Assembly (NCBI GenBank): GCA_964106915.2
Contig: OZ066914.1
Strand: one strand, 5' to 3'
Length of the DNA: 64,000 nucleotides
From: Podarcis gaigeae
Taxonomy: Eukaryota
The notes beneath the pieces are model-generated. The model did not search any database. It was not told where the DNA came from and saw nothing but the letters and a program-made list of their open reading frames with translations. Made by a program: the position numbers and the translations under genes. Shown piece after piece: positions 1 through 64,000 of this stretch; position 1 is the first letter of the stretch, and the number at the start of each line of letters is the position of its first letter.

Positions 1-1034
1 TACTCTTTGCCCATCTCTACTTTTTAATTCAGCGCAAATGGCTGGGAAGTGTGTGTCCAGCCAGCTTCCTAAAATCCTTCTGCTAGGATATCAACTCCCT
101 TCAGGAAACAGAACCCTTAAAGCAGGGGTGGGGAAAGCTTTTCAGCTTGAGGGCCACATACCCTCATAAACTGTCTTCTGGGGGCCACATACCAATGATT
201 GGTGGAACCAGAGGCCAAAGTAGATGAAGCAATTGAGTTGTAACCTTCTGCACACTTAAATTGGAAGTAAGCCAAAGTGGGACTTATTTAAGGTTACTTT
301 TAAGCTCTCAATATCATGTAGGTTAGCCGCACCCTACCCTTTTCTAACAGTTATATTGCATGCTGTTTTCTAATAAAGAACCTATTGAAGCTACTGCTAC
401 TACTGGGAAAATATGAACGGTTGTGTCCTATATATAAGATGGTCCAGCTTCATTTGTCTGCCTTATTCAGTTCATGGCAACCAGCGCCTGTCCAATAAAT
501 TTTGCTGCCTGAGGCAAAGAACCAAATGGTGTCCCAAGTAGAAAACCCGACTGGACTAGTCTTTGGATTTTACTTCAGTAATGGCAACAGGACAGGGTCC
601 TCTACCATGTCTGAGGACAGCAGGCTAGCTCAGAAGATGCAGGACAGCTTGAGTGGTACACAAACATCTTGCTGCTGCTCCCTACCACCCAGCATCCACT
701 GCCTCAGTCTGCCTAATAGGACCAGGCCTGGTGACAACTTGCATCCTGCTAGTGAAGACAACCCACCTTCAGTGGAAGGCAGAAAGGGATTCATTAGTCA
801 ATCCCAAGGTTGCCTTTTCCCAGTGTTGCTGCCATTCCAGATTTTATCACGGGTAAAACTGGGAAGATGCATGTTTGAGGACACTCACAATCTACTTAGG
901 TGATGACACAATGTCTGGATGGGCCAACTGTCCCCCTCACCAAAGGTTTACAAACCACTAACTTAACTTGACAGGTTCCCTATCATTTTGAATGGGGCTG
1001 CTCCCATTACAACCATCACCTTCTGTCTCCTTAC

Positions 1035-1208
1035 CTTTGAACAATCTCTTTAGTGGGTAAACAGACTGGATGTATATAGTTGCTGAACTCAACGGGCTTC
1101 TTCAGTAGTAACAGTGCAATGTCCCGGTCTAGATTCTCCTTCCAATTGTACTTGGGGTGAATGATGACTTTCTCTATCAACATAATTTTCTCCATGGTCC
1201 TCTCATAG
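1035..1208 (-). CDS. F2: F2 exon 11 (catalytic Asp)
   Basis: [57 protein letters not shown]; 174 nt; tttcag acceptor, gtaagg donor. Confidence 0.98.
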
Positions 1209-1947
1209 CTGAAACATTTCCCAAAAAAAGAGAAGCAATTGATATATTTAAATACTGTCATCAGGGTGCCTTCAACTTGACTACAGTTTACAATAAGCCC
1301 AAGCCAAGTAGATGGTGAAATAGGACTTCTGGAGGCTCCTTAATTGTGGCAAAGGGAAAAAATACAGGTTGTATGTTCAGATAATGTGTCTCCATGGGAA
1401 CTAATTGCTAGGGATTTCTTTTTGATACAGGAACACTCTGGGATGTACTGGATAGGAATGAAAGATCATAGAAGTGGGGTCATAAGCATAACCCCCTCTC
1501 CTAAGTAAGAATGATGCAATCTAGGTCTGTTTTTTTTTCTGGGCAAGGGGACAAAGGAGACTATAGTTTTCAGTGTGGCAGAAAGACTATGGGCTATTCA
1601 AGTTCAGAGAAATTGCCTTCATTAGAGTTGCCTCTCTCTGGAGATCAGGCAATCAAACTGTCTTTCTGTTAGTGTGTTTTTCCTAAATCTATGCTCAACC
1701 TGTATATTTGTCAATAAACTTTAAAAATGCCATAACCTTCCAGAGACCTCCATACAAAGGAAACCAAAACTGGGTAAATGCTAAGTCCCTGGGACTTCTG
1801 ACCATTTAGCATAGTGGGGCAAGCCTAAGAATGATACTTAAAATGTGCATACTTTGAATTTAGTGTGTGGATGCATGGCACCTTGCATCCTGGAAGATTT
1901 CCCTTGACACCTAGAAGCATGGTTAGTGTTCTGCATGCCCAGAATCA

Positions 1948-2155
1948 ATTCTGACTAAACATCAGGAAGAACTTTCTGGTGGCAAGAGCTGTTTGGCAGT
2001 GGAACAGACTCCCACAAGAGGTGGTGGACTCTTTCCCTGGAGGTTTTTAAGCAGAGATTGGATGGCCATCTGTCACAGATGCTGAGATTCCTGCATTGCA
2101 AGGGGTTGAACTAGATGACCCTCAAGGTCCCTTCCAACTCTACAATTCTAGGATT
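1948..2155 (+). mobile_element. CR1 LINE 3' end
   Basis: aggaagaactttctg...tggaacagactcc...ggaggtttttaagcagag...ggtcccttccaactctacaattct is the characteristic CR1 terminus. Confidence 0.88.
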
Positions 2156-2279
2156 TTTGTTTGCGTCCCCAAATGGTTTCTCTTTTCCCATATAGAAAAG
2201 AGGCATTTATATAGAGCTCTTATGGACTATGGTCAGTATGTAATTTGAAAGATTTATAATTTCCTTGCCAATCTCTTAC

Positions 2280-2447
2280 ACCTTCCGGTCGTGTTTGCCA
2301 ATCCGTACAATGATGTCGTCTTTAGTGAAATTCTTGTCCCAAGGTGGGTAGAAGATGCAATGGGCAGCAGTTAGGATCCAGCGATTACTGATGAGACTGG
2401 CTCCACATAGCAGCTCCTGGGGGCTCTTCCTGAACAGCATCACTTGC
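2280..2447 (-). CDS. F2: F2 exon 10 (catalytic His, 60-loop YPPWDKNF)
   Basis: [55 protein letters not shown]; the YPPW insertion is thrombin-specific; 168 nt. Confidence 0.98.
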
Positions 2448-2738
2448 CTAGAACAAAATAGGCAGGGAAAGAGAGGCAAGCAAGGCTCAGTGTCTTAGCC
2501 GAAATAGCACATGACCAGAGCACAGGCTGCAGAGAACAAAACAGACTAGCATCTTTCTACTGCACTGACAGGCCATTCTTGTGCTTCAAAGGAAGAACGA
2601 GGCAGAAACACAAATTGCAAAAGTCTCTTCCTAGAGTTGCTAGTGCCATTTACGGAGTTCCGAAAGGTCACCCATCCATGCAAAAGAGTAGACAGGCATG
2701 GGAAAGGAACATAAGCAAATTTCAGTTATTATGCTTAC

Positions 2739-2865
2739 CAGGGGGAACTGCCTTTTTCAGCATCGGATCCTTTCACAATTCGGCCTGCCAGATAGGAGTC
2801 CAGCAGCTCCTGCTCAGTCTTATCAGATACGTGCTGCTTCTCAAACAGAGGACGGGAACCACAGT
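2739..2865 (-). CDS. F2: F2 exon 9 (A chain + activation site)
   Basis: [29 protein letters not shown]|[14 protein letters not shown]; 127 nt. Confidence 0.97.
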
Positions 2866-3519
2866 CTGGAATTACAGATCCATTCTTCTGTAACTACCCA
2901 GTTCTCAAATATGAACAAGTTAGCATTTCTGCTACAAGAAAATAATAATTGATGGTGACTAAGACATTGACCCGGAGCTGGAATTTTATCTCGTTGGAAA
3001 GGTGAACAATGGGAGTTGATTTGGAGCATAGGTTCAGTCCTGGACAGTCTATATAAAATGCTGTTTTTATTCCTTTCAAAAGGTTTACATGAGTGCCAGC
3101 TAGATTATCGGACTTATGCTATTCCACCCTTAGGTTAAGGGATGCTAAGAAACTCTGGCTGGATAGGACCATGTCTGAATGGATGGGGAGAGCATCCCCT
3201 TGTAGCCCACCTTCTGAACGTTCTGGGGGATCTTCTGGTTAGATGCTTCTGTTATAGCTCTGATCTCGCTGGGGAATGGACAAGGTCATCAACAGTATCA
3301 CCCCTAAGTGCCCACTCTGGCACCGCGGAGCCTGAAACACACTTGGTTCTCCAGTGAGCTTTGGACAATGAAGCAGGTCATGTGACTGCAACAGTACAAG
3401 TGGCATCTTGCACCAAGGCCAACCAAGTACAGGTCAGAGCATGTGACACCATTGTGTCCTTGGGTCTGGCAGAGGTTTTTTTTTTGTTGTTTTTTTGAGC
3501 TAGTGAATGTTGGCTCCTA

Positions 3520-3560
<41 letters not shown>

Positions 3561-3745
3561 ATACCGTCTTTCATAAAAGTCAACATAAAAATACAAAATG
3601 AGAACACAAAATACATAATAAAACAAACAAACCAATAAGCCCCTCCCACAAAAACACTTAAAAGGATATAGGATGTTAATCAGCCATAGGCCTGGTTGAA
3701 AAGGAATGTTTTCGCCTGGCATCTAAAGGTGTACAAGGAAGGTTG
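3520..3745 (-). mobile_element. L2-like 3' fragment with (TAAC)n tail
   Basis: aggcctggttgaaaaggaatgttttcgcctggc is the reverse of an L2 end; (GTTA)n at 3520-3560. Confidence 0.55.
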
Positions 3746-4417
3746 TGAGTGCTTGGAAAGTTTCTGATCAATTAAAAAGGTGCCACTGATTATATGAGGG
3801 GGGATATATTCCTAATAGCCCCTCCTACACACTGTGGTTAGCAGCCACTGTCTGAAAAGAGACATTTCCCTCCCCCCATTCACTCAAGAGGAATTGCCTC
3901 TTCAAAAATGATAGTCTGCTTCTTGTTTCAGCAGAACCGGGTTGAGCCATTCTCAGGCAGTGTGTGCTTGAGAAGCAGCAGGCACTGAATTGACATCAGG
4001 TTCTTTCATCAGACGGCATCTCCCTCACCGAGGCAAGTCAGGGCCACAGGAGAAATGGGATTTCATCAGGTCCAACCCATGCCATAATTTTCCAAAAATG
4101 AGATAAACAAGAACATTCACACCAACTAGGAAAAAATTAGCCTGAGGAGAGTTTGGAGAGATAACCAACCGTATAAGTGGCTGCTTCAATGAAGGCAGGA
4201 AAGCAAACTGGATTCTAGAAGAGCCTGCTTGCTTTTCTGCCTTTGACCACAAGGTGGAGCCAGTAACCACAATCAGCAAGAAGAGAAACCATTCCAGCCC
4301 CTGTGCCAATACAGTATTAAAAAAGGGTCCGATAATTCAGCAATGTGTTGTACAAAGAAGCTGTGGCTTAATTAATCGTTATTTTTCTTTCTTTCGACTT
4401 TATCTTGGCCCTCTCAC

Positions 4418-4528
4418 CTGCTTCACCTTGACCAAACGTCTTAGGATCAAAGAAGGTTTTGTGTTCTTGGACAGTAGTCCGGCCTGCTCTTTGCTCATCC
4501 TCATAATCGAAATCATCCACAAAACTTT
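4418..4528 (-). CDS. F2: F2 exon 8 (linker with first FXa site, start of A chain)
   Basis: ESFVDDFDYEDEQRAGR|TTVQEHKTFFDPKTFGQGEA; 111 nt; TFFxPxTFGxGEA motif. Confidence 0.96.
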
Positions 4529-4994
4529 CTGAAAGAGAAGACCAGGGCGGAGAAGAACTTAATTCACAGAAGAGTCAGTCTCTTCATTCCTGCTAAATCT
4601 ACTTTCTACAATGGCCAGATACAAGCAGGGGCGGGGGGCTATCTCCTGCACTTTCAAAAGTTATGTGTGTGTGGGGGGGTGTTCAGCAGGTGTTTCCTGT
4701 ATGGCCATCTCCTTTTCTACAAGAGGGGTAGGCAGAAGAAAGATTGGGATCTGTGGGGAGGTCTTGGGGGTGATTCGCAATCTCACTCCCAGTTGTCTAG
4801 CAATAACTTAAGCTTCCCATGCCATGTTCTGAAAGGATGAAAAAGAGTGATTGGGTGAAAATCCAGAGCAGGTTTGTGGTTTGTGGTTCTGTTTACTGAT
4901 CACAACTTCCTGGGCTCAACATGCATTCTTATCATATGTCTGCCTGGCTGGGACATTATTTTGCACTTGGCTCTGGCTGGTGGACCTCAGGGGT

Positions 4995-4997
<3 letters not shown>

Positions 4998-5043
<46 letters not shown>
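4998..5043. repeat. (CA)n microsatellite
   Basis: Direct read. Confidence 0.95.
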
Positions 5044-5045
<2 letters not shown>

Positions 5046-5356
5046 GTAGATCCTGCAAGCCTGCAATCTGCCCATTGCAGCTCTACATAACCATTAAAAG
5101 GCACAAAAGTCCTGCCTTCTGTTCTTCCTGGCCACCCTATCTACTTCCTACCTGCAAGCCACCAGAGAAAGCGATTTAGCTAGTGGAAGCCCATCAAATC
5201 CGTGTGAAGCTTTCAACACGTGCACACCAATACCAACATGCATACATGACTCCCAGCATGCATCTGGCTCTCCCACATAAACCATCCTCCTGTCTCATCT
5301 TAAGAAACTCCTCTTTACCACAAAAAGCAAAGGCCTGTCTCTTGCAGGCTCCTTAC

Positions 5357-5662
5357 CGCAGTAGTTCAAGTCACAATAGTCAAAGGTCACGTTAGGATGG
5401 TTGATGTAGCACCAGACACCTTCGTCGTCCTCATCAGGGTTGCGGCAATAATTCTGCACCAGGTTAGTATTGCCATGGAAGGGTTTCCCGTGGCTCATCA
5501 CTCTCGCTTGTTCAGAGGCCCATGGCAAGCACTGAGCCCCGGAAATGGTGACGGAGAGGGTCCCCGTATACTGCAGCCCCTTGTTTGGCACACAAGGCCC
5601 TTGCTTCTTTTGCTCTTGCGCTGGGGTCCTTGGGGAAATTGGTACCGAGGTCCGGTTCTCAC
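5357..5662 (-). CDS. F2: F2 exon 7 (linker + kringle 2)
   Basis: GENRTSVPISPRTPAQEQKKQGPCVPNKGLQYTG...NYCRNPDEDDEGVWCY...DYCDLNYC; 306 nt; tttttcag acceptor, gtaagg donor. Confidence 0.97.
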
Positions 5663-6075
5663 CTGAAAAACGAGGAGCAAGGGAACCATGACCATCGTTT
5701 TGTTTAAGAAGTTCTCCTTCACCGTATCTATATTGGTTTTAGAAGGGAAGCTGTGCACATATGCCTGGAATTGAAAGGAGGGACCTAATCAAACTCTACC
5801 TCAGACATCTTTAGGCAGCCGTGTTTAGGGAAGTTTTTAATGTTTGATGTTTTATTGTGTTGGGAGCCGCCCAGAGTGGCTGGGTGTCAGGGACTGTGCT
5901 GAGGAGGGCTGCACTGAAGAGGAATGGTGGGAGCCTCCCCCCTTCCCCCTGCTCCTGAATCTTCCCAGGAGCAGGAGGACAGTATAGATTTGGAACAGTG
6001 GTTTGCAGAGGGACATAGTTCAGAAGGCAGAAGCTGGGAAATACTGGATGGGGAACAGCTAGGAGAAGAAACACT

Positions 6076-6077
<2 letters not shown>

Positions 6078-6122
<45 letters not shown>
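6078..6122. repeat. (GA)n microsatellite
   Basis: Direct read. Confidence 0.95.
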
Positions 6123-6124
<2 letters not shown>

Positions 6125-6527
6125 AACAGACCCCCTTTCACTGGAAAGCGTCCATTCACTCAGCCCATGGTCAAGGAGAGCAGATAAGGTGGCTGCTCAG
6201 AAAGCACAGTGGTTGCGAGATCAGGTTGCAAGATGCGGAAGTGACGTGGTGACTGGTGACTGGGGGGAAGTGGGTAGAACCCTTAACTGGGAGCACCTTC
6301 ATTCCTGGAAATGGATTCTTTTTCTCTTGCTGTGATCATTAAAAATTATAACTGGTAAGAGACGCCTTTTGCTTTGTTCCGCTTATCTACTGTCAAAGGG
6401 GGGGGAGGGGGAAGCTGAGTCCCTGAAGCCTGACACTGGGTAAACCCAGCCAGATGGGTGGAGTATAAATAGATTACTACTACTACTACTGCTACTATTA
6501 TACCTGGAGCATCAGCACTAGACTCAC

Positions 6528-6664
6528 CACACACAGGTACAGCACACTCTTCTGCGCGCACGACTGGGTTTCGGGTGTAGCACCAGGGACCCCTTGTGTT
6601 GTTGTTTGGATTCCTACAGTAGTTTTCAGTGAGGTTGGCACCTGGATGGCTTGTCGTGTTGAAG
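6528..6664 (-). CDS. F2: F2 exon 6 (kringle 1, C-terminal half)
   Basis: [45 protein letters not shown]; kringle NYCRNP and GPWCY motifs; 137 nt. Confidence 0.97.
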
Positions 6665-7657
6665 CTAAAAGAAAGCACGATACATTAGAGCGATACAGGG
6701 AAACAGAAAATCCCTTCTCTTATACTTGGGCTTGCAGTAAGGGAACTCTGGATCTTGCGTCCAAAAGGACTGCACTGCAGTTTATGACATGTTCTACATG
6801 AAAAGCACTCCCTCGGAAGAAGAAAAAGGAGGTGAAGCCCAGACACAGATAGTCACGTACAGCAATCACATGTCTGCATTTCACTGTGCACGTACATCAA
6901 GCTATGACTGGCTATGGCTTCCCGCCCAGCATGTGCACACTGCATGTTCATGTACGCCAAAATGCACATATGCGTGTGCACAGATTTCAGATTCCACCCC
7001 CCCCTTCCCCTGATGCAATTGGCTGGGCATGTCCTCCATTGGCTATCTTGCGGCTCACGGCTATTGGGAAGGGCCGCTGTGCTTATCTGAAGACATTCAA
7101 GCTTTTACTCAATTGTCCCTGTCGTCCGCATTGTTTTCATTCCTCTCAAACCACATTGCTTACAATTCCCCCTACCAAGGATAACTGAGGATAACACTTC
7201 TTGCACTCATGATGACGCGGATGCTAGTCCTTGAAAGTTTTGTTTACATGGTTAACTCAGTGATTCTCAAAGGTTTCGTCTCCTTTCCTCAATAATTTCT
7301 CTTCCCAGGAACTGCCATAGAAATTCTACATATTTCAAAGGGGTTTTTTTTTGGGGGGGGGGAGGTTTCACATTTCTTGTCATGCTACTCGCACCTGCAG
7401 ATCCCCCTTTTCCCTAGAGCACACTAATATTCCCCTGTACAATATTCCCTTGCGCTTTGTGCTTCCAATTAAAGCCCAAGATGCAATGGGCAGGCGACTG
7501 GATCCTTATTCTCTGCTCAGTCTCTCCATCCAGTGGTGTGTGAAGGCAAGTAGAAGTCAGGCTTGAGTTGCCTCCAGTTCAGAGGCTGACCCTGCAAGCA
7601 AAGGGTGGCACAGAAATGTTTTTGTTTTTTTCCAAACAAACAAGCAAGCAAACTTAC

Positions 7658-7763
7658 TCAGGCTTGTGAGGAAATTTGCTCGACCAGTACTGGCATTCAA
7701 TTCCTGACTTAGTGAACGAAATGGATCCCCTATAATTCTGCCCTGCATCTTTGACACAGTCAC
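7658..7763 (-). CDS. F2: F2 exon 5 (kringle 1, N-terminal half)
   Basis: GDCVKDAGQNYRGSISFTKSGIECQYWSSKFPHKP; 106 nt; canonical splice sites. Confidence 0.96.
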
Positions 7764-9041
7764 CTGTTGGAATGCAAAATACAGGATGCAGTGAAATGGA
7801 ACAGCTAGCAGCATATTCAGAGAGTCAAGACATCTCAGTGGTTTGGATGTAGGCTGATACACATAACAAGCGCTAGTTCAGAGGTGCTTCTATGTCCCCT
7901 GGTTTAGCTACACTTGATTGCTCTACACTTCAGAAGGGGCAGCTGAATCTGGGAACTGACTCCATTGAAAAGCATTGTGTTTAAAGGGTCAGTAGAAAGA
8001 ACACAGAGAGAAAACACTGTGCTTGAAAATACATGTTTTATCAGTGGTGAGAGTTTGAGATAGACCACTCATATAGGCAATAGTTCATTCATCAAGACAC
8101 ATTTGGCACCCAAGCCAAACACAGGCCTTTATATTATTGTATTTATATTTCTTTATATATATTTTAGGTCACCTTTCAGGGTGCAACTTCTTCTGAAGAT
8201 TATATCAACATGGAAAACCATTGAACTATGTTCAATATACAACATTTGCTCCTAGGCTGCCCTTGGTGCTGAAAAGAAAATGAAGAAAGTGCTTGGCAAT
8301 TTTTATTTTGTTTACATTTCTCTATTTCATATGGGGAGGAGGGCTGGATCCAATAAACAGGAATCCTTGTACTGGTGGAATTGGTTAGATATCCCTGCAA
8401 TGGGTTTGTTACAGACTATAATAATGTTATGCATTTATTATATTTGCTAATTGGTTTTCTTAACAGATAACCCAAAGTGATATTTGGGCACATCACACAT
8501 TGCAGGAGACAAACATGTTTTTGTTTTTAGAGATACGCATGTGCAGCAAGGAACCAGGCTCTGGCTCCATATCTTTTACACTACATGAATTTCAAAACCC
8601 ATCCTGTCTCTCTCACAAGTTACAGTATTGTTAGTGTCTACATTAGGCAGCAGGTCTCCCCCATGCCCCGCTCTGCCACCAGCTGCCCTATGGGCAAAAA
8701 TCCTGATGACTTGTTCTATCTTCATATTGTTTATTGTGAAATTATGAGTGTAGTTCAATGTTCCTTTAAGACACCTTGCAAGGATTTGTATCCTGAAAGC
8801 GGGGGGTGCAAGTTACTGCAATGCATATAATAAATGATATATAAATCACGCACATCTGCTAAAATGTGGTTTGCAGCAGTGTCCCTCTGCGAGTTTAGGA
8901 AAGAGAGAGGGACTCCCTGAGAGGAATGCTTCTCAGTGATCTTGCCTTATTTAGAATTTGCCTCCAGTCTCTTCAGAGAAAGCAGATTCCTTGTACTCAC
9001 CACTGCCAGGGCATCACAGATTCACTGTTTAAGCTGCTTAC

Positions 9042-9092
9042 CTTTCAGGCACTCATCAAGAGCTGTTCTGGGCTGCTTCTGAGACTTACATA
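9042..9092 (-). CDS. F2: F2 exon 4 (VCKSQKQPRTALDECLK)
   Basis: 51 nt, ccccag acceptor, gtaagc donor; two Cys matching the prothrombin disulfide loop before kringle 1. Confidence 0.93.
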
Positions 9093-10233
9093 CTGGGGAG
9101 AGAATAATACAATTCAGCTTAAAGGGATCTTCAGCTTGTAAGAACAGCTCTGCTGCATCAGACCCGCCAAGACCCACCTAGTCCTGGCCATGGGAAGCTT
9201 GCAAGGGGGACTGAATGCAACAGCCCTCTCTGCACTTGTGATTTGCGGCAACTGGTACTCAGAGGCATGCTGCCTCTCTGATACTGAGAGCAGCACACAG
9301 CCATTGGGAGATAGGAAAGCAACTCTCATTTTGTGGCTCCAAAAGCCCCCAAGGGGTGAAATCCAACTGTGCCTGTCTGCCAGTGTAACTGACTTCCCGT
9401 TTGTGCAGCAGGAGATCTCCTTCCTCTCTTCTCCACTGCCAATCCCACAAATCTGCTGTGGAGGATTAGGATACCACCCACAGCAGATTTATGGGGGCTT
9501 CAGGGGGAAAGAGAAGCAAAAATTCCCATTGCACAGATGTCACGTGACACTGGATTTCACCCAAACATTGGGCAAGGATGAATTAGGGAGAAGTTTCTGT
9601 TTCTCCATTTTTAAAACAGATGAAAGGTCCAGCTTTGCCAGTAAGAAACCTTTGGCAGCTGCTGCCAGTGCCATCTTAATGAATATGATGTGTTGCTTAG
9701 GGATAGGCAAATAGCATGGGAGAGAGATTGAAAGGATCAATCCTATGCCGAAAGAAGGATCTAGCCAAGGGGTGGGAGGACATTGGCAGCAGCAGGAGAT
9801 GCAAGTTGACCAAGTCCAGCTGACCAAGAACTAAACATGAATGGATGAAGAGCAGCAACATGAAAAACTTTGAAGCTTGGCATGGTGATAATTACTTGAC
9901 TTCCACAGCAAGAGCTCCAAGATCAAATATGGTCTTGACAGAACCATATTTGACAGAACAGAAGAAGGAAGAATTAAGATATGCTACTATTATGCTTACA
10001 ACTTTATCATCCTATGCATGTTTACTTGGAGATGTTCTGCTGATTTCAAAGGATTTAACTCCAAATAAGTATTTGCAGGAACTGCTGCTCTGGGATATGC
10101 AAGGCTAATACTGGCCATTGACGTAGAGACATAATTCTCCAGAGCCTGTGAAAGCCAGATCTTGGAATAAGGTTCAGTGGTAAATAATATACAAATAGCA
10201 AGGGTATTTGACAGGAGCTTTAGACATGCATAC

Positions 10234-10258
10234 CTGAATATTGTGCCCAGAATATATC
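10234..10258 (-). CDS. F2: F2 exon 3 (aromatic stack DIFWAQYS)
   Basis: 25-nt exon between ttttgcag and gtatgc; FWxxY motif typical of Gla proteins. Confidence 0.93.
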
Positions 10259-10768
10259 CTGCAAAACAAAAGTACTCACTTAGAAAGAAATACCCAAGAA
10301 TGAGTAAGTCAACTGATGCAGTTCTACAGTACTGCTGATGCTAGAAAGGTCTTACCCTGTAAGCTGTCAGGATGAGACACCACTCTGAGCTCTTTGGAGG
10401 CAGCATGAGATATGATTGTCATGACTCAGCAAGAGAGAGGACACATCTGATTTTGCTTCTGCCATCAAATTAAATCTATTGCAATTATGAGATGCATATA
10501 GCTCAAGGGTAACTACTGCATGAATTAAACAAGCCCTCAGCCAGCCTTGCATATGTTGTTAGACTCCAGTTCCCATCAGCCTCAGCTAGTGTGGCCAGTG
10601 GACAAGCGATGATGGGTGTAGTAGTCCAACAACATCCACCCATTTTAGAAGTACAAATTTAGATCTTTGACATGGCTAGCCAGTATATTTTAATATAACA
10701 ACCTTTAAGGTTTGGCTGAATAGGGTGGTGGCATCTGCACCGGGCCTGTCCTCACTTAAATCCTACAG

Positions 10769-10904
10769 CAGGTTTCCTCAACCTCGGCCCTCCAGATGTT
10801 TTTGGCCTACAACTCCCATGATCCCTAGCTAGCAGGACCAGTGGTCAGAGATGATGGGAATTGTAGTCTCAAAACATCTGGAGTGCCAAGGTTGAGGAAG
10901 CCTG
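10769..10904. mobile_element. hAT-type MITE family A (palindromic)
   Basis: Long imperfect inverted repeat (cagg.ttcctcaacct...aggttgaggaagcctg); 8-bp TSD tcctacag/tcctatag. Confidence 0.85.
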
Positions 10905-11779
10905 TCCTATAGTATCACCCAGTCTTTAGGAACAAGGGGAAGTCTTACAATAATGTCCTGTCAACTATATTGCTTAATGGATTATTATTTACAGAAACCG
11001 TTCCTGTTGTCTATAGAATATATAAAAACATGTATGGGGATAAACGCTTTCCTTGGTTATTGGGCTTCCAGTGGAGGTCATTTCTCATCTGTTCCTCTAA
11101 GAGAAGAGATGCTACCAGACAACGGACTCCTTTTGAATGACTGGTCAAAGATACGACACATTATATAAAGGGAATGATTTCTATATTATACAAATTTATT
11201 ATTAATGCCTCATTTGGAGCCCAGAGTCAAAAATCATGATGGGAAGTTAATTGGGACATACATCTGAGAAATGTAGTGGTGTAGAAGAGCTGGAAAAAAT
11301 GTCACATTTGGCTACCAATGTGCCCCTTTGATTTCAGATAGTACATGGGTAGATGAGTCTAAAAAGCTCAGGACACAATTTTTTCACAGCCCTCTAGCAG
11401 CTATGGTGGCTAATTTACCAGAAGTAACATATTTAGTGTTAACTCTGGAAGTGTATACTTGATTTTGACCAAACTAAGCCTCCTAGATTTATTTTTATAA
11501 CTCTTTATTATTTGTAAAGGGTATCTTTGTTTGAACAATTTATTATCCCTTTAGAGCTCCGCTGGGTCTTTGTACTTTGTCCTTCCAAGCTGTGATGCAT
11601 TGTGGTTTAAATCCCTTATTATTTGTTCTTTTCTTTTTGCTATGTTTGCACTTTTTGTTGTTATGAAATTAATACATTTTTTATAAAATTACAACATCTG
11701 GAAGGAGACTGGGGAATTAAAGAAGAAATCCACTGTGAAATCCTCACAATGGTTGCTGGGCCCTTGAATATGTGAGTTA

Positions 11780-12010
<231 letters not shown>

Positions 12011-13747
12011 TCAGTCCTTAGCGTGGAGGCTCATTCACTGGGGCAATTGTAATTCTGAAGGACCATTGAGTGGGAAGTACCCTACAGCCAGCCCTCTCCT
12101 CCGAGACATGATTAACCACCACAACACAAACACAGACGGATCAGATGACACAGTCTGGACCTCAGTGGTCCAGAAGCAGAACTGGGCACCTGCAGAAAAC
12201 TGCTACGAAGAAAATTTCCAGATGATTCAGCCCACGGAGGTACACCACACATGGTGGAGAAGGGCAAGCCATTGCCATGTTTTCAGTATAATGTTGCATG
12301 TTTCAGGATATCAGCTCTGCATTCCTACAATGCTCTCCCCTTTGTAGGCTCCAGCTCCCTGATTACAGATGTAATGCATTGCCCAACCGTTGACAGTCTT
12401 GTGTTACAACAGACAAAACAGGAAGTTCTGTCAAATGCCCAGTTTTCACTTCTAGATCTCAATGGGGCTGATCCAACACTACTGTCAGTGGAACTCCATG
12501 TGTGCAGCGCTGGATACAACCCAGTGTGAATTTCTCACCTAATCTTCACCTATATGACATTTATTTATTTCAACCATTTGCATGCCTCTTGACTGCAGTC
12601 ATTTCTAAGCAGTGTGCAGGAGACCCAATACAATAGGAATAAACATGAGTTTAAACTATACAATCAGAATTCAATAAAAAAACCCTGCTGGAATAAGAAA
12701 AAAAGTATTCACAAAGCACCAAATAGAAAATAATATTTCTAGTCTATTTTGGTCTTATGGTGGTAGAACCAAGACTCTTGTTCAGTTTAGTATCAGGGTT
12801 GTGCCCAGAACTGACCACTTCCAAATGGCAGGTCTCTTTCTGCTCTCTGGACACTTATCCTATTCCTGTTTGCACAGAAAAACATATTTACTCAGCCCTC
12901 GTCCTGTGTGCCTCTTTGCTGGCACGTGTGCTGGTCTCTGTTTGCCCACCACAGAATCTGAACCTTTGTAGTCCTCTCATTTCCCTTTTTCACATTCAGA
13001 CATTAGAACTTTTCAGTCTTGGTCAGGGGTGGGGAATGTCTGGTTTGAGCAGGTAAAAGGGAAGCTAGGCTGGAACAAAAGAGGCTCCTTAAGATGACTG
13101 TTCAATGTTTCTAAAGTCCTAACCAGCTGATTGGTGGGGCTTCAGAAGAACTGCACACTTGTCTTTTGAAGCACCAACAATCAGCTGTTTGCTGGGACCT
13201 CAAAGCATAGGGCATGGCTCTTTGCAAGCTCCTTTCAGAGGCCTGCATGAAGCTTTGAACACCCAACAACCAGCTGATTACAGGGAGTTAAAAGCACCAT
13301 GTCACCTGACATAATTGTAACATCAGCTGATTGGCAGGTATGTCCCCTACCCACCCATCAAATTTGGTCTGTGGGATGGGTAGGGGTATAAATCCCCCTC
13401 CATCTGATTAAGGTCTAGCAATGGTTGCTGAAGGATGAGAAGAATCACAGAGCTACCCCACAGCGGAAAGCGTCAAGCTAAGGGTTGGGTTGGAACAGAG
13501 GCAGCCTTCTCCAATCTGGTGCCCTCCAATATTGTCAGACTCCTACTCCCATCAGCCTAACAACAAGTATAGCCAACGGTCAGGGATGATGGGAACTGTA
13601 GTCCAGCAAGATCTGAATGGTCTCAGGTTAGGAAAAGGTGAGACAGGGTTTCTGACCAGGTCTCCTCTATTGGAGAGAGAAACAACAGGGTGCCCTGTGG
13701 CAGCTTGAAGGCCAACAATTTAGCAGAAGAGTCCACTGTGTCATTTT

Positions 13748-13803
13748 TTAAGATACCACAAGACTCTGTTGCTTTGGCTGCTGCAATAGACTAATACAAC
13801 TGC
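13748..13803 (+). mobile_element. Older Penelope-like terminal fragment
   Basis: ttaagataccacaagactctgttgctttggctgctgcaatagactaatacaact resembles the right-hand tail of the 24531 element. Confidence 0.45.
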
Positions 13804-14432
13804 TGCTTAGGAAGCTGCCATAGCAGGCATAAGGCTGTATCCAAAGCAAACCACTGAAATTGATAGACATGAAGAACATATGACAATTCTTTTCAATGCA
13901 TTACTTGATGTATTGTTTAGTTGGATACAACCCAGAGGGCACACCCTGCTTCTGAAATGGTTAAACTGCATACACATGCCTCTCCTCAAAAAGTTACTTG
14001 AGGAGTACATTTTAATATTTTGGTAAGTGCTATGTTCCTGCTAACTCTATTAAGAGTAAAGAAGAGCCTACCTGTTAAGATAAAGAACTCCAACAAAGAG
14101 GCGTCCATTGGGGAACCTCCCCTCCCCCCCATCCCATCAATCTTTCAGCAAGAAGCATGGAAAAAGACACACTATCATGGGATGTAACTCCCGTGTGTTT
14201 GGTTATTCAGATGGGCATACTCAAATACAAAAGCTAAATGATAACTGGTCTGGAGAGAGAGAGTTCTGGCACAGCGCTGCCCCACCTCCACCATCTTTGC
14301 TCAATTATCACCCGAGATCCTTCCTGCTCCAAAGCTGGGAGTCTCTGAAACATGGAGTGACATGCCTGCCACATCCTCTCCATCTCAGCCATGCCATGCC
14401 AGTCTCTTTCAATGGGGCTGCTGCTGGGATTC

Positions 14433-14598
14433 AGGGCTGTAGCTCAGTTGTAGAGCCTCCCTTAGCATGCAGAAGGTCCTGGGTTCAACTGCTGGCATCT
14501 CCAGATAGGGCTGGGAGAGACCCTGGAGAGCCACTGCCAGTGAATGTAAACAATAAGAGATAGATGGACCAATGGTCTCAGTATAATAAAGCTTCCCA
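14433..14598 (+). mobile_element. tRNA-Ala-like SINE in F2 intron 1
   Basis: gggctgtagctcagttgtagagc...tgcagaaggtcctgggttcaa head followed by a squamate SINE-like body (gagagccactgccagt...gatggaccaatggtct). Confidence 0.7.
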
Positions 14599-14824
14599 TT
14601 TTCCCTGGATGCTTGATCTGCCACACTGAACTTCCAATGTAGGAGGCCAACAGAATGAGTATTGCTATCTGCTCTACTAGTCAATTGCAGCACAAGCCTA
14701 CACATTTTCTTAGAAACCGCAGACTTCAACATTAATCTCCTTAGCACATGTTCTTAGGATTGCTGCCTGTTCACTGCTGAGCAGGCTGATTTCTTCAAAC
14801 TCGCCCCTCCCTTCCTCTCCTTAC

Positions 14825-14903
14825 CCTGGTTGTAGCTCAGTGAGAGGTCCAGAAGAATGGCAAGGAGAAGGGTCCTCAGCATTCTGGTTCTGCTCTGTCC
14901 CAT
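14825..14903 (-). CDS. F2: F2 exon 1 (signal peptide MGQSRTRMLRTLLLAILLDLSLSYNQ)
   Basis: ATG at 14903; 79 nt ending G|gtaag; hydrophobic core; phase 1 joins exon 2 to give VFLDQ. Confidence 0.88.
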
Positions 14904-14971
14904 TGCGTGTGTGCCTGACTGCAGGAAGATTGCAGAGGAAATGGATGAAGAACGATTGCAGCCCAGCCTGG

Positions 14972-14984
14972 GTTAATGTTGAAC
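14972..14984. promoter_or_regulatory. Candidate HNF1 site in the F2 proximal promoter
   Basis: GTTAATGTTGAAC vs HNF1 consensus GTTAATNATTAAC (2 mismatches), ~70 bp upstream of the F2 ATG; F2 is liver-expressed. Confidence 0.55.
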
Positions 14985-15859
14985 CAGGATGAAGAAACAG
15001 GAACCAGGTCACAGTATGTCAGGGACAGTAAGTTTGAGGATCTCACTATCTCACCCATCCTGGTTTTTCTCTCCCTCCCTTGCATTTTTGCTTTCAGGTG
15101 CCTTGGTGGCACAAGCAACCAATGGAACAAGAACAATTCCATCTATACATTTAGATTGTTTGTGGTCTCAGAACACCAAATAAACATGGACTGATATTAG
15201 GAAACAATATGCACGTCTTATTATTACGTCATTGTTTCAAAAAGCAGAGGACATTTGGCTATCCTGGCTTAAAATAAGGGAACTGCCATTTGTTTAGAAA
15301 ACCCTCCTGTTGCAGATATTTAATCCAGATGCCAAAAGGTCTATTCCCTGTCTTTACTTGTGTGATCCTGTTCTAGAATACACTGAGAGACTGAATTTCT
15401 TCTCCCTTCCACAATTTATAATTCTTTGATTCTTGGATGTCTCTCAGCAAAAATCCAATGAGATCCCCATGACTTCTTTCTGAATGCCCAAAGAGAGATG
15501 CTTGATTATATGTGTGTTGGAGAGGAGTCAAAGAAGTCAGAACAGATGAAAGACACCAAGGAGTCAAGTCATTAAATATTTGCATCCTGTTTCAGTTCAT
15601 TTGTATTTTTAAAAATTTCCCCGTTTAATTGTGGTTTGGACATAAATGAACTTAAAACAAATATTTGGTATACTGAACAGCCACTTTTAATGGGTAAACG
15701 TAATTTTCAAACAGATGCATGTCATAAACTCTTCAAGATTGTAGTGCAAGTCCTGTAAGGTGAATACAGATGAGTAACTATTGTATTCACTGAACACGAT
15801 ATTCAATATTCATTGAATACAATATACAAAATTGAATACAAAAACTTCATTGGGTTCAA

Positions 15860-16500
15860 ATGGGTATGGAAAGGCAGCTAAACTCAAAGGCTCAGAGCAC
15901 CTTTCAAATGAAGATAGGCTTGAGAACATGGGATGTTACTTTAAGAAGGAACACAGAAGTTTGTAAAATCATGATTGCTTGAAGCGAGCAGCTAGAGCGA
16001 AATGTCTTCTGCTTTCATAACACTTATGTACACTCAGTGTAGCTGATGGACTAGGTGCAGGACTTTAAAAGGAAGCACTTATTCACACATAATGTAAGAC
16101 AATAAGATGTGAGGATAGTCACTAGCAGCTTGGCAACTTCTTAAAAGGATTAGGCAAATTAATAAAGGCAAGGTTCATCAAAGTCTATTTTAGTTCAATG
16201 CAGTGCTACTTTTCGAGAAAAAAAGGTGCCAGAACCCACCATGAAAGCCTCCCTCATTCTCTTAGTATGGCAAAGGCACCCACCTGACAGGTGCCAGAAC
16301 TAAGTTTGAGTGAGTTCCCCCTGAAAATAGCCCTGGCTAAATGGAACCTCCATTTTCAGGGGCAGCACAGCTCTGACTATCAGATGAACAAAACACCACA
16401 GAGTGACTATTACCTTGCTTATGAGCTTCTAGAGACATCTGACTGGCTACTAGAAACAGAATGCTGGACTTGATAAATCCAGAAAAGCAATTCTTATCTT
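15860..16500 (+). mobile_element. Old CR1-like 3' fragment interrupted by a MITE
   Basis: Degenerate CR1-like 3' sequence (aaaaggaagcacttattcacaca...aaaaggattaggcaaatt) continues after the MITE at 16201-16335. Confidence 0.5.
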
Positions 16501-19239
16501 CAAATTTATTGAGATGAGTCCCACTGATAAAATAATTAAATTAGGAGTCAGTACAGTTAGATCTTGAAGTTCTTAGTAGCAGCCTAAGGCCATAATCTGA
16601 GCCATATACTCTTGATCAAAAGAAATTAGCAACATCAAATTCATCAATTGGAATTTAGGTCTTTGGAGATTCCAAATTAGTCCACCGTTTAGTAAAACAG
16701 GTCCCTACCCTGTCCTCATCTGAGACAAACTAAGTGTAGGAGGAGCTTAGAGAACTATCAATCTCAGTCCCCTTTCTCTCCCTCTTCTCTGTCTCTCTTC
16801 TGTAATGGTATTCTAGTCAGTATTTGTTATCTCCATTGTACGCAAGTAAATATTAGCATTAGGGTAGCTGGGAAGTGACTCTTTGGCCACTTGTACAAAG
16901 AGCAATTGCACATTCCCCACCTCCAACAGATTGCAGAGTTTGAAGAACACAGAGTCTCTTTCTAACACACAATAAAGCAGACAGATTTGAGAAATGTCCA
17001 CTTCTGGGTCTAGCTTACTGGGATATTTAGGCAGAGCCTAAGTTCAACCACAGGAGAACATCCAGACAAAGAGTTCTGGCCCATGTATGAAGGGAAACTT
17101 TTGAAGAACATTCACAAACTGTCAAGACTACAATACTGCTTTCTTCTCAAACCTGAACCTTTGTGAAGGCTGAGATCAGACTAGTAGCCCTCCTTAGTTC
17201 AGCATTTCTAACTTCCTGAACAAGTCCCCTTTTCACCTTATAACATCTGCTATAATCTCTTTCCCATTCTGACATACAGATCTAGTAAATATTAATAACT
17301 GCCAATCCATCAGGTTGCAGCAGAAGATGGGAAGCAGGGCCACTCAATTATCTCAGATGGGAGGCTATCTCCATTTGGCTCCACCTCTCCTTGACTTGTT
17401 TACGTTCAGGCTGGTCTTTGCAATAACTTCGTAACTTAAAAACTGGTACCCAAGTCTGCTTAATTCTCGCCACCTTCTAAACATGACACAAAAGATAGTA
17501 AACTATCTTGTGTGTTCGAGCTCTTACATAAGTGGCTCAAAGAGATTTTTTTGTCTGAGGCATTATCACAGGACCCCCAACCCCTTGTTTTCAAACCATG
17601 TGCACCATACAAACAAGTGCATATGCTTAAAAGAATGGCATAAGACACCTCCCTCCAATCTGTGATTGGTTGGGATCAGTGCAACCGACAAACGTGCTTG
17701 ACACCACATCAGCAATGACAGAAGATTGAGACTCATGCGTGGATTTCTTGGGTTTTGGCATCAGCAAGTCACTTTGCAGCTGTGTCAATATTGATACATG
17801 GAAAAGCTGCACCACTCTCATGGAAAAGACAAAAAACATACATGCCAGCCATTCTAGATCACTGCTCCAAATCCTACTGCCTCAAAAGACTGCTTCCTTT
17901 GTGACTGCTTGTAAATGTACCACTGGGTGAGCCCAACAGCAGGAAGTCAGTACTGTAATCTGAAGCATCTGTTTACTTTATCAAAACAGTTTGGAAATGT
18001 GGGGGTAGCAGAGCCATAGGAAAAGCAACAAGTGTAGTTATGTGGCCTATTGCTACCAGCACCAAATGACAGCTGGCCCATCCTAAGTATCCAAGAAAGA
18101 AGCATGTGGTAAATGAACACCACTTTGCAGAGGCCCTGACCATATAATAAATGATATTGTTGACAATGGGAGCCACCTAGAGAATGAATAAACCCAAGTG
18201 CAAACCTCAATGTATTTTCTCGAAATAGCAAAGCACTAAGGAAGAACTGTTGAAATGTCATATTGGACCACAGACACTCGCAATCCAATTTCTACCCAGC
18301 TGTGAAGTTTTGATTTGGCTTTGGTCAATTCAGACTCTCTTGGCTCAGTTTCTTATGTGTTGAAATACCCGACTGGCCTATCACCACAGGATGCTGGGAA
18401 GAAGAAAATTACTCTCAAGTAGTGAATACAACCGCATAAAGTGATACAAAAATGGAAAATAAAAAAATTCCCATCCAACATTAATTCAAATTAGCTTGGA
18501 CCAAAACTACTAACTATACATTGCAACACTATGGTGCAACATGACCTCCTGACAGGAAGTCTGTGATACTCACTGTCAAGGAAAAGCTAAACAAAACAAA
18601 AGTAGAAAATTTGGCAAAGTACTATGTTAAATCGAGACAATGTAATTAAGCATCAATTTCATTTGTCATTGTTTTTATATACTGTAATGAAATGCATTAC
18701 AGGCATAGCAAAGCTCTTCCTTATTGATTTACTTCCATGTGAATGAATGATTTACTTCCATTTGAATCTTGCTCCTGCAGTATGAAGTGGTCTAATCCAG
18801 CAACACATAGCAACTGCTGAGATTATATTTACCAGCTCCAATGAACTGGTTTGATTTTAAAAGCAAACCTTTGGTTACAGTTGCAGCCACTCTGGGATCT
18901 ACAATTCTCACTCAGATTGCAATGTGTTGATTTGGGCAAAACCCAAACACTGTCTTGGTAGGTATCAAACAAAAGTCTCTGGGCAGTCAGGACCCCACAT
19001 CATGGTAATAATATACATAACCAACAACCACAATTTGGCTAGATTGCATGGTGACTATCACAGCATCACCAGCACAAGCCCATGGAGAGGTATAACTGGC
19101 AAAAGAAACACCTTTATGTTCTGTCTGAGTCACACGATTGACTGCATGTGCTACCACCGCAATGTTTTTGAGAGCTGCTTATATTACCAAGAAATGTGGG
19201 AGTTGGATCTTAGCCAATGTTGTCATTAACATTGACATA

Positions 19240-19781
19240 GCTCCCGGTGGAGTACAGGGTCAGATTTAAGGTGCTGCTTTTGACCTTTAAAGCCCTTCAC
19301 GGCCTAGGATCCTCGTACCTATGGGACCGCCTCTCCTGGTATGCCCCACGGAGAGCCTCAAGGTCCATAAATAATAACACCCTAGTTGTCCCAGGCCCTA
19401 AAGAAGTTAGATTGGCTTCAACCAGAGCCAGGGCCTTTTCAACTCTGGCTCCGGCTTGGTGGAACGCTCTGCCTCATGAGACCAGGGCCCTGCAGGATCT
19501 GATTTCTTTCCGCAGGGCCTGTAAGACAGAGTTGTTCCGCCTGGCCTTTGGCTTGGAGCCAATTTGATTCCCTCCCTCTCTCTCTCTTTCTCCCCCCCCT
19601 CTTTCTTTCTTTTCCTTCTCCTCCTGCGATGAGGCTACATTTTAATATTTTAATGTTCCATTATTTTAATGTTGTATTTTATTCTTGTTTTTAAGCTGTA
19701 ATCATTCATCTTGTTTTTATTATTGCTTGTAAGCCGCTCTGAGCCCGGCCTTGGCTGGGGAGGGCGGGGTATAAATAAAAA

Positions 19782-19810
<29 letters not shown>
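19240..19810 (+). mobile_element. L2 LINE 3' end with (ATT)n tail
   Basis: ORF RVRFKVLLLTFKALHGLG..YL...RAFS..AP..WNALP...F...KT.LF..AF is the L2 ORF2 C-terminus; 3' motif gtaagccgc...gggcggggtataaataaa and ATT microsatellite. Confidence 0.9.
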
Positions 19811-19812
<2 letters not shown>

Positions 19813-20457
19813 GTAATTAAAGCAGGCATCTGATGGTTTCATCCCCTACTCAGATGCAGCAAGTATCAAGTTAAAGCACATCTAAGCACAGCTTGGGCAA
19901 ATGAGTCAGGGGCATTAGCTTCCTGTTATTTATACCTTTGAAGCTAAAGAACTTTGAACCCTCACTGGCGTTGACATAATCCTTGCACACCTCAGAAAAT
20001 TGTTGGAAGTTCCTGCTCTTTTACTTTAAAAAATGATATACTTTCTACTGCATTAATTTTTGGACCATATGTGTATAATGTGGGAATCTGCAGAATCTTC
20101 TCCACTCAGTCAGTTTTGCCACGTTTTCACTAAACGTATGTAACACGCAAGCAGAACTGGTACAGTTCCTGACAGTGGATCAATTTGAAACAAATTCTGA
20201 TAGTATAGAAAAGATGCATAGTGAAGGCTTTCTTCCAGGCATAGCCTCATCTATCAGGCTTTTGCCCAGGCTTGCGGGCTTTGGAAATGATGGTGGGAAT
20301 CCAGCCATAGCCTTGGCCAAACTGAAGTCACCTACTCCCTTCTAGACATCCCAGTAGATATTTCATAACCCACATGCTGTTTTCTTGCAAACACATAGAA
20401 AGAGCACATTTAGACTTCCAAAGATGTTTTAATGCCATCTGCAAAAAAAATTGACGG

Positions 20458-22157
20458 TCATGTCTCCACCTCCACCACCTCCGCCACTGTGCTAAAACCG
20501 ACACCCTCTTGAATAATGAACATGTCACTGGTGGAGCCCTGCTCCTGCACAATGATGCATTCTTTCTCCGTGTCTGAGACAGCAATCTCAATGACGTTCT
20601 TGTGCTTGGCAGAGCTCTGCTGTGCAGTAACATAGTGCCCATCACTGGTGATAAGGAGCTCTGTGTGGTTTCCAGGCCCTGCCCTGTCCACAGAGTGCAC
20701 TACCAGCACAGCTGGCTGCTCTGAAGCTGGCAGCTCCTGGGGGGCTTTCGTGCCCCTTTGGGATGGATCCCCATCTAGGTTTCCTTTGTGCTCAAGCTGG
20801 TGACGTAGCAGGCTCTGGGGGAGGGCGTAGCCCATGCCACAAATTTGGCACTGGTGCGGCTTGTCAGCGTGGTGGGCTTTCTGGTGGCGTCGCAATTTTG
20901 TGGCCAGAGGATAGGATTTGGGGCACAGATGGCAGCGGAAAGGGCGCTCGCCTGTGTGCAAACGTTCGTGAGCCCGTAACGTGTGGGGATCACGCAGTGC
21001 TTTCCCACACACTGTGCACAGGTGAGCCTCACCTGTGTGGGAGATCAGGTGACGGCGCAGCTCAGGGCGCTGCGGGAAGGCATCTCCGCAGAAGTGGCAG
21101 CGGTAGGGACGCTCCCCTGTATGCAACCGAAGGTGCCCACGGAGATTGCCTTGCTGGCGGAAAGACTTGGGGCAGTAGGGGCAGGTATACGGGCGTTCCC
21201 CTGTGTGCAGCCGCATATGGTTGCGCAACGACCCAGGGTTGGCCAGCTGCCGCTCACATATCACACACTGGCAGGCGGCAGTGGCAGCAGATGGCCTTGG
21301 CTCCTTAGCCTGGTGGGTTTTGCGATGGATCCGAAGAGAGGGCCGGCGGGCAAAGGATTTTCCACAGTCAGGGCATACAAAAGGGCGCTGGCCCGTGTGC
21401 AGCACCTGGTGTTCTTGAAGGTCCCGTTTGGTGCCGTAACTCTTGTGGCACTGTGGGCAGGGGAATGGCCGCACCCCTCGGTGGCCCAGTGTGTGCGCTT
21501 TAAAGCTTTCTTCCGAGCTATAGCTCTTGCCACACTCTGTGCACAGGAACGGTTTGTGATCAGTGTGCACAAAGTGGTGCTTCTTCAGGTGGCAAAGCTG
21601 CAGGAAGGCTTTGCCACACTCTTCGCACCGGTGTCGTCGCTCGTGGTCTGCCTCCTTGAGCTGTGCAGCACCACCCATGTTGCTTGGAGACACTACCTCC
21701 TGCTTGGGATTTTCACTCTGCTCCTCCGCCCTGTCCCTGGGTGTAGACATGGCACATCCACTGGGGGCTCCTTTAGCACAAGATTGGCCCCTCAACACCT
21801 CCACCTTCTCAGCCAAGTGAGCACTGGGTTGAATTGCACTGGATGGGGGCGGCTGTGAACACATGTCAGTCGGTTTTACCTTGGATAGTGTCGCATTCAC
21901 TTGCTCTGTTTGAGGATGCAGCACACCATCCTCTTTACTTCCACCCTCCTCAGCCACAGAGCAGCTCACAATGGGCTGTTTCTCTCCATGCTGCTCCTTG
22001 GAGTCCCTGAGCTCATGTTGCAGGAACCCATCTTCATTCCTTTTCTTGTGATCATTTTCCAGGCCAGGAGGTTGCTTGAATGGCAGCTTCTTATCCAGCA
22101 AAGGAAGACAATGGGCTCTGGCTTTCTGCTCCACAACCTTGGGGATATCAAGAGCAC
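20458..22157 (-). CDS. ZNF408: ZNF408 last coding exon, 10 C2H2 zinc fingers
   Basis: 558-aa ORF with 10 CxxC...HxxxH fingers and TGE(R/K)P-type linkers; acceptor ttgcag at 22158; TGA at 20458-20460. Confidence 0.96.
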
Positions 22158-23968
22158 CTGCAATTTGAACCAGTAACCATTAGCTCCCTTAACAAAGAAA
22201 ACAAAGTAATTATTGACACTTCAAGGTGAGACATCTGTTTCTATGCACTGCTCCACTCCCAACCCACTGCCTCAATTGTGCTGAACAGAGATCTTTTGCT
22301 GAGCACAGAGGCTTGAGAAGTCCCACTAGTTATCAAAGCAGTGCTTCTGAGAATTGAAACATAGCTGGTTTTAGCTAGGGGACTCTGCTTGAATTTAAAT
22401 ATCCTAAAAGTTTAGACTTTGGGGAGGAATATTTCAGTATTTTCTGTAAGGCTCACTTTGGAAACACTGCTTCCTTAATCTTTTTGATGCAAATTGGATT
22501 TCTAATGAAGTGCTTTACTACATAACTCAGAATGAGGTTACAGAAATGTGTAGAAACAGCAAATTTCAACACTCTTATCATTTGTAATCTTTGCTGTTTT
22601 CTTTAGAAAGCAAGAATTGCAAACTAAAACAGCTTATCCACACAGTCACAATACCAGGGACCTGTGTTTCTCCCTTATTTACAACAAGCAGAGTTACCTT
22701 GAGCAGTTTAATTCACCTAAGAAAATTCTTAAGGAAACAGACATGGATATAGAATGTCATAGGGAAATGAAGTTCTGTGTACACAATTGTGTGTGAGGAA
22801 ACAGAGATAGTAAGGAGCCTGACTGATTCTAGCTTTATAGACAGGAGTTGCCCACATATCTGAAAGGACCAGGAACATAAGTAAGTAAATAGGCTCCTCA
22901 GAGTGTATGAACATGCAAATAACCGTAACTTAAAAGGACGAGGCATTACACTTACACTGTAAAACAAGAAAACCCTTAATAAAATATATTTAAAAAAATA
23001 AAAAAATAAAAATAAAGTCTGAATTGAAAGAAAAAAGAAAAAAGAAAAAAAAGGAGGAACCATAATCTGTGCACTGCACCTAAAGTCAGGCATCTGGATT
23101 CTGCATCAAGAGCTGAAGCTTAAAGGCTGAATTACAATAATTCTTAGTGCCCCCACAAACTACAACTCTCAAAGATTATTTGTGGGTGCCCATGATTGTT
23201 AAAATGGTATAAAACTAACACAAGCTTCTAGTGCAGACATACCCTCAGATATCTGATCAAATGTACTCTGGCATGATAAACATTCTGATTCACTATGTGC
23301 ACTTCTCAAAGAAATTGCCTCCTCTAGCACTGCAATAAAATAGGAAAGTACTGTTTGCAAGGGTGGGGCTGGCCAGTGCTGTTGAGCAAAATAAAGGTCA
23401 CCGGCTAGAGGAGTGGACATTGGCCTGAGTTCCACTTCTGCCTGGCTGTGGGCTGGTTGAATTGTCCTGGGCAAGAATATTCTTCCACACTTGGTTCCCA
23501 TTCTCTGTACTTGGGATGCTGAAAGCCAGCCTCTCAGGGGATTGTACCCTGAAAGCACTGCAGAAATATTCCTTATTCACAGCAAGAGAGTGTATACATT
23601 CTGAACAAGTTGCCTCCCACAGTATCATTTGAAGGGAAAAAAGGAGCCCCTAACTTTCAAGTTAAAATATTACTATCAGTCTGAGTTTGTTCAAAAACAG
23701 ATGACAATTTAGGTCTGTGAAAATCAAATCATGTACAATAAACTCTTTTTGTGAAAGGAAGGACAAAACACAGGGTGCTTCAACTACAGTTGCTTTGGTG
23801 TGCAGAACTTGGCAGCGGAGTTCTTTGCTTAAGGAACATGCATGTTTCTATTACCAAGTATGTTAAGTCATTTTTTTAAAGAATAAAAGCCCTTGCTGTT
23901 TCTGATGCTGCTTAAATCACCCATGATACCCCCTTCTGACTAAGATTCTAGGAATTCAGGTACAGTAC

Positions 23969-24270
23969 CTGCAAAGGAATCTATTGCATCGCCATCTAGG
24001 GAAGCATCTCTTTTCTGTGTCAAAGTCTCTGCTTCCACAGTGGTGGTCTTAGCTAGCTGCTCCTCTACTGTTTTCCTCTCTGCGACAAATACCCCATCTG
24101 ATATATTTGCTGGTGCATTCTTTTCCAGGCAAGCAGGACTGGCCTCTGCTAACCAGTACAGCAGTTCACTGCCAGCAGCAATGGGACAGCATACTTCGAT
24201 GTGGAGCTCCCCATTGATCCATACTAATGCCACATTTGCCTCATCTTTATCCCGGCTTTGCTTCACCAAG
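23969..24270 (-). CDS. ZNF408: ZNF408 coding exon 4 (C-terminal part of degenerate PR/SET domain)
   Basis: LVKQSRDKDEANVALVWINGELHIEVCCPIAAGSELLYW is PR-domain-like (I..G.ELL.W); ttttacag acceptor, G|gtactg donor; 302 nt. Confidence 0.88.
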
Positions 24271-24530
24271 CTGTAAAACACATTATGCCAAGCATCAGTA
24301 TCCAATCTGGGCTTTGTCCGAAGCACAGGGGCAGGACACGGCTCTAGAGAGGCAGTGCAGGTGGGTGTTATGTGAGACTTAAGGGGGCCTCAGTCAGGTC
24401 TATCAAATAATATGTCTATAGATCCTGATGGTTTTTTTGAGCAGACTCCTAGGAAAAGTCAATTCAGAATACTTTTTCTGAAGTTACCTTTTGTTGAGAC
24501 AGATTTTTGAGTCAATCTAACTCAGTGTAT

Positions 24531-24715
24531 ACAAAAAAATTCCTTCCAGTAGCACCTTAAAGACCAACTAAGTTAGTTCTTGGTATGAGCTTTCGTGTGC
24601 ATGCACACTTCTTCAGATACAGTGTATCTAACTTAGTTGGTCTTTAAGGTGCTACTGGAAGAAATTTTTTTTGTTTTGACTATGGCAGACCAACACGGCT
24701 ACCTATCTGTAACTG
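24531..24715. mobile_element. Penelope-like element remnant with fold-back (inverted) structure
   Basis: ~46-bp inverted arms 24531-24576 / 24628-24674; 13-bp direct repeat taactcagtgtat at 24518-24530 and 24716-24728; tail (cagaccaacacggctacc) resembles squamate Penelope pLTR ends as recalled. Confidence 0.8.
24583..24620 (-). ncRNA. Minimal type-I hammerhead ribozyme motif
   Basis: Minus strand reads GUAU-CUGAAGA-A-GUGUG(CAUG)CACAC-GAAA-GCUC^AUAC: core boxes, helix II hairpin, helix I GUAU/AUAC, palindromic AGCU helix III remnant. Confidence 0.75.
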
Positions 24716-27385
24716 TAACTCAGTGTATGTTCACATACACTGACTGGTAGTAGTTCTCCAGAGTTTTAGGCAGGGGTCCACCTTGGAGGTACAGTGATTG
24801 AACCTTTAAACTTTCCTGAAAGCAGTTTATGAAGCCATACAGGTAACAAAACACCTAGTTCAAACAAAATGGATTCTTGATAGTGGCCATGCAAGAGTAC
24901 TGATTAAGGGTACAAAAGACTTGCGGCTGCTTCAACGTTTGTTATATTTAAAGTCACATATAGGATGTTTCATCAGCCCAAAATTGCTGGCTCATGACTG
25001 ATTGGTTAAATTGCCCTCTCCAAAGGCTAAATGAATATATTTAGCTTTACCATCCTATTTTTTAGTAAGATGAATAATTATTTAAGAGATCTTTGTTAAA
25101 CTGAATAGAAATTTATTGCTAGCTGCAAAATATTGAGTTGTATTCAATTAAGTCCAGGCAGAATAGAGCCAATGAAATTAATGAGCCTAAGTGAGTCAAG
25201 TCCATTAATGTAAACAGGTCTACTCAAAATAGGACTAGCACCGAATATCACTTACTGATTTTATTTATGTTTTTAAGGGTGGAATTCATCATAGAGATAT
25301 TACAATCCTATCAGCAAAGGCATTTCAGTTGCTGGACAGAACAATCTCCCCTCTCCTTCCCCTGAACACTCTTCTGGGGATTCTCCTAACCTGTTCAGAG
25401 AGAATTTGGCATGAGAGAAGGGAGGAAGTTCCAGTGCACTGGTTCTTATTAGAACACCTGCTTACTTGAATATGTCCCACTTTTTCCTTCTCAATTTTTA
25501 TGAATTTAAGTTTTTTTCTATGTAAATGGAGTTCATTTTTTAAAAAGCTGTAATCCACTTAGTTTCCTTTCCAGATGAAAACATGGAATGCATGTATCAT
25601 AATTATTGATAAGAGCCAACTTAGATGGATTAACACAGAGGTTTTTTGTCAATATAGCCTAAGGGACCAATAAGCCTGACATTTCAGCTCGCCCGAGAAT
25701 TCTCTAAGGAAAACTTGACCATCCTTCAGGGAGGGTTCATGTTTCTGATTCTGCTCCAAGAAAACACAAAGCATATACTTTTTTATTTTGCATAAATGTA
25801 TTACATTTGTAATATTTCTTTGCCAGTATTTTAAAGGAAGTTGAACAGGATGGGAAGAAAAGTGAGATTCTGGGTATGGGCAGGGAGTACCAGTGAGGAA
25901 GAGAAAAAAGGAAACCACAAAAGGAACTGAAACTTACAGTGCATTCTATATATCAGGAGTAGCCAACATTGTACTCGGTAGTTGCTGCTGGACTCTAATG
26001 CCTACCATCCCTGATCTGGGGGGAGTTGCAGTCCAATTTTGGGAGGGATTGTTCATTTGCTTTTAGATCAGGGGTGGGGAACCTCCAGGCTGAAGGCCAG
26101 ATTTTGACTGCCAAGGGTTCCAGTTTGGCCCAGAAGGCAGTTCCCACCAAATTACACCCACCTGCCCCATACATGACATCATATATGGGGCAGGTAGAGA
26201 CACAGACGCCAATGCACATTGGGAGCCTGACTGTGCATTGGTTAGGGAAAGCAGGCTTCAGCTCTACTGCCCAGATAGGTGAGATCCAATGCTTCCCCTA
26301 GAGTTCCCTGCAAGGAACTTGTTCATGCAGCTGATGCCTGCAAAAAGTAGGATTCGGCTCTCCTGCCCATCAGTTGACGAGTGGAAGAATAGAAGCCTGC
26401 TTGTTGCAGGAATCAACTGTCTGCTGCATTGCTGTGGGGGGCTTATAGAGCTCCTTGCAAGCCCCGCACAGCAATCCAATTTCTGCTTTCCTGCCTGTCA
26501 GAACCACATTACAGCTTCTGTGACACAAGATAACCCAAGGAGAAAGGACAGTGACTCTGCTGAGTTTCTTCCTCATTCTGTTGGTTGACCTGCATGCCTA
26601 CCCTGTAGATGATTTCCTTCAGCATTAGGAAAAATTTGCAAGATGAGAAGAAAGACAGCAGAGGAGCTGCTCAGCTCCTGGGGTGACAGAGGAAAAGAAC
26701 AGAGCTAGTTGCTATTAAACAGGCCAGTTTCTACATCTGCAGCAAAAACGTTTATTGATCACATATTTATCACCCATTCTTCAGTGGCTAACATACCAAA
26801 ACCGATATATCCTCTCACAATATCACCAGTTACTTTTGGATTTACAGAGGCATACAGAGTCATCAGAAATAAATTCCAGGATCATATCTGATTTTGGCTC
26901 ACTTGACTGCAAGTTGGTCCCAGCCATGGAGCAAAATTTATCATCTCATTGCTCTGTTATATATCTGGATTGATTTTTGAGATGTGTGAGAATAGAGTCC
27001 TTCACATCATCATATGCTGAAAATTCATCTGGCTGCTTGAAGAAACCATCAAGTGATCACTGCACTACGGTTTGTGATAACAAACACTGAGCTTGTGGTG
27101 CAGCCACAAGCTTTTCAACAGAAATGGCCCCATGCTGGTTGCCGGAAAAACGTTAAGTGCTGTTGGTGAGATAAATACTAAAGTCTGATTCTCACAACTT
27201 ACATAATTTTCAGCCTGACTCAAGCAGGATTGATAGTAAAACATCTATGTGGTTTACAAACAAGTTAAAAAACAGTTTGCATGAATTGACCCTAACTTGT
27301 TCATTATGGTTTGAATGATCGTAGCCAACAAACCACTTCATTAGATGTATGAAGTTTGCTGAGAAAGTTGTGAAGCAGAACGCAC

Positions 27386-27447
27386 CTTTTCCAGCTTGCT
27401 ATCCTGTTGCAAGCAGAAGCCTCTTTCCAGCAGGCTGGTGGAAGTTC
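27386..27447 (-). CDS. ZNF408: ZNF408 coding exon 3 (ELPPACWKEASACNRIASWKS)
   Basis: 62 nt, phase 0 to phase 2, strong acceptor ctctcgtgttccag, donor AG|gtgcgt; W/AC/W-x-S spacing resembles the human exon as recalled; best-supported candidate bridging exons 2 and 4. Confidence 0.82.
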
Positions 27448-28061
27448 CTGGAACACGAGAGTAAGGGGAGTCCCAGTTAGAGAGGTATTTTAATTCCCAC
27501 GGGCAGATCTTAAGCCCAGAACTAATGGGCTAGCTGTCCTTTTCACCTGAAGGTCAATTCAATAATCAAGCTGGCATATTAAGAATGAGTGTGGTGGCCT
27601 ATGCCCTCAGGGCCAACATACATATAGTGTAGGCAATATGCTGTTAGGTCTTCCAATGTCTTTTTATTTACTTGACAGCAGCTATGCACCCTCACCTGGA
27701 TCACGGACTTCACACTGTTCACTCTGTTGAAATTACCATCCTAAGTTTAAATGCACAGCTCACATCCTCTAGCAGCTGTACGTTCAGTACTGTGGGCCCA
27801 ATTTTATGGAACTCCCTTCTATTTGAGTTCAGACAATCTTCCTCCCTGTTGAACATTGGGTGCCTACTGAGGAGTTTTTATTCTGGCAGACATTTAAATG
27901 AAATTGACGGATTTATGGTTTCAACTGATTTTTATCTTTATTGTATTACACTATTGTACTTTATTTAAGAGACTACTGTAATTAAGCAATACCTAATTTG
28001 TCAAAATAAAAATGAATGAGCTGTTGTTTGCCCTCCAGGAGGTGGGGAGGGAGTCAGGTAA

Positions 28062-28445
28062 TGTCATGGGCCCCTCGGTCCCATCAGAATTGGGCACCTG
28101 GAGGTGGAGGGTGTGGGTCTTCTCCATACAACTTTAGATGTCAGAAAAGGGGAAACAAAGCTACATCCTCTTAGCTCTTGTCACCGCTCCTCTTGAGAGG
28201 TGCAGATAATTATTAGGGAGGGAGGACGACTCTGACTAGCCAGTGGGAGGAGCTGAGCAAGAGCAGCTCGAGGGAGAGGGGCAGGACAGTCTTGTGGCCA
28301 CAAACCTGGCACCACTTTTGTAGGTGGGATCAGCTGCATCTACCCCAGAGAAGCACACACAGAAGCTGGCTAGTGAGGCAAGAGAGTCTCGTGAGTGAAT
28401 ATACTCCACCTAGTCTTTTTAAAACTTGGTGGGAGGGGTGTGACA
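28062..28445. mobile_element. Possible solo LTR
   Basis: TGTCA...TGACA inverted termini around a ~380-bp GC-richer block; no matching TSD found. Confidence 0.35.
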
Positions 28446-28469
28446 ACCATTGGGACATCTTCTAGCGTC

Positions 28470-28607
28470 ATTCATAGAATCAAGAATTGTAGAGCTGGAA
28501 GGGAACTCGAGGGCCATCTGGTCCTGCAATGCAGGAATATTTTGCCAATGTGGGGCTTGAACCCACAACCCTGAGATTAAGAGTCTCATGCTCTACCAAC
28601 TCAGTTA
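28470..28607 (-). mobile_element. tRNA-Lys(CTT)-derived SINE with CR1-type tail
   Basis: Minus strand reads ggtagagcatgagactcttaatctcagggttgtgggttcaagccccac, then cccttccagctctacaattcttgattctatg (CR1 3' end). Confidence 0.8.
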
Positions 28608-28931
28608 TTCAGTTCTGAATCACTTATCTTGCTCTTTTAACTTGAACTCTTTACGACTGAACCTGTGCTTGCTGCTAGCCTGAGTAAAGATCGCTTCCTT
28701 ACTCTGAAGTAAGCACTGTGTGATTTCAACCATGGAAATAAGGGGAAAGAGTTAATCATCTTCCCTAAGCACTGCTTCACCATCTCATTATCCTCCCTCT
28801 GCAGTATGTTTTTTAAGATATTAAAAAAATAATCCTAAAATACAGTGATTGCTATTATATCACATACAGTTCAGCCCTCAGATCTACAGTAACAATTACT
28901 GGCCACTACTGTAATTCAGTACAGTATGGGT

Positions 28932-29290
28932 GGGACGCAGGTGGCGCTGTGGGTAAAAGCCTCAGCGCCTAGGACTTGCTGATCGAAAGGTTGGCGGTTC
29001 GAATCCCTGCGGCGGAGTGCGCTCCCGCTACTCGGTCCCAGCGCCTGCCAACCTAGCAGTTCGAAAGCACCCCGGGTGCAAGTAGATAAATAGGGACCGC
29101 TTACCAGCGGGAAGGTAAACGGCATTTCCGTGTGCGGCTCTGGCTCGCCAGAGCAGCAATGTCACGCTGGCCACGTGACCCGGAAGTGTCTCCGGACAGC
29201 GCTGGCCCCTGGCCTCTTAAGTGAGATGGGCGCACAACCCCAGAGTCTGTCAAGACTGGCCCGTACGGGCAGGGGTACCTTTACCTTTAC
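28932..29290 (+). mobile_element. Full-length Sauria-type SINE
   Basis: tRNA-like head with box A (GTGGCGCTGTGG) and box B (GGTTCGAATCC), (ACCTTT)n tail, 12-bp TSD tactgtaattca at 28907-28918 and 29288-29299; CpGs retained. Confidence 0.9.
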
Positions 29291-30557
29291 TGTAATTCAA
29301 CACATGTTCAACTGAATTGTCAGAAATGGGATGAGCTTTGATATTATTTATAAAATCACTTTGGGGAAATATAGCCCCCCATTTTCATTCAGTTGTAGTA
29401 AATACTTGCCTCGCTAGATGGCCTGATACTACAGATGACCAACTCTCCCTACATAGTTGCGGTCACTCTGCAGTGACCTTCTAAGCAGCTGGGAGTAGTG
29501 TGCAGTAGTGGCTAGACTATGTAGGAGACTAAAACTGCAGATAATAATAGAGGAGTAAGTGGCCTTGAGCAACAATAACTTTCAGTGCTCCTTCACAGAA
29601 TTGCTGAATGGATAAAAATGTGTCTGACTGTAAGTTGTCTTGAGTACTTACTAGTAAAGTGGAATATAAACTAAGCAGACATCATGCCACATTCAGTCAG
29701 TTTCAACCCATGCAATGAGCAGGGGTACGCCAAGTGAGGGCTGAGTTGTGTGCATGATGGAGCAGATACACTTCATGAGGAAAGGAGAGACAAACTTCAC
29801 CTCTGAAGCACATTCTCAATGGGACAACTAAGTAACATGAAGTGACTACAGTTCAGACTTCTATAGACAGAAAGAGGAAACAGTGGCACCAGAGCTAGAT
29901 GTGTGTGCAATTACCTTCTAACATGAAAAACCTTGCTAATTTGGACAAAAGGACCATCTAGCTCAGCATTCTAACAAGTCTGATATGAGGGCAATAGCCC
30001 ACTCTGTCATGGTATTCAGTGGCATTCAGCTGCTGAAACACTGTGGCTAATAACCATCGGTATATATTCCCTCTGAACTTTTTAAATCATCTTTTAATGT
30101 CATCTAAGCTAGTGGTCCCCATATAGTGTGACAATGAATTCTGCATATTAATTATGAGCTGTGTAAGTACAGTACTTCCTTTTCTATCCTGTTCGTTAGC
30201 TTACTGGGAAGCTCTAGCATTATGAGAGAGGGGGAAATGCCTTCTATCCCCTTTCTCCCACCCATGTGCAGGTGTCAAGGATACCAGAAACCAATCGAAA
30301 CTATTTTTTGGCCACCAAAAAGTGACTAGATAACACTAAGACCAGGACAGCTGCACTTTGAAGAGAGAAATTGGGCAAGCAAGCTGCTTTCTTAACTGGT
30401 GGATATAACAAGCTGCGCCTGTCAGAATCCCTTCTCCCGGCAACCGAGAAGGGTCGGGCGTCTAGATGTGGTCGGCCGGGCAGAGGGTCGCGAGAGGGCG
30501 CCCCCACCGACCTGAGGGCTCTGACTGGAGGCCCAAACTTGCCCGCCCATCGCTCAC

Positions 30558-30760
30558 CGCCGGGCAGGCGCCCGCCTCCTGCTCCTCTTCCTCCGGACCA
30601 AGCAGGAGCAGCAGCGCCCCCGGCTGCAAGGGGCTCCCCACACACCACACCCCAAGGCCCCTCTCGGCGGACAGGGAAGGGCCCAGGGCTAAGCCCCGCG
30701 GAAGGCTCCACACTGGGCAGCAGGACCAGCCGCCACCGCCGCGCGCGTCCGGGGGTCGAC
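30558..30760 (-). CDS. ZNF408: ZNF408 coding exon 2
   Basis: [51 protein letters not shown]...GACPA; tccctttcag acceptor, gtgagc donor. Confidence 0.88.
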
Positions 30761-30870
30761 CTGAAAGGGAAGCAGAGACACGAAAGGGACGGTGAGAGCA
30801 GTCAAGGACGCGGGGCGGCAAGCGCTCTCCGCTCCCTCCCGTCTCCCGAAAGATACCCGCTCGCCCTCAC

Positions 30871-30892
30871 TCTGGCCGGGGCTCTGCTCCAT
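30871..30892 (-). CDS. ZNF408: ZNF408 coding exon 1 (MEQSPGQ)
   Basis: ATG at 30892, donor A|gtgagg; phase 1 matches exon 2; 110-nt intron with a good polypyrimidine acceptor. Confidence 0.7.
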
Positions 30893-31049
30893 AACGGCTC
30901 CTGGGCGGAACGTTCCGCGCAGCGCGCCGTGTTTGCGCCCGGACGGCTTTTCCCTGTCTCTCACCGGCCTTTCCCCGAGGAGGCGGGAGCGTGTTGCCAC
31001 GGAGACTCGTCCTTTTTCCGGTTCGGAGGCGGATGTTTGTGAAAGGGGG

Positions 31050-31198
31050 GTTTGACAGGCGGGAGTGGCGGCTGCTGGCGAGCGGAGGAGCGCTCAGGGA
31101 GCGCGCAGCGCAGGAACTCCGTACTGGGTGCGCGTCGTCGGCGTCGGGGCTGCATCTCTTCCCTTCCCCCCACCGCGCACACCTTCATGAGATAAACA
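31050..31198 (+). other. ARHGAP1: Probable non-coding exon 1 of ARHGAP1 (5' start approximate)
   Basis: Consensus donor gtgagt at 31199 inside the CpG island; the first coding exon has its own acceptor at 38841, so an upstream exon is required. Confidence 0.6.
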
Positions 31199-34100
31199 GT
31201 GAGTGGAGGTCCAGGCGCCGCTTCGAGGGGCGGGGCTCCTTCTGGGTTTATTCTCTTGCTTATTGGGGGGGGGAGCGGGGGGCTGGGGACGAAGTTGAGG
31301 GAGGGCGCATGCGTCGACTCCAGCCTCAGCGTGACTTTCGGTGGGAAGGAGGGAGGTCTCTTGTCAAGCAGGGGCCGCTGCCAGGCTTCTGGGCTGGGCT
31401 TCTGTCTCGACCCTCCCACCATCTCCGTGGGTGTCGTCGTTCTCAGGGCTGCCAGGTTCAGATCTATGTCAAGATTTTGGAATACGCCCCCCCCGCTCCC
31501 TCAGCAACCCAAGGGGCCCCCATGCCTTTGTTGTTAAGGAGCCCCCCTCTCGCCCTCGGTCCTTTCCTGGAGATCTTTTTTGGTGCTGGAGGTGGAGGTG
31601 CCTACACTGGGAAGGCTTTTAGAGGAGTGTGCGCGTGCGTGCAGGTGCTTAAAGGCGGCGGGGGTGGGGAGAGATGGGAAACGTTCGTTTACGTTAAAGT
31701 GAACTGATTTTAGGACCCAAACCCTTGCCACCTGTGCACACTTTTTTGGGGGGGAAATACTTGCAATTTGGGAAATACTTGCAACTGAGTTAAGCAGGGG
31801 TAGTAAGGTCAAGGGGTGCGGGTTGCTTAAATGCAAACATATAAAGACTTTCCCGCTGCAAAAATAGTGCCAGAACTCCCCATTTCTATTGAATGGGGCT
31901 TGTCACAGAGTATTGTCGGATGACTGCGTGTTGGCCTCCTGTCCGTTACGCAGAAGGGTGCTGGAGTGAATTGTGATGTCTCCACTGCCATCTGTATGAA
32001 GCTGTTGGGTTCCACTAGGGACCCCATTTGTACCATGGAGTTAAGCATATTCTGATGGTACTCCATTTCTCTGTTACATCTGAATCAAGTGTGACTGTGC
32101 AAGCCCTAGATGAGTATGTGGTATGCACAGGAAGTGGGGGTGAATCCTGTTAAGACCAAGGCCCTGTAAGCGACTAGCTCTGTGCATGGATTTTGGGAGT
32201 TTGCTTTTTCTGGACCAGAGTTCTACTCCTTCTACTGGAACTGGAATGTCATATGGAGGTGCTCCTTGATCATTCTTTGTTTCTGGGGGTACAAGTGACC
32301 TCAGTGGCTAAAGGTTACTTTTGCCACCTTGTACTCTTGCACTAGCCGTGACCATTCTTGGACCAGTGCAACCAAGCTACAGTGACACATGCATTGGTAA
32401 GCTCAAGACTGCATTATGGCAGCTTGGTCCATGTGGGCCTGGCCTTAAGGCTGGTTTGGAAGCTGCAGCATATAATATCTGTGTTGAGGGAATTGTGCTG
32501 CTGAGCGACATTGAAGGTTTCATTATACCTAGATATTCCTAAACTTAAGGGGGAAACGGTTATTTGAGAGACTGCCTTCTCCCATATAGATGTGTCTGCT
32601 CGCTAAGGTCTTCAGAGAAGGCCCTGTCACTTTTTCTGTGGCCCACAGAGACTTATCTCATGTTAAGCTGGAAAAGGGCCTTCTCCTTTTTGGTCTCCAG
32701 CCTGTGAGATGCACCTGCTGTGGTGAGCTTTCATCTGCTGTTTTTAAAAACACAGCTATCTTATTTGAGGCTTCCCTGGCCTCTGATACAATGACTTGAA
32801 TGGTTCCCGGTTCCTGTGTTTGTGTTATGTTTCTTTTATCGGACTGTTTCTATTGTATATAGAATTGCATTACTACACTGAATTATTTTGTTGCACTTCA
32901 TTTTGATATTTTAAAGAGGTGGTATGTAACTATTTTAATTTAAACTTTCAAAGTTTCTGGAGCCCTTTGGAGATTTGAGTCTGGTAATTCTAAATGTATG
33001 CTTTGCTGGTTTGCATAAATCATCTCACAGAAACTGCTTTATCCTGCTTTTATCAGGATTCGTACATCATGCTTCTGTGGTAAATGTAACCCCACAAATA
33101 CTTGAGTCTACTGCATAAGACTTTGTGGCCCATCACAAGATTGTCACTAGGGCTTTGTGGTTTATGTATTTGAGCTGGAAAGAAAAGGGGGAGTTGTATA
33201 GTTTTGTAAGGAGAAGAGTGGGAAGTGTGGGGTGTGGTAGGGGCTCAGTAAAACCAGAGAGGTGTGATAGCACTTGTTTAAGGAGAAATCATTATTTATT
33301 TTGTGTTGGTTCATGCATCTCCATAAACAGCGCATTGAACTAGGATGAAGCCACTTATAGGATTATTATGTCTGACTTGTGAAGAGCATTCTGAAGAAGG
33401 AAATATGATAGGAATGCCCACTTTCATGACAATTTTTTGCTTTGAGATAATGAGTGAAAGAAATTAGAGGGATTATATAGCCTGCTTGGAAGTCTTTGAT
33501 GTTCAGCTGTTCCTGCTAAACAAAAGCAGTCAAATTTAAATTTAAAATCAAATTTAAATTTATTCTATGCATCTATGTTTTCATGTTCTTTGAGCTTGCA
33601 GTAAAAATCCTAAAGCAAATAGACAGAATTATCCTGGAAGCAGGGTAGGCATGTACGTTAAACATGTGGCACTATTCTCCCCCACCCCCCACCCCATGAT
33701 TGAATTTGTGTAACATTTCCAGAGTCTCAGTGTAAGCTCAACAGCTGGAAAAGGTTGGCTGAGGCAGGGACTGAGTAGTCAGGTTTATGATCTGACAGGA
33801 AAGGTGTGGTGTCTTTTTAGTTCTGTCACCTAATTCAGTTCTGGGTGTTCAGCAGATTGCGTTGTTCAGTGAGTGTATCCTGTTTGATTTAAGCTGGTGG
33901 CTTCTGAGGGGAGGGGGGATCTGAGGGAGGGACTACTTTGGCTTAACTCTTCTGCTCCCTCCCCTTGAGGTTGACAACAGTGTTGGCTAGGTAAACATAA
34001 TGGCTGCCTTTCTTTACCATACTGGAATATGGATAAAATTAAGTGGATTTCACAATCAATGCAGCACTGGAGGCCCGAACAGCTGTAGTGGACACTTCTA

Positions 34101-34339
34101 TATTGAGTCAGTAGGGTTGTTGATAATATGAAAGAAATAGGGTGTGATGTTCCCATGACCTAAAAGCAGGAATCTTAACTCACCAGCTGTTAAAACTATG
34201 ATTAGTTGAAAACCTCTCTTGCAGTTAATGTCTTCAGAGAGATCCCTTTTCCAGTTATCATTTAAGGAAATTTGGTTTATGGAAGTATGGAACAAGTTGT
34301 TATAAGCTGCATCTATGGAATAGTTTCCCTGTGGAGATT

Positions 34340-35330
34340 TGCTGTATAGCAACACATAAATGAGGGTCAGAGTAGGTTTAAATGGTGGTGTGGCTGATGC
34401 TTTTAGAATGTTGCGAGGAGTGAAGCAAGGTTGCATTATGGCTCCCACTCCTTTTAGCATTTATATGAATGATTTGGTGCCATATTGAGCCAATGCAAAT
34501 GCCCCTCTCCAGTAATTAGGAACAATCTCAATCTTGATGTATGCAGATGATTTGGTGCTCCTCTCTCATTCCTGATTGGGTCTCAAAAAGCCCCTGGAGG
34601 TGTTCAGCACATACAATAAATTGGGAAACCTATCCATCAAACACTCTAAGACCAAGATTATGCTTTTTGGCAAACACAGTCCTAGGCAGTGCTATTTAGA
34701 AAAAGAGGTGCCAGAACTCACTATGAATACCTCCCTTGTTCTTATAATGACAATGATGCCCACCTGAAAGGTGTGGGACCAAGTTCTGGTGAGTTCTGAT
34801 GATAAAAAATGCCCTGCTCCTAGGTATAAATGGTGCTTAGATCAGAAAGCTACAGAACTCACTTGCTCATTTAGATACCATACCTGGGTCTACTCTTTAG
34901 TGAAAGCCTGTTTTGGAAGTGCCATATGGAGGCAGTGAAAGCCAAAGCACAAAAAACCATAGCGGCATTGATGAAGTTCTGTTACAATAAGGGAGGGAAG
35001 CTGATTGAACCTGCCATAAAAATATTTGATAACAAACCACTTATTCAAATCCTCTTTGTAGCATTGAAATATGTGGCTTTGATTCAGCTCCATTAAAGTT
35101 TTGGAAATTGCGCAGAATGTTTTTCTCCCCCAAAGCTATACTCTCTACAAACAGGAATATCAGCAGCTCGTCCTCATAAAGAACCAGTTAAGGCAAGAGT
35201 GGATAGTTAAAGTATATTTTTAAAAATACTACTATGCCTATTGAGAGTTTTCCTGTACTGTGCTGTATGGAACTGGGTGAAAACCAACTCTGGAAAGCAG
35301 CTTGTCAAGATGTTTTAGATCATTATTGTT
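34340..35330 (+). mobile_element. Decayed non-LTR reverse transcriptase fragment (RTE/RTEX-like), split by a MITE
   Basis: Plus-frame translation RGVKQGCIMAPTPFSIYMNDL...ILMYADDLVLLS...SKTKIMLFG with in-frame stops; right boundary approximate. Confidence 0.8.
34687..34816. mobile_element. hAT-type MITE family B (related copies at 16201-16335 and ~48864-48980)
   Basis: Termini cagtgctattt / aaatgccctg; 8-bp TSD gtcctagg/ctcctagg; shared internal gaggtgccagaactca in all three copies. Confidence 0.75.
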
Positions 35331-35378
35331 TTCTAGAACTGAGCTCTGCTTTGACCTTGAATAAGTGTCAACTAAGCG

Positions 35379-35514
35379 CAGTGTTTCCCAACCTTGTGCC
35401 TCCAGCTGTTTTTGGACTACAATTCCCATCATCCCTTGCCACTGGTCTTGCTAGTCAGTGATGATGGGAGTTATAGTTCAAAAACAGCTGGAGGCACAAG
35501 GTTGGGAAACACTG
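35379..35514. mobile_element. hAT-type MITE family A, near-perfect hairpin
   Basis: Perfect ~35-bp terminal inverted repeat cagtgtttcccaaccttgtgcctccagctgttttt; flanked by aactaag on both sides. Confidence 0.88.
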
Positions 35515-36848
35515 AACTAAGGGATTGGCTCTGCTGGATAGAATCCAGAAAGGACCTGCGGCTAATTAGAAATACCACATTCTCTCCCCCCCTCCCCGGT
35601 ATCCACTCTTGATAACTATTTCAGTGAAGCATAGATTAGAAAAAGCCTACTGCTAAATAATACAACAAATGAATGGCCATGGTATATGAAGCTTAGGGTG
35701 CTTCAAATGTAACACCAACCATAATTTGGTATTATGAGAACGTAGTATCATTTTCAGGCAAATGGAAATGATGGTTTTCCAGTTTGGATGAAAAAGCAAG
35801 CTAGCTAAGTTTCTGTCCTGATTTTCAGTAATCAGTTACTGATTTTCAGGAATCAGTAATGTACAAGGGGAGGAGAATGTTCAAGTCAAAGACTCCTCAG
35901 GCATTCTTACATTCCTGAATGTAAACCCATGGTTGAATAACCCATTAAAGTTGTTCAGATCTCAGTGATATTTGTCACATGGGGCAAAAATGAAGTAGAA
36001 ACACAAAGTCTATATGGCAAGGCTGTGGAATTTTCAACACAATATTCAGCAGTCAGATTCATCCATAATCTAAAGTCCTTTAACATCTGATGCCTCAGGA
36101 ATGGTGAGCCTGTGACCTTTCAGACGTTGTTGGACTCTAACCTTCATCTTATTCAGCCAGCATTGCCAATGATCAGGGATGATAGGAACTGTAATCCTAC
36201 ATCCGAAGGGTCACAGGTTCACCATTCCTAGAGCGTGGGATGTTAAAGGAGTCAAGATTATGGTTGAGTCTGAACGTTGAATATTGTGAGTTGGTGGAGT
36301 CTTGCACAACTCTTTTATTTTGCTGACTTTTGTGTAAAAGCAATTAGATCTGGATCAGATTTTTAAATGAATAGGCATATTTAGCTACAACAGTACCTGA
36401 CACTAGGGAAAATAAGATTTCAAAAAATATTTTCACTGTGTCTGCTCCCAAATGGAGAACAGACCTAGCTGAAAAGTCCAGAGTAAGAGGAGTTATTTCA
36501 TAATATGATAGAAAGAATTTAGATATGCTTAACTCTCTGCTAGAAGTAGGATTTGTCTATAGTGTTTGGTCTGTGGTGGTCATTTCAGTAAGCTTCTCAG
36601 TTGAGTGATACCAACCTTTTTTTGGACCTGTGGGTACACATAAATTAGATAAACTGTTGAGAGTGCCACACACCTCATCCAAATGCACACCGCATGTTCT
36701 GTTAGTTACAACCGGAGTCCTTTTTTAAAGCTTAACTTAGCAGGGTAAGGTGCTTCAGGGAAGGCTTCTGTAGGTGTATGTGCACACCCAGGAACCACAT
36801 TGGTGATCCCAGTTCTAAGTCATCAAGTGAGGAAAATGTATGTGTAAA

Positions 36849-37094
36849 TTCGTCCATAAAGCTGTATAAACAAATACCACATGAGTTTTGTCCACCAGAA
36901 TCCCAAATACCCAGTACTCCAAATTCTTTCCCATCCACTAGTTTGGCAATGTCTACATTCAACAACCAGTTTTCGTCCATAAAGCTGTATAAACAAATAC
37001 CACATGAGTTTTGTCCACCAGAATCCCAAATACCCAGTACTCCAAATTCTTTCCCATCCACTAGTTTGGCAATGTCTACATTCAACAACCAGTT
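36849..37094. repeat. Perfect 2 x 123-bp tandem duplication
   Basis: 36849-36971 appears identical to 36972-37094; the repeated peptides in the ORF track agree. Confidence 0.95.
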
Positions 37095-38865
37095 TTCCAT
37101 GTTCAGCAAGAGTCTTCTTTCTGTACATGGGATGTAAAAATAATAAATTCTCCTGCTAAAAAGAATATCAGTAGCATATCTGCCTCATAGAGCTCATAAC
37201 TTATTCTTAAGTGCTTTGCTAGTGCAGATCTGGCAAAACTGTAGCCCCCCCAACACTGCAGTGATCCAGTTGCGCACCACGAGTTGAGAATATTCAGAAT
37301 CCCTTGGTAGAAGAAAGCTTGCGGCTGTCTGCATCCTGCTGCCAGGGTAGATTTTTTTTGGACAATTTCAGATAACTGTGAGAGTAAGTTGCTGGAACTA
37401 GAGTTGTTTCAAAACGAATGAGTCACGGCAAATGCTGTGTTTCCATAGAAACTGGGTATATTGCTAAGGGCAGATGGTTGACTGCAATTTAAGCATGGTT
37501 ACAGCATTAGCTAATAGCTCAGAGGAGCAAAGTGTCTTGCTCTTTACCCCCACTGAGGTCAAGCATCTCCTCCAGCCTGGAGAGACTAGCAAAGAATAGC
37601 TGAGGCTGACTTTGCTGATCTGCTGTGCCCTGAATACTTCCTGATCTGCCTTGAAGATCATCTGCCCATATATGTCGTGTTTTGTCTGGTTACAGGAATG
37701 CGATTTGACTTGCTGCGCAATAAGCTTACAGCCATCTGGAAAATAAGGACAATGAAATAATTGTGTAAGCATTGAAGGAGAAGGGAAGAGGTCTTGTGCA
37801 AATCGCAGCTCCCTTCAACACTCAGAATTTGGACAAACACTGGTGAATTTTTTGGGAAATGTCCAGAGATTCCCTTAACGAAGCATGAGTGACATTCATT
37901 TGACCTTCTCTGACCATATATTTATTGAAATGCTAATATTGATCTCTGATATTAGCTGTAGCATTAGCTTTGGTCACAGTAACTTAACTTCTATTTGAGG
38001 GCTGATGTTTTCGACGGGTTGTTTTTGGAGGCACTTTCTGTTTCTTCTTGTTTCATGATAGAACTGTGTTCATGTCCTACCTCTTGAGAACAATGATTAA
38101 CCTTTCTAGTGATCTCATATATGCGGTTATTTATTGACCAGTGGTGTGCCTCCTTTGGTGGTGACTCTAATCAGGAGTCCATTAATGTTTAGTGAACATC
38201 CAAAATTCCAAAACTGTTGTCTTTCTCAAGCTAATAATGACATTTCTTCATGGAGTAGGTCCAAAAGTACTAGGAACTGAGTTCTTTTTAAACCCCAGAA
38301 CTCTTTGGCTGCTTTTTCAACATGCGTCACTCAAGGACAACCTGTCTATTGTTGAATCTGCCCCCTCACAGTTCTGCTTGTAGCACTGTGAAGAATCCTC
38401 ATGTGTGTCTCTGTTGTTGGTTTGATAGGCCAGTGGGGGAAGGAGTATTTGGGCACCCTTCCAGTGCAACACCTTGCTGTGCAAGCTGTTTGGCTATTTG
38501 CCAACTCTGCCAATGGAGCACAGGAAATGGGAGCCTTTAGAATCAATGCGTCAGGCAGGGGGTTGGTGTAATCTGTTGCATTTCCCTGCCGTTTTGGCTT
38601 GTATGCTACAAACAGAAAGCAACCAGGCCGTATTTGCACAGGAGGGGGAAATGGATGGAGTACAGCCAGTGGTGTTCCCCTAGCCAGCCCCCTCTCACCT
38701 TTGATATCAGGAAAGGTTCTTCTGGACAAGACATCTGTGGCAATATATAAAGAAGCAGCTTTGGGAGATGATATTGAAGATTGCTATGTATTTGCTTGCT
38801 TGATCTGTGAATTCCTGTGCTCTTCCTTCTGCTGTTTTTAGGAGAGCAGTTAAAGCTTGGAAAAC

Positions 38866-38998
38866 ATGGAGCAATATCCAGATCTGCAGGAAGACCTGAG
38901 TTTGGAGGATACCAATGAATCCCTTAATCAGCTCAAATTGGCCTCTCTAGATGATAAGAACTGGCCACCAGATGAAGTGCCTGTTTTTCCTAAGTCAG
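38866..38998 (+). CDS. ARHGAP1: ARHGAP1 exon 2 (start; MEQYPDLQEDLSLEDTNESLNQLKLASLDDKNWPPDEVPVFPKS)
   Basis: Acceptor at 38841, in-frame upstream stop, AACATGG Kozak context, G|gtgagt donor; LNQLKLAS.D.KNWP motif. Confidence 0.95.
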
Positions 38999-39751
38999 GT
39001 GAGTACTTTTACTAGCAATGAAGTGACTAGAAAGGAATCTATATGCTGCAGCACTAATCTTAAAATAACCTTTAATAGCTTTATATTTATTTGATTTATT
39101 TATATCCAGACTTTCAGGATAGGCAGCATCCAAATGATATCAAAATAATTAATAACATAATAAATAAATGGAAATAATTAATAACATAATAAATAAGTGG
39201 AAAAATAACAAGATTCAGGGTTCAGCAGGTTCTTTTCTGTTATGTTCTTGCATGATAGTTGGGGCCAGGGTAGTCTAGTGGAGCAGAGCACTCTCTGAGG
39301 TCTTTGCCTGTCTGCGTCTCTTTCCTCTTTAAGATGCTGCAGAAGTACTAGTTAGCCCCTGTATCTAAACTGGGATGTAGATCTTATCTAAATGGGGTGG
39401 TGAGAGCATGGAAGTATCTGTCTGTCTGTGCAGTGTAAATAGTTTATTCTAGTGGATGAATGTGGAATTCTGTAGTGGAGAATTTTAGATCATTGATTAC
39501 TTTCCACTAATAGTGTGTTTATACATTTGAGGCAAATATTGACAAATAAGCTAGCACGATTGATCTGAATGCATGCAATGTTTTGTATTGAACATAAAAT
39601 GAACAATTGCACAAAACTAATGCTATGCATCTGAGTTCCTTCTGGTTCCGTGATACACCTGATCCCTTCTCTGTGTTTTTGTATCTTCATATAGTTGTGC
39701 TGGTTTTTATGTTCTCTGCATTTTCCTCTCACCCTTTATTTTAAAATGTAG

Positions 39752-39844
39752 ATGACTTCAAGGGCTCCCCTGACCCTGTCACTCACTTACGATGGGATGA
39801 CCCATACTACGACATTGCTAGACACCAGATTGTGGAAGTGGCAG
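39752..39844 (+). CDS. ARHGAP1: ARHGAP1 exon 3
   Basis: DDFKGSPDPVTHLRWDDPYYDIARHQIVEVA; 93 nt. Confidence 0.96.
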
Positions 39845-41469
39845 GTAATGGGTTCTTTTCATTTCTTTGTCTTCTACTTCAGAAAGCATTTTGATACGGC
39901 ATAATGACTTGGGATATAGGGTCTATATTATTGTCTTGCCGTTTTGTTTTATTTATGTTCGTGTTTTTATCCTGTATTTTATTCTGTGAACTGCCCTGAG
40001 ATCTTATGATGAAGGGCAGTATATCAATAAAATAAATAAATAAATAAAATAAAATAAACCAGCAGTGGCCCAACAATAGGTTGGATCCCAAGTTGTCCTT
40101 TAGTGAATGATAGGATTCCTTCTGTTTGTAGAAGGAGCCAAGATCCAGCAGAGGCTCCTGCTGGAGGAAGGAAGCAGGGAGAAGCTGTTTTTGCCTGTTC
40201 CCCTTGCAGGTCACGACACAACTGTCCATGCTGTCCTGGAGGATTCTTTGACTCGTTGGTGCAGTTCTGCCCATGGGTAGTCTGGATCCAGCCAAATAGC
40301 TTGATTCACATAGTGGTCATCGTCATTGTGAAAATAGCAATTGTACAGAGGAAGATTTACTTTGAGATCCATGGGCCCATTAGAGTTATTTGATAGTCAC
40401 TTGAAGCAGCAATCTGACCCCAAATTTACAAACTACTTTTTGAACTCCTGAGTCAGATGTTGCATTGGCTAATAGTACCATGAGTTACTGAGGTTTGGTT
40501 GGCTGGGGTCTGGAGAAGGGCCTTTTCTATTGTAGCATCTGCTCAATGGGATGCATTCCAGGGTGGATGAGTTCCAAAAGTGGGATGTTTCCACCAACTG
40601 TTGAAGACCTGTCTCTTTCCCCTGGCATTTCCTGACAATGTCACCAGTTTCTGTTGTTCCAGTTACTGTGGTTATTGCAATAATGTTTTTACTTGATTTT
40701 AATTGTTTGTTTTACTTGATTTTAATGGATTTTGTGTATTGTGAACTGCATCAATATTTTTGCTAATGAAAAGTATCACATAGCTTTGAGAATACATTCT
40801 GATAAATAGTGACTATAGCATACTGGACTTAGAAGAGTTCAAATCCATGGTCTGCCATGAAGTCTACTAGATGACCTTGGGTCATTCATTGGCTTGTATC
40901 CGACTGAATCATACTCAGAATAATTTAATTCCATTGATTGCAGTGTGTCCACTGTCAGTATGACATAATCAGATAGAACCCATTATCCCTCATCCTGGCC
41001 TACCACATAGAGTTGTTATGAGAATAAATAGCAGGAAGGGAGGACCACAAACACGTATTGTACAACACCTTGAGTTCTTTGGAGAGAAGAAGGTGGGAGA
41101 AAAATAGGATGTGCAAACCTGAAAACTTATTCTCCCAAAGAAAAACTGTTTTAACTTGTTTGCAGGCTAGAAGAGACTCTGCATGTGTGCCTCTAATTTT
41201 CCTGAGCCGTGGCAAATCCCTCAACTGTCTGAACAAATCTGTCAACTTTAGGTGACTGCCAAGTCACACTTGATTCCAGGGCATCAGTGGGCAACCTGTG
41301 AACTTCCCTATGTTGCTGGACTCCAGCCCCAACCAGAATTGCCAATGGTAATGGAATATGAGAAATGTAGTCCAGTATCACCTGGAATGCCACAGGTTCC
41401 CCACTTCTCCTGTGGAGCATCCTGGAGTGTGGAATTGTGCCACAGCTGCAAGGAAAGAGTTAAATCTTA

Positions 41470-42643
41470 ATTATTTTTTAAAAAAACTTATTGATAAATG
41501 CAATACTTACAAACACAAAACAGAACGCTAAACAAGCTTATTATACATAGATACACACACCTCTCAATTTAGATTACAAAAAAGAAAACAAACAAACAAA
41601 ACATACAAACATAAATCTTGACTTCCCTCCACCTATGTGTGGCTTCTTTTATTTCTTTTCTTCTTTTCGCTGTGTTATCACTATTATTTTTGACTATCTC
41701 ATCTTATACCCATTTCTTCTTAATTTTTTACTCTATAAGTTTCATTCATTGCATATTGATATATTAATACCAGAACAATGTTTTTTGATGTATTCCTTCA
41801 CGCAAGTCCACTTCTCTATCAGTTTTTTGTCTGATTGGCCTCTTACCACTGCTGTAAGTCTTGCTGAATCTATATATTCACAAAATCTTATTTGCCATTC
41901 TCTTATTGAGGGAGTTTTTTCTCCCTTCCAATTTTTTGCTATAATCATTCTGGCCGCAGTGGTTGCATATAAGAAAACTTTTTTCCTAGTGGCAGGAATG
42001 TCAGTCGATATAATTCCCAAGAGGAACCCCTCTGGGGTTTTTTACATGATATTTTAAGCATTTTTTAAAGTTCCTCTTGAATGTCACTCCAATTTTTTTA
42101 ATATACGCATACTCCCACCACATATGATACATGGTTCCTATCTCTGTTTTATATCTTCAGCACAAATTAGATTTTGATTTATAAATTTTCGCCAATTTGA
42201 CCGCGGTTAAATACCAATTGATATATCATTTTCATTATATTTTCTCTGATTGTGACACAGGCTGTGAATTTGATATCATATTTCCATAATTTCTCCCATT
42301 GATCTAAACAAATCATGTGGCCTATATCTGTGGCCCACCTCTTCATCTTCCTTCTTCATCTTCCTTCACCTCTTCATCTTTTAATTCCTATTGTAATAAT
42401 AGATTATACATTTTAGATAATATCTTTTTAGGATTTTTTTTAAAAACTCTGTTTGTAATTTTGATTCTTCTTTGCCAAATCCGATAATCTTATCCTGCCT
42501 GAATAGGTGATCAATTTGATAATATTGTAGCCATGTATTACAATATTGGCCAAGTTCTTCATAAGATCTTAACCTTAATTGGCCTTGATCTTCTTTTACT
42601 AATTGCTGATATGTGACCCATTTGCCTTCCGTATTTTTCTTTT
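41470..42643 (-). mobile_element. Older decayed L1-clade LINE 3' fragment
   Basis: ORF 41742-42020 (FLYATTAARMIIAKNWK...EW) is paralogous to the end of the adjacent L1 ORF2; frameshifted upstream. Confidence 0.85.
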
Positions 42644-42663
42644 TTCTTTTTTCCTTACATTTC

Positions 42664-44645
42664 TTTTTTTATAATAATATTTATTAAGTTTTTGTTTACA
42701 CAATAAAAAACATACATAATAACATAGTATTTTCCAATATCCACATTTCATTCTCATCTTTGGACTTCCTCACATCTCTTGTTCCTGCATCCTAAACTCA
42801 TAAATTTTACTAGCAAATTATTAACTTGTTTCAATTCATATAATATATTTTTCCAATCTTAAATCTCAGATTTTAAAATTTAAATCACTCTTTTGGAGAC
42901 TTAGTTATAACAATTTATCCAAAATTTGTCTTTTCTTTCAATTACAATTAGATTTGTATTCCTTGTAACTAATTTGTTGGAGCCATTCTATTGCTAATCT
43001 TGCATCTTTCTTAACATTCATACAATTTACAATATTTTTGTAGATAGTCCTTAAATTTCTTCCATTCCTCCTCCACCAGTTCTTCTCCCAGATCTCGGAT
43101 TCTGCTAGTCATCTCCGCCAGTTCCATATAGTCCATCAGTTGCATCTGCCATTCTTCCAGTGTGGGCAAATCTTGAGTTTTCCAGCTTTTGGCGATGAGT
43201 ATCCTTGCTGCTGTTGTAGCATACATAAAAAAGGTTCGATCCTTCTTTTGCACACTCTGGCCGACAATGCCCAAAAGAAAGGCCTCTGGTTTCTTAGGGA
43301 AGGTATACTTAAATACCTTTTTCAGCTCATTATATATCATTTCCCAGAAAGCCTTCACTCTAGGGCAAGTCCACCAGAGGTGAAAGAATGTTCCTTCAGC
43401 TTCTTTACACTTCCAACATTTATTGTCAGACACATGATATATCTTTGCAAGCTTGACTGGAGTTATGTACCACCTATATATCATTTTCATAATGTTTTCT
43501 TTCAAGGCATTACATGCCGTAAATCTCAAACCTGTGGTCCATAACTTTTCCCAGTCCGCGAACATAATGTTGCGCCCTATGTCCTGTGCCCATTTTATCA
43601 TAGCTGATTTGACCGTTTCATCCTGTGTATTCCATTTTAGCAGCAAGTTATACATTCTTGAAAGTAACTTAGAGCTGGGTTCTAACAGTTCTGTTTCTAG
43701 CTTTGATTTTTCCACCTGGAATCCTAACTTTTTATCTGACTTAAAAGCTTCTTTAATCTGAGCGTAATGTAACCAATCTCGCACTTCCCCCTTTAATTTC
43801 TCCAAACTCTGCAACCTCCAATTGTCTCCATCTTTTTCTATTATTTCCCAATATTTTGGCCATTTGGCCTCCATATTGAGTCTTTTCGGGGCCTTAGCCT
43901 CCATTGGTGATAACCACCTTGGGGTCTTCTTTTCCAATAAATCTTTATATTTTAACCAGACATTGAAGACTGCTTTTCTGACAACATGGTTCTTGAAAGC
44001 CTTATGTATTTTAACCTTGTCATACCACAGATATGCATGCCAACCAAAAGCATTGTTAAATCCTTCCAAATCTAAAACATCGGTGTTTTCAAGAAGTAGC
44101 CAATCTTTCAACCAGCAGAAAGCTGCTGATTCGTAATACAACTTTAAGTCTGGCAGGGCAAAGCCCCCTCTTTCTTTAGCATCAGTTAATATCTTGAACC
44201 TGATTCTGGGCTTTTTGCCCTGCCAGACAAATTTAGAAATATCTCTCTGCCACTTCTCAAAACACCCCATTTTGTCCACAATCTGCAAAGTTTGAAACAA
44301 GAACAACATTTTTGGCAATACATTCATCTTAATAGCAGCAATACGTCCTGACAAGGAAAGTTTCAATCTTGACCAGACTTCTAGATCCCTTTTAATTTCA
44401 GACCAACATTTTTCATAGTTATCTTTAAATAAATTCATGTTCTTCGCTGTTATGTTTACCCCTAGGTATTTTACTTTTTTATCCACATTTAATTCTGTCT
44501 CTTTCTGAAACCTTTCTGATTCTAAAGAGGTCATTTCCCCCCCCAAAACCTTGGTTTTTTGCTTATTAAGTTTAAATCCCGCCACCCGACCAAACTCATA
44601 AATCAGTTGCAGTACCCTTTTGGTACTAGGCTCAGTACTAGGTCA
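42664..44645 (-). mobile_element. Young 5'-truncated L1-clade LINE (ORF2 C-terminal half + 3' UTR)
   Basis: Uninterrupted 524-aa ORF (43011-44585) with KYLGV, GG.ALPDLKLYY and CWKC...HLWWTC zinc knuckle; A-rich tail at 42664; 20-bp TSD ttcttttttccttacatttc at 42644-42663 and 44646-44665. Confidence 0.93.
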
Positions 44646-47067
44646 TTCTTTTTTCCTTACATTTCACTGACATTCCTGGGTTGTCCTGTATGGCTGCTTT
44701 ACTTACATTGTCTGCAGTTCAGTTACTGATTTTAGCAAACTTGGTTTCCTGCAAAGAGGAAATTTGCTGTGTAAATGATTGCTGGCAGATTGCTGGCAGT
44801 GCTGTTCAGAAACTGGAGGCAGGAATAAATGCTGGGAGTTTATTTATCACCAGCTTTTGCTATTGACCATTATGCCAGGTATCGCAACAGTACATCCTCT
44901 TGGCTATACAGACCATTATTCCTTATGCACATTGATAGCTACTGCCAACCAGTGCAATATAGAAGTGAAGACTGGTTAATTTATAGCAAGCAATTGGTCG
45001 TTAGAAAAGGGAAGAAATTGAAATGGCAAATGATCTGGAAGAAGTAGGAGCTGTGCTTAGCTTTTACTTACGCTTTTACTTACATTTTACTAACATCTGT
45101 GTGGAGTTCATCTCCTCCCTTCTTGGTAGTAATGTTTGTTTTGGGCTCTAAAATTACTGAATTCTCTGGAGTTTCTCTCCTCCAGACATTCTGGCTGCTC
45201 AGGATAGTTCAAGGAATGGTTATTTCCTCTGAGACAAAACACATCTTAACAGTTTTTGAACTTAGTTTTGATTTTCAGTGTGTGACCTGAGAAGTCCTCA
45301 GGATGGGATAGTTCTCTCCTCCCATTGCAGATACATTGAGGATATCTTTCTATTCCCTGGGATGGTGAATTGACATTAAACAATTTAATCAAACAAAGAT
45401 CCCCAGTGTTAAGTGACTAGATGAGTTCAAACAAGATATTTTCTGATACGCATTGTATTCAAATGTATAATAATAGCTCTATTGCTGACATTCCAGGATT
45501 TCAGCCAATTGAATGAGCTTCACTAACATCATGCCCAGCTCTGGCAGTATTGCACATTCATATACTTTGATAAGTAAAGAATTCCCTAACAACTGACATA
45601 TCCTTTTCCACTATTGATAACATTAGTTATTTCTTTGTTCGTATAGATGTATTTTGAAGTGCTTTCCCCTGTAGGACTATGTATTACTGAAGATTCATTT
45701 CACTTCATATTTTTTTAACTGGCAACCACATGCCTTAGATTCCTCTAACATCTATCACCCAGAGCGCTATACTGTGTTGGCTTCTGACATATTGAATGAT
45801 GGAAAAAATCTCTTCACTGTGGGCTCCCTTAGCTCTCAACATGGTTCTGTGAATTTTCAGTGCCAATTAGGCTTGTGGGTGGAGTTGCAGTGTGAGTGAA
45901 GAGCAAGCTGGAATTTAACTAATAGCTATATATCTTTAAAATGTGGATTGCATAGATGCATTTCTAGCACCACTAGTATACTCAGTATTTAGAGAATCAT
46001 CTCAGAAAGTAAAAGCTTTAAATACACATAAATGTGTAGGCTCTTTATTACTATACTTACAATAGAGGCACATCGGCAAGGGTTGTGTGGGATTTTATAT
46101 ACTGCCAATAGCCTCCATTTACTGAAATTCCCTGTTCAGAGTTCTTGTCCTAATTAGGAAAAGTTAATTTGTCCACTTTTTGCAAAAAATAAATAAATTA
46201 AAAAAGCACAACTAAACAAAATGACTGCAAAGAAATAGTTTGACTAGATGCTGTATCTGTTGGCAGCTATCAGTGTCTTGAAGGCATTTCAAGGCTGATT
46301 TTGTTTCTTCTATCTCCAGGTGACAACCTGAACCACTGCTGCTACTGATTGATAGCTTGCACAATGGAAGCAGGAGGCTCTTTTTAATCCTCTAACTTGT
46401 GCCCTTTCAGATGTTGTTGGACTCCCACCACAGCCAACAATGCCTGTGGTCACAAATGATGGGAGTTGTAGCTGTAGCTAAATATTAGGCTAGTCTAGGT
46501 AGATATGCAACTTCCTTGTTGAACTAGGGATGGTTGTCTGAGGCAGAGACGCAACCTGAACTTTGGGGAAATGTGGTCATTTCTGATACTAGGCAGTGTT
46601 GTAACTTTGGTTTCAAAGACAATGGAAATGCCATGTCCTTATCCCAAGTGATCATGCAGATTACATGCCATAGGCTATTCTGAATTTAACCTTTGGGACG
46701 CCTATCTTTTATTACTGTGGCCTTGGGGCCCTTGATATACCTTGACAATTCTGGGGTTCTCTGGAGTCTAGAAGTATGAAAGTTGCTGGAATAACTTGTG
46801 ATGGGGAGCATTGATTAGTAAATCTTTTGGTTTCCTTTCTTTGTTTGATTCTGCTTTAGGCTGAATTATTGGAAATGATTGTTAATACTTTTGAATTCAA
46901 TTATTTCAGTGTCTGATGAGCAATTAACATGCTGTACTCCAGTGATTGATTTGGGGAAAGCCTCTTAAGGCTTTCTTTCTGTGTTTTTGCAGCAGCATTT
47001 TTAAAACTGGGAGACTGCCATTGAGCATGTGCCTATGTGTTGTAGTGGGACTTTGAGACACTCTAGG

Positions 47068-47205
47068 TAAAGGATAGGGAACCTTTGGCTCTCTAAATGT
47101 TGTTGGTCTACATCACCCATCAGTCCTGGCCAGCATGGCCAATGATCAGGGATGATTGGGGTTGTAGTCCCAACAACATCTGAAGGACCCAGGTTCAGCA
47201 TCGTT
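47068..47205. mobile_element. hAT-type MITE family A (more diverged copies near 10550, 13495, 25953, 36095, 41282, 46400)
   Basis: gggaacct...tgttgttggtctaca...tgtagtcccaacaacatct...aggtt; TSD actctagg/gctctagg. Confidence 0.8.
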
Positions 47206-47881
47206 GCTCTAGGATCTGGCCTAGGGCTGTCCTTTGGCGATGTACATCCTTTTGCCTCAAATGGAGCATGCTTATTTTCCTGTAATCTACAGGAACTTCT
47301 CTTCCTGCTTCTGCCTCTCTATGTTTGCTGGCTTTTCAGAGGTATTGACCAAGTAATGAGGGATTTGATTTCCTGAATTATTGTTTTGTTTTTTTTTAGT
47401 TCTGCCAAGCAAGAAGCAGTCCTTGATTCCAGAAGTGTTAGGAACTGAAGTTATTTCTTAAACTCCCCTGTGACTGGCTACTCTTGGGTCTCAAAACTTG
47501 TGTGAAAGAGGAGTGGGACAGGTGGTGGATCTGAGTTCTTAAATCCTAGAGCATTCTATTTTCTATTTTCTATATATCAGGACCAATATTAAGGACCTTG
47601 AAATGGACATGGGAACATTCAGTTTTGTAACTGAAAATGGGTTCACTGACTTTTCAGTATTAGCAATATCCTGTTGTTTAAATGTCTGGTAGTATGAAAA
47701 AGCTATTGTTTACCTTTTCATGCATACCTTGTATGTGAAACCTGACATATAAAAAAGCAATAGTTCATCCAGATTGTAGCAGAGTCTAGAAAGGGAGGAG
47801 GGGGAAAATCAGCTTCTAGTTTTATCTAGTTAACAACTAGGTAATCATGTTTTTGAGCTTGTTGTAGTTGTGAGTGTATGC

Positions 47882-47884
<3 letters not shown>

Positions 47885-47912
<28 letters not shown>
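47885..47912. repeat. (TG)n microsatellite
   Basis: Direct read. Confidence 0.95.
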
Positions 47913-47913
<1 letters not shown>

Positions 47914-48016
47914 TGGAACTTTTCTGTCCAGCCCTTTCAGCTCAGTCCTTAAGATTATTCTGGTTAAAGGACTTTGGTTATTATGGTATAATGTAACTTT
48001 GTTTCTGTTCCTCCAG

Positions 48017-48046
48017 GGCAGGGTGCACTTGATGGGGTCCAGCCAG
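48017..48046 (+). CDS. ARHGAP1: Candidate 30-nt alternative microexon of ARHGAP1 (GQGALDGVQP)
   Basis: Strong acceptor tttgtttctgttcctccag, donor CAG|gtaggt, symmetric phase 1-1, no stop, fits between exons 3 and 4. Confidence 0.55.
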
Positions 48047-51000
48047 GTAGGTGGAATACCTGGTGTCATTGGCATTTAAAGAATGTGGCATTCTTTAGCA
48101 TGACTGTGGCCTGTGGCTGGGTTATCTCAGGGGAGCCCAAATTCTGCAAAGCTGAGGGTGGCATCCCAGAAGCTCAAAGTTGTACTTGATGTGCATTATG
48201 TCAAGTAGATTGCAGCCATGCTTCTCTAAGCTGGTGGTATAGCCATCTTGGTAGCTTTCCAAACTGAATATGTGGCTTGGAAATTCCCTGGCAGAGCTCT
48301 GTGTGGACTTCAGCTTGCGGTCTTCACTTTGGGTGCCGCAGTTCTCATTTGATGCTTCACCCTGCCTTCTTTTTTTCTTGAATGGTGATGGGTGTACTAT
48401 CCATCAGGACATGTCTCCCAGGCAGTCATTACTGCTAACTTTCCCAATCGGAAATCTTTTGCGGGTGATTTCTTCTGCAGCTACGAGTTTGCAGGATATT
48501 GCATGACAGTGAAGTGTGATTTATCTTATTTGGAATCTATGCAGGATGGAGCTGTTGTTGCTTTATTCCCACTGTGGCATCATTCAGACACAAATCTTTG
48601 GCAGAACTTGGCCTTCATTATCCCCTGTGACCCAGCGGTAGGCTGAACCCATTGTTTGCTGAACAGCCTATGCAAGTACATTTGCCTGCCATTCTCTGTT
48701 TATTCCGTAGTAGGTCTTCCATTCTTCATCATCTCTTCTTGCAAGTGGTCACTGGCCTGCTGTATCTGCAGATCATGTCTCTGATTCTATGCTAATCATT
48801 TCTCCACCATTTTAGATGCAAGTAGATGGTTACTTTGAAACACTGACTAGTGTCAGTTCTCCACTGTGCTATTTTTCTAGAAGAAGAGGTGCCAGAACTC
48901 ATCATGAACACGTCCCTCGTTCTCTTATAATGGCAACCTGAGAGGTGCTGAAACTGAGTTGTGGCTGAAAAATGCCCCTGTTCTCCATCTCTAAATGTAG
49001 CCATTGACTTTTGGCTTCCTCAGGCATCTCTGCATATATCTAGAAGCTCTGTGAAGGTCACTTTGATCACAGAAGTGGTGTAGAGGAAGCACCTTGAACT
49101 GCCAAGAACCCTGAATTTTTTCAGCCTTGTTTATGATGACAAGACTGTTTTGTACCTTCAGAAATATAAATGCCCTAGACAAAGAGGTGCTGGCTCTTAA
49201 CTATACCACCATTGCTTTCATTTCTTTGCCTGCGTTATGTCTCAAGCCATTTCCCCGATCACTTTAAGGGTCATGTCATCAACTTGATAGTGCAGGAAAA
49301 GGAGCAGCCGTAGACTTCCTGTTTAATCAAGAGATGTGACAACTCACTGTGTTATTTGCAACATGCAGTTCTCCACATTCTGCATTCTGAGAACTTCTCT
49401 GAGGCTTTTTAAACAATCTGTTGTTTCCTTACTCACTTAGGTTAATTTAGATGTATTTCCCCCCGCTACATGGAAAGAATCCCTGCTATGGGAAGTGCGG
49501 TTGTTAACCAGAGTATTTTCAGAGGAATAAAAGAACTGCTGCACGTCCAACAATGTGACGTGGACATGTTTTCCTAGATGGCGAGAATGTCAGTGTGTAT
49601 GTGTGTGTCTGTGTGAATTATAAAATGGTGCTGTGTTATAACCTAGGGTATTTTACACTTTTTACTGCAATAGCAGAACATTTCTAATTAAATGGGCTGC
49701 CATGTGCAGATGAGTACTGTAATTCCACACCTGAGGCATTAATCAGGTCATAAAAAAATACCTTTTCTCATTTGATTTGCATAGAAACTTGACACATGGG
49801 TTATTGTTTCATAGTGTTCCTGAAGTTTATCACACTTTGGACTTGTTGCTCAAATTTCAAATGGCCTGGACATTTTTCTAGATAATGCACAACATGGAAG
49901 TGCTTTAGTTTATTTGAAGATAGTCTTGTAGAAGTTGTTGTCATTGTTAGCTTTGCAGCTGTACCTGGTAACAACAGGGCCACACACCACAACTGTGCAG
50001 TGCAATTTCTAGTGCATACAATGTTTTACGGTTCAACACCAGCAGGGGCTTTATTTCAGATTTAAGCAGGAGCTTTTATGATAATTACAGCTAACCTGTT
50101 TGGGACAAAGGTGGCTGAATAATTGTTTACTGTTGGGTGCATGCTGAATGCTCCCTGCATGGACTGATGGGACTCTATCTAGTTGTGTCATATAAGAATA
50201 GTCTTAGGGTGCATATTTGCATTTAATGGAATGTTATGCTACCTTACCTAGAGCTTGGTCTAGAAGTAGAAGCCTGTAGAAACAAGCCTTGCTTAGTCTA
50301 TGAGAAACAAATAGAACAATCAGGAGATGAGCTAGAAAGAATCAGTGACTATTAAGAGGCTTCATCACTTGATTTGAGATTGCATATGGGATACTTACTT
50401 CAGGTAACCAGAAGCTTGTGGGGCAAGTGTAACCATAAACTGGCTTTTAATTGTCCAGGTCCTGAGGAGCTAGGTTTGACCTGAAGTTGTAGTCTTTTCC
50501 AACTTTAAGACCTTGAAGTGGAACCATAGTTATATGTGTTCCTTTCTCTTGACACTTACAGGTGGCAGTTTGGAGATCCATCCTAAATACCCCATCTGCC
50601 TGATGTTGTTTTCTGACCCACCAGTTGGAAAATGCTGCTCTAAAGCAGTGGATGTCAATATAGTTTGATCTTGCATTGTGTTCTATTTATACACTGCCAA
50701 GTTTTAAAAATCAATTTCTCAAAAACATCTGCACAGGACTAATTATCATAAAATGTTGCATTGGTGAAAGTGACTACTATAATTCCACACCTGAGTTATT
50801 AATCTATTCAGTTTCTTTTCCCATTTTCCATTACAGAAATTCACATTGTCTTTGTCAAAGGAAGATTCTCCATTTCTTAATAGAACAGCTGTGGTTTGCA
50901 GAGTCAACAGATACTACCATTCAGGTCTTGCCACTCAGATTTCTTTGGGCAGGAGCATTTCTTCTTCCAACCTGATTGGGTTTCTTTTCATGGTATATTG

Positions 51001-53860
51001 CACCATCATGCGTACCGGGAATTATTTTTGTTCTCATCAAAAAGGGGTGCAAGGCTGCAAAATATCTCATAGGAGCACCATTTTACTACATTGGTCACAA
51101 GATTGTGACACCATTCAATGTACTGCCAGGAGCATCTGCAATCTACTCCAGTGCGTACACTGGATGTGCGTACACACAGTTTGTGGCCATTGAATATATG
51201 GGAAGCTGTTTGGAAGTCCCTTGGTTAGGTACTCTATTTTTGGGCAACCGTGGGATAAACTGTTGGACATTGGTCTTGTGATCTGGCTGTAGTTTTGTAC
51301 GGTTGTTCCAGATGACCTCTGCATTGCTCTTCTTTTTTTTCTGTCTCTGGTGGGTGCCATGTTGTCCTGCAATGTCTTCTACCTTCGCATGCTTCACATG
51401 TGTTCATGTGATGGTATATCATCCTTGCATCCCCATGGCATTTACCTGGTGCTCCCCCTCTACCTTAAGCATGTCCTTGACTTCCCGCGCTGCAGCTGTT
51501 TGCATATTTTTTTTGGGTGGGGGTGGAGTAAGCTTTATAGCTACAAAATCTCTGTTTATGTGTTGAAGGAAGTCAAATGAGAAGAGGAAAATAGGCAGGA
51601 TGAAGGGAAATCTCTTATTATGGTTAGGGTTTTAGGTGGGTAGAGTAGCATACTAGATACATAGCTTAGTTGACTCTTTCTGTTCCTGTGATGTGCAGAT
51701 TGTCATTCCTTTTGTGTATATACAACATACTAGAGACTGCCACTCCTACTTTCTCTGCTCTGTGAAGCAAAACATTAAAAGATGTATCTATGACTTTTAG
51801 TTACTTCCCTCTCATGAAGGCATTTGATTTTTTTGGATCATGGGTTATAGTTGGTATATTTAAAGCTTTTCTACCTTGCTTTTTAGTAAAAAAAAAAAAA
51901 AAAAAGCTAGTAGAGCAGCTTACCCTAGAGATCAATAAAAACAAGACTGTCCCTGCTTACTTTCTTAAAAACACAGAGAAAGGGAGAGAGAAAGTGATAA
52001 GTAAGGAAGAGGAAAACATGTAAAGTCTGGCACCAGATTGTAAAGTTACAAAGCTATTATGAAGACCAACTGGGATAGCAAGGGTCCAGGGAGAAGAAGA
52101 GCCAAAAGGAGCTAGTTCCTTAGAGTTTATGGAATGGTCCTGGTTTCCATCTCCCTCATTTGTAACTTAATGGAATGGTTGCTGCTAAGTGACACTTGAG
52201 GGTAGAGGGAAGACCAAAGGGTTGCCTTCTAAATTAGATAAATCTTTATCACCCATGAATGAGTTTTATTTACCATCCAGTATGTGTACTGAACAGACTT
52301 CATGCTTTTTGTTCTTTTGAGTATGTAGAACTCACAGAATCCTGGGGCCATCTTCCTTATTTTATTTTACTTTTTAAAAAACAAAACTCTATTCCCTTCT
52401 GAGCCTCGATTAAATATAAAGTGGGCTGGTAGTGGTAATAAATGTGAGGTAAAGGTAATAAATGATGGTGGCTGACTTTGCAGCATGGAAGGTGTACATT
52501 TTTAACATCTTCAGTGTTATGATACTGAAAGCCCCAAAGAGCTTTGTGGCACAATCTAGTCCCTCCTCATATGCAGAAATGTGTACCTTTGCACACATAG
52601 GAGATGGTCATTGGTACACAATTTCTTCCTCATGGGTACAGGTTTGTGTGCGTGAAGAGATTGATCCTGAGAGAGGGTGATTCAGACCAAAATTTATTGT
52701 AGCATGAATGTTCTTAGAATAGAGCTAACATTGTCAAATGCAACCAGCTGCTGATGAGGTAACTTCTAGTGAGAAGTCCATGATCAACCAGAGCATTTAA
52801 TGGCCATTCATTAATATGACCCGCTTCCTTCTACAATTTTGTCTTACTTATCAAATGCTTTTAGCTCCGCTCATTGTAAGTAGACAAAGAGGCAAGACCT
52901 GTGTTTATGCGTTGTTCTACTGATGTCATTATTACTGCTCTCAGCCATAGATTATTGCAAAGGCTTTTACTGTTGTCATAAATTTCACATTAGTGGTAAT
53001 TTCACTGTCACGAAATAACCAGAAAAAACCCATGGTAAGGCATTTATTGGACTTTCATGTGACAAGAGCTATATATCACTCCCAGGCCTAGTTTGTAACA
53101 CTGCTGAAGCAGACTTACTAGGTCATCTGCCTCATTTCGGACTGGGGAAGAAGTTAAAGATTATTTTACAGAGTATTTGTTCCAGGCTGATAGCACAAAA
53201 TCTTGTGCTTCTGCAGTTTGCTGGTGGCTTCTTCTCACAGCTGATTCGCTTTCTGATCCATAGTGTTTCAGGCCAATTCGTCATTGTGCAGTCCTTGATT
53301 TTGTTTGTGTTCTAGTTCTTTCCTTATCTACAAGGACAGCAGGTGGTATGGAACTGTGGATACACTGGGGGGAAATGATGGACAAGGCCAATACTTTGTA
53401 AAGGATCAGTGACCTTTTCTCTGAATGTTTGTGGGGGATGTATGGTCTTTCCTCCCCTCTCCACCTTGGAATCATAAACCTCAGCAATGCTTACTAGAAT
53501 AACCCTGTGGATACTCTGCTCCTCAGGGGGTATTTTAGGCTATTTCCTGCTTGAGAATCATTTCAAATTGTCTGCTCGTGATCCAAGAGTATGTGCCCCT
53601 CATAATTTCTTTTCATCATGCCTTGCTCTATTCCACTTCTCACCCTTGGGTCCTCTCAAAATGCAGCCTTCTCTCCATACTGGTGAAGTTTCATGTTGCA
53701 TTGTTATCTTTTTTGACAAAGCAGAGCCTTTGAACTTTCCACTAGTATCACCTTGGAATAGTTGAGTACTCCACAAGCAGTGCTCCATTATTTGCCTATT
53801 GTGGTGTCTTCATGCTTTGTCTTTCAACCTGCTGTGATGTGTGGCATTTTTTGTCCTCAG

Positions 53861-53948
53861 GTGACGACAAGTATGGGCGGAAAGTAATTCTGTTCAGTGC
53901 CTGCCGGATGCCTCCCAGCTATCAGCTTGATCATGTGAAACTGCTGAG
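53861..53948 (+). CDS. ARHGAP1: ARHGAP1 exon 4
   Basis: [29 protein letters not shown]; 88 nt. Confidence 0.96.
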
Positions 53949-54268
53949 GTGAGTGCTGCTGGAGCGAACCACCTGCTTTGGTGAAGATTAGACCTGAGAC
54001 TCTCCCCTGATCATTCAAATCTGTAATGATTTTGACTACATGAATTTGGGTACCAATTAACCCCCAACTAAGATATAAGCCAAAATTCCTTAAGCACTTG
54101 GTTAGGAGTGCCCTTCATCAATCTGACCCCACCCTCTGGCTGTATATTCACTACCTCTGTGCCTGTGTTACCTATATTACTTTCCTTATGCTGTGACTGC
54201 AGGAGGCAAAGAAGCAAATACGTTTTTTTTTAAAACTCTGGAGCTTAGGTATGTCCATCTCTCCTCAG

Positions 54269-54400
54269 CTATTTGAAGTATACATTGGACCAGTATGTTG
54301 AGAGTGATTACACCTTAGTCTATTTGCACCATGGCCTGACCAGTGAGAACAAGCCATCCCTGAGCTGGCTGCGGGATGCCTACCGGGAATTTGACCGCAA
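54269..54400 (+). CDS. ARHGAP1: ARHGAP1 exon 5
   Basis: [43 protein letters not shown]; 132 nt. Confidence 0.97.
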
Positions 54401-54503
54401 GTAAGTGTGTGTGGCTGTGGATTTTGCAAGGGTCAAATTGCTGTGCGGGAACTTTTTTGGGTGAAAGGGTTGGCTTGGCTTCTCATCTTTCTCTCATTAT
54501 TAG

Positions 54504-54590
54504 ATACAAGAAGAACATCAAAGCATTGTACATTGTGCACCCAACGATGTTCATCAAGACACTGCTGATTCTCTTCAAGCCCTTGATCAG
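54504..54590 (+). CDS. ARHGAP1: ARHGAP1 exon 6
   Basis: YKKNIKALYIVHPTMFIKTLLILFKPLI (BCH motif); 87 nt. Confidence 0.97.
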
Positions 54591-55745
54591 GTAGGAAAGT
54601 GCAAAGGTACTTTGCTCTGTGGTGGAACTCGCTTTGGTATGAGGAGGAGTGGCTTCCTTAGGTTCCAAGTGGAGTTTTATCATCAGAATCCTGAGACTTT
54701 TTTGTTAAGTAGGTTGCTGGTAACTTGGGTATTTGTAAACACTTACTGTGATGACAGCATCTGATAACACCTTTCATTTAATTTTACATTTTTATCCATG
54801 TCCTTCCTCCATGAAGCTTGAGGGTAGCATGCATTGTTACCCACAGTTTTATCCTCATAACAACTCTATGAGATAGATTAGATTGAGAGAGAAAGTGACT
54901 CACAGTTGCAGGTTCAGATCCCCACTTTGCATCTCCGTGGCTTGTCAGTACACAAAATATTGGCTCTAATTTTTATAAGCTCTAATTTCTATAATGTGGG
55001 GCTCCTAGAGTGTTTGTTCATTGCAAGGATATGCATAGATGGCTCATCTTGTATATTCCATATCATTTTTAGACAGCTGTTGCTCACTGATGTCAGCTAT
55101 ATCCTGTCGTAGTTGCAAGAACCCCTCCATTTTCTGTCCAAAGCTTTCAGTGTGTGCCTTGAATTGCATTATATAGTCCTATGAGGTCAGAGGAAAGTGG
55201 GTATCATGTTCCTGCATACTCTTGATCTCTATCTGAGAGTGTGGAAATTGTCCTGCAGATTAGTACTTCACTGGAGCTTGTTGCTTCCTCTTTTCTGTCT
55301 AACTGAAGAATTAGGTTTGATAAACTTTGTTTCTGACTTATGCTGAGTGACTGACCCTGACATGCAGGTCCCTGCTTGCATTGTTGTCTTTTAGTTGGCT
55401 AATAGCCCAGACTTGCTTCAGATATTTCCTGGCCTCTGCCAGAGAATGAGGAGGAAATAACAAAGGACATAACTTGTATTGTCAGCAAAATCCCCAGGTT
55501 GAGGCACCAGAGAAGTACCTTTTAGCACATTGTCAGGCCTAGCTGGGGTATTTCAGTAATGGACAAATCCCTGCCTATGTGTTGGGGAACTGCAGAGTGG
55601 TGCAACTGGTACACAAGCATTGCCTCACAGTTCTCGGTACCATTTTTACCTCTTCATCTCATCTCTACAAGCCACCCACAGATGTACTAGTGCTGCTACT
55701 CTGCACCCTAATTTCTTTCTTACTGGTTTGTCACCTGTCTTGCAG

Positions 55746-55844
55746 CTTTAAGTTTGGACGGAAGATTTTCTATGCAAACTACCTGAGTGACCTGGAGGAG
55801 CATGTGAAACTGGAGCAGCTGGGTATCCCAAGCCAGGTGCTAAA
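55746..55844 (+). CDS. ARHGAP1: ARHGAP1 exon 7
   Basis: FKFGRKIFYANYLSDLEEHVKLEQLGIPSQVL; 99 nt. Confidence 0.97.
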
Positions 55845-56482
55845 GTGAGAGCATGTTTAATTATTTGCTGGTGTTTAATTTTACTGTTTACTGTTAGATT
55901 CTGATGGATTGTTTAATGTTGCTTTGTTTGACATAAGTTGTTTGTTTTAAAGTTATTGTGACTTTTTACATTGGATTAGATTGTTATTGTTTGATGTTTC
56001 ATTATGCTTTTATACCTGTTATTATTATTATTATCATCATCATTATCCACTTTGCCTACTAGCTTACCTTTTGTTTCTGTAGAGGAGGCTGTAACAGGGA
56101 GGAGAACAGGGTGAGCAGAGAGGGAGTGGGGTGGCGAAGGGACACTGGGAGTCTGACTTGTCGGCACATACAGTATGATGTTGTGAGCTGCTGAGATGGC
56201 TCTCTCCTCTGCATGGCTTGCTCTTTATTGTCATGTGACCCTCATAATGTTTCCCAAGAGGGAGTGTGGCTTCGGGCTAAAAAAAGGATCCTCGCTACTG
56301 ATGTAGCAGAAGTAGCTTGTAAGTACTTCTTACAAGAGGTAGCTTGTAACTAGCGTAGTGCCAGGGCCTCTGGGCTTGTGTTTACAGGCTAATGGGACAC
56401 TGGACACCAGCTTAGCACTTTTTGGTGTAGTTTAGAATGATTCCATACATACATACATGTTTGTGTCTGTCTCTCACTGTAG

Positions 56483-56590
56483 GTATGATGAATATCTGAG
56501 ATCCCTGCAGAAGCCCCCCCAAGTGCCTCAGAAAGTAACCCCACCACGCCCACCTCTGCCAAACCAACAGTTTGGAGTTTCTCTCCAGCA
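56483..56590 (+). CDS. ARHGAP1: ARHGAP1 exon 8 (proline-rich SH3-binding motif)
   Basis: YDEYLRSLQKPPQVPQKVTPPRPPLPNQQFGVSLQ; 108 nt. Confidence 0.97.
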
Positions 56591-56828
56591 GTGAGTATCC
56601 TCATCTTTTTTCTTTTCTTGGTGGACCAGTGATACCTATAGTCTATCTGTGGGTAGTTCTGGAAATGCTTTCCAATCATCTTGAATCGGCACCTGTGGTT
56701 AGCTTGACTTTTGCCAGCCTTGAGCTTTCTAGATCAGGGCCAGTGATACACTGGATATTATGTCTGAGTCAAAGATGTTTCTTTGGGGGAAGTGACAGGA
56801 AAAGTCTAAGCTTCTCCTTTCTCAACAG

Positions 56829-56905
56829 CTTACGGGAGAAGAGCTTGGATCAGAATCCCATTCCACTTGTGGTAAGGGAGACCATTGCCTATCTGCAGCA
56901 GCATG
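56829..56905 (+). CDS. ARHGAP1: ARHGAP1 exon 9
   Basis: LREKSLDQNPIPLVVRETIAYLQQH; 77 nt. Confidence 0.95.
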
Positions 56906-57292
56906 GTGAGTGAGCTAGGAAGAACCCTCTTCTGACTTGTCTTGTTGCTACATCCACTGTCCTTTGTCTCCCAACAGCATCCTTCTGTTGCATCAGCCTA
57001 GCCTTTTTAAGATGCCTTAGCACAGACTCATTCTTTTTCCACTGCCCATCTTACTATTTTTCTTGCCATTTGATTCTGGTCTTCAGAAAGACACAGCAAA
57101 ATTGAACACTAGGGAGCTGAGGGATTCTACTAACCTAATTCCCCAAGTGCCTTCTGCATAGCTGTTCCCATGCAAGTGTCCCTGTGCTTGTGGCTTTCAG
57201 GATGTCCTTGTCCTGTGATATTGGAAAGACTTGCTGTTATGTGTGGTAGGTCTTCCCTGAGACACTGCTCTTCTGTTTCTCTTTGTCCCCAG

Positions 57293-57370
57293 CTCTTAAC
57301 ACAGAGGGGATTTTCCGACGTTCAGCAAACACCCAGACAGTCAGAGAAGTTCAGCAGAAATATAATATGG
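57293..57370 (+). CDS. ARHGAP1: ARHGAP1 exon 10 (arginine finger)
   Basis: [26 protein letters not shown]; 78 nt. Confidence 0.97.
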
Positions 57371-57949
57371 GTAAGTGCCTGCATTAGGTTCCACAAGTCT
57401 GCTTAAGCTACTCCACTGCCCCTTTCCACCATTCTTTTTGTCTAGGCCCCAAATCTGCCCTTAGCACTTTGGACTTGTGCCTCCCACAACGTGCTTTAAC
57501 TTCTGAATAGATCTCTGTTTGAAACTTGGCTTGGAATCCAAGGAGTTTATTCCTTTTGACATAAACCTATTCCAGTCTAAATCTATACTCCCTGGATAAA
57601 GGAGGTGCTTAACCTTCCACAGCAATTATGTTTGATCAATGTATAATGTGTTTCCTCTGTTTCATCCTCTGGGGTGTGTGTCTCTCCATTTCCCTAATAT
57701 TTGCTGGAATCCTGTTGCTGGTATTTTTGAAGCAATTCTTCCAATGCTCCTAATGATTGCTGCTTTGGAGGAGGATTGAGTACCACTGATCCTTTTTTTT
57801 TTTTTTTTTGACAGTGTGTTTACCTGCTCCTGCCATGCTTCTGCCTCTAGTTCTGCCTGTCTTTGGATAAGTTCCTTATTCTGCCAGGTGGAGGGGGTTC
57901 AGCCCTGGTGCTCTAGTTATGGCTTTGAACCTATCCACTTTCTTACCAG

Positions 57950-58078
57950 GGCTGCCTGTGGACTTTGTGCAATATGAGGACGTGCACCTGCCGGCTGTGA
58001 TTCTCAAGACCTTCTTGCGGGAGCTGCCTGAGCCTCTCCTCACCTATGGTCTCTACAATGACGTCGTCAGTTTCTACA
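57950..58078 (+). CDS. ARHGAP1: ARHGAP1 exon 11
   Basis: [43 protein letters not shown] (RhoGAP [12 protein letters not shown] motif); 129 nt. Confidence 0.97.
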
Positions 58079-58221
58079 GTGAGTGGCTACCAAGAGTGTC
58101 CTGATCCCAAAGCAGAAAACTCCTCTAAATACGCTCTACCAAGAGTTGTGCTGTACTCTCACAGCAGATTGGCTGTATTACCCTTTCCCAGGGCAGCATA
58201 GTAAAAGTCCTAATTCTAGTA

Positions 58222-58428
58222 CAGTCATACCTTGGAAGTTGAACGGAATCCATTCCAGAAGTCTGTTCAACTTCCAAGCTCCTGCAGCCAATTGGAAGCT
58301 GCGGAAGCCCAATCGGACATTCGGGTTCCAAAGAACATTCACAAACCGGAACACTCGCTTCCGGATTTGCGGCGTTCAGGAGTCAAAACGTTTGACTTGC
58401 AAGGTGTTTGGGATCCAAGGTATGACTT
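58222..58428. mobile_element. Tc1/mariner (Tigger-like) MITE in ARHGAP1 intron 11
   Basis: TA followed by cagtcataccttgga ... tccaaggtatgact inverted termini. Confidence 0.75.
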
Positions 58429-58519
58429 TTTGAGGGCTTTTCCTCTGCAATCCATCTCTCCACATGAAAGCTAGGACTTTGCTTGCTGGTATAAATGCCC
58501 CACTTGCTTTCCTTTCCAG

Positions 58520-58623
58520 GTGTAGAGGAAGAAAAGCGTGTAGATATTGTTCGCAAAACACTCCAGAGTCTCCCGGAAGAAAATTACCAAGTGCTGTGTT
58601 CACTGATGTCCTTCCTTGTGCAG
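58520..58623 (+). CDS. ARHGAP1: ARHGAP1 exon 12
   Basis: SVEEEKRVDIVRKTLQSLPEENYQVLCSLMSFLVQ; 104 nt. Confidence 0.96.
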
Positions 58624-59223
58624 GTGAGCTGTCTCAAAGCATTTCTTTGCACAGCATATATGCAACATCTGAAATTCGCTGCCACAAGATACGGTGATAG
58701 GAACGGGCTTAAATGGCTTTCAGGCTGAATTAGGCTTTTCTCTCTTGTGAATTTGCGAACTATAGTGACTAAATGGCTCCTGTGTGTTCAGAAGCAGAGT
58801 ACATCTGGATACTTGATGCTGGGGACAGCCAATGGGGTGGGCTTGTTGTTGTTACACCCCACAAAAGGCTATGATTTACAGCATCTGTTTCACCATTTAA
58901 GTAATCTGTTAATGCTTTTCTCTGAAAGCTTGAAGCCTAAATGATTAAAGAAGGAGTTGGTGCAAAAGTAGGTTTTATTTCCATTAATCAATAGAAGAAA
59001 ACAGTTTCAGGCTAAAATTTCCAGCCTGTGAAGAAGCAAGAATGATTGCTGCCACATTTTAGTGTCTCGTCTGCAAGTTATCTCTTCATGCATGCTTTCT
59101 ATTCGATGTTCCTTTGTGTATAAGCCTAGAGCTCTTTAGAGGCAGATGGTGAGGAACTAGGAAGACAGAATCAAAATATATTTGTCTCTAAAGTGAAGTA
59201 TTTTCTTCCTCCCTCCTACATAG

Positions 59224-59403
59224 GTCTCAGCTAACAGCGACATCAACAAGATGACCAACACTAACCTGGCCGTTGTTTTTGGCCCAAACCTGCTGTGGGC
59301 CAAAGATGCAGCCATTACCCTCAAAGCCATTAATCCTATCAATATGTTCAGCAAATTCCTACTGGACAACCAGAGGGAGCTTTTCCAGAGCCTGGAGGCT
59401 TGA
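59224..59403 (+). CDS. ARHGAP1: ARHGAP1 last coding exon
   Basis: VSANSDINKMTNTNLAVVFGPNLLWAKDAAITLKAINPINMFSKFLLDNQRELFQSLEA*; NKM...NLAVVFGPNL motif. Confidence 0.97.
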   Translation, partial: VSANSDINKMTNTNLAVVFGPNLLWAKDAAITLKAINPINMFSKFLLDNQRELFQSLEA

Positions 59404-59448
59404 TTGAGAGCCTGTTTGTGCTGACACACCATGTGTCCACTGTGACCA

Positions 59449-59620
59449 CTTCCTTCCTTCCTTCCTTCCTTCCTTCCTTCCTTCCTTCCTTCCTTCCTTC
59501 CCCCTCCGCTTTTCCTTTCCACTTTATCTTGGAACCGTGGCCAAGCTTAGAAAAGCATAAGGTGATGAGTGAAAGAGGAGTAGGAGATGGTATTGAGAGA
59601 GTGTGTGTGTGCACATGTGC

Positions 59621-59658
<38 letters not shown>
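59449..59658. repeat. (TTCC)n (59449-59501) and (GA)n (59623-59658) microsatellites at the start of the ARHGAP1 3' UTR
   Basis: Direct read. Confidence 0.95.
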
Positions 59659-59661
<3 letters not shown>

Positions 59662-62543
59662 GGTGGTCAAGTGGGCTGGGAAGCTGGCCTCCCCATCTCT
59701 AGAAGTGGAGTGTCCAGATTACTCTTAATTCCTTCAGTTCCCTTCAAGTAGCTCTTCTTGTACCCCAGCAGAATCCCTACCTCTTGGTGCCTGTGTGATC
59801 TGGACTAATACGTGTTGCTGCAGTGGCCCTTTGGCTGAGAGGAATCTATTTCTACTTCTCTTCTTTGGCTCACATTGGTTCTCCACATGCACCCAAATCA
59901 GTTCTGAGCATTCCCATTTTGGAAGGCTACGGCCGCTACTGAACACAACCAGCTTGCTACCCTTGATGGAAAAGCTGACCCCTAGCCCTATGGAAAACAT
60001 GGGGAATAAAAGAAGATTGCTTTGCCCTGGAAGTGCCCATGTTTCTGAATAGAGAGCTATTTGTACATTTCAAGGAACTCTAGCACTTGTGGTAGGTGCT
60101 GTTACAATTTCCCTGCCATAATTTAAAGGTTAGTGCCCTCAGATATTGTGGAGCCCGCGCTATCTTTTTGTAATGCCCTTCTGAAGAGAGTGTCTCTGCG
60201 AAACTGGCCTTGCCATTAAGGTTTTCCATTTTTTTTGGGGGGGGGGAATAATGATTTTGTGTGTGTTTTGCTCTCCCCCCTGCCAGACGGTAGGAGTCAT
60301 GCAGGGGGTGCCTGCTGTGGTGGTATTAGCTCTTCAAAATGCCAAAGGCCAGATTAAAACACTGCCCATTCCTGTAACTGAAGCACAGACATCTATGCCT
60401 CTGGTTGCTGCTGCCTTACCATTGTGATGAGAGCATACTCAAGCAAAAGACAGATCACTGAGGCCAAACTCAAGAACCTTAAGCAGAAACCTCCTCTCCC
60501 CAATCTACTGGGCAATCTTGTGCCATAATTAGGGGAGGTGAGTTTTCTCACTGAAGGACCACTGCCATTGTGTCCTTGTTGAGCTGAAATACAGTTTAAG
60601 AATGCCAGAATGGCTCTGCTGGACCCTTTGTTTCCTTGGCACATGGAGATAGGAAGCATTGCTGCTCTTTTCTCTGACCTGAGAAAGGTTATGCAGCCGT
60701 GCAGTATGGTTATTCCATAGAGTTGTTCCCCCTTTCAGATCAGAAAGCTGAATTATTCTGAACTCTAGACTAGGCTAAGCCATTGGCCCAAGCACATACG
60801 TTTTAAGCCAAATGTGTTCTCTCAAAAATAGCAGTTTTCTGCTGAGCCTATAGAAGCTTTTGCTTTTTAATAGTGTTGTAAAAGTGCATTTTCACAATGT
60901 ATTACTGCCAACTGTCGTAAGGCTATTTTGTCCACACCCCAACCCATTAGTTGGCCCTGTAAAATAGCAAGCTTGGAGTTTCACAGGATTACAGAGAAGT
61001 TGGAGGTGCTTTTCTCCACCTTCCCAGAACCTGTGGCTTCCTGTCACAAGACAGTTAGAGGGAAGCTGGCAAGGTGTGTTTTGTAAATGCACAGTAGGCT
61101 ACTGTTTAAAATTGAATAAAAGAAGGCCTGTGCTATGGTTTTAAAGTGACAAAGCGAGCACTAAAATCTGCATGTGAATTATCAGTGCCCGTAGCCCAGC
61201 CAGATCCTGTGAATTGGATTCCACATCTGTCACAGATCGTTGGAAATGGTGAACTGAAGTGCTTGACACTATTATGAGGAGCTGACGAATGTGTTGGTCC
61301 AAGTTCATCATCCTACGTAAGGTACAGGATCAGTCAGCATATAGGAAGTGTTCAGTCTGGTAACATATAAACTTAATTCGAAATTTGGAACAACACAGCA
61401 GTTGGGAACATTGATTTTTCTGTTTAGCTGAGACACGGAGAGGCTTTCACCAAGAACACTAACAAGTGAATGGCTTTTTGCCTTCTAGTATCTCTTGTAT
61501 AGAATAGTTTAGCATGGTTAACTTGCTCGCTCCTGTTCAAAGTTCCCAGGTTGGAAGGAGAAGCAGCTGGTTTCCATGGAAATCATTGCCTCAGAAATGG
61601 AAGGCCCAGGCACTTTAGGACACAAGGCTGCAGGTTCAGCCACTGCACTGTAACATTAATTCCTCATCTTCTTTTAGGATTAGGAGCAAGTTCAGGCAGG
61701 AGGGAGAAAGTGCTGTCATAGCTGCCCAGTAACACTTTTATGAAGTCCACAGATTCCCAATTTGTGTGCGTGTGTGATTTCCCCCACCCCCAAACACATT
61801 GCAAATCTTTGTATTGCTAGCTACTGCACACAGTTAAAAGTGCACTCACAAAGCCCTGCAAGTATGCCAGTGTAAAATAGCTCTGTTGCTTTCCCTACTT
61901 TGTGGGAGCTTCCAGGACACGTGGAGTACATACATGGCAGCAATGTCTGCTTTGCCTCATTGCCCTCTCCCCTCACCATTTTTTTTCCCATTTTCAAATC
62001 TCTTACCATTGTGGGCGATTGGTGGAGCTGCATGCTAGGCCTGACTGCACCCTACGAATTAAGTTTGCATCTTTGGCCAGTTAACTCTGAACTTCCTTCC
62101 CCTTCCCTTTTTTTGATGGCTGTCATGTGTGCTGTCTGAATTAGGATGGTAGGCATCCAAGCAAGTGGTTGGAATTACTAGAAGACCAGCATCTCAAAGG
62201 GCCAATTATGTCCTTCCATGCTCCTCTTGTAATAGAGGCCAAGAGCTGGTTAGATCGCCATGGCTGCACATTGTTTTCTGTCCTCCTGCAAACTTCCAGT
62301 GCTACACCAGCTTGGCTGCCTCCTTGTCATGTAGCTTCCATGTTAGATATTGGCCACAGTGCTTCTGTCGGTGGAGCGCTCCATCTCTATTGTATCCTTT
62401 GCTTGCCTAATAAAGCCCATCAGTGTCTTGGTACCCCCTGAATACACTCTGTGCTCTCACCTCTAGCAGTCAGTCATGTATCTGTATTGAGAACAGCTTA
62501 TGGGTGCTGCTGCTTATGCTGAAGCTAATTGGATGCCTTGTGG

Positions 62544-62678
62544 TAGGAGTGGGGAACCTGTGGTCCTCCAGATGTTGGACTCCAGTGCCCATTAGCCATA
62601 GCCAGCCTGGCCAGTTTTCGGGGGTGATGGGAATTGTAATCCAGCAACATCTGGAAGGCCGCCGGTTTTCCACCTTTG
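62544..62678. mobile_element. hAT-type MITE family A within the probable ARHGAP1 3' UTR
   Basis: Same family sequence; 8-bp TSD ccttgtgg/ccttatgg. Confidence 0.8.
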
Positions 62679-62949
62679 CCTTATGGCAAGTCTCTTTGCT
62701 GACTCAGCAGAGGTCTTTGATGGCCAAGTGACCCCTGGTTGCGTGTTCTCCACTGGGGTCTGTATGCAGAGTTTACAGCTTTGCTTTTTGTTGCTGTTAT
62801 CTTGCATTTTTGTTCTCATTGATGTTTATTGGGAGCAGGGCTGGGGTTTTTTATTTTTATTTTTACTGTGACATTAATTTACACACCCATGTTTATTTCC
62901 TTCTAATGGTACCAATCTTGTATTTCACAGTTTGCACTTTTTGTACTTC

Positions 62950-62955
62950 AATAAA
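62950..62955 (+). terminator. Probable ARHGAP1 polyadenylation signal (AATAAA); other AATAAA at 60005 and 61115
   Basis: Preceded by TGTA elements and followed ~25 nt later by a GT/T-rich tract (ttttggtgtttttctt). Confidence 0.6.
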
Positions 62956-64000
62956 AACCCAAAGCCAATACCAGTTTTGGTGTTTTTCTTCAATGTGTTG
63001 TTCTAGAATCAGTCAACAAAAGAGACTGATTAGTATCATCCACCTGGTGCCTATACAACAATACAGTAAGTGGTGAAATGCATATCTAATCCCCTTCAGG
63101 GAGAAGGTTATTTGTTCATCCTTTGCCCAGTGTAGCACTGTCTGGTAGGTGTAAATTGATCATGGGACTTTTCCACCTTTTATTCAGGCTGTACTTTGTT
63201 ACATTACTTGCTTCATAGCTGTCTGTTATATACAGTAAACCTGCAGCTTGTGCTTGTTTTACTTGTGCAATCACCTTATGCAGATGAGGAATAGAGCTGG
63301 GGAAATCCTCCCCTGTGCATATTTATCCCGCACCCCACACCCCCAGCAGGGTATTCCTTGTTTACTGGGCTTAGGGAAGGGAGTGCATAATCTTGACTTT
63401 GAGTGAGGAACTGAACCCTCATGTAGACCCACTGTATTTAATATAGTATATTCATCTTCAACATCACTAGCACCAAGTTCCTAGTTTTAAGGTTTATTCA
63501 TCTTATGTTCACCAACCTGAACTCATAGCTGATCATTTCCCAGGCAATCATGTTCCCCCAAGTGAAAGCTGGTGAAAATCAATCTTTGCTAGATAATGGG
63601 TATGACAAATGTGTGAAGGGAGGATGTGGCCCTGCCTTTGACCCCCCCCCCCTTTTACTGGCTTTTGGTTTAAGAATGGCACTACCACCAACTTCTGTGT
63701 TGGTAACCTCAAGGCTTGATCATTCCAATGAACTTTCTGTGGCTGGCCCTTGGGCCTGATGCAGAACCTCCAGCTGGTGCAGATTGTGGTAGCTAGACTG
63801 ATGGGGGCACATGGCTGACAACACTAATTAAAACATTTACACTGGTTGCCTGTTAATACAAGGATGTTGAACTTGGCTTGGTAGTTAATTTACAAAGACC
63901 AAACAACTTGGGCCTGAGGTACCATTTGGGACCATCTGAACCAGCTCAACTACTGAGTGCCTCTGTAGGCACATTGCTGGTCATCCCCTGGTATGGCTTA

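Follow-up and report, generated by a model that had tools for sequence, protein, structure and literature searches.

A 185-bp head-to-head insertion of an abundant Penelope-like element in a ZNF408 intron, with a hammerhead that is likely an inactive passenger

The feature found in the window, which is the whole stretch of 64,000 nucleotides that was analysed, is with a probability of about 0.85 a minimal insertion of 185 bp from an abundant Penelope-like element (PLE), whose hammerhead is likely an inactive passenger and which likely plays no role specific to ZNF408. The insertion extends from 24531 to 24715 and is flanked on each side by a 13-bp target-site duplication, the left one (24518..24530, plus strand) being identical to the right one (24716..24728, plus strand). 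The original prediction had set its limits at 24531..24674, which misses the tail up to 24715 and both 13-bp duplications. Two short pLTR copies are arranged head to head and only one of them bears a tail. In the numbering used here, position 0 is the first G of helix I (24620 in the window) and the predicted cut lies before +34. The copy without tail (24531..24621, minus strand) extends between parent position -1 and the T-tract, the hammerhead included, and displays 96.8% identity over 94 nt with the pLTR of the intact element L265. The tail-bearing copy (24628..24715, plus strand) corresponds to parent positions +44 to about +131, and its tail of about 40 nt stops just ahead of the parent's ATG. 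Comparison with L265 reveals a junction piece (24620..24629, plus strand, parent positions -4 to +5) with a 2-nt overlap on the short copy; it is connected to the tail copy by a skip of 40 nt, with a 2-nt microhomology at this place. The skip deletes the second hammerhead, and this is why one hammerhead is found in the loop rather than a longer stem. The first 8 nt of the junction piece are also present in the target duplication, and it is possible that the piece originates from the target sequence. The sharing of 8 nt between the insertion target and the start region of the element may reflect chance or a target preference. The host flank beside the right duplication (24720-24743) is itself a 10-bp inverted repeat.

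An inverted repeat search places the first arm of the hairpin (24533..24576) within the short copy and the second (24628..24671) within the tail-bearing copy; both arms are of 44 nt, are 98% complementary and enclose a 51-nt loop. The folded stem comprises about 46 bp (z = -12.75; 0 of 200 shuffles equally stable), which confirms that the motif lies in the loop of a hairpin of about 46 bp. The region 24518-24728 displays the characters of an EN+ PLE insertion, namely an inverted 5'-truncated copy, a one-sided tail and a target-site duplication. A MITE of a DNA transposon was rejected: the repeats consist of pLTR sequence, and both the length of the duplication and the asymmetry of the ends speak against it. 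An Rfam match to mir-559 (52.9 bits, for a gathering score of 95) was also rejected, as it reflects merely the long stem.

Longer copies of the family extend upstream into a GIY-YIG frame. The intact parent L265 (G000:C17:77540000-77546000) has the complete organisation pLTR-ORF-pLTR of an EN+ Penelope-like element, with two pLTRs in direct orientation 3,010 nt apart and a single ORF of 897 aa that matches RVT_1 (E 9e-12) and, at its C-terminus, GIY-YIG (E 8e-6). The order within the pLTR is TATA-like box, Inr-like TCAGT 30 nt below, hammerhead, T-tract, tail of about 40 nt and ATG, the TATA-like and Inr-like labels being presumed from matches to the consensus sequences. The endonuclease is preceded by a C-X4-C-X2-C linker, which agrees with the CX2-5CxxC linker upstream of GIY-YIG that marks Neptune and Nematis elements in the available text of PMC8557442; the parent may thus be called a Neptune-like PLE, the suffix reflecting the linker rather than a placement in an RT tree. 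Several other copies contain frames of 759-966 aa, which indicates that the family is young. Uninterrupted full-length ORFs are present in L263, L264 and L265, the last with both pLTRs and a candidate for biochemistry. According to the reading of translations, L264 sits inside another LINE-type ORF and L263 adjoins a 7-transmembrane receptor-like exon. Intact ORFs allow the model of PLE insertion to be tested in vitro.

The original prediction had proposed a genome-wide copy count, and the exact 38-mer of the hammerhead was recovered in 9,021 genomic copies (4,512 forward and 4,509 reverse; reversed control, 0). An anchor of 28 nt taken in the arm has 15,583 exact genomic copies, and a DNA search with the whole unit gave 1,432 candidates, the 40 scored ones all spanning the entire unit. 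Thirty fetched copies show the same build in unrelated flanks. Among 36 inverted pairs sampled, 32 combine a tail copy and a short copy, four are composed of two short copies and none of two tail copies; a crude search detected a direct repeat of 11-15 nt in the flanks of 24 of these pairs. Because 32 of the 36 pairs have the one-tail, one-short build, the stem and the loop of the hairpin are considered as a by-product of the insertion process. Some units (L131, L158, L170, L047 and others) are inserted in older copies of the family, in other repeats or in (TAT)n runs. The loci L031, L040 and L073 belong to an older subfamily with a TATATAA box at the same place and an identical hammerhead.

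The positions where the copies end were determined on 91 arms (70 loci) drawn from among the first 100 matches to the arm anchor (first 5.2 Mb of contig C1). The 5' ends of 32 arms fall at -4 to +2, and 14 lie beyond -15. Only one arm ends at the cut (+34) and four end within +31 to +37. The main cluster is located 30 nt below the TATA-like box, and an extra G is frequent there; the best Inr-like A (-3) is a minor end, with 1-2 of the 91 arms. A second cluster, which contains 14 of the 91 arms, spans +9 to +15, over the helix II palindrome, and points to stops caused by structure. Genome-wide, a base that differs from the parent precedes position 0 in 2,819 copies, position -2 in 2,180, position -11 in 58 and the cut in 164, and 2,845 copies read through to -14. 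Inspection of 30 cut-site cases showed that 12 are point changes within a whole motif. A pile-up of ends at the ribozyme cut was rejected on both counts (1/91 arms; 164 versus 2,819 copies genome-wide). Loose contig ends were also observed in four DNA runs at 24533, 24620-24621 and 24714-24715.

Directly before position 0, 73 of the first 100 copies have a G; this proportion falls to 27 of 100 at the cut and to 15 of 58 at -11 (hand counts of the listings; Fisher p versus position 0 of about 1e-10 and 1e-8, respectively). An added G is the signature of a capped RNA copied to its end. At -2, where 2,180 copies end, a T is added in 79 of the first 100. A simple cap model leaves this T unexplained; untemplated addition of A by the RT, or trouble at the modified first nucleotide, can be offered as guesses. 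In tandem units, the ORF start is connected to a position between -5 and +1 in 22 of 30 junctions, a set that includes two pairs of non-independent rows, and 6 of the 11 junctions at position 0 carry a G that is supplied by neither side. A variant master copy was rejected as the main cause of the extra G, the upstream contexts being heterogeneous. The inverted arm was rejected in the same manner, as the G is also present in tandems with a known partner; in some junctions the partner does supply it.

The tandem units form head-to-tail mini-arrays composed of the pLTR leader and 25-72 nt of the ORF start. L221 (minus strand) has three units with a spacing of 183 nt, and the spacing is 190 nt in L227 (plus), 162 nt in L234 (minus) and 180 nt in L214 (plus). 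In L221, L227 and L234 the same junction recurs, which would be expected if jumps on one RNA were repeated or if the template was circular. With two or more hammerheads in cis, these three loci and L214 are more promising than the window copy as regards dimer cleavage.

Because copies end far more often at -4 to +2 than at the cut, the element likely copies an uncleaved, capped RNA to its 5' end; another reason for the scarcity of ends at the cut could be that RNA, once cleaved, simply does not serve as template. The evidence consists of genomic DNA, from which we infer the start site, the cap, the inactivity, the editing and the splicing. The ends speak for an uncleaved template with a cap and for two priming events, rather than for a template defined by cleavage and, if this is true, the hammerhead is not what sets the template's 5' end in vivo. 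According to the mechanism that we propose, the element protein would nick both target strands, about 12-13 nt apart, and two cDNAs would be primed internally on the leader of the transcript, one at the tail and the other at the T-tract. Each cDNA would pass the uncleaved hammerhead and, after about 95-135 nt, reach the 5' end of the RNA at its cap; the ends of the two cDNAs would be joined via microhomology. In the window copy, one cDNA would have skipped, or later lost, the 40 nt that contain the second hammerhead, and the surviving hammerhead would have been left in the loop. In vitro, the protein of the Poseidon element of Anolis nicks and extends both strands, and reverse transcription has two internal start sites that bracket the tail (PMC11167929).

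We lean, with odds a little better than even, towards a joint reading where the stubs are the genomic record of the Penelope cycle. Transcription would start 0-3 nt before helix I under the TATA box of the pLTR. The two internal RT starts, followed by run-off at the cap, would yield one strong-stop-like cDNA of about 95-135 nt per target strand. The joining of the two cDNAs would produce the hairpin, and a jump from the cap to a different site of the RNA would produce the tandems and, by extension, the pLTR-ORF-pLTR organisation. The young and near-identical copies provide counts on an open question, namely how PLEs are inserted and what purpose the hammerhead has.

With the same identity for the insertion, the hairpin could have another origin, which we consider rather improbable: one cDNA or an antisense transcript would fold back and prime itself. 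Some junctions are perfect palindromes centred on helix II or on AGCU (for example L138 and L076), and a model of this kind has been proposed for the inverted junctions of rotifer Penelope in the available text of PMC3846280. However, many junctions are non-palindromic, a fold-back should repeat the variants of one arm, and it does not yield by itself one end at the tail and the other at the T-tract, as observed in 32 of the 36 pairs. The extra G at the presumed start also suits a capped sense template, and the activity of the Anolis protein on both strands in vitro (PMC11167929) argues for two cDNAs.

It is also doubtful that the common 5' end corresponds to a splice acceptor, or to a stop caused by structure at the helix I base, in place of a transcription start. 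A pyrimidine tract and CAG directly precede position -1, the extra T at -2 lacks an explanation, and the intron of Drosophila Penelope has its end at the 5' extremity of helix I (PMC4209133, available text). A common upstream exon is nevertheless absent from the junctions examined, where the partners are heterogeneous. The stem ought to halt the enzyme at its entry, on the 3' side, and not past it. The TATA-like box 30 nt above the Inr-like A and the enrichment in untemplated G also speak against this reading.

The minimal type-I hammerhead motif occupies 24583..24620 on the minus strand, which reads from 24620 to 24583 exactly as the original prediction gave it. It comprises the 5' strand of helix I (24620-24617), the CUGAAGA box (24616-24610), an extra A (24609), helix II with the loop CAUG (24608-24604/24599-24595), the GAAA box (24594-24591), the AGCU palindrome (24591-24588) and C17 (24587), the cut being predicted between 24587 and 24586. 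A relaxed hammerhead motif matches once in the window for 0 matches expected (100 shuffles), and the window motif is identical to that of both pLTRs of L265. The CUGANGA and GAAA boxes, helix II, the short helix I, the extra base after A9, the palindromic stub of helix III and the location in a pLTR are those of the minimal hammerheads of PLEs, and the assignment to a Penelope-type hammerhead without helix III as a monomer is supported. The motif is not a canonical three-helix hammerhead, helix III being impossible in the monomer and Rfam giving no match. The Rfam covariance models, which had been proposed as a check, detected no hammerhead at E<=10 in the window; they also missed the identical motif in the pLTR of the intact parent, so this negative result shows a limit of the models. 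A relaxed scan of the fetched loci indicated a single family, where 171 of 200 motifs are identical and the others have single changes, none of them compensatory.

In the predicted folding of the pre-mRNA, the pairs of helix I have probabilities of 0.82-0.95 and those of helix II of 0.98-0.99, and AGCU is unable to close on itself in the monomer. A rival mini-hairpin (24629-24615) that would block helix I was rejected, its probability being only about 0.03. With an energy model that excludes tertiary contacts and proteins, the double-hammerhead duplex formed by stem swap between two molecules has -153.3 kcal/mol, for -155.8 kcal/mol in two monomers and -172.8 kcal/mol in a dimer misfolded through the helix II palindrome; the share of the active fold in the dimer is about 1e-16. 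Cleavage of the window hairpin in the pre-mRNA should thus be negligible because helix III cannot form, and the hammerhead is likely latent, its dimers being predicted to misfold. The cleavage as a dimer that had been suggested is predicted to be unfavourable by the energy model and finds no counterpart in an excess of genomic ends at the cut. In the available text of PMC4209133, minimal hammerhead monomers are inactive and dimers weakly active in assays. The hammerhead of the Anolis element cleaved only when the element protein was added, its insertion did not require cleavage, and ends at the cut are absent from RNA-seq (PMC11167929).

It seems very unlikely that intronic hammerheads are latent and switchable by the element protein or by a partner copy, which would lead to the cutting of ZNF408 and other pre-mRNAs. 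The motif has the same core as the intact element, folding predicts helices I and II to be already in place, intact ORFs are present in the genome, and cleavage is assisted by protein in the Anolis element (PMC11167929). The copy on the pre-mRNA strand is however devoid of the tail and ORF start that the Anolis protein needs for its insertion activity, which makes help from the element protein less probable here by analogy. The minute share of the active fold in the modelled dimer and the lack of an excess of cut ends among the genomic copies also argue for a passenger.

The host gene was recognised from a zinc-finger exon that is 93% identical to lacertid ZNF408. Coding exons mapped by tblastn on the minus strand lie upstream (27379..27447) and downstream (23946..24272) of the insertion, the latter corresponding to a part of the PR domain with a PRDM2_PR match below the curated cut-off. 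As originally predicted, the motif is intronic, in an intron of about 3.1 kb, sense to ZNF408 and about 260 nt before the acceptor; we take this acceptor to be that of exon 4, and the intron to be intron 3, from the structure of the human gene. This distance exceeds the usual distance of a branch point. Unique flanking contigs enter the element from both sides in the four DNA runs, which come from four organisms of one study, and none spans the whole insertion. Being common to all four runs, the insertion predates the split of these organisms, and its presence in the four is compatible with neutrality without proving it. Among the runs that hold the sequence, none is recorded as RNA, which says nothing about expression. 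The same intron contains two small inverted repeats (26148-26198 and 26425-26478, with arms of 17 and 20 nt), and other common reptile repeats, judged from translations, are found near the gene at about 19241-19567 and 28916-29315.

Near-perfect stems of 44-46 bp are typical substrates of ADAR, and the stubs place a large number of such RNA hairpins in the introns of this lizard. The stem may plausibly be edited, which would be incidental. The significance particular to ZNF408 that had been attached to the motif is not supported, since it is one of 9,021 exact copies evenly distributed on both strands. Domestication of the hairpin as a regulator of ZNF408, acting as ADAR substrate or splicing modulator, has in our opinion hardly any likelihood: the stem is of the type that ADAR edits and the insertion occurs in four related organisms, but the family is young with such hairpins in thousands, this copy, in common with others, is about 97% similar to the parent, the acceptor lies past the usual branch-point distance and incidental editing would not equal a function. 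For ZNF408, the insertion matters little, as one repeat stub among thousands. In Xenopus, the available text of bioRxiv 10.64898/2026.07.22.740005 describes related retrozyme copies as somewhat depleted from introns, which by analogy hints at a mild cost and not at a use.

Published work already describes this class of motif, the inverted arrangement, the tail, and TATA and Inr in pLTRs. Neither a description of this lizard family, nor counts of an end hotspot versus the cut, nor a cap-type extra G at the 5' ends of PLEs was found in the open literature, taken without supplements and, for the family, without Repbase and most subscription papers. The counts of the end hotspot versus the cut site and the extra G are the new elements brought by this genome. 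In the available texts, EN+ PLEs (PMC8557442; Adineta Pen2a_Av, PMC3846280) have an inverted 5'-truncated pLTR and a one-sided tail of 30-40 nt; they share with the lizard family the head-to-head pLTRs, the target-site duplication, a TATA box and an Inr-like motif in the pLTR, and a parent with RT and C-terminal GIY-YIG. Unlike them, the window insertion has no remnant of the ORF, and neither copy extends above the presumed start, so that a hairpin of 185 bp is left. Drosophila Penelope has instead a TATA-less internal promoter (PMC2377424, available text).

The motif resembles the minimal hammerheads of metazoan PLEs, as presented in the available text of PMC4209133, by its type I, its short helix I, the extra nucleotide after A9, the G-C first pair of helix II, the palindromic 15.2-16.2 and the predominance of solo copies; the same text mentions pairs on opposite strands 100-700 bp apart. 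It differs from them by a helix II of 5 bp that is a perfect palindrome. Non-LTR retrozymes (bioRxiv 10.64898/2026.07.22.740005, available text) are also short non-coding units derived from PLEs with a type-I hammerhead, and tandem arrays of 160-190 nt of the lizard family occur elsewhere in the genome. In contrast, the window contains an inverted pair with a single hammerhead, and not consecutive head-to-tail units of which two or more have a hammerhead; tandems are found at other loci. In Poseidon_Ac (PAc) of Anolis (PMC11167929), the two internal start sites that bracket the tail match the two 3' ends observed here, and cleavage is apparently dispensable for insertion, as is proposed for the lizard element. 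PAc, a member of the Penelope/Poseidon clade, has an ORF whose start lies within the hammerhead, whereas the ATG of the lizard element follows the tail and a Cys-rich linker precedes its endonuclease.
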